Part shown: in pieces, positions 1 through 64,000 of the stretch
How positions within the stretch are numbered: the stretch's first letter is position 1
How the letters are laid out: each line of letters begins with the position of its first letter
Source: Trichosphaerium sp. ATCC 40318
Taxonomy: Eukaryota > Protista > Tubulinea
Length of the DNA: 64,000 nucleotides
NCBI GenBank assembly: GCA_038496445.1
Contig: JALMLS010000377.1
Location: 62,001 to 126,000 of the forward strand
Reading direction: 5' to 3'
Notes under the pieces: model-generated
What the model was told of the DNA's origin: nothing
Seen by the model: the letters and a program-made list of their open reading frames with translations, nothing else
Database searches by the model: none
Translations under genes and position numbers: made by a program

Positions 1-643
1 ATGCGTTTGAGCGGCACAAACAAGCACATGCCATTCCCAACAATAGACAAAGTTGATGTTGGCAATCAACTATCAGAACTATTCTCGCTATTCGATGCTT
101 TTGGCCGTGACGTATTGCAAGAGGTTACACATTACCTTGAATTACCAAGCAGCGAAGTAAGTGAACAGATGAAGCACGTACTAGATCCTACAACAGACAA
201 ATTACCGCCAAAATATGTTAGTAGTTCGATGCTAGATGTATTTCATTACTTTAACAATGACAGTAACACTGTAATAAGTGTCAATACTGGTCCTCACAGT
301 GATTCAAGTATCATTACTATAATACCCATCGCTGAACAAGAAGGTCTAGAAATCTATGACGTACCAACTCGCACGTGGGTGTCTATCGAGAAAGACGGAA
401 TCCATGGCGAGCAGCTTGTTGTGCTTATAGGAGATTCCGCTGACTCACTTACAAAGGGCGTGCTGAAGACTACTCTTCATCGTGTTTCCAAATCAACAAA
501 GCCTCGCTTCTCCATCACGTACAAATTGCGCGCTAGGCCTGCAGGTGAAAGCTCCCTCCCTTGTAGTTGACACTCTTATATCCTCTTTAGTTGTTGGACC
601 TCGCTACCATTCGGACTACGATTTGCTGAAATCCCAAACGTGA
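1..643 (+). CDS. 2-oxoglutarate/Fe(II)-dependent dioxygenase (5' end may lie outside the window)
   Basis: HxD motif (PHSDSSIITI), distal His (TLHRV) and RxS (PRFSI); one short intron near 545-590, then a last exon ending TGA at 643. Confidence 0.85.
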
Positions 644-936
644 CAAGTAATAAAAGAACACCGCTTCTTGCCACGCTAGTTTCTTCAACAGGAATAACCA
701 CCCGAAAAAGTCAGCATCACTGAATCAATTAAAACAGACAAAAATAGGTAATATCACGTGGCCTGTGTTTATACACTCAGAAAAGGACCTCCAAGCGTCG
801 CGTAAATCTGCTCGGGTTCGAGCAAATATTCTCAAAAACACAAGAGTTCAATAAAGAAAGAGGCACATAACGGAGCATAAATCGCTGTTTTTGACTTCCT
901 GTGACAACCTATAATAATTTTTTGTAAACTAAGCGT

Positions 937-3116
937 ATGGCGGATGACTTAGGAGAGTTCACGCTAATTCAGAAGAACGCAATGCTAGAAGAAGACGATT
1001 TCCACTCTGTTAGCCCTATCAGTACGCAACGCGGCTGTGGTAGTTAATTAACAGCGACTAGAAAAGAAATCTACTACAGCAAGCGAATATTCGTTAAAAG
1101 ATGTAGGAAGCTACAAAGCAACCAATGAAATATCATTTGAGTGCGTAACAGAAGCGCGTGGATAAGTTTTAACTAAAAGTATAGCGACAATTCCTACACA
1201 ACGGATGAGTACTCTGATACGCTAAAACTAGTACCAGAAACAACAAAACGCCACCAAAAACATAATTGGGAAAATATTGACATTCCAAATGACCAAGAAA
1301 CCTTTAGTGACTCGTACAAATATCTAATTCGTAAAGGCCTACCAGATTCAATAAGAAAAAAGGTAAACTGAAATGCTCGAAACAACTTGAACTGTAATTT
1401 GACACAGCTCAAAGGCATGGCCTATTTTATTAGATGTAGTAGAGAACGCGTCAGCACAGGATCCATACACAGTACGTAAATTAAGTAAAACACGCGTTAA
1501 CGGTTGTAAAAAGGATCGCATTCAAAATGTTTTTGATGATAAAATTCCTAGCTGGTACGGTTATACAATAGATAACTAAACCCTTAACTTCTTTAATAGC
1601 ATTCATAAGTACCCTCTTTTTGGTGGTAATGATAAATTTGATGATTACTGTCTACAAGCGGAAGCAAAAGAGAGATTCAAGCGAATTTTATGTGTCCTTG
1701 GAACAGACAATCCTTCTCTAAACTATTGTCCTACTTTATCAAACCTAGGTTTGTCTACCAACCTCTGATCATTCGCATTATAACGCTTACGTAGTTTGTA
1801 TCCTACTGCACTTCTTTTCAGAGGCAGAAACTCATAGTATTCTTCACATGTTGCTCAAAAACACATTCAACAACAAAACACCTCATAATTACTTCCCGTT
1901 ACAAAAGAAGCAATACAGCTTACAGATTCTGACATTCCAGAATCTTGTAAAGAGGTATATACCAAAACTATGGGATAGGATTGAAAAGCTCAATGTTGAC
2001 ACCAACGAGTTTGCTTCATCATGGTTTTTAAATTTCTTCATGCTAGAGCTTCCTATGCAGGTACCTATCAAGGTTCTTAATGTCTTTGGAGTGTTGACAA
2101 CTTTTGTAGACTGCATTACGTGTCTTTGACAGCTATCTTAGTGAAGGCGTAAAGGTGCTTCATAGAGTGGGATTAGCTATCTTGAAAATGAACGAAAAAA
2201 CTTTACTCAATTGTAAAAAGAAGGATCAGTTTGTGAATACTGTTAACCAATACACATCGCAGATTTTTGATCAAGATAAACTTATGAAGGTTAGAAATTT
2301 TTCTTTTTTATACTTTGTCACGTGACTAACAAAAAACAAAATTAGGTTGCTTTTAAATTACACTTGTCAAGAAAGCACCTTGGCCAATACAACAAAAAAA
2401 ATAAAAAGAAAGTCGCTGGCATACGAGAACCATCTACTGGAGTTTATTATCGTCCTAGGATTGATAAAGCATCATCACTTATTCCTCTAGAGGCTGTACG
2501 TTTCACTCACAAAAATGTACCTACGTGAGCTTATAAGGATTACAGTTCGAGGTGTTGTATGAGTGGATTCCTCAAAGGCTTCGTATTCATGATTTATCTC
2601 GTGTATTCTCAAGTGAAGATGATGGATATAGTGTCAAACATTTTCTGTCAAAGATGGAGTTCTATTCGCCAACATTCTTATTTATGAAATCCAAAGAAGG
2701 AAGAGTGAGCCAACTTCTACTTGTTTTGAATATCAGTACTTATAACTTCAATAGATTTTTGGTGTATACATGCCTTGTGATTGGCGCTTGTCGGGTCAAG
2801 GCTATATAGGCACAGCAGATACTTTTGTATTCTCATTTACACCAAAGTTTGTTGCGTATGTACCACCACCAGGTATTAAGCACGAGTTCTTTTTGAATGT
2901 AAAGGAGGACTCTTTTATTATTGGAGGAGGAGAGTACGTCAAAAGTATTATTAATTACCTTCCTCACATTACTACAGCGAAGGACCTGCTCTATTCGTGA
3001 CTGATAGCTGGATTGCAAGTAGTAATAGATCAGAGACATTCAGAAATGAACCACTAAATGGAGAGCAGTCTACAAACTTTGAGATAACACTTATTGAAGC
3101 ATACGAGTTTGATTAG
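937..3116 (+). CDS. TBC (Rab-GAP-like) + TLDc domain protein, TBC1D24-like
   Basis: Manual splicing across about 11 GT-AG introns gives an open frame: YKYLIRKGLPDSIRKKAWP, LRVFDSYLSEGVKVLHRVGLAIL (TBC), then WIPQRLR...FSSEDDGYS...FGVY...YIGTADTFVFSF...IIGGG...SETFRNEPL (TLDc). Confidence 0.9.
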
Positions 3117-3180
3117 AATAAATAGATTTAATATAAAAGTTTCTTCATTTACAATTCTAGAAATACAGTTGTAATTACAC

Positions 3181-4577
3181 TCAAAGGTCGAGAAAGGTAA
3201 GCCAGTGAGCTTTTAGTTCCTCCTCAGTAGCAAAATCTACTGAGCAACAAGGGCAAGTAAGCGATAAGGGTTCTTGATTAGTTTTAGCGTTGTCAGGCAT
3301 TGGTAGTAATGTAGGTTCTTTAAGATCTTCTGGAAGCAAGACGGAATTGGCAAGCGTCGTCGGCACGCCAGAAATGGGTTGTAACATATCTGAATAAGCG
3401 GGTGGAGCAACAATATCAACCATTTCTGAGTCATCAACAACAGGCACATTTGTGTATGTAGCACTAGTGATGTTGGAGATAAACGTTGAAAAAAAATCGA
3501 GTACGTCGTCAGAAAGTTCAGTTATATCCTCAATTTCTACCACTTCCTCTACTTCTCTGATGCTGTTGGTTAAATCTATTTCTGTCACTTGAGGAGGGAC
3601 CGAGGCGAGTCGTTTTTTCCGTGCTGTTTTGAAATAGGTTTCTTGTCTTTTCTCTCGAGTGTCGTAAAGTCAGTTGGTATTGGTTCTAATGGGTGGATGT
3701 TTTTTATGTGACGAACTAGGTTTCCTTTGATCGTGTATGTTTTATCACAAACATCACACATGAACAGACAGGGTCGTTTATGTACATTGCGTTCATGAGC
3801 TGTTAACGATCCTCTGTAAGCAAACCTTTTTCCACAAATTGTCCCGTCCTTCAACAGTGACGAACAAACGTGTCGCTTTAATTCTGAGTGGGATTGCATG
3901 TGGCGGCTGAGGTAAGCCTTCAGTCTAAATTCTTTACCGCATGTATCGCAAGAGTAAGTGTTCGTAGGCTGCCGATATTCATTATTTTCTTTGGTGGGGC
4001 TGAAAGTTGACTGGCTCTCTTCGTCTGCGTCGTCAGAGTAGTCATCAATGAAGATTACTTCGGCGCTTGTTTTTCTTATCTTTTGAGGCGGTTGGTCTTC
4101 ACTGTCTTCTTCGCTCTGGCTGAGGGTTGATTGGCTCTCTTCGTCTTTACCAGCGGATGTAGAAACAAGTTCGTGCTTTCTTTTTTTGAGGTTCGGTTTG
4201 GAGTCATTTACTTTGACAGGGTGAATGACAGTGACATCATTTTCAAGCGGCTGAGAGCAAAGTGGGCAACAAGAGCCTATTGAAGCCCATACACAGGCGC
4301 AAACTTCACAAGTGCTGTGACCACAAGGAAATAGCATAGCGTTAGCGGGAAGTTGGCATAAACAACATGTTCGTTCATTTGGTTCGTTCTGGAAGTAGTC
4401 CAGGCTAATAGGCGTTAGAAAATTAGTCACAGAATTAGGTGTCCTGACACTTTTGTTTTTATTCCTTTAGAACGTAGTGCAATCCAATCGCTTCGCGTTG
4501 GAGGTGTTGTGAGAAATCTCTTCGCGATGGTGGTTGTGCTAACCAAGGCGCAGGTACTCCTCACTCGTTCTCTTCAT
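3181..4577 (-). CDS. RING finger + multiple C2H2 zinc-finger protein, with a frame change near 3560-3620
   Basis: CxLC..PCGH..CxxC..CPLC RING; C2H2 fingers (CDTCGKEFRLKAYLSRHMQSH, CDVCDKTYTIKGNLVRHIKNIH); second ORF 3181-3588 ends in another finger-like motif; short first exon MKRTSE plus intron upstream of 4430. Confidence 0.8.
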
Positions 4578-4800
4578 GTTTAGTGAGGAGCGCGTTAAAA
4601 TTACCTGAGATCTTCGCCCAAAGGATACAGTGTAGCTTGCATGTTAAAATAAAAGTTTTGTTTTATGGTAATAGAGAGAAGTGGCCTTCGCTGTGAAATT
4701 TCTTACAACTTAGCTAAAAAGGATTAAGCCACGTGGTAAAACAATTCTTGAGCTACAAGTCGATTTCCCACTTGATGTACTTATACAGCATAATATTAGA

Positions 4801-7003
4801 ATGAAAGTAACCAAATTACACGTCTTGTTGTTACTGGCGCTTTCTTTGGTGCACGCTGGACAAGTAAAATGGTGGCCTAACCGGATGGGTAATATAGCAG
4901 GCTTTTATGCGCTTTTTACATAAAATAATGTGATTGGTTTGTTAACGTCGATGTTATGTAGGTTCTTCGCCGGAAATACCTCGTATTATCCCATACGCGT
5001 CTATAGAGCAGAGTAAGTTTTGCGATTTAATCTTTGAGCCCTAATAGTCCTGTAGGCATTCCCACATTCCATAATGGGTTTGCTGTCGATTATAAAGGCC
5101 AGTTATTGCATCTAAACATGAACCAGTCAGCCTTGGTTGTAATAAAAGCAAAGTACGAATTAAAATATCCTCTAAGCGTTACTGATTCCCAACAAGATCT
5201 CAAATGACTGTCATTGTAAAATTTATAGATGACACGTACATCATAGAAAAAAATGATGTAGATAATAACATAATCATTCCATTTCTTCAACCAGTACGTT
5301 GCTCGTAACAATAACTAATAGCAATACTCCAAACTACGTATTTAGTTTTCATTAATAACATAATAGATCGATTGGATGCATCTCTCAGAGCCTGACAGCG
5401 CAAAAGTTTGCGTGTTTGGTTTAAATCAAAAAAAAATGAGGAATAGTAATCAGGTTAGAAAATGTCTTGTGCTCAGTTTTTGTTATTAAATAATACTCCT
5501 AGGATTCTAAAAAAATTAAGTGTACATACAAAGTTAGCGGTTCTGATGCTAAAGTTATTATGCCCAGAAAGCTTGGACATTTTACTCACGAGTACTTTTT
5601 ATCAGCTCAATATATACCTGTACTTATTGCTTCTTTACAATGAAATGTATTCATTCTTATAAAAATATAGGATCCTGAAGATGTTTCCATTACTATTGGT
5701 GCTACAATTGATCAATTTGAAAGCGTTTTGACGCTTGCAAGTGTTTATAAAGGTAAAATTCAAAGGTATTGTTGGGTTTATTAACGCTTTTTTGAAGGTC
5801 CAATATCTTGTGCTCTATTTGCAACCTCACAAAAAGATGTAAACGCATTAATGGCTACGTATTTGAGTGATAGAAACGCTCGAATGTACATAGATATACA
5901 TTTGGTGTTTGAGGTAGTGATAGGCGTTAGAGAAGAAAATTAAAACTTTTTTAGGATTCGAAATCAACGTTGAGTGGAATTCCTGTTAATCATTTGCGTA
6001 ATGTTGGTATCAGATATGTCCGCACATCTTCTATTATTTCTCTTGATCCTGGATTCTATCCAACAGCACCAATGAAAGTTATCAAAACATTGATGTACAC
6101 CACAAAAATCTGAGAATATTTCACACATTGCTGACACTTTTTTGTCAGCGAAACAGATGACAACAAGTTGATTGCACTTGGTGTATACGACGCACCAAAA
6201 TTGGATTTATCTAAATTTCCGATTTCTCCAGGCTCATTTAGTGACTGTACTAAATCAGAATGTCATAAGGCAAAGAGCTAATTTTCCTTAAGATACTAAA
6301 ACTGATCATCCTTTATTTAAACAATATCCATACGAGAACAGTATTACCGAAGATAAAGGAGAATTTTACAGTCCTTTTGTGGGGACTAGAGATACACTTG
6401 AGTACGTAAAATAAATAGTACAAACATGATATGTTTACTTAATTATAAGGTATCATGAACTGCTATCTCCTGATGACGGCTTTAAACTTCGATTTGAAAA
6501 TGACAAGAAGATAAATCAATTACGCTTTACTTCTAAGGTTGCTATCATCCGCAATATGTCTGCGATCAGGGCACAGGACGTTTCATTTGCAAAGGTAAGT
6601 GTAGTATTAAAACAGGCCACAAGTTTTTAATTATTTTCAGAGCTTCACATTCGAGGATGCTGTAGCTATTCAGGAGAAAAAACGAAAACAATCAGGTCGT
6701 GTCACTTGGTGGGATGAAGCATTTTTTAAGCCACATTTCCCAGAAAAACAGCAAGAACAGGAAGTAGAGAATAAACAGAAGACATTAGAAATCAAGTCGA
6801 AAATAGAATCGGAACTCAAAGAAACAAATGCAAAGATAGACAGTATCCAACAGGAAATATCATTACAACAGCATAACCTTACATATCTGGTTATACAATC
6901 TTTAATCTTACCACTGGTAATGTCTTCAGTCATGTGTTGCTTCTTTTCATGGAAAGGAGGACGTAAAAACGCGTCCTCTTTGAGACGAAACCGCTCATGG
7001 TAA
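4801..7003 (+). CDS. Secreted/membrane glycosyltransferase family 49-like (LARGE/B4GAT1-type) protein with C-terminal TM
   Basis: Signal peptide MKVTKLHVLLLLALSLVHA; DVSITIGATIDQF...YKGPISCAL...IDIHLVFE...PVNHLRNVGI; DxD degenerate (LDPGF); hydrophobic C-terminal segment. Confidence 0.65.
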
Positions 7004-7210
7004 CTCAAAAATAATAAATGAAAATGTACTGTGGAAAGTTGCGTGGTATTCTTTGCTCCAGAACAATGTCGCCGATATTGATTACAGGCTAACTTAATAG
7101 TTTAAGTTCAGATGCCTTACAGCTGTTTATAGCTTCTGTACACATTGTAAATAAAGCCAGAGGTACAGCTATACGCCGTGACATAAGCAGACTCTGCATT
7201 AGACGTTCTA

Positions 7211-7766
7211 ATGGGGAACCGAAATGCAAACGCCTTACGACCGCCAGAATCAGCACCTATGCGCCGTACGAGGTCGACTGGGCAACTTAATTACAGGCAT
7301 AGCAAACCTAGACCAATGCAGCAACCTCGAAATGGAGCAAGGCATGTAAGTGGTAGAAGAATACTATCGCAGCACGAACAAGAACAAAGAGAAATTCTTT
7401 CCTCATGGAACACGCCATTTTCGCTCATACATGCTCTATTAAAGCCTCCCTCAAACGCGCAGGTACCCAACACAATGTAAAACAATTCTTTAACACTACA
7501 ATTAGAGTGAAGTTACCACACAAGCAGCTGTGCTTGGTGGAGATCTAGATCCAGGTTCGCCAACGTCAACAATCGCTATTTGTACTTACTAAATAATAGG
7601 CATAACCATTGAAGTAGGCGGGGATTTATTGAATGGTATGGCACGTACACCAGTAAGGGACTCAGCGCTCGATTCTCGCCGGGACAGTATGTCACATTCT
7701 TTGACGTCTTTACCTCACCTTGAGCACTTAATATCAAGGATGGACCAAGAACAACAAACCACGTGA
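7211..7766 (+). CDS. Hypothetical low-complexity protein (spliced; start uncertain)
   Basis: 89-aa ORF followed by GT-AG-bounded in-frame exons; no recognisable domain. Confidence 0.35.
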
Positions 7767-8026
7767 TTGTCTTTGCAAAAAAGCTCTTATCCGATTTATT
7801 TAATTTTTTTTTCGAAATGTCACGCGCTGAATCGGAAGTGTCTTTTAGCAGTGTGATCTAGTATTACAAATTTGCTTATTGGCTCTATCTTGTATTTTTA
7901 AAAAAATGTATGATTTCGATACCACAAGCTGCGTGTTGTTGTTTGCTTTTGCGTCCCGTGACAAGCCAGAGTAGTGTCGCCAATGTTCAAGAAGAGAAGA
8001 TTCTAGTTTACATTTTCTTGTTCTAT

Positions 8027-9250
8027 TCAGGAACAGTAGCTCGCGTATTTCTTAATAGCAGCCGCTCTATCTTTCTTGTGTCTTCCTCCTGCACCAAATA
8101 AGGCTGGGCTGTGTACGTTACCTTTAACGGTTGGAGGATTTCTGTTGCTTTTTATGATGTCTTGTATAAGTTTTTGGTGGTGTTGATAAGGTACTAAAAA
8201 CTTTCGTTCTCGGTTAACAGTTTCCTGTAGAATAATAGTCAGCACTTCATGTTCGTACACTCAAGAAAATCGGATGCTTTTACAAAGAATAGTTGGGTGG
8301 TAGTACGTACGTCTTTCTCTACAAGATTTGGTTTCCACCATCCTCCATCCGAGCGAAAGCTTGGTGCTTGTGACCAGAGGAAGGAAGTTTTACATTTGTA
8401 GCAATGCATGTGGTCGCAGCCACCGTTTTTTTCAATTGTTGCATAGCAAGAAGGACATAACTTTGTTGAGTTTGCTCCCCATTTACCAAATTTCATATGA
8501 GCTTCGTATTTTGATGGTCTGTAAATCCATCTAGATACTTTCTCACAAGGGAGGTCGTGGGTCTCGCCCAAGCATTTACAACAAAAGGATAGCTTACAAT
8601 CGGTGCATTTCCAGCCAGTTGCGATGATTCCTACAAGAATTATTAGTCGCGTGTTGAGTAAAACTACAAGTTGCTCCATACCTTTGCAATTTGGGTCTGG
8701 GCAATAACGTAAACCGTTCTCAGTTGCGAATTTATTTATCGTCAAGGATGCAAGTTTAGCGACTAATTCTGGGACGGCTTGAGCTGCTACTTCTTGAGAA
8801 AGTACTTGAGGACAGTCTGCACAAGGACAAGCTATACCCATGTGTTTTATTGTGTGAATGGACCATTGATTTGTTTTCTCTTCTCTACAAGCGTCTATGA
8901 GTAAGATGTAATAGTAAGAATAACGCGTACGTTACTTTAACTTCAGTGTAGTGTCTTAGTTTGAAGTTGTTTTGGACTTGGAACTTTATGTAATCTCCTA
9001 AGCAGTCCTTGCAAAAAGAGTGGCCGCAATTGAGTGTAATTTTATCCTCTGGGTCGTCCATACAGATTACGCATTCCAAAGGTATTTTACGGAGTGTGTA
9101 GCAGGAAACAGACGTATCACTGCGTGGGGAACTTTGATCAACGTCGTTTATCCATTCAGAGTCGGAATAATCGCTTTCTTCTCCTTCAGAGTCAGATACG
9201 TATGTATCTAGGGCGCCAAGTCTGTATAGCCACTCGCAGGTGCTGCTCAT
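8027..9250 (-). CDS. RBR-type (RING1-IBR-RING2) E3 ubiquitin ligase
   Basis: CVICMD..LNCGHSFCKDCL; YCPDPNCKG..C..C..FC..C...H; KLCPSCYATIEKNGGCDHMHCYKCKTSFLW (RING2 with catalytic Cys). Confidence 0.92.
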
Positions 9251-9674
9251 GTGTTTTGTTTGTGTAAATAACTGCTTTTTGCAAGAGAATTTTCAGTGAT
9301 TGTCTTTGTATTGTGCACTTCAGAAAAAAGCGAAATATTCAAGTAGTTTCTCTTAACGCTTGTCAATGTTCTTTTTGTAGTTTTACTACGTATGTTAAAT
9401 ACGTAAAGGAAGCGAAACGCCAAGTCTATTTTTGAAACAAAGAAAAAAACACCTTGCTCTTTCGTTTTGTGCCCTCATTCATAAAGAAATAAACAAAGGA
9501 GCTAACAGAGACGACATAATATACCCTTTTGTGGAGAATCCTTCATTTGAAGAGTTTTGATATGTTTTTTGGGTTTTTGGATTTTTTCTTCAAAGGTGAA
9601 ACTCACGATCATTTTTTACCTCCCATTTCAAGTAGTATATTTTTCTTTTACTTACAACATTATTATTCTACAAT

Positions 9675-12600
9675 TTATGACGCACTTAGCTGGCCAATAG
9701 CTAAATTTTAAGTAAGAACAAAACGTGTCACTTAAAATTTTATCCATCATACCTCTGTACTGCAAATACGCATTAGACAATATATTTTCATCATTTGTCT
9801 GTTGTGCACGTGCTAATAGCTGTGCTAATATCAAATTAAAGTCAATTGGCTTCTCTCTCTTAATTTGTTCTATCAAGAACCGACTTGCAAGGCTATTGAA
9901 TGAAATGAGCGAATAAAACTGGAAAAGACAACAAAAAAAGAAAGAGTAGTTACAAAGAGATATGTGGGTCCATATCCAAATCATTAATCAGCTTTTTAAA
10001 CACCCTCTGACCATCTATAAGCTCATATTCTGCCTTATTCATACACCTAGAAAATTTTGTCAAAAAAACAACTGTTACCACGTGCTCTTCGTTCCAAAGT
10101 GGTTGAAAAAAACAAACCAAAAAACTAAAACTTTGGATTTACCTTTCCATCACAATATGAAATAATGCCACTTTATAATCGTGTCTAGGGAACTGGTTTG
10201 GTAATCGTTGAAACAAATTAAATAGAATTTCAATCTTAATTTGACTGATAAGACTGCTTGAAAGTACAACTTGACCAGCCAAGAATAACGATACAGGTGT
10301 ATCATGCAACCTCTCCTTATTTGCACGGTGTTCTACAAAAAAATAAGAATACAGTGTTTTAGATGAATAAGGAGATTAAATAACGTACTGGTGTGGTTAT
10401 GACAAAGATGGAAAATAAGAGAAGTTATGTACATAAGATTTTCTTCTGATTTTTCTCCACTGTTCAATAGTGTTGATATATACTCATTAAATGCGTTAAA
10501 TACAATAGAAGGATTATCACCCTACAAAAACCTCCCATTAGTAAAATGATAAAGAGTAACGACAGCAAAGGAAAAGTCCTATAGCCAAATAAGAAAAAAA
10601 CAAGAAATGTACCTTTGTGTGAAGTAAATAGAGTATCACTTTTTCAATTACAGTCAAATAAACACGACGTAGAAGCTCTGATTTTGCTTTACAAAGAACA
10701 TCAAACTCTTGTTGTATCATGTGATTTAGTTTTGGATCTAATTTGCCTTGCATGGATGCTTTCTTTAATTCAAACAACCAAATCTAAATGACAAGTTAGA
10801 TGCATTTTTGAACAACAAAACGGTAACGTACAATACCGTTACGACGGTTTTGACTGTTTTCTGAGCACAACAGGTCACGTAATAGTGCAAAATGTTCCAC
10901 ACAACCAGAACCATTCTTTTTAGTGTGTTTCAAAGGTGATTCAAACTCTTCTTCAACCTTAGAATCAATGGTAAGAACGTTCTTAAGGTAAATAAATAGC
11001 AAATAGTACCCTAAAATTAAGCTCTGCTAGCTTATAAAAGTCCCTCAAGATTGCTGTAAGCGCTTCTCTATCATCTACTTTACTCAAAATATCGCTGCTT
11101 TGTTTTCCAGAGAAGATAGCTACAAGTTGATAAGTTGTTACTTTAGAAGTCAAAGTGCATAAATTGAACCGTACACAGGGGATCTTTTTTGTCGAATATA
11201 TCAACTGGGCACTTGAAGATGTCTTTAAATCTACGCGGAGCACCAATACTCTTGAAAAGCTGTAAGATTGTAGCCAATCCTTTGGCATCCTGTTTGTGTT
11301 GATCTCTCCTTTTGAGAAATACATTAATTTCAAACAAATTCTCAAAATGTGAAAGACACTCTTCGTTTCACATACCTCTTATGATGCCTAGTGTAATAAG
11401 ACTGTGCTATATAATCGAATATCACAGTGAATAAATTATCACATGCCTCTATGCTTTCGCAAGAAGGATGGCAGTACAACTTCAATATATACTTTATACC
11501 ACCAAGATGCCCTGTTTGCTTACCAAGCTCAAGTGTTTGTCTATCTTCCTCATACAACGCATTGACAATGATACGAACAAGGTAGCGGTATAGAGAGGGA
11601 TGTATAAAACCAAGGTTCTCAAAGAAACTTGCCAAAATTCGAAAATCAACAGATAAGATCCTAAGCAAGTTTAGGACAATGTAGGAGGGTGAAATAGTAC
11701 TTTTCTCTGTTAATCTCGCCATCACCATCCGAGACAAAATAAAGTAAAAGGTTCAAAGCTGAACGCCATACAGCTGAACTACGCTCTTGAAACTGCATAA
11801 GCATCATTAGAGCTTCTTTTGTTCTCTCAAATAGTTCATCTTGAATTTCAGTAATATCTTTAGTAGTTCCTTCTGTAACAGTGGTTATTAAAGCGTTTTT
11901 CAAGATACTACTTTATAAAACAACAATGTCATTTTTACGTACCATCATCGAAGTCTATACGCTCAAACAAGTTTATATGACTTGATAGATTAAATATAAA
12001 GTTAAATGCATGTATTCTAATTTTTGCTTGTTCACTTGATAACATCTCATGTAATAATGACCAAAATACATCAGACGCACGCTCCCTTTATCAATAAATT
12101 TAGTTTTGAAAAAAAAACCAAAAAACATGTTTTTTTTTGTGCCAAGCTTCAAATGCCCTTTGTTTGTGACAAAACAGTGTACCTATTTTCGCAGTATAGG
12201 TCCATAATAAGTTTAATGAGAATTTTAGATGCAGTAACTCGTTTACTATCTTCTGCTGGTTTCTATTTTAAACAAAGTAATAAATAAAAACTTGCTGGGA
12301 TATGTAAGGACAAACGTACTGTAACCGTGTCAAGCATTTTTTGTACGACTTCTTTTGATACTTTTAATGGTTCTTGATCTTTATAATGTTTGTACATATA
12401 TTGTGGTGGGGTTTCCAAAGGAGATTTTAATCCACCAGCCTCTCTAAGCATTTTTTTTGTTAATCTCTTCATGATTCAATTTTTTCTGATAAATTTTGTG
12501 ATGACAGGTGTCATTTTGTTTTGCCATTTTACGTACAGACGCTTACTCCTCACAACCTCTGCGATATCTGTTTCTATCTCGCGAAGACTTTCACTGCTTT

Positions 12601-13529
12601 TTATCTGTAAACATTGACGAGGACGTGGGAAAACACCTTCACAGGGCGTTAGGTGGAAATAATTACACAATCCAATAATTACCAATGTGTTGTAACGTTT
12701 GCTCTGGAGCACGGCCCGACAAGAAGTTATGAACCTGTTTGGAATGTAATACGCCTATTCTAAATTAATTCTACCACCTTCATAACGAACATACGTGGCG
12801 TAATTTCCTTTGGCTTTTGTTTTGGCTTTCCACGTTTTTTGCTGCTACCATAAGACTTGGCTGATCCTGACGCCTAAACCGAAAGTCAACGCTACCAATA
12901 AAAACCTCATGTACGTCGTGTACGCTGGGCGATTTTTCAGCAGCCTTGACAAGTAATCTTGATATCAGAGCCAAACAATACACTAAGCTCTAAGGTAGTG
13001 TTATCAACGCATTACACAACACGTAAACGCGTCTTACCACAACCACTGGACTGCCACTGTTCTCAACTCGCTGTTGTTTGCAGAAATTGTCTAATCTACG
13101 CAAAGTGTTGCGATTTGGAGGATAACGGAGGAGATTATTTTTTAGAACTTGTGTAGCTCTCTCTAACACCTTAATAAACGTTAGAGGCGCACTACTTACC
13201 ACTATATTACCAGTTGGTGATGCTTTGTGGTCGTTTGAACTCGTTCGATCACTTTTTGAAATGCTGTAGTAACGTGAGTCAAAAAACCCAATTTATAATT
13301 GCAGGTACACTTATAAGTTATTTTTGATGTATGAAATGACAAAACAGTCTCATTTTTAAATTTAAATACAATTAATTGCCTAAACACTAGTTTTCGTACT
13401 TGTGTTAACGTATGTTGGATCACTGATGTATTTCTGGAGTTGCCGGGCTTGTTCAGGCGTTGGCATCTCACGGCGCGTATTGGCGCCTACAATGCGCAAA
13501 ATGCGCTCTTCCATGTACTTTTCCGACAT
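9675..13529 (-). CDS. Large helical protein similar to plant At3g12590/CLoG1-type proteins
   Basis: Motifs recalled from the plant family, in the same order: LRYPP..TL..LD.FC, PRP..L, ILIKLIMDLY, RIHAFNFIFNL, VWRSALNLLLYFV, and C-terminal AQQTNDENILSNAYLQYRAIGQLS. Confidence 0.7.
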
Positions 13530-14000
13530 TAGCACGGAAATACAGCACGTTAAACTCAAATACAATACGAGGAGTACAAAAATAGTCAATGTTATTCACG
13601 CAATTACAGTTCAAAGGATTGTTGTCATTGATTCTTGATCTACAAGAAGGCGCTGAGAAGACATGCCCGTGTTTCATGGCGAATAGTTGTTTTCCATTCA
13701 TCTGATAAACTAATTTTCTTATCTTGGAAGTAATTCCACATGTTTAATTCACTATAGCTGAGACTCAGTGACAATATGCAAAGATATGGTAGAGTACAAA
13801 AGAAAGCCTACATGTGTATCGAAGGGTTACTTTCCAATTTGGGTAAAATTGTAGAGTCCATTACTACTAGTTATTCAAACCGTATAATTTTGTGTCACAC
13901 AAACCAAATTAGAGCAGTGGTGAATCTAAGTTTGGAAGTAAAATAGGAGAAAGCGCGATACAGTTGGATATTGCAGAATTGTATTTATTGTCATTTTGTA

Positions 14001-15452
14001 TTAATTTTTTTTTACACCTTTCACAACTAGGTATTTGGGTCTACCACCTCTATAATCAACGTGCCTATACAAAGATCCATCTTGAAGCCATGTCTTAAGC
14101 TCTTTTACATTTGAACGATTCTTGGTATACTGACAACTCTGTATCTGACCATCTGGGTACCAGTCTTTTTGCTCAGTTACACCGTCACCAATATCATCAA
14201 TACTTTTAAGTAATTGACCATTTTCTGCCCAAGCTTTGCTTTTAATAACTGCTCCTTTATCATTGCGGTAGGATTCAAGTTTGGGTTTCCCACTAGAATA
14301 GTATTCCTTGGTCTCACAGCAATCGGTGTAGCTAAATTTTTGAGAGATTGTGCCGTTTTCGTGCCAACGTGTATAACCTCCTTGAATTTTACCGTTCTTG
14401 TAGACCATCTCTGATTTAATTTGGCCATTCAAGTACCATGTTTTTGATTCTCCATTTAGTTGCATACCAATCATAAAGTAGTGTTGTTCTATTTGTCCGT
14501 TTGCATACCAACACTTGACTTCTTTTTCTTCAGAATCAGGACTATACTTTATAAGCTTTTCTAAAGTGCCATCCCTGAACCACTTCTTTTCTTCTCCTAC
14601 ACGTTTACTCTTTACACATGTATAAGTATGTGATAACTGCCCATTTGGCCACCATTCGTTATACTCTCCCTCGGTATAACCTCCTTTTGTAAAATACTTT
14701 AAAGTCAGATTACCATCCTCACCCCACTCATGTACATGGCCGTCCTTAGCGCCATGTAAGTAATGATAGTGACTACGTAGTTTCCCACTTCTATACCAAG
14801 TCTTGCATTCACCATGAAGTAAATCTTCAGCAAACGTGAATTCTTGGTCCTTTTGCCCGCAATCAAAGAAACGAATATACAAACCATGTTTTTTACCATC
14901 TTTATACATCTGCATTTCACGGCGTCCGCGAGTAATCTCATCCCAAGCACCGTCCCTCTTACCTTTGCTGAAGGATCCACTCGTTGTTTGTGTACCGTCT
15001 GGGGACCAATCCTCGTACTTGCCGTGTTTTTCGTTGTCAACAAAGTGTAGTTTTTTCATCAACGAACCGTCACCGTAATATTGCTTGTAAGTGCCGTTTG
15101 CTTTATCTTCTCGGTATTCCAGTTCGGAAAATACTTGTTGGGTGACATGGTGATACGCTACATGCACTCCATCTCTTTTTCCGTGAGAAAAATGGCACGA
15201 TTCTTTTTTGCGTTTTAGCCGTTGCGTGTCGGTAGGGTCACCCCATTTTTTGTAGTTTCCGCGCACAATCGGCTCTCTGCGCCATTTAATGAATTTTCCA
15301 TTCTTTTCCATATTTTCATCATAACGTGACGTAGTAGCTGCTTGATAGCACAACAACGGCCAAATAAGATAGGCATAATTATCTGTTTGTGTAATTGCGT
15401 ACTGAAGCTCTATTGGCAACGATAATAAGCCGTTGAGTACGTTTTCTGTCAT
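14001..15452 (-). CDS. Intronless F-box-like + MORN_2 (YwqK-type) repeat protein
   Basis: N-terminal LLSLPIELQYAI; many ~24-aa W-Y/H-x-N/D-G-Q/K repeats with GxxxGxxxxW. Confidence 0.85.
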   Translation of the reverse strand: MTENVLNGLLSLPIELQYAITQTDNYAYLIWPLLCYQAATTSRYDENMEKNGKFIKWRREPIVRGNYKKWGDPTDTQRLKRKKESCHFSHGKRDGVHVAYHHVTQQVFSELEYREDKANGTYKQYYGDGSLMKKLHFVDNEKHGKYEDWSPDGTQTTSGSFSKGKRDGAWDEITRGRREMQMYKDGKKHGLYIRFFDCGQKDQEFTFAEDLLHGECKTWYRSGKLRSHYHYLHGAKDGHVHEWGEDGNLTLKYFTKGGYTEGEYNEWWPNGQLSHTYTCVKSKRVGEEKKWFRDGTLEKLIKYSPDSEEKEVKCWYANGQIEQHYFMIGMQLNGESKTWYLNGQIKSEMVYKNGKIQGGYTRWHENGTISQKFSYTDCCETKEYYSSGKPKLESYRNDKGAVIKSKAWAENGQLLKSIDDIGDGVTEQKDWYPDGQIQSCQYTKNRSNVKELKTWLQDGSLYRHVDYRGGRPKYLVVKGVKKN

Positions 15453-15565
15453 AAGGACAAGGTACAGAGCAAGTAAGCCGTTGAGTTATTGACAGATTTT
15501 GACTTTCTTTCTCAATACCAGGCAGTTTATTTTTTTTTACGCGTTTACAACATCATTTTTTAATA

Positions 15566-17952
15566 TTACTTCATTTTGACAGTCATATCCTGAACATGGA
15601 ACTCGGCGTTAGAAATTAAAAATTGACGAAGATTTGCTTGAAGCTCAAGTGCTTTCAATGCGTTCTTTACGCTTGTTCCGGTTCTAGCTTTAAACTGTTC
15701 ACCAAGTCTGCTAATATTAGCATTACCAACACTCTCAATGATATCACTAAAGGAAAAAAATCAGATACCAAAGAAGCAGTCAAAAAACCATTGAAACATA
15801 CCGAAGTACGTCCTTTATAGACTTTTCTGTTAGTTGAGGCTTTATAGCTGGTGATGCTTGATCCGTAAAGTTATTTTCTGGTACTACATCAGGCATTTCT
15901 GCATCTACAACTTTTGGTTCGTCCCTTAGAAAAACAACGTCAAAAAAGCAACAGAAAGACCACAAAACGTACATTGATCCATCAAGCAGTTCAGCAATAT
16001 CTGACATATCAGTGGTTGAGATAGTAGCTTGTAATGCAGTAAGTGCAGATTGTATGTTGGAGAATCGCGTTGGGAGATCACGTAGTGTCTTTAACCTCTT
16101 TCTTAATTTTCTTGTCTCACCACGTAATTCTTCGAGTTCACTGTTTGCGTCTGTCAATTTCTTCTCCGTATTGCGGCGCTTGTTCTCAAACTTACGCACG
16201 CGCTTACGCAATGCGTATACAGCATTATCACCTCCTTTACGGACAATACACTCAACAGTATCGAACATAGTGTCGGTGTGATATACTTCCATCTATGACA
16301 AAAAAAAGTAAGCACAGGCATGTACAATAAGCGTCAAACAAAAATCATTTTTGTTTTCAATCCATACTTTGACAATGAGTTTGTTATCTTTCAAATAAGA
16401 CCTGTCAGCATGTTTGAGCTCCTCTAGTTTCATAAAGTTTTCCCAACCCCATGAGCCGCTGTCTGAACCTGCTAAACGATCATCTACTACCTCCATGTTA
16501 TGGTTCATGTCTTCTTGATCAACTACAACAACACTACGATGAAGTGAGTAACACATAAAATTGTATATCTTGCTACAACGTACCGATATCTGACCAAGCT
16601 TTTAAAATCCTTACGCTGAAAGTTGGCCAATTCCAGGTATATACTGAGAGCTTTATCCTTTTCATCTCCGTGACCTTCTGGATAAACGCTCAAAACCCAC
16701 TTTATGCCATGGTAGTCAAACACTTCTTCGACATAACGTTCTCCCCATATTGTAAACTTCTCAATTTTAAACTCAAACACAGCAGTCGCATAGAAAATTT
16801 CAACTTGACCACATAGTCTTTGGTTTTTCAAGAAACTAAAACAAATGTGTCAGCTCGAATCATATAAATTTGATAAAATAGGCACCCTCGATCTTTTCTG
16901 TTGAGCTCGTCAATAGAAATGAACTCTTTCCATCCCCAATCTGAGTCAGGCCTGAACTCATGACCATACTCTCCGATGGTCTTATGTATATTGCGTGAAG
17001 GATCTTCTTGGTCAATGAGAGTAACACGGTAACTACAAAGCGAACATGTCAATAGAAAAAAAAATATATACGAGACACTACGCACGATAGTTTTGGTTTG
17101 AATACTCTGTCAGTACCCTTAGAAGCAAGGAATACAGATAAATGAGTGTTTTTACCTTTTCCAGTACCTAAGAGGAAAATGATGAGGTTTTTTTACAAAA
17201 CACACGTATCTTGGAGATACATTATGACGCTATATAACGTACCACAAGGATAAAATTTTAGGAACCATTTAGTGTCAAAAAAGGAAAATTCCTTGCTTGG
17301 AGCAAATGTATTCTCCCACATGAATACATTATCAAGGGAATGATAAAATATAGTTCTAGCAGATTTCATATGCAAACGGAGTGTCAAACGCTTGTTTTTT
17401 AAGATATTTGGATCCCTACAAAAGTACGTTAGTTTACGCACTACGTATGGAGTTCAGCTATGCTGGTTTTTATACAAAAAAATAAATGTGTACTTTGTAA
17501 GAGCCTCTCTTTCTGCAAATTTTTCCCAACCACAACAGTTGCTGTAATCCACTCCAAAATCGCTAACTAGCTCAGCAGTCTTGCTTTTACTGCTTTGCTT
17601 ATCGTTTACCATTGTGACTGCAAAGTCGGTGATAACTTTTAGCTGTTTTGATGAGTTGTGTAACTCGAGGAAAACGCCCATATGCGTTTCGTTGAGAACC
17701 ACTTTTATGTTCCATTTGTGTCCGCGAAAGAAAACGCGAGCAGTGCGTTGTAGGTCTTCTCCTTGTAAAAAGTCTTCAAATTCAAATGTGAAGGTCTAGA
17801 CGTGTGTTTATTAGTGAAACGAGCGTTGCAGATGTGGTATGCTATCTGTCTGTCAAAAATATGTGCTGTACCTTTTGAGCATAATATTTATCGTTTTCTG
17901 TCTTTGGTGGGTCTAGCCACTCTACTTGTGTAGGCAATAATTGCGGATTCAT
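15566..17952 (-). CDS. Triple MATH/TRAF-domain protein with coiled coil and C-terminal winged-helix (LOTUS/OST-HTH-like) domain
   Basis: Three copies of KW.L..YP.G...LS.FL...WGW.F; heptad region; C-terminal NISRLGEQFKARTG...LRQFLIS..EFHV...V. Confidence 0.8.
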
Positions 17953-18294
17953 CCTTAGACAAAGTTAGTACCAAATAGCGTATTTTTTCGTAACAAAGAA
18001 CGTATTGTGCCGATAATGCTGTTTAGCAGGAAAACAAAGGTAACCGAATCATTGTGAAATACGTACTTGGACATTGCACCGCACACGCAAGTAAATAGCG
18101 GTGGCGGCAGGGGTGCTGGCTAGTTGGTGCCAAGAATGTGTTTTGACTAACAAAGAACCCAATTTTAAAAAAAAATAAATCAGTTTTACCCACAACAATT
18201 TTCATTACTTCTGTTGGCACAATGGCTATCCATAGACCATATTCCTATTTGAAATTGCTAACATAACCTGTACTTGTAATTTGAACGCTACAAT

Positions 18295-21115
18295 ATGTTA
18301 CCACGCGCTGTAAAAATCGCCGTACAACACGCTCCTTTGACATCTCGCCAAAGAAACTTTAAACGCTACTCAGCTGTAACTAATACAAAGATTCTAATCC
18401 TTGAGGTACTGTGCCTGCGTAAAACGTCACAATGTAACGAAGAAACTAAGGCTGAAGAGCAATTGGGCCTAAAACAATGCTCAGACTGGTATAAAGTCGG
18501 TTGGAAAGACATCAAAAACGTCTATGGGCTGCGTAGTGCCCTCTCGTACGAACAAAGAAGCATTGAACGAAACTTAAGCGTATTTTCAGGCGTGTCAATT
18601 TTTCTTTGCATACTTTTGTTTCAAAGGTTTATCCTCAATTCAACTGGGTTCCCTGGAGATTCAGTACGTTTAAAACTCTATCTGATATCTCACATTTTGA
18701 CACTTTAACAGTCATTAAATCTTATGGCTTCTGGAAGAACCCTGACATCCGAAAATCCTTCTTGGAACAGGTAAGCAATATATTCTATTGCCAACAAAAC
18801 GTTGTTACCTTTTTCTCACAATAAGAATTGTAGACAGCTCAACGCCTTCGCGTACACCTCATCCCAGACTGGTATAATCACACAGGCCTTGAACTAATGA
18901 AAACACGTGGTGGTCGTAGTATTATGAGGTACTAGGTTTCTTGTGTACTATCGCTAAGTAATTACATAGTATTTACAATGAATCATACCAAACATGCATT
19001 GTGTCAAATTATCCAAATTTCGATTGGAAGCCCTGGTCATTTTGTACGCTCCTCATATAATGCTAATACATTATTTCGTTAACACTAATAATATATAAGA
19101 TGCTGTACCAGCAAACTACTGGTCTGGAAGACTAGGGCGCTTAACTTTTGCTAAAGAGGTAAAAAATTACTGAAAAAAAAATATTGTACTAACCGTAAAT
19201 AACCTAAGATCGAAAAACGGCTAGGTATTAAGACTCTAGAAGATTGGTTTAAGGTAACTGTACGCGATGCATATGCAATTGAAGGAGGATCTAGCCTTCT
19301 CTTCTCGTACGTGACATTTACAAAAAGTACTAAATTTACAAGAGAATAGTGAGTACTCCGGTTCTCTAAGAGCCTTTTTGGAGGATGTCTATCCTGAAGT
19401 AGAATGGCCCGCTTGGCGCTTTAGTACGTGCTAAAATACGCCAATTTAAATTCTCTTACAAGCAACAATAGGCTCTGTACCAAGAAACTACTGGGAAGAT
19501 TCAGAACATATTATTGATTTAGTTAAGCGCGTATGTCACTCACTGTTGTTGACCAAATGGCCATAACTTCATCCCTAGCTTGAAGATACTCTCAATATTG
19601 AGGAATTAGATGATTGGTATAACATAGGCACAAGAGAGTTCATAAAAAATGGAGGCAATGGACTACTTGGGTAGCTTTTTTCCAGTTCATTTTTATGAAA
19701 AAACTTAAGACAAGCTTAGACGTTACTCTACTTCTCTTGTGGCTCTTTTACAGGATATCTACCCAGATCATGCATGGGATCCATGGAAATTCAGTAACTA
19801 CATACAAAATCAGTACTTATAATCACAGTTATTATTAGAAAAAGCACCACCAAACTATTGGTCAGTTTCCAAAAACAGAAAAAGATTAATTAACCAAGTA
19901 CAAACCAAAACTTAGCTATTTTTTTTTGGCTTACGTTGTTAGCTGGGTTATGACTTAGACCTAAAAACCATAGACGAATGGGCCAAAGTTCCTATAAAAG
20001 AATACGACGAGCGAGGAGCTAGGGGCTTGTTGACGTACATGACTTTTTATATCATCTTATTTTTGAAACAAAACTAAATCACTGCAGGCACTATGGTAGT
20101 TCTATACACAAAATGCTTCAAGTGGAGTTTCCTTCATACCCATGGAATTTTGGTACATTTAAACCCTTGGATTTTTACACCTCTTGTAATTTCCCGCTGA
20201 CATGTTGTTAGCTCCTGTTGCCCCAAAGTCGCCCTATGGTTTTTGGAAACAACCTAAAAACTTAAAAAAGTTTTTCGCTTCTGTAAAAGATAAGCTATCT
20301 CTAAAACAGTTGGATGATTGGTACCGTGTATCAACCATTCATTTAAGATACATGGGTGGTTCAGGTGTAGTCTCACAATGGCCTCACGTATTGAAAAGCG
20401 TGTACCCACAGCACAATTGGGCTTGGGAAAATTTTGCAATCATTAACAAAAAGGCATTCCAAAGGCAAGTTCTGAAAAAGTAACTAAGCGCTACTATGCT
20501 TACTCATATACTAGATCATTGGTATTATGTGCAAAAACTCTATTTCCTGCATATCAGGTACTGGAAGAGTACGACCCTGGACTCCTCAGGTGCGTTTGTA
20601 ATCAGAGAAGTTTTTAGTATCTTATTAAACTCCTTGTAGCGACTCTGCTGGAGGTGCTATCACACTTGATGTGTTTGTCACAAAATTAAACATAGCCTTG
20701 GAATACAACGGACAACATCACTTTCATGATTTTCATCAACGGTTTGGTCATGCCACGATACAAGAGGCGAGGGATACAGAAAAAACAGCCAAATGTGCTG
20801 CTCAAGGTAAGAAAAAAATCATATCTTTTTTCGGCGTCTAACTCACTTACAACTCTATAGGTATCACATTGATTACAGTACCATATTGGTGGGACCCAAT
20901 GGATGTCAATATCGTCGCAGCTACTATTCAAAAACACAGGTTGATAATCTAAACGCAAATCTTTGTTTAACTCTTTTTTAACTAGGCCAGAGTTATCGTT
21001 TGGTTTAGTGCCTGGAACGAAATGTTTTGAACCCTATTCACCATCAAAACCTTTAACACAAAGACCACAAGCGGTACCAACTATGGCGACAGTAACAGTA
21101 GCAAGGCCGTCATGA
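18295..21115 (+). CDS. Trp-rich ~70-aa tandem-repeat protein (6 repeats) with C-terminal RAP/Vsr-like PD-(D/E)XK domain; putative mitochondrial presequence
   Basis: Manual splicing across about 19 introns gives one open frame; repeat P.NYW...L.I..LDDWY.V...GG..LL..Y..SL..L...YP...W.PW.F; C-terminal TLDVFVTKLNIALEYNGQHHF...RDTEK...C...GITLITVPYWW. Confidence 0.85.
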
Positions 21116-21638
21116 AATTCTAATTCTAATGATCAATTCGTATCTACCAGAATATTTTTAAGAACAACTCTGCAATCAACTATAGCTGTTGGATTCATAC
21201 CCATCTTAGAATTATCTTACCTTAATTTACGTCGCACTGAGATTTAAATTAAGCCCCTGTACGAGAGTACGTTGAACAGCACTTTTTTATGTTGGCCTCT
21301 GATTGCGTATAGGATGTAGTTGCACTCGATAAGCTAGTACAACACCTGACCTTAATCGATTGTGTTATGGACCATCACATGTCATTGTAATGCTTCTACA
21401 CCGTTGGTTCCTTGGCCATAAACCTACTGCACAGAATGCATGCGTGTCTGCTTTACGTGTACTTTAAGGATCGCAATAGTACATAACTAAACGTTAGTTA
21501 ACATGGTACTCGACCCAAGGACACTAAAATAGCAAAGGTAACCTCAAAATTACAATGAATAAGAAGAGAAGCAATAATAGACTGCTATGGAATAAAAACA
21601 CGTGTAGTGCTTACTATCAATAAAATGCTTTATTACTA

Positions 21639-22174
21639 TTATGATGGAATATACAAACTGTATCCTACATCGGCAGATGTCAATTTGATAGGTTTTCCAT
21701 TGCTAATAGATCTCGTATCGATACAAAGGCCAGTGCCAGTGACCGAATCACAAATCTTGTAAAAGTTTTGCATTCTATAAAACCAGAAAGTTTGCCCATA
21801 GCTTGCCACAGGAGGACTACCACATGTGTACATCTTACAACTTTCCCCAGATTTCATTTTACACGTAAGGCAGAGATTAGGATATTGTACGGATCTAAGA
21901 AGTGTTGGGAAGGATCCTTGTGCTCTATAACCAGGTAACGTCCAACGTTGATTTAGATTCCACGTCTTATGTGTCCAGAAATGGGCCTAAAAAGAACTTT
22001 GTAAGATCCTTATTCGAAAATGTACAGTATCGGTACTTGGCTACCATATCCACTTCCACCTTTGTCAAGAGCGAATGAACCACCTCTTGCGACCACGAAC
22101 TTGTAACCCTTGGTATTGGCGATAAAAGTAATCAGCAGAAGTAAACTTGTTAACTCAACGAATAACTTGAGCAT
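21639..22174 (-). CDS. Small secreted ricin-B (beta-trefoil) lectin-like protein
   Basis: Signal peptide MLKLFVELTSLLLLITFIANTKG; NQRW and GQTF (QxW-type) motifs; NLCL and LCID; one intron. Confidence 0.65.
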
Positions 22175-22906
22175 TCTTTCGAGCGCGAAGGTGTTGCGTT
22201 TGTTGTAAATACGAAGTATTGTTTTTGTATGGTTAAAAAAACAGTATCACAAAGATTGCATCTTTCCCAAGGTGCAATTTTTTTAACACTGCTTATCACG
22301 ATGCTGATGCTATGTTAGTATATAAATAGGTTGTAGACTCTATCATTGGTTCTCTAGTTAAACCAGCTAGCGTTGGAGAGGAACAAAAAAGATTCGCTTT
22401 CGCTTTTGTCAGCTTGTAGTGTAGGTTTGTTTGTAGGTCACTCGTTTACTGGTGATGCCGAAGTAACACACTTTGAGCAAACCAAGGTTTTATTTTACGC
22501 TAGCTTTGTATGTATGCTGGACATGCTTGATTGATGCTAACTTATAGACAAACAACCATTACCATAATATTCTGACATGTGTGATCAATAGTCACTTACC
22601 AGATTGGGGTATCCTTTATGTAACGTTTACAGAGAAACCGGATCGTTAGAGTTGCGACCAAGATTCACTCCGAAAACTACAAGGTACATATAGCGAACCA
22701 TATCTAAAAAAACACGTGACAGCTATTTACTAAGTAAACCAAACTCTGCAACACTACAAAGGCAGCTATGACTAGATATACCAATACCAGGCCATAGCCA
22801 AGTAGCCTATAGTTTATGAAACGAGCAGCTTTTCATTCTAGCAGCTAAGGTTGCAATCTGATTTGTAACTCAACTTAAATACGTTTGGTACGAGTGAAGC
22901 ACCATC

Positions 22907-23854
22907 ATGGAGGGTCTAAGTTCTATGGCGTATTTCGCAGGGATATTTGCATCGTTTTGCTTTACAGTACAGTAGGTTTTCTGCGTTTTAATTTATTTTT
23001 TCTCACAATTGGCTGTACAGGTACATTCCACAAGCGTGGCATAATTACAAGCGTCAATCTGTTCGTGGCTTCAGTGCAATCGGAATAATCATAAAATTGA
23101 TCGGTGCTGCGTTTTTATTCAGTAACACCTTTATACAAGGAGGTATGCGTATAGCCACGTCGACTTTTGTAACATTTGTTTTAGAAACTGTAGCAGTTGT
23201 AATGTATGGTCTATTTAACGTTACACAGGTACGCAAAGCGTATTTTGACACGTCTTTAACTTATCTTTACCTAGCATCTCGTATTCATGGTCCAGTACGT
23301 GCTTTACATCAATACACGCTAACAGCTTGTCGATTCTCTTCTTATGGGTCTGGTGACATACCAGGTGATAAACGGTTTTTGTGGTGGCTACTTTTCCCTC
23401 TTGTCCCTTTATTATGTGGCATATACTATCCAGATAGCATTCACTTTACTAATTACTTCAAACCAATCGCTCAAGTTTTGAGGTACTAAAAACAATCGAA
23501 ATTTACTGAAATTGTGACATTCGCCTAGTCATCTACCTCAGCTCTACGAATGTTACCGTATCAAAACAACATCCGGAGTTTCTCTAACAACACAACATCT
23601 TAACGTTGTTGGTGGTCTAGCTGGGCTATTTAGTATCCACTTTATTTTTTTTTTGACACTTTGTTTTCATACTTGTTGTTTTCTTCTTAACGCTTCAAGT
23701 GTGCTACATAATTCCACCAAAAGCATCCACAACGTACCTAATTTATTCAAATTCAATTTTGCAAGCTCTATCAATTTACATGCTTGCTGCTTTCTTTGGT
23801 GAATTGACAATTGCTGGCAAATCAAAGCACGGAGAATCCTCGCTACCAACATAA
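22907..23854 (+). CDS. PQ-loop repeat transporter
   Basis: Two PQ motifs after splicing (QYIPQAWHNYKRQSVRGFS and SHLPQLYECYRIKTTSGVS); multiple TM segments. Confidence 0.85.
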
Positions 23855-24018
23855 CGAACTAATAAACGATGCTAAGTTTTTATCTTTTACGTAATTTCTC
23901 CACAAATGAGGCACAGACAACATGATAATTTTCCACAAACTAGCAAAAATATTTTGAAGCGAAAAATGGCAAAGTTTATACAACTAGGTTCTTTATTAGG
24001 CAAAAAACCAAAGCAAGA

Positions 24019-25767
24019 TTACTTCTTGCTTGTCTTCTTCTTTCCACCCTTTCGTTTGGTCTTCTTTTCGCTTTTTTCAGTCTTTTCAGGTTTTTCTTCG
24101 TCACGTGGTGACTTAGCTTTAGCGTCATTTTCTTTTTGTTCAATTTCGCGTTGTTTAAGAAGAACTTGTAATCTTCGGTTCTCGCTGTCAAGAGCGTCTG
24201 CAAGATATTGCAGTTGGTCATCGAATGCACGATCCTTAATTTCGGATTCTACACGCTCCTGAACCTTTTCGGATTCATATTCGCGTTCTTGTTCGAGGTA
24301 GTCTTTCCAGACATTCATATCGTTCAAGTGTTCGAGCAAATTTTTACGTAAGTGCTCTAAGCCTAAAATAGCCATTAATAACAATACAGAAAAAATTTGC
24401 CAGACAACACGTACCACCAAGCTCAAGTTTGCTTCTTTCTTCAACCTTCTCCTTGAGTTTGTTGTATTTAGCTTTCCATTCCCTTGATTCGAAGTAAGTA
24501 ATCAATAACTAAATAACTCAAGTACCTCAAATCATCACGAAGATCTTCATTTTCTTGCTCAAGTGTTTCGTTGCGTTCATCTTTATCTTGAATTTTTTTC
24601 TCGTAGTCCTAAAAGAGGTAAGGAATTACACGTAAATAAAAATAAAATAAAATAATATTAGCTCGTACCTCTTTTTGCTCTTGAGTTTCACGCTTTAGAT
24701 CCGCCAAATTAGTTTGTAGAACATTTCTCTCTTCAGTGATGCCCTCAAGTTGAAGCTACAAAGTGTCAAAAAAAGGAATAATTCGAAACAAACTAACCTG
24801 CAATTCTTTCATTTGCTCAGACAATTCTGTCTTTTGGGAGTCAAAAGCAGATTTAAGCTTGTCCTCCTTCTTTTGGTTCTCATCGCGCGATACGAAAGCG
24901 TGGAAAAACAATGAAACGTACAAGGTTACTGAACGCTCATCAACGGAACCTACAGTTTCATTAGTACCAAATTAACACGCTCACAAAAAAAAAAAACGTT
25001 AAAATTTTTGAAATAAAAGAAATAAAGCGCACCTTCAATGAGTTCTTTAGCGTCGAGGAGTTGTGGGATACCCAAGTGCTTTTCAGCAAGTTCAAATGCA
25101 CCCTCTACGTTTTCTTGAGTGGAGTTTTCTTCCATCATCTCTGCGTAGTTGAGCACTTCAGGGTTGAATTTATCGATCATAGCGAGTAATGCGAGACCGT
25201 CGCTAAAAGATTCTTGAAACGTCTTAACATCGACGCCGTTATAACCCTCAGTGACTTGACGACACCATGTGAGCAAGCCATCCTCATTACTTCCGGATCC
25301 ATCGCTAATTTGAGAGATGCGGAACTTGCGAAACAAAACCCACAAGAAACCAAGCAAAAGCTTTAGGTTTCCATCAATGAGATCCTCAGCAGAAAGGGTG
25401 AGGTATTTTGGGTCTACTCCTTGCTGTTTTAAGAACTCAAGAGCAAGATGACTGTTTTCGATAAGAATAGGTCGCATTTTAGGCTTCTTGTTGTATCTTT
25501 TGTTCAATTTCTTGCCAGTGAGTAGCTCCAAGAAGTGAATAATCGTTAAACCGTCACCAAAATCCGTAGACAGGTTGTTTTTGATTTTCATAGCTCTCTT
25601 TTCCAAAAACGTGTTTACCCAGTGAGTAAACGCCTATTGGAGCGATTATTTAGCGGCCGACAAAAGATCTCTAGGTTTAGTACCTTGATCTGCACGTCCT
25701 CCCATTTCTTTTCTTTAATTTGGTTCTCTACCGCCTTATTGGACGTAAAAGTCGCCGTTTCTGCCAT
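24019..25767 (-). CDS. ctx: Cortexillin (tandem CH actin-binding domains + coiled coil + basic tail)
   Basis: WEDVQIKAFTHWVNTFLEKR, LSAEDLIDGNLKLLLGFLWVLFRKFRI, GSVDERSVTLYVSLFFHAF, coiled coil and Lys-rich C-terminus. Confidence 0.88.
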
Positions 25768-26067
25768 TTTCGTTTGGTTGCGAAACTGGGGTGCGTTAAC
25801 GAAGAAGACTTGAATATATTAAGTTTTGCCTATTTTTTGCATTAATATCTGCAACTAAAAACAGACCGCGGCTCGCTATATAATACTGTTCGCTCGCGGT
25901 ATATGCGCTTACCCAATTTTGGTGGTTAAACTTAGTGACTAAAAGGGAAGAATTCTTGACGAACACAAATCACGCTAGTTTAGCGTTCTGGTGATTGTTT
26001 TCCTTTATTTTACACTGCGCTCTACGAACTACAAAATTACTTGAGCGGAATTTGGGTCTCCTACGCG

Positions 26068-27336
26068 CTATATCATTTGGCTAGGCGATTTGCGAGGCTT
26101 CTCAGCTTTTTCGAGCGCGGAATTGTACACATTTAATCCAAGACCAGCAAATACGACTAATATTCCTGCCCACTGCATAGAACCTACTGCGTGACCGTGA
26201 AATGTTATGGACAGCAGTATGGTAAAAAATTTTCGACACGTGGTAGTGATTGAGGTTGTCAGTGCTCCAAAGCGCCAAACAACATAAAAAATGAATGTTT
26301 GACCAACACCAGAGAGTGTAGAGAATAAAATGATCCAAGGAATAATGCCTGGGTGGCGAACACAAAAAGATATACCCGATATACCTTCTCCGCTAATAAT
26401 CAGCCCTATAGTATTGTTAGAGGTTGATTACGTACAGACTAAGCTACTGGACGTACAAGTAAAAAGCAGGACAACATTCCACATGTTAGAGAAGAACATG
26501 AGGTCCGTGGATGATGGCGGTACCACTTTTTTACCTGATGTTGGGTGCTCAGGGGTTACCACCATCTTTTGTAGAACGCCTGTGGCACCATCAAACGCTA
26601 GTGAGCCCATCAAGCACATATAACCATAAAAGTTGTCATCACTTGACATTTCTACAGCAGTTCCTTTTGCTTTTACTTTGTTCTACGTGAACAAGTATTA
26701 ATACTAATTGTGGTGTGTCATGGGTGACGTACAACACTCCGTTCATACATAAAAAGTGAAATGCCTGCAGTTATCATCAAGACAAATAAGATTTTTGTTG
26801 GCGAGTATCGTCGTGCTAGAAACACCATCAAGAAAATCATTACGGGTATTGGTTTGCAAGACTTTGCGAGCACCTGAAACGAAACGGTAAATAACTGATA
26901 GTCCATGTATAGGTTAGTAAGTAAGCGGCGGACCTGCGTGGGGTAGTCTATGAAGCTAAGTGCCATGTTTGAGCATACCATCGCCAATAGTGACGTAGCT
27001 GCTTGAGGAAGGAATCTATACGGACGTGTGGTAGTCGTTTCCTCATTAAAAATGTACTTGCTCACTAACGCTTGTTTTAGTGTATAAAGTGTAGTATAAT
27101 GCTAGGCGCACCTAACTTTGCGATCACTGAGCCTACGACTGATTGCCAGAAGAGTATGAAGGGCGTATTTCTGAATCGTTCCTTATCTTCCCCATACCCT
27201 GTTTTAAACCTATTACGTTAGAATACGGTCCGAATATCGAAAATACTTACACATATTCTTGAACAAAGCCATACATAGCGTAGGACACGAATATACCGCC
27301 CACCGACACGTAATAATTCACTTGGGCCGATGCCAT
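26068..27336 (-). CDS. SLC35B1: UAA-family nucleotide-sugar/ATP transporter, SLC35B1/HUT1-like
   Basis: [56 protein letters not shown]. Confidence 0.88.
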
Positions 27337-27734
27337 CTGTACACCACGTCACAATTTCTGAATACGTAATAATAAGTTTCAACTGCATTCCTTAAGCCTA
27401 TTTTATGCTTCATTCGCGTTTTGCCTTATAAGAGCACGTTTCAGGCTTGAAACGTGTATCAAACAGTACATTTGCCAAAGTTTAGAGCTTTGCACAATGA
27501 GTGTAGTGGTAGTTGGGCGTTTGCTCTTATGTAAAAGACAACGTGTCATAAATTTGGCACGTGTCAATAATTAACAAGCCATTCAGTACATCTACACTAC
27601 CCTGCACCATCCGCAATGCTGCTTCTGCAATTTACACAGTAGTTACTCTTGCTGACAGAGCAATTTATAGTGATTACACTCCATTATTGTACAGTAGAAA
27701 AATGGCGTTGCGGATTGCGCGTGTTGGAGCTGTA

Positions 27735-28130
27735 TCAGTTGTATTGATGAGAAACGGGGCCAAAGTATCCAAGAAGTAAACTCGTTCCGGATACCATAAA
27801 CATTGTCAAGGAGTTTTTAGCGTCTAGTTCTGGGCTCTGTGTATTCGCCCACGCAACTAAAACAAATGATGTGGCAATCCAAGCGTATAATCGCGTCTAT
27901 TTGCGTTAGTAACTTGTAATCAATATCTTGAGGCGTACTTTAAGGATAAAAGACAAAAAGCTAAACACCAAAGAAATCATAATTAAAATATCTGCAAACT
28001 CATCCACGGCGGGTTCTTCGCCCTGACGTTAGCTAGTTAGCGTCGACCGACAATATCGTAAAAAATAAGCTAAAATATGTACCTTCATTGTAAATTTGAC
28101 ATTCTCGTTGTCAGGATTCTTCATAGACAT
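27735..28130 (-). CDS. PAT complex subunit Asterix (PAT10/WDR83OS-like); absent from the ORF track
   Basis: Three exons give MSMKNPD...DEFADILIMISLVFSFLSFILKTRLYAWIATSFVLVAWANTQSPELDAKNSLTMFMVSG..., matching the Asterix three-TM pattern. Confidence 0.75.
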
Positions 28131-28411
28131 TCTGTGAGAAGGTGTGGTAGTTGTCAACGTGTGCCTGTCTTAAATATTGACTGTTGTTGAAACAGGGTTT
28201 GATGAAAATATTTGACACAAAGTATGCAGTAACTTCTGATATTTTCAGGTAACACTGTTTTGTAAAGCTGTCTAAAATGGTAACGGAAGAGATTAGGTTT
28301 GCTACATTAATTTTTAGTTTGCAAAGGGTACACTGGATATTGTACAACCCGAAAGGCGTTGTGGTACCGATATTGTTGAAAGTACAGGAATGTGATTTGT
28401 GGAGCTTGGAG

Positions 28412-28600
28412 CTACTCAGAGTCATCCGTGTCATCAGAGTCGTAGCTATTAATTGACATACTATTGCCGTCCACATACCTAACATAGCTATATAAAGAAC
28501 CATCGTGTCGCCAATGTTTGTGCTTGACTGTAAATGTCTTCAATTACTCTTTTGACCAATTTACCGTTTCAGCTCCATGTACGATAATTCGGTGACACGA
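28412..28600 (-). pseudogene. Decayed C-terminal fragment of a MORN_2 repeat gene
   Basis: YRTWS*NGKLVKRVIED, then a frameshift to KHWRHDGSLYSYVRYVDG; compare KAWAENGQLLKSIDD and KTWLQDGSLYRHVDYRGG in 14001-15452. Confidence 0.55.
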
Positions 28601-28762
28601 AATTGTGGAATACTCGAATTTGAGCATTAACATAGGAGCTGTGTCAGGTATTAGAGATTATGCACTCTAAGTCAACAGGAGCACGTGCAGTGTGTATTTT
28701 TGAAACGCCTTGAGCTAAATCCAATAGGAACCAAAGTGCTTTATTTACAAATGTTCCATAAT

Positions 28763-29897
28763 TTACAAATCTTCGAATTTTAATGGTTTTGGTAAAATTG
28801 GGAGCTCAAACACTTGTATAGGCTCTATTGGAGGTTCCTCTCCCTCTAGAAATCGTCTTCCTCCCCACCATTTGCGCTCTTTAGAAGACTTTCTGGCAGG
28901 CGCTGACTTTCTATCACCTGTAGATGCCCTCCTTTCAACTGGCGGTGTGCGTGACCTTTTTCGCACAATTTTTTGTTTAACTATTTCTGCGCTTCCTGAT
29001 CTTGACAGCTTATCAGTGCTGCCAGTTGAATTTTCTAGAGAATGGTCGCTTAAATAATGTAGCGCTTGAGACTTCTTTCTCTTTCCTTTAACGGACTTGG
29101 ACTTCTTCTTTTTGCGATCCTTAAAAAAAAACAAAGTAAATATCTAACTTTACAATTAGTAAATGATACCTTGCGCTTGGGTGTGCCATTTTCGTCAGGC
29201 ACGCTTGTCAATGACTTTGATTGTTTCATACCACCTTTCTTTTTAGATGATTTACCCCACACTTCATTGGCTTCAAGCTGTACAGTGCGCGGTCGTGCTT
29301 TCGGCCGAGATTTCGATCGTCGGGAAATCCGTCTGGGTACGGCGGAAGCAGTAGGACTTTGTGATCTCGTAGTCTGTTGGTGAGTTGTAAGCTCTGTAGC
29401 AGTTCCTTGTCGCGTTAGTGAGAAACGCCTCGCTTTAGTTCTGGGTTTTTCTGTAGTATAAATATCATAACTTGTTGCAGACACCGTTTTCCGCTTTGCA
29501 CGCTTCGCGCCGCGTAGATCTGATGCCCGATAAACTGGAGATCTCCTTGCTTCGCTATCAGTATCGCTCTCAGGCAACAAGTGACAAGATGGGTTTTCGT
29601 GTTTGGCATGTCGTTTACTAAACCCTAGCTTTCCATATCTGGTTCGATGTCCGTTTTTCTTGTCTGTTTGTGGCAAGCTAGGTACAGTTGGTCATTTGGG
29701 TTTTCTGACGATATTGATTTTACAAAACTTGCTTGTTTTATAAAGTAGGTTTCGAAAAGCGTCGAAAAGGCAATGTACCTTTCTTTTAGGTGGGCGTCTT
29801 TATACTGAAAGCAATGTTTGCACAAGCTCTTTCGCCAAAGTTGAGCTTGAAATGTTGAACAGGCTTTCCCTGGGCGCTTACGGGCTATCGTAGTCAT
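28763..29897 (-). CDS. Basic low-complexity protein with N-terminal CxxF..(F/W)xKxxCxxCF...H zinc-finger-like motif (MPRIP/TRIOBP N-terminus type)
   Basis: CSTFQAQLWRKSLCKHCFQYKDAH followed by Arg/Lys/Ser-rich exons joined by short introns. Confidence 0.6.
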
Positions 29898-30290
29898 TTG
29901 TTTAAAATCGTCAGCTCCGTATTGCAGGGCATTTAAAAGTTTTGTGGCGCTTCACAATAGGCTATAAGGGTGTTTGTGGTGTGAATAAAGAAGGTGGCAG
30001 ATTGCGTGCTATTAAAAGGTAGTTTTCAAATTCCAGAACACTACTAAACTCCTTTCTTCGCACATAGCACCACAACTCGATAATGAAAAACAGTTTTGCA
30101 ACGAACAAAAAAATAGTTTTACTGTCTTTTTACGTACGTGTGTTTTATGTACACTTGACAGGCAGATTTCTATCGTGTTGCAAGCTTGACTAAACTGGAA
30201 TGAATTTTTTTTGGCTTTCTTTGCTTTTTTATCTGCACGAATTTTAAGTAACACTGTATTGCATAAAAAACTCTACGCTATTTTGGACGC

Positions 30291-33200
30291 ATGCGCAACC
30301 GGAGAAATCATACCTCAGGCGTCAATCACGATTTAAACAACCATAACAGCCAAAGTATCGATAAGGGTCCTCAAAGTGACGTAGTAGGATGTGTGAAGCT
30401 TTTACAGTACTATTCATCGGCGTACAACAAATGGATGTTGGTTGAATTTCACAAGCAGTCGAGGTTCTGGATATCTAAGGAACGCTCAAATATCGCCAAG
30501 GCTAGCGCGTCAGTGAACGCACCTCCTCGATTGGTGGCTCAACTGCTCTCCAATCCAATTTATAACCCTGAATGGGTACGTCTACGCTCAGTAACACTCT
30601 GCAGCGCTTCGTATAATCATGCTACCGAACACAGCGTTTAGACATTTCCATGTATCAATACTGACACTTTATGCGAAGGACATAGGACTACAAGCGTTGG
30701 AAATCATCTCTACGGATAAAAAGAATAACGTGACAAAGCTTTATGCTACTTACAACTCCAACGTCTGTATGACATGGTATGCTTTCTCTAAAAAGTCATA
30801 AACGCTCACAAACCTCTTATAGGCCTAGAGACTATTGTATTCAACAGTTTACTCATAAATCACCAAACGGCACGTGGTACATCGCTATGAGATCGTATGA
30901 GGACCACTTTCAACCGCCTATCACTGGTGTAATAAGGTATAAATCTTTGTAAACGATAATCTCATTTTACTTTTCAACAGCGCCCAATAGAACCGTTTTA
31001 AATCTCAACCGTTTTTTTTTGAATAAAATAAAACTAACGAGTACACTTCAGGAGTAAAATATTACCTGGTAGCGGTTTTTGTATCCAACCTGCGTTGTCA
31101 GAAGCCGGTAAGTGTAATGTTACGTTGGTGGGCAACTATGACTTTACAGGAGGTACACGATATTTTCCAATGTATCACAACTGAAAAAGGAGCACAAGGT
31201 TGGCCAGAGGTTGTATTTCAACCGTGGTTGCGAATGATGTTAATGTCCAAGATGAAGAGAATTCTATCGATTAGAAACTTTGCAAGCAATTACCTCACAT
31301 TCAAAGGAACAAGTGCATCAGCAATAAAAACCCCACCAGTAAAAAGGAGAACAATAGCACTTGGTGATAACAACAAGGCACGACTTTAAAATAGTCTGTT
31401 TAGAAAACTCTTCTAATACTGAATAGTTGCGTTCTCAAAGTCCAGGAAGAACCAGACCTAAGAGTGTTCATAAAATAGTGATGAAAGACAATAACACCAA
31501 CAGCTTACCTGTTGCTCAAAGTTCTGGGGCGAATGAAAAAGCAGAAGAAGATGTAAACTTTTCCTCACTACTTTATTTCTAAGCTTGTTTATTAATAACC
31601 TCTCTCGCCTTAGGATTTTGTTGTTGTAAACAATTCGGTGGAACCTTTTAGAGAAAGGATAAATGAGGCTTTAAAAAAAATCAAAAAACTATCTCAAGTG
31701 TCTTCTGGTGAGGATGGATGGCGAGAATCACAGAGTGGTGGAGTACGTACTTTTTTTTTTGTTTGTTTTTTTTCATATTTCTACAGGTAACGATTTTAAA
31801 ACGAGAAGAAAAAGACGGCCTAGCAAGCGCCCTAGGCACGTGTTATGCTACCTCTACCAATTTTAACATTTTTTTCTTGTAGGAAAAGGAAGAATACCAG
31901 CACCAGCGTCATTCTTGAGAACGTATATCAGAGACATTGAAATTCGTAGCGAATGGGATACCATGTTCAAAGAAGGTAGCTTGTTTTTGGGAAAATCATT
32001 GTTGAATATTTTTTATTGACACGTGATTAGGCAGAATTGTAAAGCAACTAGATGATAGTACCTTTATTGCACATGAGACGTATAACTCTGTGTGGCCGAC
32101 TTCTCCGAGAGACATACTGTACTGTACGCTGTTGTCTTTGTCCCCTGTTTTTTTAGCTTATTGTTTGTAGTGGGCACTTACGAGTTGGATAAATCCGGGA
32201 CATACTACATGTGTGCTTTCTCTGTTGGTATTAACAATAGTGTACCTCGTGTTTTTTTTGTTTATTTGTCTGTTAGAGGATGGGGAAGTCCCTGAACAAA
32301 AAGATAGCGTGAGAGTTAATTTATTGGTACAATGAAGATTTTTCAAACATTTAAACTTATTATCGCAAAAAGGTTGGTGGATGGGTTCTTAAGCCTTGTA
32401 AAGAAGACCCTAATGTTACTGATTGTACATATATAACTTGTATAAATTTGGGTACGCCAACGTATTACCCGAAGAACCGTCTTGAGGTTACCAATTGGCT
32501 ATTTTGATAACCTTTAAGGTGGAACTTTACCTGCTTTTGTGAAGAGTCAAGTGATACATAATCAACCAATGGTTATCGCAACGTTACGTAAGGTTGTTGA
32601 AAAAAAGTATAAAGATACATTTGAAGCAGAGACAGTAGATACAGTAGTGTACTAAACCATTTTTGTTAACTTGAGAATATTAACTTGTTTTCAAAAGGTT
32701 TCCTCCTACACTCCTTCACTCTGGTGCTCCTGCGCAATCATCACATATTACAAATACCTTGGATGATTTTACAAGCTCGGTATTGTCAGAAGATGAAGAA
32801 TTTCCATCGTCGTATTCTCCATTTACACCAGATGAAAGGTATCAACACGTTTTATCACACCTTTCGTATTTTCTTGCTTATCACCTTTCTTAGATCCAGT
32901 AAGCGACCAAGGAGTGTTAGTGCATTGTATTCAAGCGAGAATGAGTCAGAATCCATGAGCACAAGGAGGAGTAGCCTTGGTGCCTCTTCAATTCAGTTCC
33001 CACCTCTTCACTTTGCTTATGCACCTGACAATCAGTATTTTGACATCATAAGGGTACGAGATCGGTTCATTCCATTATACTAACATGTTTGAAGGAATCT
33101 ATGGATCAGCTCTTAGACGCTGCAAAGACCAATAAAAAGTCTAGTGGTTGGAGAAATTTTGAGCTTAAAAATGATGTTTTGATTACAAGGCGTAAAACTA

Positions 33201-33926
33201 AAGGAACGCCATTTTTTTGTCAAAAGGCACGTGTTTGTACAACTCTTATTATTTGTTTGGAAGAAAATGTTATGACTTTATTTATAGGGTATTGGTGAGA
33301 TAGGTGCTGATGTAGAGACTATTAAAAATGCTATTATAAGTTTTGAAAATCAGTCATCTTGGGATCCATTGTTAAAACAATGTATATACTTTTTTGTCTT
33401 TTAAAGTTTTTCTTCGCCTTACCATCACTTGTTTACTTACTTTTATAATAGCGTCTATTATCGAGAGTATAAGTGATCAATGCAAAGTTATTCATGCCAT
33501 ATACGAAACAAAAGTTTGTGTCATAAAGGTATGCAACTACATCTAAAAATTTTGATTGTCCTTTGTTAATTATAACTAATTTTTCTAAATCAGCAATCTC
33601 GTGATTTTTGTTACGTTACCTACTGGAGACGGGATAAAAAAGGAAATGTCTTTATTGTTGGTAGATCAATACAACATGACAAGTGTCCTATCGACCCAAG
33701 CAGAATACGTGGTGAAGTAATAGGTTCTGGGTGGATTATTGAGCCAAAGAACCAGGCAGATGGTGCCATTGGTGAAAGTAAAGTGACTTATGTTACACAA
33801 GTCGACCCCAAGGAAGTACCAGTCCCAATTGTAAATTTAATAGCCGAAAGACAACCACTCAATATTGCATCATTACGTAGGAAGATCACAGGATCTAGAA
33901 ATGTTGTTAAAGCTGGTGTCTTGTAA
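30291..33926 (+). CDS. Protein with three START lipid-transfer domains
   Basis: Three copies of W...K/GKG.I...WD...(S/P)RD(Y/F)C...RG....GW.I.P...TY...D separated by Ser-rich linkers; includes GC-AG introns. Confidence 0.88.
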
Positions 33927-34556
33927 AATAAAATCATTCATTATTTTGCTTGTTGAACGTTAACCTATCAACACTTCAAGTGGTTGACTGTCCTGCATAT
34001 GCAAGACCAACGTAGGAACCCATGGGGTTATTCTAAACCCTCATACGGACTAGTAAAATGAAATATCTAATTCGCTTCCATGATGAAGCTAAATAAAGTT
34101 TCTGGTACAAAACCACATAGATCTTGGGGAGCGATATTTGGTTATCAATACCAATACTAGCACATTTCGCGTTGACAGATGAACAATTTTCACGTGGCGA
34201 ATTATTTTCGACGCAGTCAAGTTAATTAAAAACTCCTCTTACTTCCAAGAACAGTTTTCATCCAGAGTTTGAAGGCAATCTCAGTGATTTTTGCAAAAGA
34301 CGGAGAATAAACAATGAATTTTTTTTTGTTTCTTCGATTGGCTATGGTTGAAATTGGCCAATTTCACTGAGTATCTTCCTACAGTGCGCATTTGATTGTG
34401 TGCAGTAAATGGTTACCAATTTTGAGTTTTGCGCGCCAAATTATACCAAAAGGTATGAGCTTTGTTTGCCGTACCTTAGTGTTCTTTGCAAGAATGAGGA
34501 AGTGTCGTTTAACGAAACTTAAGCGAACTAAGTTTCTTCATTTCGGTTTTCCCGCC

Positions 34557-35621
34557 ATGAACGCAGAGCTTGCTAACTACGAGTTAAAGATTACTACTAG
34601 TTTCGTCGACTATAAGGCACGTATCTATGATATAGCACTATTTAAACGGCCTGCGATTGGATCGTGCGTACGTAACCTTGGACGCCAACTGTCTGGTAAC
34701 TCAGGCTTGCTGGAAACCGATGTGTTGTCATGCGTTTTCACACTTAGCGCGCTCAACGATCCAATCAATGGCTACATGCAACCCCTACTGGCGTGTACGT
34801 AACCTTGGACGCCAACTGTCTGGTAACTCAGGCTTGCTGGAAACCGATGTGTTGTCATGCGTTTTCACACTTAGCACGATTCAGCAGTAGGATGCGCAGC
34901 CATTTGTTTTTACAAATTGTTTTCTAGTGTGAAGTTTAAATCGAGCCAAAACAGGGCACTACGCAAGGAGTGCTTTAGGCCTGAGCAGAACTTGCGTGGC
35001 GCCCTGTTTCGGCACATTTTACGCGTGCATACCTTTTAATGGTACTTTTAGGCTTTGGTAGCTACAGAACTACGTCGTCTAGAAGCTTTAAAAGACACCG
35101 AGATAGAGAAGGCTCGGCAAGAAAGAGAAGCGAGGGAAGAACAGGCTCGGCAAGAAAGAGAAGCAGCCCAAGAAAAGGATCGTCGTAGCAGAGAACGACA
35201 AGCAAAAGACGCCGCCAAAATAAAAGCCCTAACGAATGAGAACAAAAAATTAGAGCAACGACACCGTGACCTAAAGCGCAAATGCGAAGAAAGTGCATGG
35301 GAAGCGAAATACCTGCGCAAAAAGTGTAGAGAGTGGCAAGGTCGCGCGCGAGAAATGAAGCGTCAAAGGATTGCCATCGAGACAAATGCATTTACTGCAT
35401 TGCGCTGCAACCTACACGGTTCGCTTGAAGAACAAGCACGTAATGAACGCCGAGCGGATTGGGGCGATGATGAACAAAAGAAGAAGCTTGTTATACCACC
35501 GCTTCCAAATGGTGAAGAATTCGTAGACGACGATTCTGAAGATTCTGGTGAAGGCTACCAAGACATGAATGATGGCGATTACCACCAACCTGGTGGAGAT
35601 GCCTTTTCAGTACGTAAATAA
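34557..35621 (+). CDS. Lineage-specific coiled-coil protein; predicted exons 34557-34616 and 35052-35621
   Basis: Joining AAG|gcacgt...ttttag|GCT gives MNAELANYELKITTSFVDYK-ALVATELRRLEALKDTEIEKARQER, which supplies the ATG that the 188-aa ORF lacks. Confidence 0.6.
34640..35013. ncRNA. Candidate intron-hosted structured RNA (three stem-loops plus a closing helix)
   Basis: Inverted repeats 34655-65/34756-66, 34767-73/34898-904, 34784-90/34885-91, 34640-47/34934-41 and 34945-67/34991-35013. Confidence 0.5.
34668..34874. repeat. Two identical 80-nt direct repeats (34668-34747 and 34795-34874) separated by 47 nt
   Basis: Both read GTACGTAACCTTGGACGCCAACTGTCTGGTAACTCAGGCTTGCTGGAAACCGATGTGTTGTCATGCGTTTTCACACTTAG. 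Confidence 0.97.
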
Positions 35622-36366
35622 TTCTACGATTTTGAACCTTGCTGTTTTTTTTTGACACTAACCGTCCTATTGTAGGAATAATCTCGATGCATTGTTTGTT
35701 TTGATCTGTATTATGTTGTACAATAATAATAGTAAATGTAATTTTATACGTGTTTCTTGGTTTACTGATCTGATGTAACTTTGCTAAAAACAACTCTTTT
35801 TGCGTGCCACGCTACCACTTTGGAGAGACATTGGTGCCCTTTCGGTCAATTAGTGGTTGGCGACGTGTAGAATTCAACTTTTCTGATCATAGCACGGTTG
35901 ACAATAGCACATTTGAAACTTAAGTTTACTTTTCTTACATTACAACTAGAAATCTGACAAAATACACTTCTTCTTTTGTACATCTCGAACTCGTTGCTGT
36001 CTGTTCGTTATGTATAAACCTGCGTGGAGTCTTTTGAGGAACAGTATTTGTCAGGTAAATCGAAGTGTTTCATTAAAAGGGCTTGAGTAAAGTTCTATTA
36101 CTAGCTCTGCTCTGCCCATAGTTGCGATTGACCTTCTGTATCTTTGTATATGTAACTTCTTCACCTGTTCTGGAATTTCTAACGTTCTGATACCATTTCT
36201 ACGCTCACAATCAGAAAAAAAGTTGAAACTGCTAATTTTTTTCCATTCAAATCTAAAACAGTGCGGAATTCAATTGGTATTAGCGCTTATGATGTAGAGC
36301 AGTACCAATGATTACACTCATAGTATGAGAAAAACGAAGACGCTGTTGTGATCGTTGTAGCAGATT

Positions 36367-36760
36367 TTGAGGCTGGTCTCACCTGTTGGTGCTGCAGTGA
36401 TATCAACATCTGAGGGCTACCAACCGGCACCAATTGAACTTGAAGCAACATACACTAGAAGTGATAGACTGAGAGTTACATTCGATATCTTTGATGGTCT
36501 TAATCCAAGGAAGAACGAATACTACCTTGGGGTGATTACAAGACCTGTACCCTTTGCTAAAAATCAAAGTGCTACACTTGTGTACCTTTCCAGTTTGTTG
36601 TTTAAAGGAACTCAGGAATATCACTTTGTAGAACCGCAAGCTGGTTGCTCAGTAGCTTTGTTGACTGGTGATCGTATTCCTCAAGATATCATTGCTTGTA
36701 CATCTGTAACTACAATGCAATGAATACCGAGTGGCTATGACAAACCAGCAAGTAATCAAT
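36367..36760 (+). pseudogene. Probable gene fragment (beta-rich, no ATG) in a gene-poor stretch
   Basis: 118-codon protein-like ORF with no intact upstream exon chain. Confidence 0.3.
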
Positions 36761-38775
36761 AAAAAAAGGAATAACTTGAAAAAAGCTGTTGAGGTAATTC
36801 TCCACTATGCTTTAAGTAATTACACAAAACTGTAACTGAGGTTAAACAAACAAAAAAAAACAACAAAAGCCAATGAAAGGAAGAATTTTCATACCCGGTA
36901 CTGATACTTAAGATTGGTGGATATAAATTTGTATAAAGTTATTACCTTGTAAGATCCTTAACGCACAGGATCCGATATACCTAGGGTGATAACTTAGATT
37001 AGGAAACGTATGAGTATTACTGTTCGTTCAAAGTTCGTTGCACTATAGCTCTACGTTTCTTCCCTTTCTCCGGAATGAATGGCAATGAGAAATAACCCTC
37101 ATCTACTGAAAGAGAAAAAGCGGCAAGAACTTGGACTATTACGAAAATGTCAAAAACTATCTCCCAAGGATACTCACGACTGAGAAACCTATGGATACAA
37201 CAAGCAACGGTTGGTTGTAACAGAGGTTAAGGACGAGAAAGAAGTTCCAACAACATTACAAAAAGTTATGCTGAAAATAGTAGCAATCCAATTTCTCTCC
37301 TCTTCTTCCTTTTATAGTACGCAATATGAAGTTATTGCCCTGTGGTGTTCCCTAGTGCTACTTATGACGTTTCCGGTGGAATTGGCACACTTCGGTGTAT
37401 AGTCCTTGTACAACAGTTGATCTCGTACAATGCTTAGATAAGTATGACTGGAACGAGAAAGTGCAATGTCTGATGCTCTGTTAGTTTCATAAATCGTGAA
37501 CTCCTTTCCCCTAAGTACAACTCACTGAGGTTTTGTCAGCGTATCCCTATCTACATACACCAAGGCTCCAGCTCAAGCTGTATCAATGAAAAACTCCGCG
37601 CCTTTTTTGGAGCGTACGGACTGTTGCACATGTCCTACCACGGCACACCGTACAAAGTATACAGCAACAGTCCCTTTTGAAGGGTACGTAGGACTAGCTA
37701 TTTCTTACGATGTATTACTAAATATCTATATGTGTAAAAAAGTACGCAATCCTTACACAACGCAGTGAGTCGTTTAGGCGGTAACACCATTTTGAAAAGC
37801 TCGATAAAAACTTGTCAATTCTATTTTGATGTTACGGGCGATAATTAGTATCAAAGAATCAGACAACAAGCATTAATAGATATAAATCTTTCATTATAGA
37901 GGATCAGGTTCGCTGTTAAACAAAAATCGTTTCGATCACGAGTTGTTTTAAAAAAAGCAATTCTCCAACATCTATTTTAGGATAGTTGTTATTTTGGGCC
38001 GTTTAGAAACTCAAAAAAAAGTAAGCAATTACGCTAAATACACTAATCTATGTTTAGACTATAGAAAAACGTGGCGTGTAGCGGCACAATTATTCCCGTA
38101 AATCCGTAAAAATGTTTCAGTTTTTTTGAGTTACCTTAAAACTTTCTTAGTAAGTTTGGTTTTTTAGGCGCTTTTAAAGCGTATGTACAAGGAATATCAA
38201 AGCACCGAAGTTTCATGTTTACTAAATTTATTTGTGCAGATTAAAAGTTTTCATTTGATTCCATCAGACGACCATTGCAACAACTTTCACAAAAAGTAAA
38301 AACAACCTCCGCTACCTCTCCGTATGTTTAAGACTGAACCTGCATACTCCCTTGGATACACACAACACGAAGTTGATAATGTAAATAATTACAATGAACT
38401 CGGGGAGATATATCCTAGTTTATCATTCGGTCAAACGTGCGTTGAACACTCCTATAGCATCAAACAACAAAAATGTTGAGAACATGTTTTACGAGAAATT
38501 TTTTTTTTAGAACCAAGCGCCAAGCCCATGCATTTAAATTTCATTACTAACAACCATTTATAGATCACCGAGGTACACCAATGACCCGAGTAGTATGGAT
38601 TATTATCATTTTGCAGGTGAGTTGTTGCTGAAGAAACTGGTTTTTTTTTAATTTTGGGTTGAGGCTTCTATTATAAATAGCAACCGCATCGTTTCGCGGC
38701 ACAACCAGTTGCCTTTTTAAGCCATAAAAAATTCCTTTTTACTTAATAAAAGTCGTAGAGTGCAACACATCATCA

Positions 38776-39255
38776 ATGTCATCAATGCAACCAATAGAAG
38801 AAATACACATAAAAAAGGAGCCTATTCGTACAGCCCAAAAAGTACGAACAGCAGTAGACGACCTACAACCTCGTGGCGTATCGTATGGATGCTTAATAAA
38901 GTCCTTCTCTGTTGTTACCACTGGAGGTGTAAGAAAAATGCCGCGTTTCGGCAAACAAGGGTTCAATGGGTCACCACTACAACGAAAACGAGCTGTATTG
39001 CATAAATATCAATCTTCGCCCGTAAAAGGAGGGAAACGATCTAGAAACATGTCAAATAGCAGCAACAGGATCCAAACGCTCTTAACACCAAAGAAAGAGC
39101 ATTTTACCAACAGTGCCGAAAGACCCGAGCTTCTACCGCAACAATGGTCTGAACAAACGCCAGTACCCGATTTCAAGTATTTCACAAACCAAAACGCATG
39201 GTATAGACCTAAAGTAAAGGCTTGTACGCTACCTCGCGATAGATTTAGACTGTAA
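38776..39255 (+). CDS. Intronless basic hypothetical protein
   Basis: 159-aa ATG-initiated ORF with TATAAATA about 100 nt upstream. Confidence 0.5.
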   Translation: MSSMQPIEEIHIKKEPIRTAQKVRTAVDDLQPRGVSYGCLIKSFSVVTTGGVRKMPRFGKQGFNGSPLQRKRAVLHKYQSSPVKGGKRSRNMSNSSNRIQTLLTPKKEHFTNSAERPELLPQQWSEQTPVPDFKYFTNQNAWYRPKVKACTLPRDRFRL

Positions 39256-39549
39256 TTTCCCAAACCAAATAATTGTAATAAAAACTGTACTTTTACCACC
39301 TTACCACTCTACCTGAGTATTTTGATGCACGAATTTTCATTGTAAAAATACAATAAAGTCTATTTTAGCAAAATAATCAAAAATGCCACCAGAACCAGAA
39401 TTGATTGGCTAAGTAGGCGACATGATACACGAAAACGCGTTTTGTTGTGATGAGAAGTGAATACCTTGCTTCGCTTGTAGGTACTCGTACTTACTAACAA
39501 AAAAGGAAGAATTAACGTAAACGAGCTCCAATACGCTTTAAACGGTGAT

Positions 39550-42500
39550 CTATTGTACATTGAATACAGTGTGCTCAAGTAATTGAGCTGGTGTAGGACG
39601 AGTCGCTGGATCAAGGCTACAACATAGCCCAATTATATCGACAAACATAGAATCTGTCGCAACTCCTGGTATTTTACCCTCTTTTATCTGTGCTTGGCGT
39701 TTTTCCGCTGACATTTTGCCGAACGGCGTTCGCTCAGTGCTACACTCAATTAATAGCATACCAAACGCCCATACTAAATAGTTATATCAATAACACGATA
39801 CCTTTAAAGAAAAACAAACAAAAAAAAAATTGCTGTAGGTTTCACGTACCATCAGTGGCAGGCGATACTGCTTCTCCAGATAGTAACTCAGGAGCAAGAT
39901 AATAAACTTGGTTCTCACTGTTTACACTTAAATTACCAAAATCAGATAAAGCAACGCGATAGTACGGCTCTACATCACCATCTAGAAGTACATTGCTAGG
40001 CTATTAAAAATAAAATAAGCAATCAACCACGTCTAGCGTTCAAACACAAAAACCTACCCGCAAAGCGCCATGGTATATCTCTTGTTCATGCAAAAATTGC
40101 AACCCTTTCAAAATCTAACAAACTCTTAGATGAAGGCCTCGCGAAGAAGAAAAAAAAACAGGATAATAGGTACCTCAAGGGCATAGTGTTGAATGTCTAT
40201 GTCTGAAATCCCTTTAGCTGAAAAGTATTTTCCTCTGTTGCTTATCAAATCTTTAAGAGAGCGTCTGTATCAAAAGTAAACAAACATTACACAATTAAGC
40301 TTCGTACCTTGCAAAGTACTCCTGTGCTACATGCAAGCAACCTTCTTCTGTTTTATAGCTCAAATAACGTGCCACATTAGGGTGACGTAACTCTGCATAT
40401 TGGGGAAAGGCTGAAAAAAGAGTAAAAGTAAGCGATGTGATGAATTATGTAGAGCAAAAGTTGTTTTTCTACTTACCATTTACAACACTCGATATTGTTT
40501 GTATTATAGGTGAATCATATACCTTTACAGCAACCGCTACTGGTCCTATAGCACCTCTTACTAGATGACTACACTTTTCACTTCCAAGGAGTTCTAATCC
40601 AACAAATGATTCCGTTCTAACATATTATCGTTAAATGGAACCTGGCGCAATAGAAAAACAAATCAGAACGTACGAAAGATCTGGTATACTGAACTTCTCT
40701 CCAACAAGGTATAAGTTTGCAGGAAGAGAAGAACGTAAAGTTTGTAGTTGTTGCTCTAATTGTTCTCTAGAAGATCCAGGACCTTCAACATGGGAAGGTG
40801 TCTTGTGTATACTCGCCTAGCACATTTTTTCAGGAATTTTTGTTTATACTTTCCTTATGTATTTTGTACCTGGTATTTCTTTACTTTAAGGTGCTTTGCT
40901 GGATACAACTGACCAGGTTCTTCCATTAGATCAACGTATATTAAATTACTTCGGGTAAATGGTGATGGGACATAAACCCACGCTAAATCATTACCATTCT
41001 AAAATAAAAATCAGTCTTTTGTTCGAAACAATAGAAATTAATTGCAGCACGTACATCAATGCGTCTTACTAGTCTGCAAGGCACAGGTTTCTCTAAACGA
41101 TCACAAATATACTTAAACAATATAGCACGGTGTCTTTCAACACCATGTGTAATAGAACCAAGTGGTATAATATTGGAGTTTGTACGTTTCTTAATGCAAG
41201 CCAATACTTGGCGAGAAATATGTCGCAAACTAAAGTCTTCATCTGCATTATCTTCTGAGCGATCTAGAACATATTATGAGTATCTAAGGCTTGGCAATAT
41301 ATTTTCTATTGCATTGTCATACCTAGGCCATTAGCGCCACCCATCGTCGAAGATACAAATAAAGCCAAAGTTGTAACTTTTTGCTCGAAATGCTTAACAT
41401 TTCGTAACTGATAACGCGCTTGGCTAACTATCTTTTGTAGTTTCTTATCACCATCATCAGCAACAATCACCTCACGGCCCTAACAACAGTCATAAGCAAC
41501 GTGTTAAACAAATATTAAGCAAGTACCTCTAGATTCATTGGTAGACCTTTCATTACACTTAATGCAGGCAGTGGAGGTCCACCAGTATGTGGACCAGGGT
41601 CGTAAAACAGAGACTCGATCTTGAATTCAGGTGCAATCGGACCATAGTGGTATCTCTCTGAAATATTACTTACAACAAAAGTAGATACTCTGAGAAAAAC
41701 ATTAGCTAATAAAGAAATAGACTGCTCGCGTTCGATCTCTAACTTACTTGTCCGTTGTAACACTCAACCTCTTTACAAGACGTAATTGTTGGTTTGACAT
41801 AGCTTCAGCTAAGGCATCCTTAAATATTATGCTATTTGCTCTCGTGTCAAATCCAATACCGACATCACCAATTGACTCTTCAGCGTTAACAGCAGCTGAA
41901 CACAAAGTTAGAATAAACATCCTATGTGAACGAAAATGAGGTACCATTGAGTGGTTTATCCAATGCGTAATATCGCGTGCTATCAACAACTTGTTTAACT
42001 TGAATGCCATCAAAAATATGTTCCTTTCCACTTGCAATTTCAGTGAGTTTGACTTTACATACATGACCCTAATGTTAGACAGAGCGTATTAGTTCATTGT
42101 GCCACAATAACAATAGAAAAAAATAAAGTGACGTACAGTTGGACACATGTATATTGTCAAGTTTGTTTGTTCGCCCTGACGTACATCCCATTCACTAGCC
42201 CTTAGATCTATTAGAATATTTCTTGTACATCCAACACTTACTTTAGAGAGCCTTCAGGTACATTTGGAAACATCCAACATCCATGCTGTGACGGTTCGTG
42301 CGGATGAGCATCCTCTATAGATACAACAATCTAATAACAATTAATTTTACACATCCGCAAGGATGTATAGGGTACCTTTGGAGCTTGATTACTAGATTTA
42401 GAGTGTTTGTGCTTTTTCTTTTTTTTCTTTAATTTTTTCACTTCTTTGAGATCATCCGTGAACACTAGAGCTGATCCTGAAGAGAAGATAGGTGCAACAA

Positions 42501-43911
42501 ATTCATCTATGCCAATCTTCCTTGCACAGTCCCCGCAGAATTCCCATAACTCATAGGTCTTACAATCCAGGTTTCTCATACGCTAAACAACAAAAATTAA
42601 AAAAAACATTGACTAATTAAAATACGCACCAACAATTTATCAGATAGTTTTTTACATAACTGCTTAGCAGTTGTGCTTGCTGTACAAATCTGACTTTGAA
42701 AAGTTCCATTCATCAAGTAAATACGGACACCGACCATTTTGGTTGCTAATGAAGGTTTTAGTCTTTATTATTGTTATATTTATACGTACGTTCTTGAGCA
42801 GGATCAAGAGATCTTGGCATTAGTTCTCCGTAACCCTACAATATGACTATGAGAAAAAGAAAAAAAAAGAAATATACGATTAAATCGCTATTACCTCATA
42901 GATAGCATCAAAGTTGGTAGTAATCAATCCAACCAATCTTGTCTTATTTTGTGGACTCATTACATTAGAAAATATTGTCCCCATACCCTAATAACAGAAG
43001 AACAGATATTAATACCTTTTTTTTAACGAAAAAATTGCCAAAAAAAGTAATTCCGTCAAAAACAATTAGAGACATGAGTGTAAGTGTATAACGTACACCA
43101 AAAATAGTGCCAATATTATCAGCGCTCATTTTAGTTGTTTCCTTTCGCTCTTCAATGAGACTAAGTAGTTTAAACATTTCCCTACATAAGCCACGATGGT
43201 ATTTTGGTAATGTTGGCATTATCGTTTTTATCTTGGCTACTAGTTTGTCTTCATCCTCGTATGCAGGGAATTCTTCTGTAGACAGAAATGAGCATTTTCC
43301 AAATTTGACGTGAGTTGTTGTCACAAAAGCTTGCAGATCAAAAGGCTCGCGTAGGTCTTCAATAAAGGAGAAAAGTTATGCACACGCACCTAAAGCGGCC
43401 TCGAGTGTTCGCTGGTGTTCCTCGTGAGCGAATAGCGCATCAGGGAGCTCTCTCAAGTACTTTTTGAGCGCACCTGCCAGATCGTCGGTTGAAACCTTAT
43501 CTACCGGCGGATTGACGCCTAAATTGTGGTTTTGTAAACACGAATGTTCGTTTCGAAATAAAATTAGCGTGCCATTGTCGAAATCACGGCACATATCCTG
43601 AATCCCTTGGTGTGAGCCTGGAATACGAAAAATACCCTCAGAAGCAATACCTACCCAAAATATCACTTATTGGCGATTCGTACAGCGTGTTTGCGCTTTC
43701 TAATTTCATTACCGTTTGTAATAATGAGTTGTGTTGTTATTTTTTTCACGATCCATGGTACTTCTAGCCAAGAGAACACCTTGCTTTGTTCGTTCATGAG
43801 CTTTGCTAAGGGAACGCCGAACATTTTCAATTTTGGCCCCTCTGATTTGTCTACTACATCCTCCATCCATTTTTTAAGCTTCTCATCGTTTGGTGTCTCG
43901 GAAGACGCCAT
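39550..43911 (-). CDS. RhoGAP + ubiquitin-like/RA + EDR1-like domain + pseudokinase (probably one gene)
   Basis: FGVPL...EGIFRIPGS...LKKYLRELPDAL...KMSADNIGTIFG (RhoGAP); IPLGSITHGVERHRAILFKYICD...PCRLVR (EDR1/CTR1-type); VAVK...HPNV...HGALRPSNVLL...DFG...YLAPE...DVWAFG (kinase fold). Confidence 0.75.
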
Positions 43912-44079
43912 TTGAGGCGTCGTTGAAGTTGTTCTTGAATAATGTTGAAAAAACTACAATTACTACAAAACTAACGATCAGAATCAGGTCATAGGCTCTA
44001 TGACGTATATATAAGGGCGATTATCACAGTTCAACTGTTTGTTTCTGCAAAAAATAAATAAACACGATTATTACTACAA

Positions 44080-46003
44080 ATGTCTACAACTAGTAGCGTT
44101 GAATTCCAATATAAACATGATGTTGAGGAAAAACTTTTATGTTTGATCAAAAGCGCTAATATAGGGCCTATCACGCAAGGTACGCACTATACAATCAAAT
44201 GACTTTTAACGCCCTAGACCTTGTGGAACAAGGAGCAAGTAGTGTTGGAAACACGTTAACTAACGTTAAAACGCTCTTTGGCAACCTTTGTGACGAAAAA
44301 GCAGTGGTAATTAGCTTGTCATCCTGTCAAAATGTCACTGAACATAGTAGCGCACAAAACAAGCCACGCAACTACTTACTTTGGCCTGGGAGAAAATACA
44401 CACTGGCTATTGGAAAAACGTGGCAATAGTGTGGAGAGATTTGTACGCATTCAGTTCTGTGCTTGTTGCTGTTACAGAGTGTAAGCGTCACCGTTAATCT
44501 TTAGTCCATGTTGATGTTTTTAAGTGGAATCAAACTCGCCTGAAAAGGCTATGGAACGCCTTGATATGGGGTTGTTAATGGGAGGTCCTCATTTTGAAGA
44601 ACTTCTCAAATCGGCTGTTAGGTAATCAACAACGCGTCTTTAAGCTATACTCATACATTGCAGTACTATAAAGGAGCTCTTATCACGCCAAGCTAAAAAG
44701 AGAAAGTGCTCAGATAATGCAGAAACAGGAGAAAGAAAGCGTTCTCGTCTGCTTCCAAAAGTGAGTTTTTTTCCATCTGTTAGATTGTTTATATATCATC
44801 CAGGTTGATAAAGCTTCTTTCCCTAATATATCACCTGCCAATCGAATATCAAGGGTTCATCCTCCTTCACTTGAGCAATTCCTCACGTGCGTTATTACCA
44901 TCTAATAGATGCGTTAAACACAATAATAATCTCGTTGTACACAGTAAGTATATGATATCCAGTGTACCTGTAATTATAACAAACCTCATAAACAATTGGC
45001 CATGTATACAAAACAAATCATGGTAGTATCTATTTACACATATCGAGCGCTTACCAAGTCGTATTTAGGGAGGACATGACATACCTAAAACAAGTTAGTT
45101 CTCAGCTTCGATATTCCTTTCTTCTTTTGTTCTTACGCGATGGCAGGCCGCCGGTATGCGAACTGTTCCTGTAGAGATAGGTAGTAAATATACTTCAAGC
45201 GACTGGTAAGTAGTTGTTAACACAAGTACAGCATAACAGTACCATGAAGGGGACAATCGTTAATGACTTTATCTGATTTTATTGACATACACATTACACA
45301 TGAAAAGGTATTCTATTATTTGTTATCATGTCCTTATATCTGCAGCCAAATGATAAATCTGGTATCGGTTACGTAGCACAGACGTCTCTATTTGACCAAA
45401 TCCCCGTACTAGCTAGAGATATTCGCGAACCAGGTACGCTATGACTTGAGATAGTCCAAAGCCACTCTTTTCAACTTATTAACTTTATTTTCAGATTACG
45501 TTTCACTGAGGTACACAAACTGTTGCAGTTTTCAAATGTTGTATTGACTCACATTAAAGCCAAAAAGATATCCTGATTAAAAACGCTTGGTTTGGCCCTG
45601 GTGGGACAGTTTCACCATTACACTATGACCCATACCATAACTTACTTTGTCAGGTATGATATGCTTTACCACTTCGGTTGTAGACTAATCCAGCTACAGG
45701 CCGTTGGTTACAAATATATACGATTATACGCACCGAGCGAAACGCCTTTTGTGTATCCACATGGCGACAAGATGCTATTCAACACAAGCCAGGTATGAAA
45801 TAGACACTAACTCCGCTTTGTTTCTAATGGAGCGGAAGGTTGAGGTGGAGCGGCCAGATCATGATAGGTTTCCAAAGTTTAAGGATGCCAAGTGTATAGA
45901 ATGTATCCTTGGACCCGGTGACGTGCTTTACATGCCTCCGAAATGGTGGCACTACATTAGATCGCTATCAGTAAGTTTTTCTGTAAGTTTTTGGTGGGAA
46001 TAA
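44080..46003 (+). CDS. JmjC-domain hydroxylase, KDM8/JMJD5-like
   Basis: [91 protein letters not shown]. Confidence 0.92.
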
Positions 46004-46217
46004 AGGGACGCCTTTGTAAGCTCAGGAGCATAATACAACTGTCATCACGTGACTATTTACGATTATGTATTTACAAGGTTGCGAAACTGTGCAGCCTTAC
46101 GTTACGCAAGTAGATAATAAACGTGTTTTCACAGCTATACAATGGCCCAAGGCAGGGTTGCTAAGTAAGGTGCTAAGTTTAGCAACAAGCTAATTATAAT
46201 TGTTGAGATTCAACCAA

Positions 46218-46844
46218 ATGGGAAATCAGACCAGTGCTGTCTATACCAATGATGAAGAGTCTCATTTTAGACGTAAAAGCCTACAAATAAACCCTAATGA
46301 AACGTTTACGCTAGAAACGTTTTTTCTTGGCAGCAGACGAACGCTGTATGTTGGAAATGCTGCTTTTTATACGATTAAGGGTAACGGAAGAATTTTACCT
46401 TTCAAGTCGTCTACAGGTGCCACAGATATGCTTTCATTTGATAAAATATGTATAAAACGCTACACAGTACAAATGTTAATCAATTTACTATCACTTGAAG
46501 AAAAAGGCGTTGCTAAACGTCCAGATAGCCTAAAAACTTCAAAAATTATACACAGGGCATGGGAGGCAGAGAGGCTTTTGTGGATTGCTCACCAAAAAGA
46601 CGAGGACAGTCCGTTCAATTCATTACCACCAGAAATAATCGTACACATTGTACAGTACTGCAACGAGTATGAAAGTACCAACAAGATAGATACTACAGCA
46701 CTTTGTGATGCCTCAGCTACGGAAAACTGTAGGGGTGTTTTTTGGGATGTACCAATCGAAATCAATGAAGGAACAGTAACGTTTCATAATACTCCAAATC
46801 ATTTGAAAGTGTACCCAAAGAAATTAACTTTAGAAAGGTATTAA
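46218..46844 (+). CDS. Intronless hypothetical protein with N-myristoylation-type start and an internal F-box/SOCS-box-like motif
   Basis: MGNQTS start; ERLLWIAHQK...PFNSLPPEIIVHIVQY. Confidence 0.55.
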   Translation: MGNQTSAVYTNDEESHFRRKSLQINPNETFTLETFFLGSRRTLYVGNAAFYTIKGNGRILPFKSSTGATDMLSFDKICIKRYTVQMLINLLSLEEKGVAKRPDSLKTSKIIHRAWEAERLLWIAHQKDEDSPFNSLPPEIIVHIVQYCNEYESTNKIDTTALCDASATENCRGVFWDVPIEINEGTVTFHNTPNHLKVYPKKLTLERY

Positions 46845-46937
46845 AGTAACCAACAGACAGAAAAACCACTTTGGAGCTCAGTGATCACTGAGTCAACTGC
46901 TTGTATTGTACAATAAAATTTGCATGTTATAAGTAAT

Positions 46938-49381
46938 CTACAGCGCTGAATCAACAGGAGGTGTCATCAATTGTGGAACGTTTTGATGTGTATCACGTGA
47001 TTTAAAAATCAGAGGAGATGAAGTGTCATACTTTGAAAGATGAGATGATAACTGTGGCGCATAGTGTTTGATTGTTGCTGCTAAAGTGTCAACATCATTA
47101 TTCCACCTAAAAATACAATCATTAGCTCTTTAAGTTGTATTTTCTAAGCAACATTTACCAATAAGGAATTGGAACTAACACTATGCCTAAAACAAGAAAT
47201 AAATAGTTGGCCATACATTTATTTTTGTACCATTGTTTTCGCACTGTTGTGCTTTTTCAGCATCGCGAGATTGGAAAAGTATAGATGGTACTGCAAATGC
47301 GACTCCATCCCTGTAATGTTGCTCACCTATCATATGGTTTGCACAAAAATCACGTGATAATGGAATGGTACCTTGATACTCAATGGCAAGTGACAGTTCT
47401 GGTAGAAAAATGTCAACAGACATTGATGCTCCTGTGGATTGTGTAGAGCCAATTACATGTTCTTCAACTATTGGCGTATTTGGGAATATGCGTGTTGTAT
47501 ACTGGATTAAAGTACTATTGTTACGAGTGAATATCTTTATGATGTACCATAGAATTGAAGTACCGTTGTTGAGATTTTTTAGTTTGAAGTGGAAATTTAT
47601 GCCACGACCATGTGTAGTTAGGATCTAGTAGTTGTAGAGTCTTTGGATAGAAAGGTCTTAATCCACTTCCACCTATATCATAAAGCTGGTGGAATGATAT
47701 ACGATACCTAGATAGTCAAAAGTAAGGAGGTAAAACAACTAAAATGTACACACCAATCTTCCATTTTAGTTATATTAAGTTGTTGTGCTGCTGACCTTAA
47801 AAATAGCTTTCTGTTCATCTCGTCTTGCCAATACCCTTTTGGATAAGATTCCTTTATAATAAAATTATGTTCGGGATATGTCCTCTTTAGCAGTGTTGTC
47901 AACGAATTGCGATGCCTACAAGATGGTGTTAGTTTTACTTTTTTTTTTTGGGAGCAATTTGTATTGGGTTTGCTGTGGATCCTTAATATCACGTGCTTAA
48001 TTGGTGTACGGTCACTTACTCGTGTATCATTTTTTTGTCATATTGCGCAACGTCTCTAATATATACAAGTGTCCAGTCATCAAGACATTTGACGTTAAGC
48101 TTTTCTCCTATTTTTTCAAGTCTTTTTCTGTAACTTTGTAGTTTTTCTATTCGTGTCGTGTTTGGTTTATCTCTAAATGTATAACTATTAGCGATAATCT
48201 TGTATTGAAACACACTTGTCAAAGCATAAGCAGGTTTTTGTTTCTCACCTTTTTAATGACCAAGACATTTCAGGGTAAAGACTTGCAATCATTTTTGAAA
48301 CAGATAAATTATACCTTAAGAATCAAAATTAAGAAGAGTGTCAATATACTGTTGTTCACACACCGTCTAAGCACCTCACCACCCCCTAGTCTTAATAAAT
48401 CACCTGCTTTAACTACTAACCAATCTTCTAGTATTTTTATTTCAAGCTCTTCTCCTAATGCGTCCACAACTTTAATGTCGTCTTCGCTCTGTCTTTTAGT
48501 AAATTGTGGGAAAACAGTCTTGAGCATTTCTTGCAATGATCCTTTATACCTATAAATAGAAAGTAAACACGTGATACCCCTATTATGAGATATTCACATA
48601 CTCTTGTAAAAGCGATACCATTTTAGGTACTTTACGAAGTCTCATATGTGTGACTGAGTGCCACTCTTCAAGCACTTTTACATTAAGAGTTTGGCTCGCT
48701 TCATGTATGATCATTTTGACACTTGTTGATTTACCACTTGCTTGGTTCGTTGGTTTATGACTGTAAATGTCGTGAATTCAAATACCACATTGATATTACG
48801 CACGCAAACTTCCAAGGTATCCATTCATGATCGGGGTACAGCGTTACTAGTGCTTTGAAGAGGGAGTTGTTGCATCTGTCAAAAAGGTCAGTTTGACATT
48901 TGTGAAGAATTACGGTTGGCAACGTACGCTTGTAGTGTTGATGTTGCCACACCCATATCTAATAAGTCTATAGCACGCCAGTTGTACCAATCAGTTAATT
49001 TGGTAATACCAATACTTTTGCCAGCTGCTTCAAGCTCAGACCTCATTTTGTCCATGTCGCCTGATATTTGGGTCCATCTACGCCCGTTTAGTTATTTTGA
49101 AGCGTAAATCGGTATACTTGAAATTTAGAGCGTTCCAATGGTGCTCGGGGTAGATATGGCGTAAGGTTTTGGAAAGAGACCTACCAAACCTGTAATAGAT
49201 AACCTGTGTTAATTTGATTGTACTAGCGTGTCAAAACGCACTTGTTCATGACACCAGCACCACCGCGTACGTAAGGATCTCTCCAAGACACATTGTACCA
49301 ATCATCAAGCACTTTTATGTCAAGTTGCTTTCCAATAGCGCCAAATGTAAGTGCATGCCTTGCCACTATTGCACTAGACAT
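46938..49381 (-). CDS. Second Trp-rich repeat + RAP/Vsr-like PD-(D/E)XK protein (paralog of 18295-21115; start uncertain)
   Basis: LDIKVLDDWYNV...GGAGV...IYPEHHW; LYPDHEWIPWKF; PKGYWQDEMNRKLFL; SVDIFLPELSLAIEYQGEQHY...RDAEKAQQC...PIPYWWN. Confidence 0.8.
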
Positions 49382-49597
49382 GCACCACCGCTTTTACAAT
49401 TGCATAACATTAACTTCTGGCTTAAAGCAGGTTTGGTTAAACAACTGCTTGAAACGTCAAAATGAAATGCTGATTCTGGAAAGGGCATACCTATTCGTAC
49501 TGAGTTATTGTTGCAGAACAAACAGCATTTTTTACAACTTAATCCCTCAACAGCTGTATGAAAAAAAAATATAATTAGAACGGAGGATGGAAAGCGT

Positions 49598-50158
49598 ATG
49601 GATTGGTATGACGATGGTCAAATGGCACACATGTGTAATTGTGTAAATGGCTTAAAAGAAGGAGAGTCAATAACATGGCATGAAAACGGCCAAGTGAAAA
49701 GGAAAGCTACATGTGTAAATGACAAATTACATGGAGAAATCACGTTCTGGCATGAAAATGGTCAAATGTCACAGAAGTCCTACTTCGTTCATGAAATAAG
49801 AGAAGGAAAATGCAATTGTTGGCATGACAATGGCCAATTGAGTCTACAGTGCTACTTTGTAAATGGTAAAGAAGAAGGCAAGAAGATACAATGGTATCCT
49901 GATGTTAAAGTGTCTGCCAATTTTTTCAAGATCAATGCCAAAACTGAAGGAATTGTAAATTGTTGGCAGTACAATGGTCAATTTAGCGCTGAGTATTTTG
50001 TCATCAATGGTAAAAAAGAAGGAGAGTATAAAGAGTGGTACAATGGGCAATTGGTGTTTAACTGCAGTTTTGTCAATAACAAAATGGTAAAAGAGTCCAA
50101 GCTCCGGCATGGCAAGGCTGACACAGGCAGTCCGAGAAAAGCTCACATTTTCACATAG
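49598..50158 (+). CDS. Intronless MORN_2 repeat protein (possibly 5'-truncated)
   Basis: Tandem WHENGQ...C.FVNGK.EG repeats of about 24 aa. Confidence 0.75.
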   Translation: MDWYDDGQMAHMCNCVNGLKEGESITWHENGQVKRKATCVNDKLHGEITFWHENGQMSQKSYFVHEIREGKCNCWHDNGQLSLQCYFVNGKEEGKKIQWYPDVKVSANFFKINAKTEGIVNCWQYNGQFSAEYFVINGKKEGEYKEWYNGQLVFNCSFVNNKMVKESKLRHGKADTGSPRKAHIFT

Positions 50159-50400
50159 ATTTGCCACCAAACCAAACCTCCTCAAAGATCTTGACTTGCT
50201 TGCATTCGGTAGTACAGATTACTTCTTCTAAGCTGTTTTTGTGCCTATTAAAGTAATAGAAATTGTAGATAGAAAAAAAGGATTAAACATGCACCATTTT
50301 TTGAAACAACTGATGTTTACTGCAGTCAAGTGCAGTTTGTAATAATACTTGCTCACAATTTGTATTGATCAGGATGGAAAATAGATTGCTGTCGGTGTTC

Positions 50401-51293
50401 TCAGTAAGTTTTCTCAACTTGTATATACCCATTTTCATCATACATCTTAAAATTCTTTTTCACACCATCTTCATAAAGTACAGAAACTCTAATGTTACCA
50501 GAATACCAATAAGACTTGAAAATACCATGTTTTTTACCAGATTTATAGAAGCAATGTTCAGATATACTACCATTAACATTCCAACGCTTGTATTCACCCT
50601 CTTTTTTATCATTCACATATAAAGCTTGAGTCTGCAATGCTCCATTATGGGCATAATTCAGTATCAATGGTCCTTGCAACAAACCATCAATGTAGTGACA
50701 ATGCTTTACTAAAACAGAGTTTTCATATGCTTTCCAATCACCATGTAATACACCTTTTTTTTCAGTAAACTCCAAAATCAGCTGTCCACCTTTGTACAAT
50801 CTTTGTTTACCATGGCATTTACCAAATCTGTAGTTCTTATCTTGTACGAGAAGTGTCCCACGAGTCTCTTTGTAAAAACCATGAAGAAGGCCATTTTGAA
50901 ACTGTGCACAAATTATAGACTCGTCCGCTTTAAATCGTTTAAATGTCCCATTTTTCTGCAGTACATTATTATATCTACTGCTTAAAGCTGTTTGCAAGCA
51001 TAGTATTGGCCATTGGATAAACGAGGATTCATCAATGTTAAAAATAATGTGTTGAAGTTCCAGAGGAAGGCAAAGCAGCCGTGAGTCTTTTTGAGTGTAT
51101 AATTTATCAATTCTAGGTTACACATTAGTTATAACTAATTGTCAAATCGCTGCAACGTCCAGGCGTCCACTAGCACTGCGAAGGCGCGAAATATAAAAGA
51201 AATAATAAGCACAAACCTTTTTATCTTGTAACGCTTATCTCCGCTAAATTTCCTGTTCCTACGCCGTCTTTTCCTTGGTGCGCCCTTAGACAT
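50401..51293 (-). CDS. F-box-like + MORN_2 repeat protein with a basic N-terminal exon
   Basis: MSKGAPRKRRRRNRK exon, ~100-nt intron, then LLCLPLELQHIIFNIDESSFIQWPILCLQTALSSRY (paralogous to the 14001-15452 N-terminus) and MORN_2 repeats. Confidence 0.8.
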
Positions 51294-51422
51294 GTTGACA
51301 AAAAAAGTAAAGAAACTGGTTGACTGCGATTGAACGACGTTAAAGATTTTTAGTTTATGTTAGATAGATACTCAATTTTTACATGTTTTGTTTTTTGTAC
51401 AGTTTCTAAAAATTACAACGTC

Positions 51423-54400
51423 CTATGGGATTTGAAACCTTGGTTCATTCTTTGGGCTTGATGCACACTCGGCAAGTGACCCAAATATAGGCTCTAACTT
51501 TTGGGCAATATCATTCCACAGTCCTAAAAATCATAAGTGTCTGTTGTTGATTGAAGGGAAAAAAAAACAAACAAACATACCTTGACCAAATGCGACGTTT
51601 ATTGGATCAATAATGTTCAGGAAGCAAACATTATCAGTACCTGCTATACCAAGTGCACGTGCCAAATCACGATAAAAGTAATAACCTGAATGCACAGTCC
51701 ATAAATAAGTATATTTATACGCGGTAGGATTAGCTCCCCAAGATCCAATATCTGAATAAAAATTAGAGAAAAAAAACCGCTATTCTTCACGTGCATTCAA
51801 GTGGTACACGATAAGATGACTCCCGTCTACGAATCACGGTCATAGCATCTTGCAAACATTGTATAGCCAATTCCTTTGAAGATTTTCCCTTGATTCTTCC
51901 CAGCTCTATGTACTCTTTGAAATACGTCAACACAAAATATCTTTTCTACAAAAGTTGTTTACTTACGATAAAAAGCCTCCACTTGGCGGACACGGATTGT
52001 TGTAATTTCAGCAGCATCCACTATTTCGTTGTATAGGCCAACAAAACGTGCTAGGTACAATGTTAGAGAATATCGTACCACTCAATCGTACGTGTAATTG
52101 TGCACTGAGAAGAAAGAGTCTGAAGTCTTGATGAAATATTTCCAAATCTTGTTGTCATTGCATGAAGTAAAGGTTTTACCTTTGTTTTATAAAATTCATC
52201 TTCGAAAGGATTCTCACTATCAAGAAGAGAAAATCGATCTATTTGAACCACATTAAGAACAAAACACTCCCGTGATCAATGCGAGTACCTGGTTGAGTGT
52301 GCATAATATTGAGATACATTGTTATCTCGCTCTAAAGCAAGTGTTATAGTGGATGCTGAAAAAATCAAGTTTTTTACATACCACCGCATCCCATCCTTGA
52401 ATGAATGCTTGTCCATTCCTCATGTAAATATCATCTGGCAGAACATCGTTTATCTTTCCTAGAACCAATAAATCATGCTGAGCCTCAATAAGATCCGAAA
52501 CAAGTTGAGCCAAGGAAGGACAGTTAAAGTCTTTAAAAATTGTAGCCAGGATCTCTGACGTCGCTTGACTGTCTGTTAGTGCTTCGCTTCGTGGGTTCCA
52601 CGAACTTTCTGCGAGCATAACTACCATGCATTAGACTAAACATTTCATTATTTACACTCACCATCAGACAACCAATAAGCCCACTCCCAACCAGAGTTAA
52701 AGTTGATTTGTCCATGAATTTTCTTGTTCTCTTTAACCTCTCGCTGCGCAATTGTACGCATGTCTGATATTCTAGCAGCACCATAAAGAGGTAGAAATAG
52801 CGGTACATCAATATCATAGCTACAAAAAAAAAATAAGAACTCAAAGTTATAAACATATTCACTGTCTTTCGTACTTTACCCAATAGGCAGTCTCACCATG
52901 ATAAATCACTTCTCTATCACCAATCTCATAAAACAAGAAATCCAACATGTAATTAAAGTTGTTGTTCCCTATCATATCTTAGTCAGAGTTTCGAAACTTT
53001 ATTTCTATTAAAGCACGTACCATAAGTCCCAGGTACAATATCGTTGAAAGTATAGTATTGCACAGTATGGGGGTATATCCCAAGAGATGAATTGGCAAAG
53101 TGAGGCAAGAAGTTAAAGTTGATAGGCTTGTTGGTTCGTGGATCCTGTTTGGAAAAAATATGTAAGCTCTTGTTGTTGAAGATAAGATACCTTGTAATTG
53201 TTGCATGTTTGATCACTTGAGCAATGACACTTGATGTAAGTTGGCTTTTTATACTTTGATAGTGTGTAATCGGCCAGGGCATTCATCCAAGCCTTTTGGA
53301 AATAAGCCAACCGAAAGATAAACGAAAATCAACTTACTAGCATTGTACCACAGTTGGGTTTAGTGAACTCTGAGAATCCGCTTTCTACAATGATATTAAT
53401 ATTGCCGCGGTTAAATCAAAGCATGACAACAGCATACCAGTAGCAATAAAGTCAAAATTCGCTTTCATAAAAAAGTCTGTTGTGTTTCGTATACTAGCCA
53501 ATTGTTCAGAAAGAGTCCCTTTGCCATCTGTCATATGCATTGCATGTTGCTGTTCAATGGCAATAGCGACATCCGCGCCACAAGCAATACCTCGGCTATG
53601 ACAAGTGTCCGTAAGTATTTTAAACCGACGCTGGCGCTCGACACTAAACAATTTGTTAACAAGGTCAAAAGCACAACAACAATGGCAGAAAAGAATTCAA
53701 CAAACCTGAAAGCGAAATCGGACCATTCTTCTGCGGCAAGTATTACCCACTCTAGCCTATTTTGTCTATTGGCTATCATCCACTCTACTCAGAACATCAT
53801 TAGTGAGAACGGCGAGAACGGGGAACGCAACACCTACCCAAAAATAATTCGAACTTTGGCATCAATTTCATCCAGCTGGCGTTGTCAGTAGAGAGACCGC
53901 TGCCAAATCCGTTCAAGAGGGACATGAGCTCTAATGGATGCTCTGTATGGTAATGCACACCTCTTACACCCCACCGTGGAGATTCCTACAACGAATTTAG
54001 TAAGTGTTCTCAGTTTCTCCTGAAAACCGTTCGCTACCTTTATTAACACATCACCAAAAGCTAGATTCAACGATGGAGGGCGGATAGGTTCAAGAGGATG
54101 CAAGAAACTAAAGCCAAGGATTTTTAACATGTGATAAGCAGCGTAATGAGCGCCAGAATTGCCGTTTAGAGGCACCTAAAACGCATAAGTTATAAGTAAG
54201 AAATGAGGTGGGAAAAACGTTCACAGTTTTCAAAACTTGTTTTTTGTGGCGTTAGCTCTTGTTTTTGTAGGCCAACTAATGGATTAATTGTTTTTTTCTT
54301 ATTTTGTGATAAGAACTTTCTGAGTGTCGTACATTTCCTGTCGCGCGACTCCCACGGGCGCAAAGTACAGTAGCGTTCGCTACAGCTGATGTAGACGAAG

Positions 54401-54772
54401 AAATAATATAACCTGTGTATCATAAATTAGCTTGTGTTTGTAAAGCGACAAAAACTAACCTTCAGCGCCTGTGCTCCGTAACGCGCTATCTGTAATGGTT
54501 GCACGCGCAATTCCAGTTTCTCCAATCGTGAATATGTAGGAGCCTTTAGGTACACTTATTGATGTAGAATCGGGTGCGATGACCTACAAACAGTAAGTGC
54601 CTAAAGAAGGGTCAACGGGGTTTTGTCTTACCTGTACATCTGAATGTACGCTCGTGAGATGCTGTACGACAGCGGTTTTAACGTCAGGAAGGACGTCATT
54701 TCCTATTTGTACGTACAACAAGCCACCACACACCAGTACAAGCAGCATTGATGCCAATACCAGCGTACGCAT
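51423..54772 (-). CDS. Conserved uncharacterised secreted protein, possibly a glycoside-hydrolase-like TIM barrel
   Basis: Signal/anchor MRTLVLASMLLVLVCGGLL; motifs GFSFLHPL, RGVHYHTEHPLEL, ANRQNRLEW, ESGFSEF, YIKCHCS, NFNFLP, ETAYWV, DIDVPLFLP, SGWEWAYW. Confidence 0.65.
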
Positions 54773-54970
54773 TGTGCTGTTCAAAATATTAATTATGAAT
54801 TGAAATATAGGACTTGAGTAGTAACCTTTCGGGTTAAAAAAAGTCAACGTCACTTGACCTCAGATTAATCCATCTCAAAAAGGAGACAAAGTGGATAGAG
54901 AGTATTCATATATTTTACAGGTTGTTTTGACAGTATTTACATATTTACAGTATAGTATTGAGATGATGAA

Positions 54971-56211
54971 TTAATTGTATATCGTCTCCGTCCACCAGGA
55001 GTGTTGTTTAATAGCCTCCAAACTAATCCTATCACGCGGATTTTTTGCGAGCAAGCGAGACATTAAATCTTGAAAATTATCAGACAAACCAAAGTGAGCA
55101 GGGAAGTCCACGTCTACAAAAATACTTAGGAATTGTTTCAACCAAAAAAAAAATAAGGCCAGGAAAGAAACTAGCGGCGATTAACATTATGACCATATGA
55201 ACGCACCATCAAAGAGAACGCGTTCTTCCAATCCAGCATACGTAGACGCCATGAAAGGGTATCGATCAGTAAGCATATAATACAAGCTACAAAAAGCCAC
55301 GTCAGAAGCAAATTTTAATAAAATAATTATAAGTCGTACCAAATACCAAGTGACCAAATATCAGCTGCGAGGTCGTGAGGCTGTACAGAAAATATCTCAG
55401 GAGCCATATATAAGGGACTTCCAGCGTATTCTCTACAACAACAATTATTTCAAAAAAAAAAAAATAAAACCGAAAAATACTCGTCTAAGACAATCTCTAA
55501 GCGAGTGTCAAGTATACCAAAAAATTATAAAAAATAAGCGTGTGAAGGTTCCAGTGAAATAAACCAATTGTGAATTCCACTTGCAAAATTTTTTTTTTAG
55601 GTTTTCAAGTATTCGGTTTAAAGGCAAATTTTAACTTACCTAATAAGCCCATCATCCTCGCCCCGCGTAGCGCACAAGCCAAAATCGATTAATCTTACAG
55701 ATCTGTTTGACGCGAGTAAAATGTTGGACAATTTGATATCGTGGTGTACAATCCCTTTACTGTGACAACTTTCAATAGCGTGAACCATACTCCGAAAGAT
55801 TTGCCTGGCTTCCTCCTCGTCTAATCTGCCATGGTGTTGGATCAGGTTAAACAGCGTCCCGCCACGAACAAAGTCCATGAACATGTAGAACACATCACCC
55901 ACTTCTTGTACGCCGTGTAAGTTGATTACGTTAGGCGCTTTTCTAAGTTTACGAAGTACTTCAGCCTCTTGGTACGTCCGTTCCCTTTTCATTAAATAAG
56001 TAAGCGCTATTTTGATCACCCAGTGGAAGTTTTAAACGTACCTAACCGCTTCGTTGCTAATGTCAACGATTTTGACTGCCACTGGTTTCCCAGTGTGAGT
56101 ATGCTGTCCGAGGCGCACCGTAGCGTTACCACCTACCCCTAGAACCTTAGAACTGATAGAATAGGAGCCAATAATATCCGGTATTGGTGGAACTCCAGCA
56201 TTTGCAGCCAT
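54971..56211 (-). CDS. CAMK-group (SNF1/AMPK-like) Ser/Thr protein kinase, kinase domain only
   Basis: [45 protein letters not shown]. Confidence 0.92.
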
Positions 56212-57005
56212 AATAAAGGGAGAGTGGTAGTGTGCTAATTTAGTGATTTGTGGTGGTGAGAGGATAAACGTGGAGAGCTGTGGTGCTACGTTTTATCTTT
56301 TTTGCGTTTTGAATTTTCATAAAACAAAAAAAAAAACCGCAACGAATTTTCTTTCCGCGTGCCACTGCACACTGCATATTCCTGCTCCGGGATTTGACTT
56401 GTGCTATTGTACTCACAGCGCAATGTACTGACATTCCAAGAAGAGCGAAAAACGGCCACAACTTATTTACTATGACGGCTCAAAGTGTGCGGTTTGCAGT
56501 TCTTTCGTTTTTGGACACATTTGCACAACAGACATCATTGCACAATTTAACTGAAGTTAAGGAAATACCAAACACATACGCGGGAACCAAACTCCTGAAA
56601 AATAACTTTCAAAATACTGCAGCACATCAATCGTTGGTGATAGGTGACGTGACGATAACGTGAACAAACCAAAACAATCAAATTAACATATGACAGGCGA
56701 TTGTGACATTGACGCTTAATAGCGTTACAAAAAACGCGTGTAGGCATTAAATACGAACAATTAACCACAATACAATTAGATAAAATTTATACAACACCAA
56801 AAAAAATTACATAAATAATTGCAAAGGTTTTTGTTTTTTTTGCATTCATTTATATTATTTATCGTACTACGCGGTTAGTATATTATGGTGGATAATAAAA
56901 AAAGTAAATAAAACGGTGTTTGAGAGAAAGGTTTTAATATTTTTTGTTTTCCAGTGTACAGCTTGTTACATACTCCCAAGAATGTATACAAAATACGTCG
57001 AGTGT

Positions 57006-57476
57006 TTATACGGCGCTGCTTGGTTTGCTGTGGAATCGTGGGCGTCTGGAGTGCTTTTTTTTGCCTGGTCTCTCTGACCTCAAGTAAACAGCGGTGGTGC
57101 GGAGAGCCATATCCAAAAGATCAGACCTGGCCGACTCGTCACCCTCGCAAAGGGCTGTAACTTTGGCGTAGATATCAACAGGGCTATCAGCTTCAATGTT
57201 GTGTGTTTCTACAGCTTTTCTTGGGTATCTCGCAAGCTTTGACTTTCTGACGAGAACAGTGACGCCAAAGGCCTTTGTTTTGGTTCCAACGAATGGCGTT
57301 ACGCTAATGGAGTCTGATCTGAGGCCAGAGTTAGAGAAATCGTTGCGGTGGGCAAGGTTTCCAGCCTCGGTTGAAAGAGCTACACGAGTGCGTCTTTTAC
57401 GGCCTGTGAAGCGTCCGCTGTGGTTTCTCTTCTTTAAATTGAAAACGAGAGTGTCCGAGGCTTGATTCCAGCTCAT
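57006..57476 (-). CDS. RPL28: Divergent, intronless 60S ribosomal protein eL28-like
   Basis: LSTEAGNLAHRNDFSNSGL (cf. STEPNNL..RNSF.Y.GL), P.KA, RSDLLDMALRTTAVYLRSERP (cf. RPDL..AA.RRASAILRSQKP). Confidence 0.7.
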   Translation of the reverse strand: MSWNQASDTLVFNLKKRNHSGRFTGRKRRTRVALSTEAGNLAHRNDFSNSGLRSDSISVTPFVGTKTKAFGVTVLVRKSKLARYPRKAVETHNIEADSPVDIYAKVTALCEGDESARSDLLDMALRTTAVYLRSERPGKKKHSRRPRFHSKPSSAV

Positions 57477-57535
57477 TGTGATAAGGATGTTACGCTACAA
57501 AAGTTATGCCTTAAAAATCCCGTACTTAATAACTT

Positions 57536-59147
57536 TTATTTCTCGCTTTTTTTTTTTGCGCAGAAGAATGACGGCCACAGTTTCTTCTCAGACTTCTCTA
57601 ACGTAATTACTACGCCCGTATCGCAAAAACAGGTGGTCATTGATTTAACAACAATTCCACCGCTCAATTCCAACTGAGTATTGTACATAGTGTTTAACTC
57701 GGTTTGTAGCGCTAGAGTACAAGTGGTTTCAGTCACGCTGACCGTTGATATGTCTGCCCGAAAGCGTGAGTCTCCTTGAACGCGTAGGTACAGTTTTTCT
57801 ACGTCCTGGCGGACATTCAACGCCGGAAATCCAATCTTATCGTTTGCGTCAAATGACAATTGAGAAGGTGGGTACGCCAAATCGATGTGTTGTTGCAGGT
57901 ACGTAGTGCTTGTTTCTTTGGAGGCTGTGCTCGTTTGTTCCATAGCTGGTGGATGTTTATCTGCTGATAAATGTTGTATATGATTTTTGGCCTTGGATAC
58001 GCCATGGTTGTGTCCGTGTTTGCCGTGTTCGTGTTTGCCGTCTTCGTGGTAATGTATAGATGAAGAATACGGTCCTGTTATAAAAAAAAGTAAGTCCAAA
58101 AATTAGCTGGCGATTACGCACCACAAACACATTGACGCGCGCCCCAGTTTTTAAATAATATAGTTTCTATAGAGTCGAAATCATAGTTATTTTGTTCTTT
58201 GCTTTGAGTTGTTTCTTTTGCAACCTGATAGCCCTCTACGCAAAACAAGATGTGAGTAATTCAAAATGTAAAAAAAGCGAATTGCATTACACGCACTGTC
58301 AAAATCAATTTTCTCATCGTATTTCTCAACTATTGCCTCAGCACTAGACTTTACAAGTGTTTGATGGAATTCCGCGGATTCTTGAGCCAGTTTCCAGGTT
58401 GCTGAACCAATTATAATGTCATAAATTTTTCTATTGACATTTGACATTTTTGCAGCTTCCAAAACGTAAGGAATGGCCCATAATTTATCGTGTCGTTGAT
58501 TTCCTGCTGGTTCTTTTAAATCACCTGTCCAATGCCTAAAAATTGTTTGCTGAAAGACATTTGCAAAATAGTTCGTTGTACTTTGGTTTCGGCTCTGATT
58601 TTGTTACGATTTTGGCTTAAAAAGGATGAGTGGGCGTTTGTCAAAGCGACACATACCTTTTGGGATGTTTTCTGCGTGTTGAATATTTATGATAACGCAT
58701 CCTTTGTGTATTCTGTAGTCTGCATATGTCGAGCAGTGCATACGGACGCAACATCTATCAATTTGTTGATTGCGTACATGTTAATTGCCCGAACGAACCC
58801 AGGAAGCGCGTTTACCGTTTCTTGAACGACTGGTTTCCGTTTCGTTGCCTTAGATGTAGATTTTGGTGCTTCTAGAAGGAGATTGTTTTGTGTTTGTAAA
58901 CGCTGCATGTCAGCTAAAAATCGCTAGGGAGATTGTAAATTACGTAATAGGGCGGTAGTTTTATTATAATACCTTTTGTTCTTCAGGATCGTTAGAAACG
59001 CTTACAAAATTAACAAAGAACTCTCTAAACTGTGGAGAGGTAGCCATGAGCTCAACGAACTCTTTCAAGTCCTAAAACGATTTTAATACTCGTAGCGCTG
59101 TGTTTACGGACTTCTTCCATGTTATCTTGGGTGGTGTTTGTATTCAT
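57536..59147 (-). CDS. PIH1-domain co-chaperone with C-terminal CS domain, DNAAF2/Kintoun-like
   Basis: PQFREFFVNFVSVSNDPE, LPGFV, WAIPYVL, YDIII, then a CS-like C-terminus ending VITLEKSEKKLW. Confidence 0.6.
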
Positions 59148-59440
59148 CGTTTGTCAATAATCGCGGCGTTTTCAAATAGTTGAACGCTGTAGAAAATTGT
59201 CAAATTTACGCGAATTCCATAACATGTTGTAATTGGCAATAAAGTCAAACGGCTTTAACGCTTTGCGTCTACTGATATCTACGCGTAAATAAAATGGCGT
59301 CGTGCTGTCTACACGGTTTTGTAGACAACTAGTTGTACGCTAAGAAAGGTTGTTTGCATTGCAACAAGAAAGTATTTGTTGTTGTAGCAGCTTTGGTAAT
59401 TCTTTGGTGAGTAGAAACCTGAGCAATTGCAAATAAATAA

Positions 59441-59752
59441 ATGACAACAATGCCTGCGGCCTCGCCACAGAAGTCTACGAAGTGTATGTTACTCTCGTAC
59501 AGTTTTGCAAAAAGGTGATAGCGTAGTGTGGTAGTGGCGACCTCTCTGCTGAGAGGCCTGGCGAGTCTTGCAAGTTACATGTTTTTGATGTATTGTTTTT
59601 TAAGTTACGATGAACCACAGCTACTGAGCACCTTTCTGTTTATTATTGGCGCTTTACAACTTATAAACACGAAAACTATTTGCATAAAAAAAAAGTGGGA
59701 TACACAAAATTCGCATAAAACGCAATTTAAATTACGTCACACGGGTCAGTAG
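59441..59752 (+). CDS. Possible small two-TM protein (two exons)
   Basis: ATG 59441 exon plus a ~48-nt intron joins the hydrophobic 59528-59752 ORF in frame. Confidence 0.3.
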
Positions 59753-60127
59753 GTAACTGTAGACACTTTAGATGTTCTTGCACTATCATTATTAGCTGAA
59801 AACTCACTCTTTTTTCTAAAATGAGAAGGGGACATTTTAGAAACGGCATTTTTACCCTTTTTCAGTAGTTGTCGCGTCGGTTCGTTCATATATGAGCATA
59901 GTAAGTGTACTTTACCGTACAGAGAAATGTTATGAACGCTAAACGTAGTTTTTGCAATTGCAAACCGTCTAACGTTAAAATACATGATCATTCTAGCAAC
60001 TAACTACTGGTTTCCGCGCAAAGTGCCAAATAATTTTACAACGCAAGGCGATGACTCACTTTTTCGATAGTCTATTGCGTAAGTATCTACAAAATATGGG
60101 CCTTATGTTACGTTTTATTTTTTTTCT

Positions 60128-63100
60128 TTAAAGAGCAGTATCTGGTCTCCAATGACCGTCATTCTTGTCCAAGACTTCGCCTTTAGAACCACAGTATATA
60201 GAATCGACCTTTGGGTAGTACGCCAACATTGTAATGCACATCTCTTGGTTTGTGCCTTCTCCCTCAAAAGTAGTATTCGTCTACGCACAAGTAAGTAAAC
60301 AACTCTTTTGACAACTGCGCTAAAACCAGTACCTTGCTAGTGGAGTCATAAACACAATGAACAGTTAGTTCATCGTTCTTCTTAATAGTGATATCAACGT
60401 CTCTAAATCGTTGCTCGTTGAAATTGTAGTCATATTCAGCTGGGAACCATCCGATTTTTTTATTATCGCGGTATTGTTCCGTCCTAATTGCCGTAAGATA
60501 TTGCAACACTTCAAGCAGTACGAACCATATCTTTCTACCAAGTCTATGAGCGTGAATGCCAGCAGAGAATACAGTTAGGTCGTAAGGTAATAATTTTGTC
60601 TCATCCTTGGTACAAGTACCAGCAATCTCGTAGTCATTGTGTCCAGGAGGAACTAGTTGCGTTGGTGAAAAGAAAGCGCGTGGCTAAACTGTCACTACGT
60701 ACTTGAAAAATCGTTGGCAGCAAGAAGCAAGAAACCAACATCGAACTCTCTCAAATGTCTAGTAAAGTGTAGGGTAACGCCTGATGAATCGACTCTATTG
60801 GTAGCTACATTAAATTAGAAAAGGTCTAACTGACTGCAAATCCTGTCTGGGCTCGCATTTAGCGGTTATCATTAACGTACCTAATGTTGGGTTATCGTAG
60901 TGGATCTGTAGAACAGCGTAACGCAAATCAGTTCCTTTACCGATCCTCACACCAGCTTGAGGAGGCAAGATAAAGCGAGATTGTGCGCCTACAGCAGAGA
61001 TCCATAGAGGTGTTGCACTCTCTGGCATTGTAAGGCAAGGATAATAACCTTGGCCTGTCAAGTCGTATGGAACTGTGTATAAGAACATATGGTGGACAAT
61101 GCTCTCATCGTCAATCTGTGCGTCGATTCTATGACCGCAAGTGAGAATGGAGAAGGAGTACGGTGAGAAAAAGAATAACTACGCACTCTACAATATGATA
61201 AGGATCAGCCATTTCGCCCAAGTCAAAGGCTTTGCAAATATAGGACGTCTGGTTCGATGATGCGTCCCCGTGAACGCCAACCTTAAAACATAGTTAGCAA
61301 GGGTAGTAGATTCAGCTACAAGTGGCTTGACCAGAAATCGCGTACAGGTATCTGGTAATTTTCAAACTTGAAGGTTTTTTCTTGGCAGTCTTGGCAGTGT
61401 TGGAAAGGAAGTACAACTGGGTCAAAAGGAACATCTGCTACGAGGTATACAAGGTAACCAATTAATGCGAGGTTAATGATCTAATAAATATGTGAGGAAT
61501 AGCTACAACTTGGTAGTTGAACGTACAAAAGCCAAAATACGCAGTTTGTTGTTCATTAGAATCTCCAAAAAGCTTGGGTTGACATACGCATCTTGTTTCT
61601 TTGGACTGCTTTTAGGTTTACGAGTGCTTGCATCTTCTTCATCACCAAGCTCTTCGAGTTCGATATTATCTGACTCATCGTCATCAAGTACAGGCTCATC
61701 AGGAGCACCGACTATAATTCCATAGGTTAACATACGATAATTTTCTTTTTGTTAGTTAACAACGTACCATAGGCGACTTTGTCGTTCTTAAAGTGGTAGT
61801 ACCATTTTACACTTTCTTCAATACTTATGAAGATAATAAATACAACGAACCAAGCAACAAATGCGTAGACAATCATCATAGATACATCATAAAGGATAAT
61901 ACCTATCAAATAAATTGTTAACAATAGACCACCCAAAAAAAAAAAGTACCAAGAACGATGTTGGATAGCGCTGCGATAGTGGTGACACCACCGACAATCC
62001 AATGAATGATATTAGGGAAAACAAGAGTCTAATAATACAAGTTAGCTCTGTAGCGTTCACTCATGGAGATTCACAAAAACTTACTCTTCTACGGTTAGGG
62101 TCGTAACGCCAGTGAGCCAGCAGACCAAGGAGAGGTTGAAGGATAGTCAAGATAACGACAATCATTCCCAAGATTTCATGCGGTTCTGTAAAGTGTTCGT
62201 TGTCTTCTCCTTTCCATGCGACAATAAGAACAAATGCAGTCAATACTAACTAAGAAAGCAGTTATAAATCGCTTGAAACTAGATTTTTTTTTTCAAGTCG
62301 TACCAATACTGCAAAACATTGAAGGCTGACATGAATCCAAAACCATGGTTTCCACACCTTACGTAGATAACGTGCAACATAGTTACCGCTACAAGCTAGG
62401 AGAACCCACGCTAGAATCATGATAATACCATGAATGGATTGGCTGTTTATTTTTAGTAATCAGAATACACCAAAGAAAAACATAAAACAATAACGTACGC
62501 AGCTCCATGATAATCTGTCTGACCAACATCGAAGTCACTGTCTCCAGAAAGAAAATTAATATACGCTGCACCAGCAGACTCATGCTTGTCGTCGATTTTT
62601 TCTTCCTCAGTAGTCTGTCCGTCATCTTCTCCAAGAGCTTTCCAGAGGTTAATTTGTGGTACACACTAGTTGCGTATCAAGCCACGTACCCCATATTACT
62701 GGGAGCATCATATCGGCAAAATCAACATCGTACACGTCAGAATTTGTGAGTGGTCGCTCAAATTCGAGTATAGTCCATCCGTCTTTCTCCGAACCTCCAA
62801 TTACTACAATATCACTTGTTCCACCCAAAGCAGTGTCAAGTTTAGGTTCTTCACGGTCTTCACCAATATAACCATCATAGATGTGCGCAACTCCATTTGA
62901 TACCCAACCATATATAGCATCTGAGCGAATCATATCTGGAGTGCCAGAAAATCCAATGGCGACCTGGTAGTGTTGTTACAAAGAGTGGTTTGGGTTGTTT
63001 CTTTACGCGTACCCAACCTGTAGTTTTTGCTTTAACTTTGAAGTGAATAGTGTTTTCATCAGGATGTATATGCCATTCAACACCAAAAGTGTCATCTTCG

Positions 63101-64000
63101 TTATCGTAGGCATGCTCAATTTCGCTTGGCTTATGTGAATCACCTTGTGGAGGCTTTTCAGAGCACACAGAGCCTAGTACAGAGTCAACAAATGTTTTAA
63201 GAATTAATCAGAAAAGGGGAGAATTGTACTTTGCTCCCAATGAATCACTTTGTGGCCTCTTACGAAATGTTTTTCGAACCTGTCTCCTTCTGTTGTTGTC
63301 GGAGGCTCCTGTATAACATTTAGCGCATAAAACTGTTCATGAGAATAACGTACTTTACCAACAGCGTAAATAACTTGAAACGTAGTATCAAAGGAGTTAT
63401 CTTGGCTTTCAGAAGCATTGTAAGGTTGCGTAAACGCGAAACCAAAGCCATTATCTGGGTGTTCCCAAGCGTTAAAAACATCAAGATTTTGGCTAGTACT
63501 TGTTAATAAGGGTGTGCAGTACATAATAACCCGACATGTTTTTAATCATAAAATTAGCACTTACACTGCGTCTTTTGTGGGGATAGATTGTTGAGTTGCA
63601 TAATAGTCATAGGCGTATAGGCTGCCATTGTTTATGAAGCCCACATAAACGTCAGAACCTATTCAGTTGTCAACGTTTGTAGTTTTTTTTTTCTGCCAAT
63701 TGGGTTACCCGTGAGGCTATCAGTGAGCCTGTTGTCCATAGTTCCATCTTTTGAGAACCCAATACCGATCCAACCAGTTGTTTTTGCTTCAACAGCAATC
63801 TGAATATCGTTCTCGCCTAACGACCACCATAACCTGTAGTCTACACCTGTCGAATCATCTAAAAGCGGTTACTTTTTGCATCTTGGTATTTAGTATCGCA
63901 CCTGTCAACCAAACGCACTCTGCAAGCCCCGAAAACGGTGTACCGTTGCTAAGCTCAAATTTGGCGCAAAGCGTCGGTACAACGCATACAATTATGGCTA
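60128..64000 (-). CDS. DOMON-DOMON-cytochrome b561-copper type II (DBH/MOXD1-like) monooxygenase fusion; 5' end outside the window
   Basis: Two DOMONs (GWIGIGFS..GTM..SD and GWVAIGFS..DM..SD, each with a distal KH); b561 histidines (IHG, WIHV, PHE, IIHW); Cu ligand motifs VHHM, LQIHYDNP, IHAH, GTNQEMC; continuous frame across short introns. Confidence 0.85.

Follow-up and report, generated by a model that had tools for sequence, protein, structure and literature searches.

Two Tandem Modules with Identical Intron-Shaped Cores in a Predicted GC-AG Intron of Trichosphaerium sp. ATCC 40318: a Candidate Structured Intron RNA

A predicted 435-nt intron of Trichosphaerium sp. ATCC 40318 contains two tandem modules of ~127 nt each on the + strand, and both modules hold the same 80-nt intron-shaped core between the arms of stems that differ in sequence. 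Based on the sequence of the window (the whole stretch of 64,000 nt of contig JALMLS010000377.1 that was analyzed, numbered from its first letter), we conclude that this feature is real and non-random and that it is an uncatalogued candidate for a two-module structured intron RNA. We tentatively favor the reading that this RNA is released by splicing of the host intron and that its intron-shaped cores probably bind parts of the spliceosome. A preliminary description of this DNA had proposed a tandem structured RNA module with intron-shaped units, and this proposal is supported by the non-random intron ends of the cores and by a clamp that closes both of them in the same register.

RESULTS

Layout of the locus

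The features discussed below are as follows (positions in the window).

34557..34616, + strand: exon 1 of an orphan coiled-coil gene (predicted); ATG at 34557, 20 codons, ends AAG; codon score +0.11/codon (weak)
34617..35051, + strand: host intron, GC-AG, 435 nt (predicted); donor GCACGT, branch-like TTAAT 13 nt from the end, acceptor TTTTAG
34655..34667, + strand: clamp 1, 5' arm; pairing probability 0.98
34668..34747, + strand: core U1; GTACGT...YAG, branch-like TTCAC 8 nt before the end, 49% GC
34748..34766, + strand: clamp 1, 3' arm; strand of the 5-bp helix, bulge, strand of the 11-bp helix
34767..34794, + strand: clamp 2, 5' arm; strands of 7-bp, 4-bp, 7-bp and 5-bp helices
34795..34874, + strand: core U2; same sequence as U1
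34875..34904, + strand: clamp 2, 3' arm; 34874-84 and 34887-91 are possible alternative partners for the 5' arm of clamp 1
34905..34927, + strand: T-rich linker with a strong cryptic acceptor at its end; joined to the GC donor, this acceptor gives a stop at codon 23
34935..35021, + strand: long 87-nt hairpin, the size of a pre-miRNA, at the host intron's 3' end; z -6.1, pair probabilities ~1.0
35052..35609, + strand: exon 2 (predicted), coiled-coil followed by an acidic tail; 186 codons, codon score +0.25/codon
35610..35675, + strand: GTACGT-AG intron of ordinary type, 66 nt; the last exon after it has 2 codons and includes the stop (35676-35681)

The two cores are identical and have intron ends

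The preliminary description had reported an 80-nt sequence that occurs twice at 100% identity. Cores U1 and U2 are indeed identical over 80 nt each, and the exact repeat block is even 81 nt long (34668-34748, one base beyond the AG), or 84 nt at 99% identity, with a period of 127 nt. There is no second exact direct repeat of at least 25 nt in the 64-kb window. A 12-mer search of the window found no further copy of the core, and a covariance model built from both modules found no third module in it. Dispersed copies, which are a trait of introners and MITEs, are likewise absent elsewhere within these 64 kb, a statement that applies to the window only.

The identity had also been said to start at the commonest 5' splice site of this genome and the unit to have intron ends, and both statements hold. 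GTACGT is the commonest of the donor-like hexamers counted, with 74 occurrences (the others have 53 and 39). An 81-nt block that starts with one of the top three donors and ends in YAG can be placed at 8 of 63,919 positions, by a test that was chosen post hoc. The core contains U2-type spliceosomal signals, namely, the GTACGT donor, the TTCAC branch motif 8 nt from the end, and the YAG. Its length is within the local range, and its acceptor scores at the 51st percentile of candidate introns (by a weak model). Its GC content is 49%, compared with 36 +/- 7% in the candidate introns of the window. The core alone does not fold significantly (z -0.4), and its two alternative folds, a two-hairpin form and a rod form, are at most ~3 kcal/mol apart.

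Within each core, a CAG closely preceded by a branch-like motif would define a 37-nt intron (34668-34704 and 34795-34831); this internal CAG outscores the core's own end. Each core also opens with the palindrome TACGTA (34669-34674 and 34796-34801), which could pair two modules or two molecules.

Searches of metagenome, viral contig, and protein collections found no homologous loci. A gapped core pattern had 10 matches in metagenomes, each of which is unrelated beyond the pattern itself, and three core patterns had 0 matches in viral contigs.

Unrelated stems clamp both cores in the same register

The perfect 11-bp stem that had been described around copy 1 has a pairing probability of 0.98, and an 11-bp Watson-Crick stem was obtained in 0 of 3000 flank shuffles. 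Copy 2 is closed by a stem of its own, as had been proposed, with helix probabilities of 0.5 to 0.95. When the flanks were shuffled around fixed cores, 2 of 300 shuffles folded as well as the real sequence. In a gapless alignment at the 127-nt period, the flanks of the two copies are identical at 9 of 41 positions (22%), which is the level of unrelated sequence. The earlier statement that the flanks are not duplicated is therefore correct for their sequence, but it does not extend to their geometry: both copies share a clamp, in the same register, in which a 1x6 loop separates a 7-bp helix from a 5-bp helix. Seven of the 12 clamp pairs are changed on both sides between the copies and one is changed on one side. 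(A 2-bp outer helix of the consensus fold, where copy 1 uses another register, was left out of this count.) No shifted register retains more than 4 shared pairs, and 7 were reached in 2 of 20,000 shuffles.

The helix next to the unit had been said to covary, and it does so in the same register in both copies, though single-sequence folding gives this 5-bp helix a probability of only 0.16 in copy 1 and 0.02 in copy 2 and favors different pairs close to the core. In copy 2, the predicted minimum lacks the shared 5-bp helix, and forcing the shared clamp costs +0.8 kcal/mol in copy 1 and +1.6 kcal/mol in copy 2. The YTCAR bulge that had been noted on the 3' side of both copies is present in both as a motif, but its positions differ by one base.

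The same-register clamp on unrelated flanks argues for a constraint at the level of structure, followed by later homogenization of the cores, on covariation evidence that consists of two sequences. Two points count against structural constraint or qualify it. By our own estimate, two stems, once given, would share a register by chance in ~1 of 30 cases, and complementary arms can arise from a single template-switching event, which is a caveat on the covariation. The identical block is exactly the sequence enclosed by the first covarying pair, and its edges are therefore as compatible with a core defined by structure as with an intron. The finding of 0 differences in 81 nt beside flanks at the random level rules out a single neutral duplication. 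From this contrast, we infer that the cores were homogenized or recopied after the flanks diverged or that very strong selection acts on them.

The alternative helix is non-random but costly

The preliminary description had pointed out that the 5' flank of copy 1 (34657-67) can pair instead with the 3' flank of copy 2 (34874-84), and it had suggested a splicing switch. This competing helix is real and non-random, since only 3 of 3000 shuffles match it, and it extends by 5 bp (34650-54 with 34887-91). In the full RNA, however, it has a probability of ~0.001 or less and costs +8.8 kcal/mol. Folding energies are thus against the switch, and with a cost of about 9 kcal/mol we reject an equilibrium switch. 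Stem 1 is also completed first during transcription, which speaks against a switch as well. According to these folding models, the alternative helix is more plausibly a relic of the duplication, or the hairpin that would form if 34668-34874 were skipped, than a switch.

The modules lie within a predicted GC-AG host intron

Removal of 34617-35051 joins 20 codons in frame to the 186-codon coiled-coil exon. This host intron has a GC donor in a strong context and an AG acceptor at the 96th percentile of all YAG, and its predicted splicing restores the frame, as expected for a GC-AG intron. If only U1, only U2, or only both cores are removed, stops arise at codons 96, 96, and 57, respectively. Since removal of the host intron keeps the frame and removal of the cores alone does not, the frame favors the reading that the intron is spliced as a whole. 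The U1 donor joined to 35051 is in frame and adds 17 residues. If the 47-nt spacer is kept as an exon, a stop arises at codon 38. By a rough codon model, the stretches of the intron have non-coding scores. The strand had been left unresolved in the preliminary description; based on the host gene, it is most likely the + strand.

The published genome GC content of 37.69% (PMC10521059) agrees with that of the window. Candidate introns in the window have a GC content of about 34 to 36% and a median length of ~65 nt, a size that the host intron exceeds several times over. Its helices collapse the 435 nt to ~98 unpaired nt. The host intron folds with a z of -3.3, and without the cores it folds with a z of -6.2. 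The terminal hairpin (34935-35021) has a miRNA as its best Rfam match, at E=0.5. The GC donor (34617-34622) pairs with 35023-35028 with a probability of 0.88 in the excised intron and 0.02 in the presence of the exons, and this pairing would close the ends of the free intron. Candidate GC-AG introns that start with GCACGTG are found at 31836 and 33227 (+ strand) and at 51794 (- strand); the host intron starts with GCACGTA.

Protein searches with exon 2 as the query detected no homologue of its protein, and 10 nearby ORFs are absent from the protein collection searched. The upstream neighbor (33576-33926) encodes a START domain (Pfam E 1e-13). At 27590-27730 there is a long irregular hairpin, which ranked first among the 120-nt windows of a coarse folding scan (z -2.6) and has no Rfam match.

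Comparison with known RNA classes

No snRNA, snoRNA, riboswitch, or ribozyme had been recognized in the units by eye, and our searches agree with this. Rfam gave nothing at gathering score in the 64-kb window, a tRNA search found none, and motifs of ribozymes and snoRNAs are absent from the units. For a box C/D snoRNA, there is no C box near the 5' end with a D box near the 3' end and no Rfam match. For a box H/ACA snoRNA, there is no H box in the + strand core or in the hinge between the modules, and the rod fold places its 10x9 loop ~27 nt from the base of the stem, whereas in this class ACA is found 14 to 16 nt below the pocket. The hammerhead core CUGANGA is absent even if one mismatch is allowed, and a descriptor of the nested double pseudoknot with a catalytic C of HDV-like ribozymes had 0 matches on both strands. 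For a hairpin ribozyme, the loop B strand has A at position 42, where U42 is required; the single GGAA element is ~30 nt from the closing stem, with flanking helices that do not pair, and the required RGAA opposite N-GUC and A22-A24 and C25 beside helix 4 are missing or misplaced.

The units were also compared with known intron classes. No consensus splice signal spans any of the three junctions that a stwintron could use, and excision recreates none. An intron derived from an introner or MITE is contradicted by a terminal match of 4/15 and by the absence of a target-site duplication. The half of a bulge-helix-bulge motif, as in tRNA-type introns, is present in the folds of copy 1 and absent from those of copy 2. 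The whole unit does not form the strong hairpin of a mirtron or agotron (z -0.4). An independent Pol III gene was rejected because a TATA-like box precedes U1 only and a start there would omit the 5' arm of stem 1. The TATA-like box is TATTTAAA at 34639-34646, 29 nt 5' of core 1, and T-runs are found at 34735 and 34907; core 2 has no counterpart of the box.

DISCUSSION

A two-module RNA with intron-shaped cores

The reading that we tentatively favor, a two-module structured RNA released with the host intron, would require the following history and behavior. An old tandem duplication may have been followed by divergence of the arms with their pairing kept, and distinct arms would let each module fold separately and locally. 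The cores may have been made identical afterwards by gene conversion or recopying, in a tract that ends at the first covarying pair. The host intron would be spliced whole, from the GC donor to 35051, aided by helices that leave ~100 unpaired nt, and once excised it would persist as a folded two-module RNA. In the most speculative step, the cores, whose donor is the commonest one, whose branch-like motif is 8 nt from the AG, and whose two ends are held in a 5-bp helix, might act as spliceosome-binding decoys that are mostly uncut. The good folding of the intron without its cores, its non-coding parts, and the rarity of such intron-like ends count for this reading, while the lack of a stable fold in the core and the lack of homologous loci count against it. 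A genome of short introns would also be expected to splice an 80-nt GTACGT-AG unit with a median acceptor, which speaks against decoys. It is conceivable, if unlikely, that the locus is a natural array of identical intron-mimic cores on stems of distinct sequence and the same shape, which would either titrate spliceosomes or, through nested splicing, yield twice the dose of an 80-nt RNA; we found no description of such a layout in the literature searched.

Several known systems resemble parts of this locus. In yeast, the spliceosome re-binds excised introns with a short branch-to-AG distance (10.64898/2026.01.21.700889). By analogy, the proposed persistence while holding spliceosome parts, the strong donor, and the short branch-to-AG distance are like those of the stable excised linear introns of Saccharomyces (10.1101/426049; 10.64898/2026.01.21.700889). 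The distances here (8 nt in the core and 13 nt in the host intron) are within the yeast type but are usual among local candidate introns, and so they do not discriminate for a yeast-type stable intron. In contrast to the Saccharomyces introns, whose signals are at the ends of a linear intron, the signals here are internal, duplicated, and clamped by stems. Agotrons (PMC4869172) and mirtrons are likewise whole-intron units, and the 80-nt length and above-average GC content of the core are like theirs, but the unit here is nested in another intron and is not strongly folded. Fungal stwintrons and sister stwintrons (PMC8469720) also have intron-shaped units within an intron and sequence-similar intron copies; unlike them, the units here recreate no splice signal on excision and have no terminal inverted repeats. 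An enlarged intron with tandem RNA modules is reminiscent of intron-encoded snoRNA and miRNA clusters, though the cores have neither C/D nor H/ACA boxes. The 87-nt terminal hairpin fits the size of amoebozoan pre-miRNAs, which are mostly 75 to 125 nt (PMC11014262). The core shares with the hairpin ribozyme (PMC8216279) a loop-B-like 9-mer directly after a variable closing stem and a GUC, whereas U42, the loop A strand, and the loop B partner are missing.

Alternative explanations

The preliminary description had suggested nested, twintron-like introns. The units are nested within a predicted 435-nt GC-AG intron, but the stwintron geometry is absent. The cores could nevertheless be true nested spliceosomal introns, with clamps that join their splice sites and with two identical agotron-like RNAs of 80 nt, a doubled dose, cut out. 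Nested excision could leave a compact 275-nt intron with three hairpins, and the identity of the cores could result from local intron transposition or conversion. This explanation is consistent with an identity that begins exactly at GTACGT and stops one base past the AG, with a core length in the local range and an acceptor at the candidate-intron median, and with a remainder that folds far better than the whole (z of -6.2 and -3.3, respectively). Agotrons are whole introns of 80 to 100 nt that are GC rich (PMC4869172); however, they are strongly folded, which the core is not, and the core's GC content departs from that of candidate introns in the window. Moreover, the first two bases of the donor and the last base of the acceptor lie within the shared helix, and the covarying pair that adjoins the core would be unable to form once the core is excised. 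We consider true nested introns possible but rather unlikely. We give less weight still, as a quite improbable alternative, to the explanation that there is no RNA product and that a stretch with cryptic splice sites was duplicated, with stems that were selected only to hide these sites and shorten an over-long intron or that arose by template switching, and with cores homogenized by conversion. Masking would make sense of the several mis-splicing routes that lead to early stops, such as inclusion of the 47-nt spacer as an exon, and of helices that collapse most of the 435 nt; the perfect 11-bp arm fits template switching, and the core itself is not significantly folded. The same register and loop sizes in two stems of unrelated sequence are left unexplained by masking, for which deletion of the cores would be a simpler remedy.

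The remaining explanations have little to recommend them. Ribozymes typically combine an invariant core with a variable closing stem. The core here begins with 9 nt that differ from loop B of the hairpin ribozyme at one position, and GUC and GGAAAC elements also occur. These similarities would fit a self-cleaving core with tandem copies from which a monomer or circle of 127 nt is released, as happens with retrozymes, but the mismatch falls on U42, an essential position that is nearly invariant across 941 natural hairpin ribozymes (PMC8216279). There is also no RGAA strand at the position of loop A, no loop-B partner beside the closing stem, no Rfam match at E up to 10, and no HDV-like or hammerhead core, and the 127-nt circle folds weakly (-23.6 kcal/mol), all of which makes a ribozyme very improbable on the sequence as it stands. 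That the region is partly coding by alternative splicing, with coding as the reason for its conservation, is equally hard to credit. The frame is kept in 21 of 157 enumerated splice combinations, including removal of 34668-34874 plus 35025-35051 and use of the donor at 34668 with 35051, but the added stretches have negative codon scores, the second intron of the former combination would be 27 nt with a poor donor, and the helices would be left unexplained. An assembly or amplification artefact would account for an exact repeat; since the 47-nt spacer copies no neighboring sequence and pairs specifically with both flanks, we regard an artefact as extremely improbable.

Implications

If the stems and cores serve only for masking, the locus shows a short-intron genome tolerating an intron several times the usual size. 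Identical cores on unrelated stems of equal geometry provide a direct test of intron-bounded sequence copying or homogenization within one gene, which bears on intron gain. If the cores bind the spliceosome or are cut by it, the locus would represent the stable-intron control known from yeast in a dedicated form that is both duplicated and structured, and the authors of the yeast stable-intron work predicted such control in other eukaryotes.
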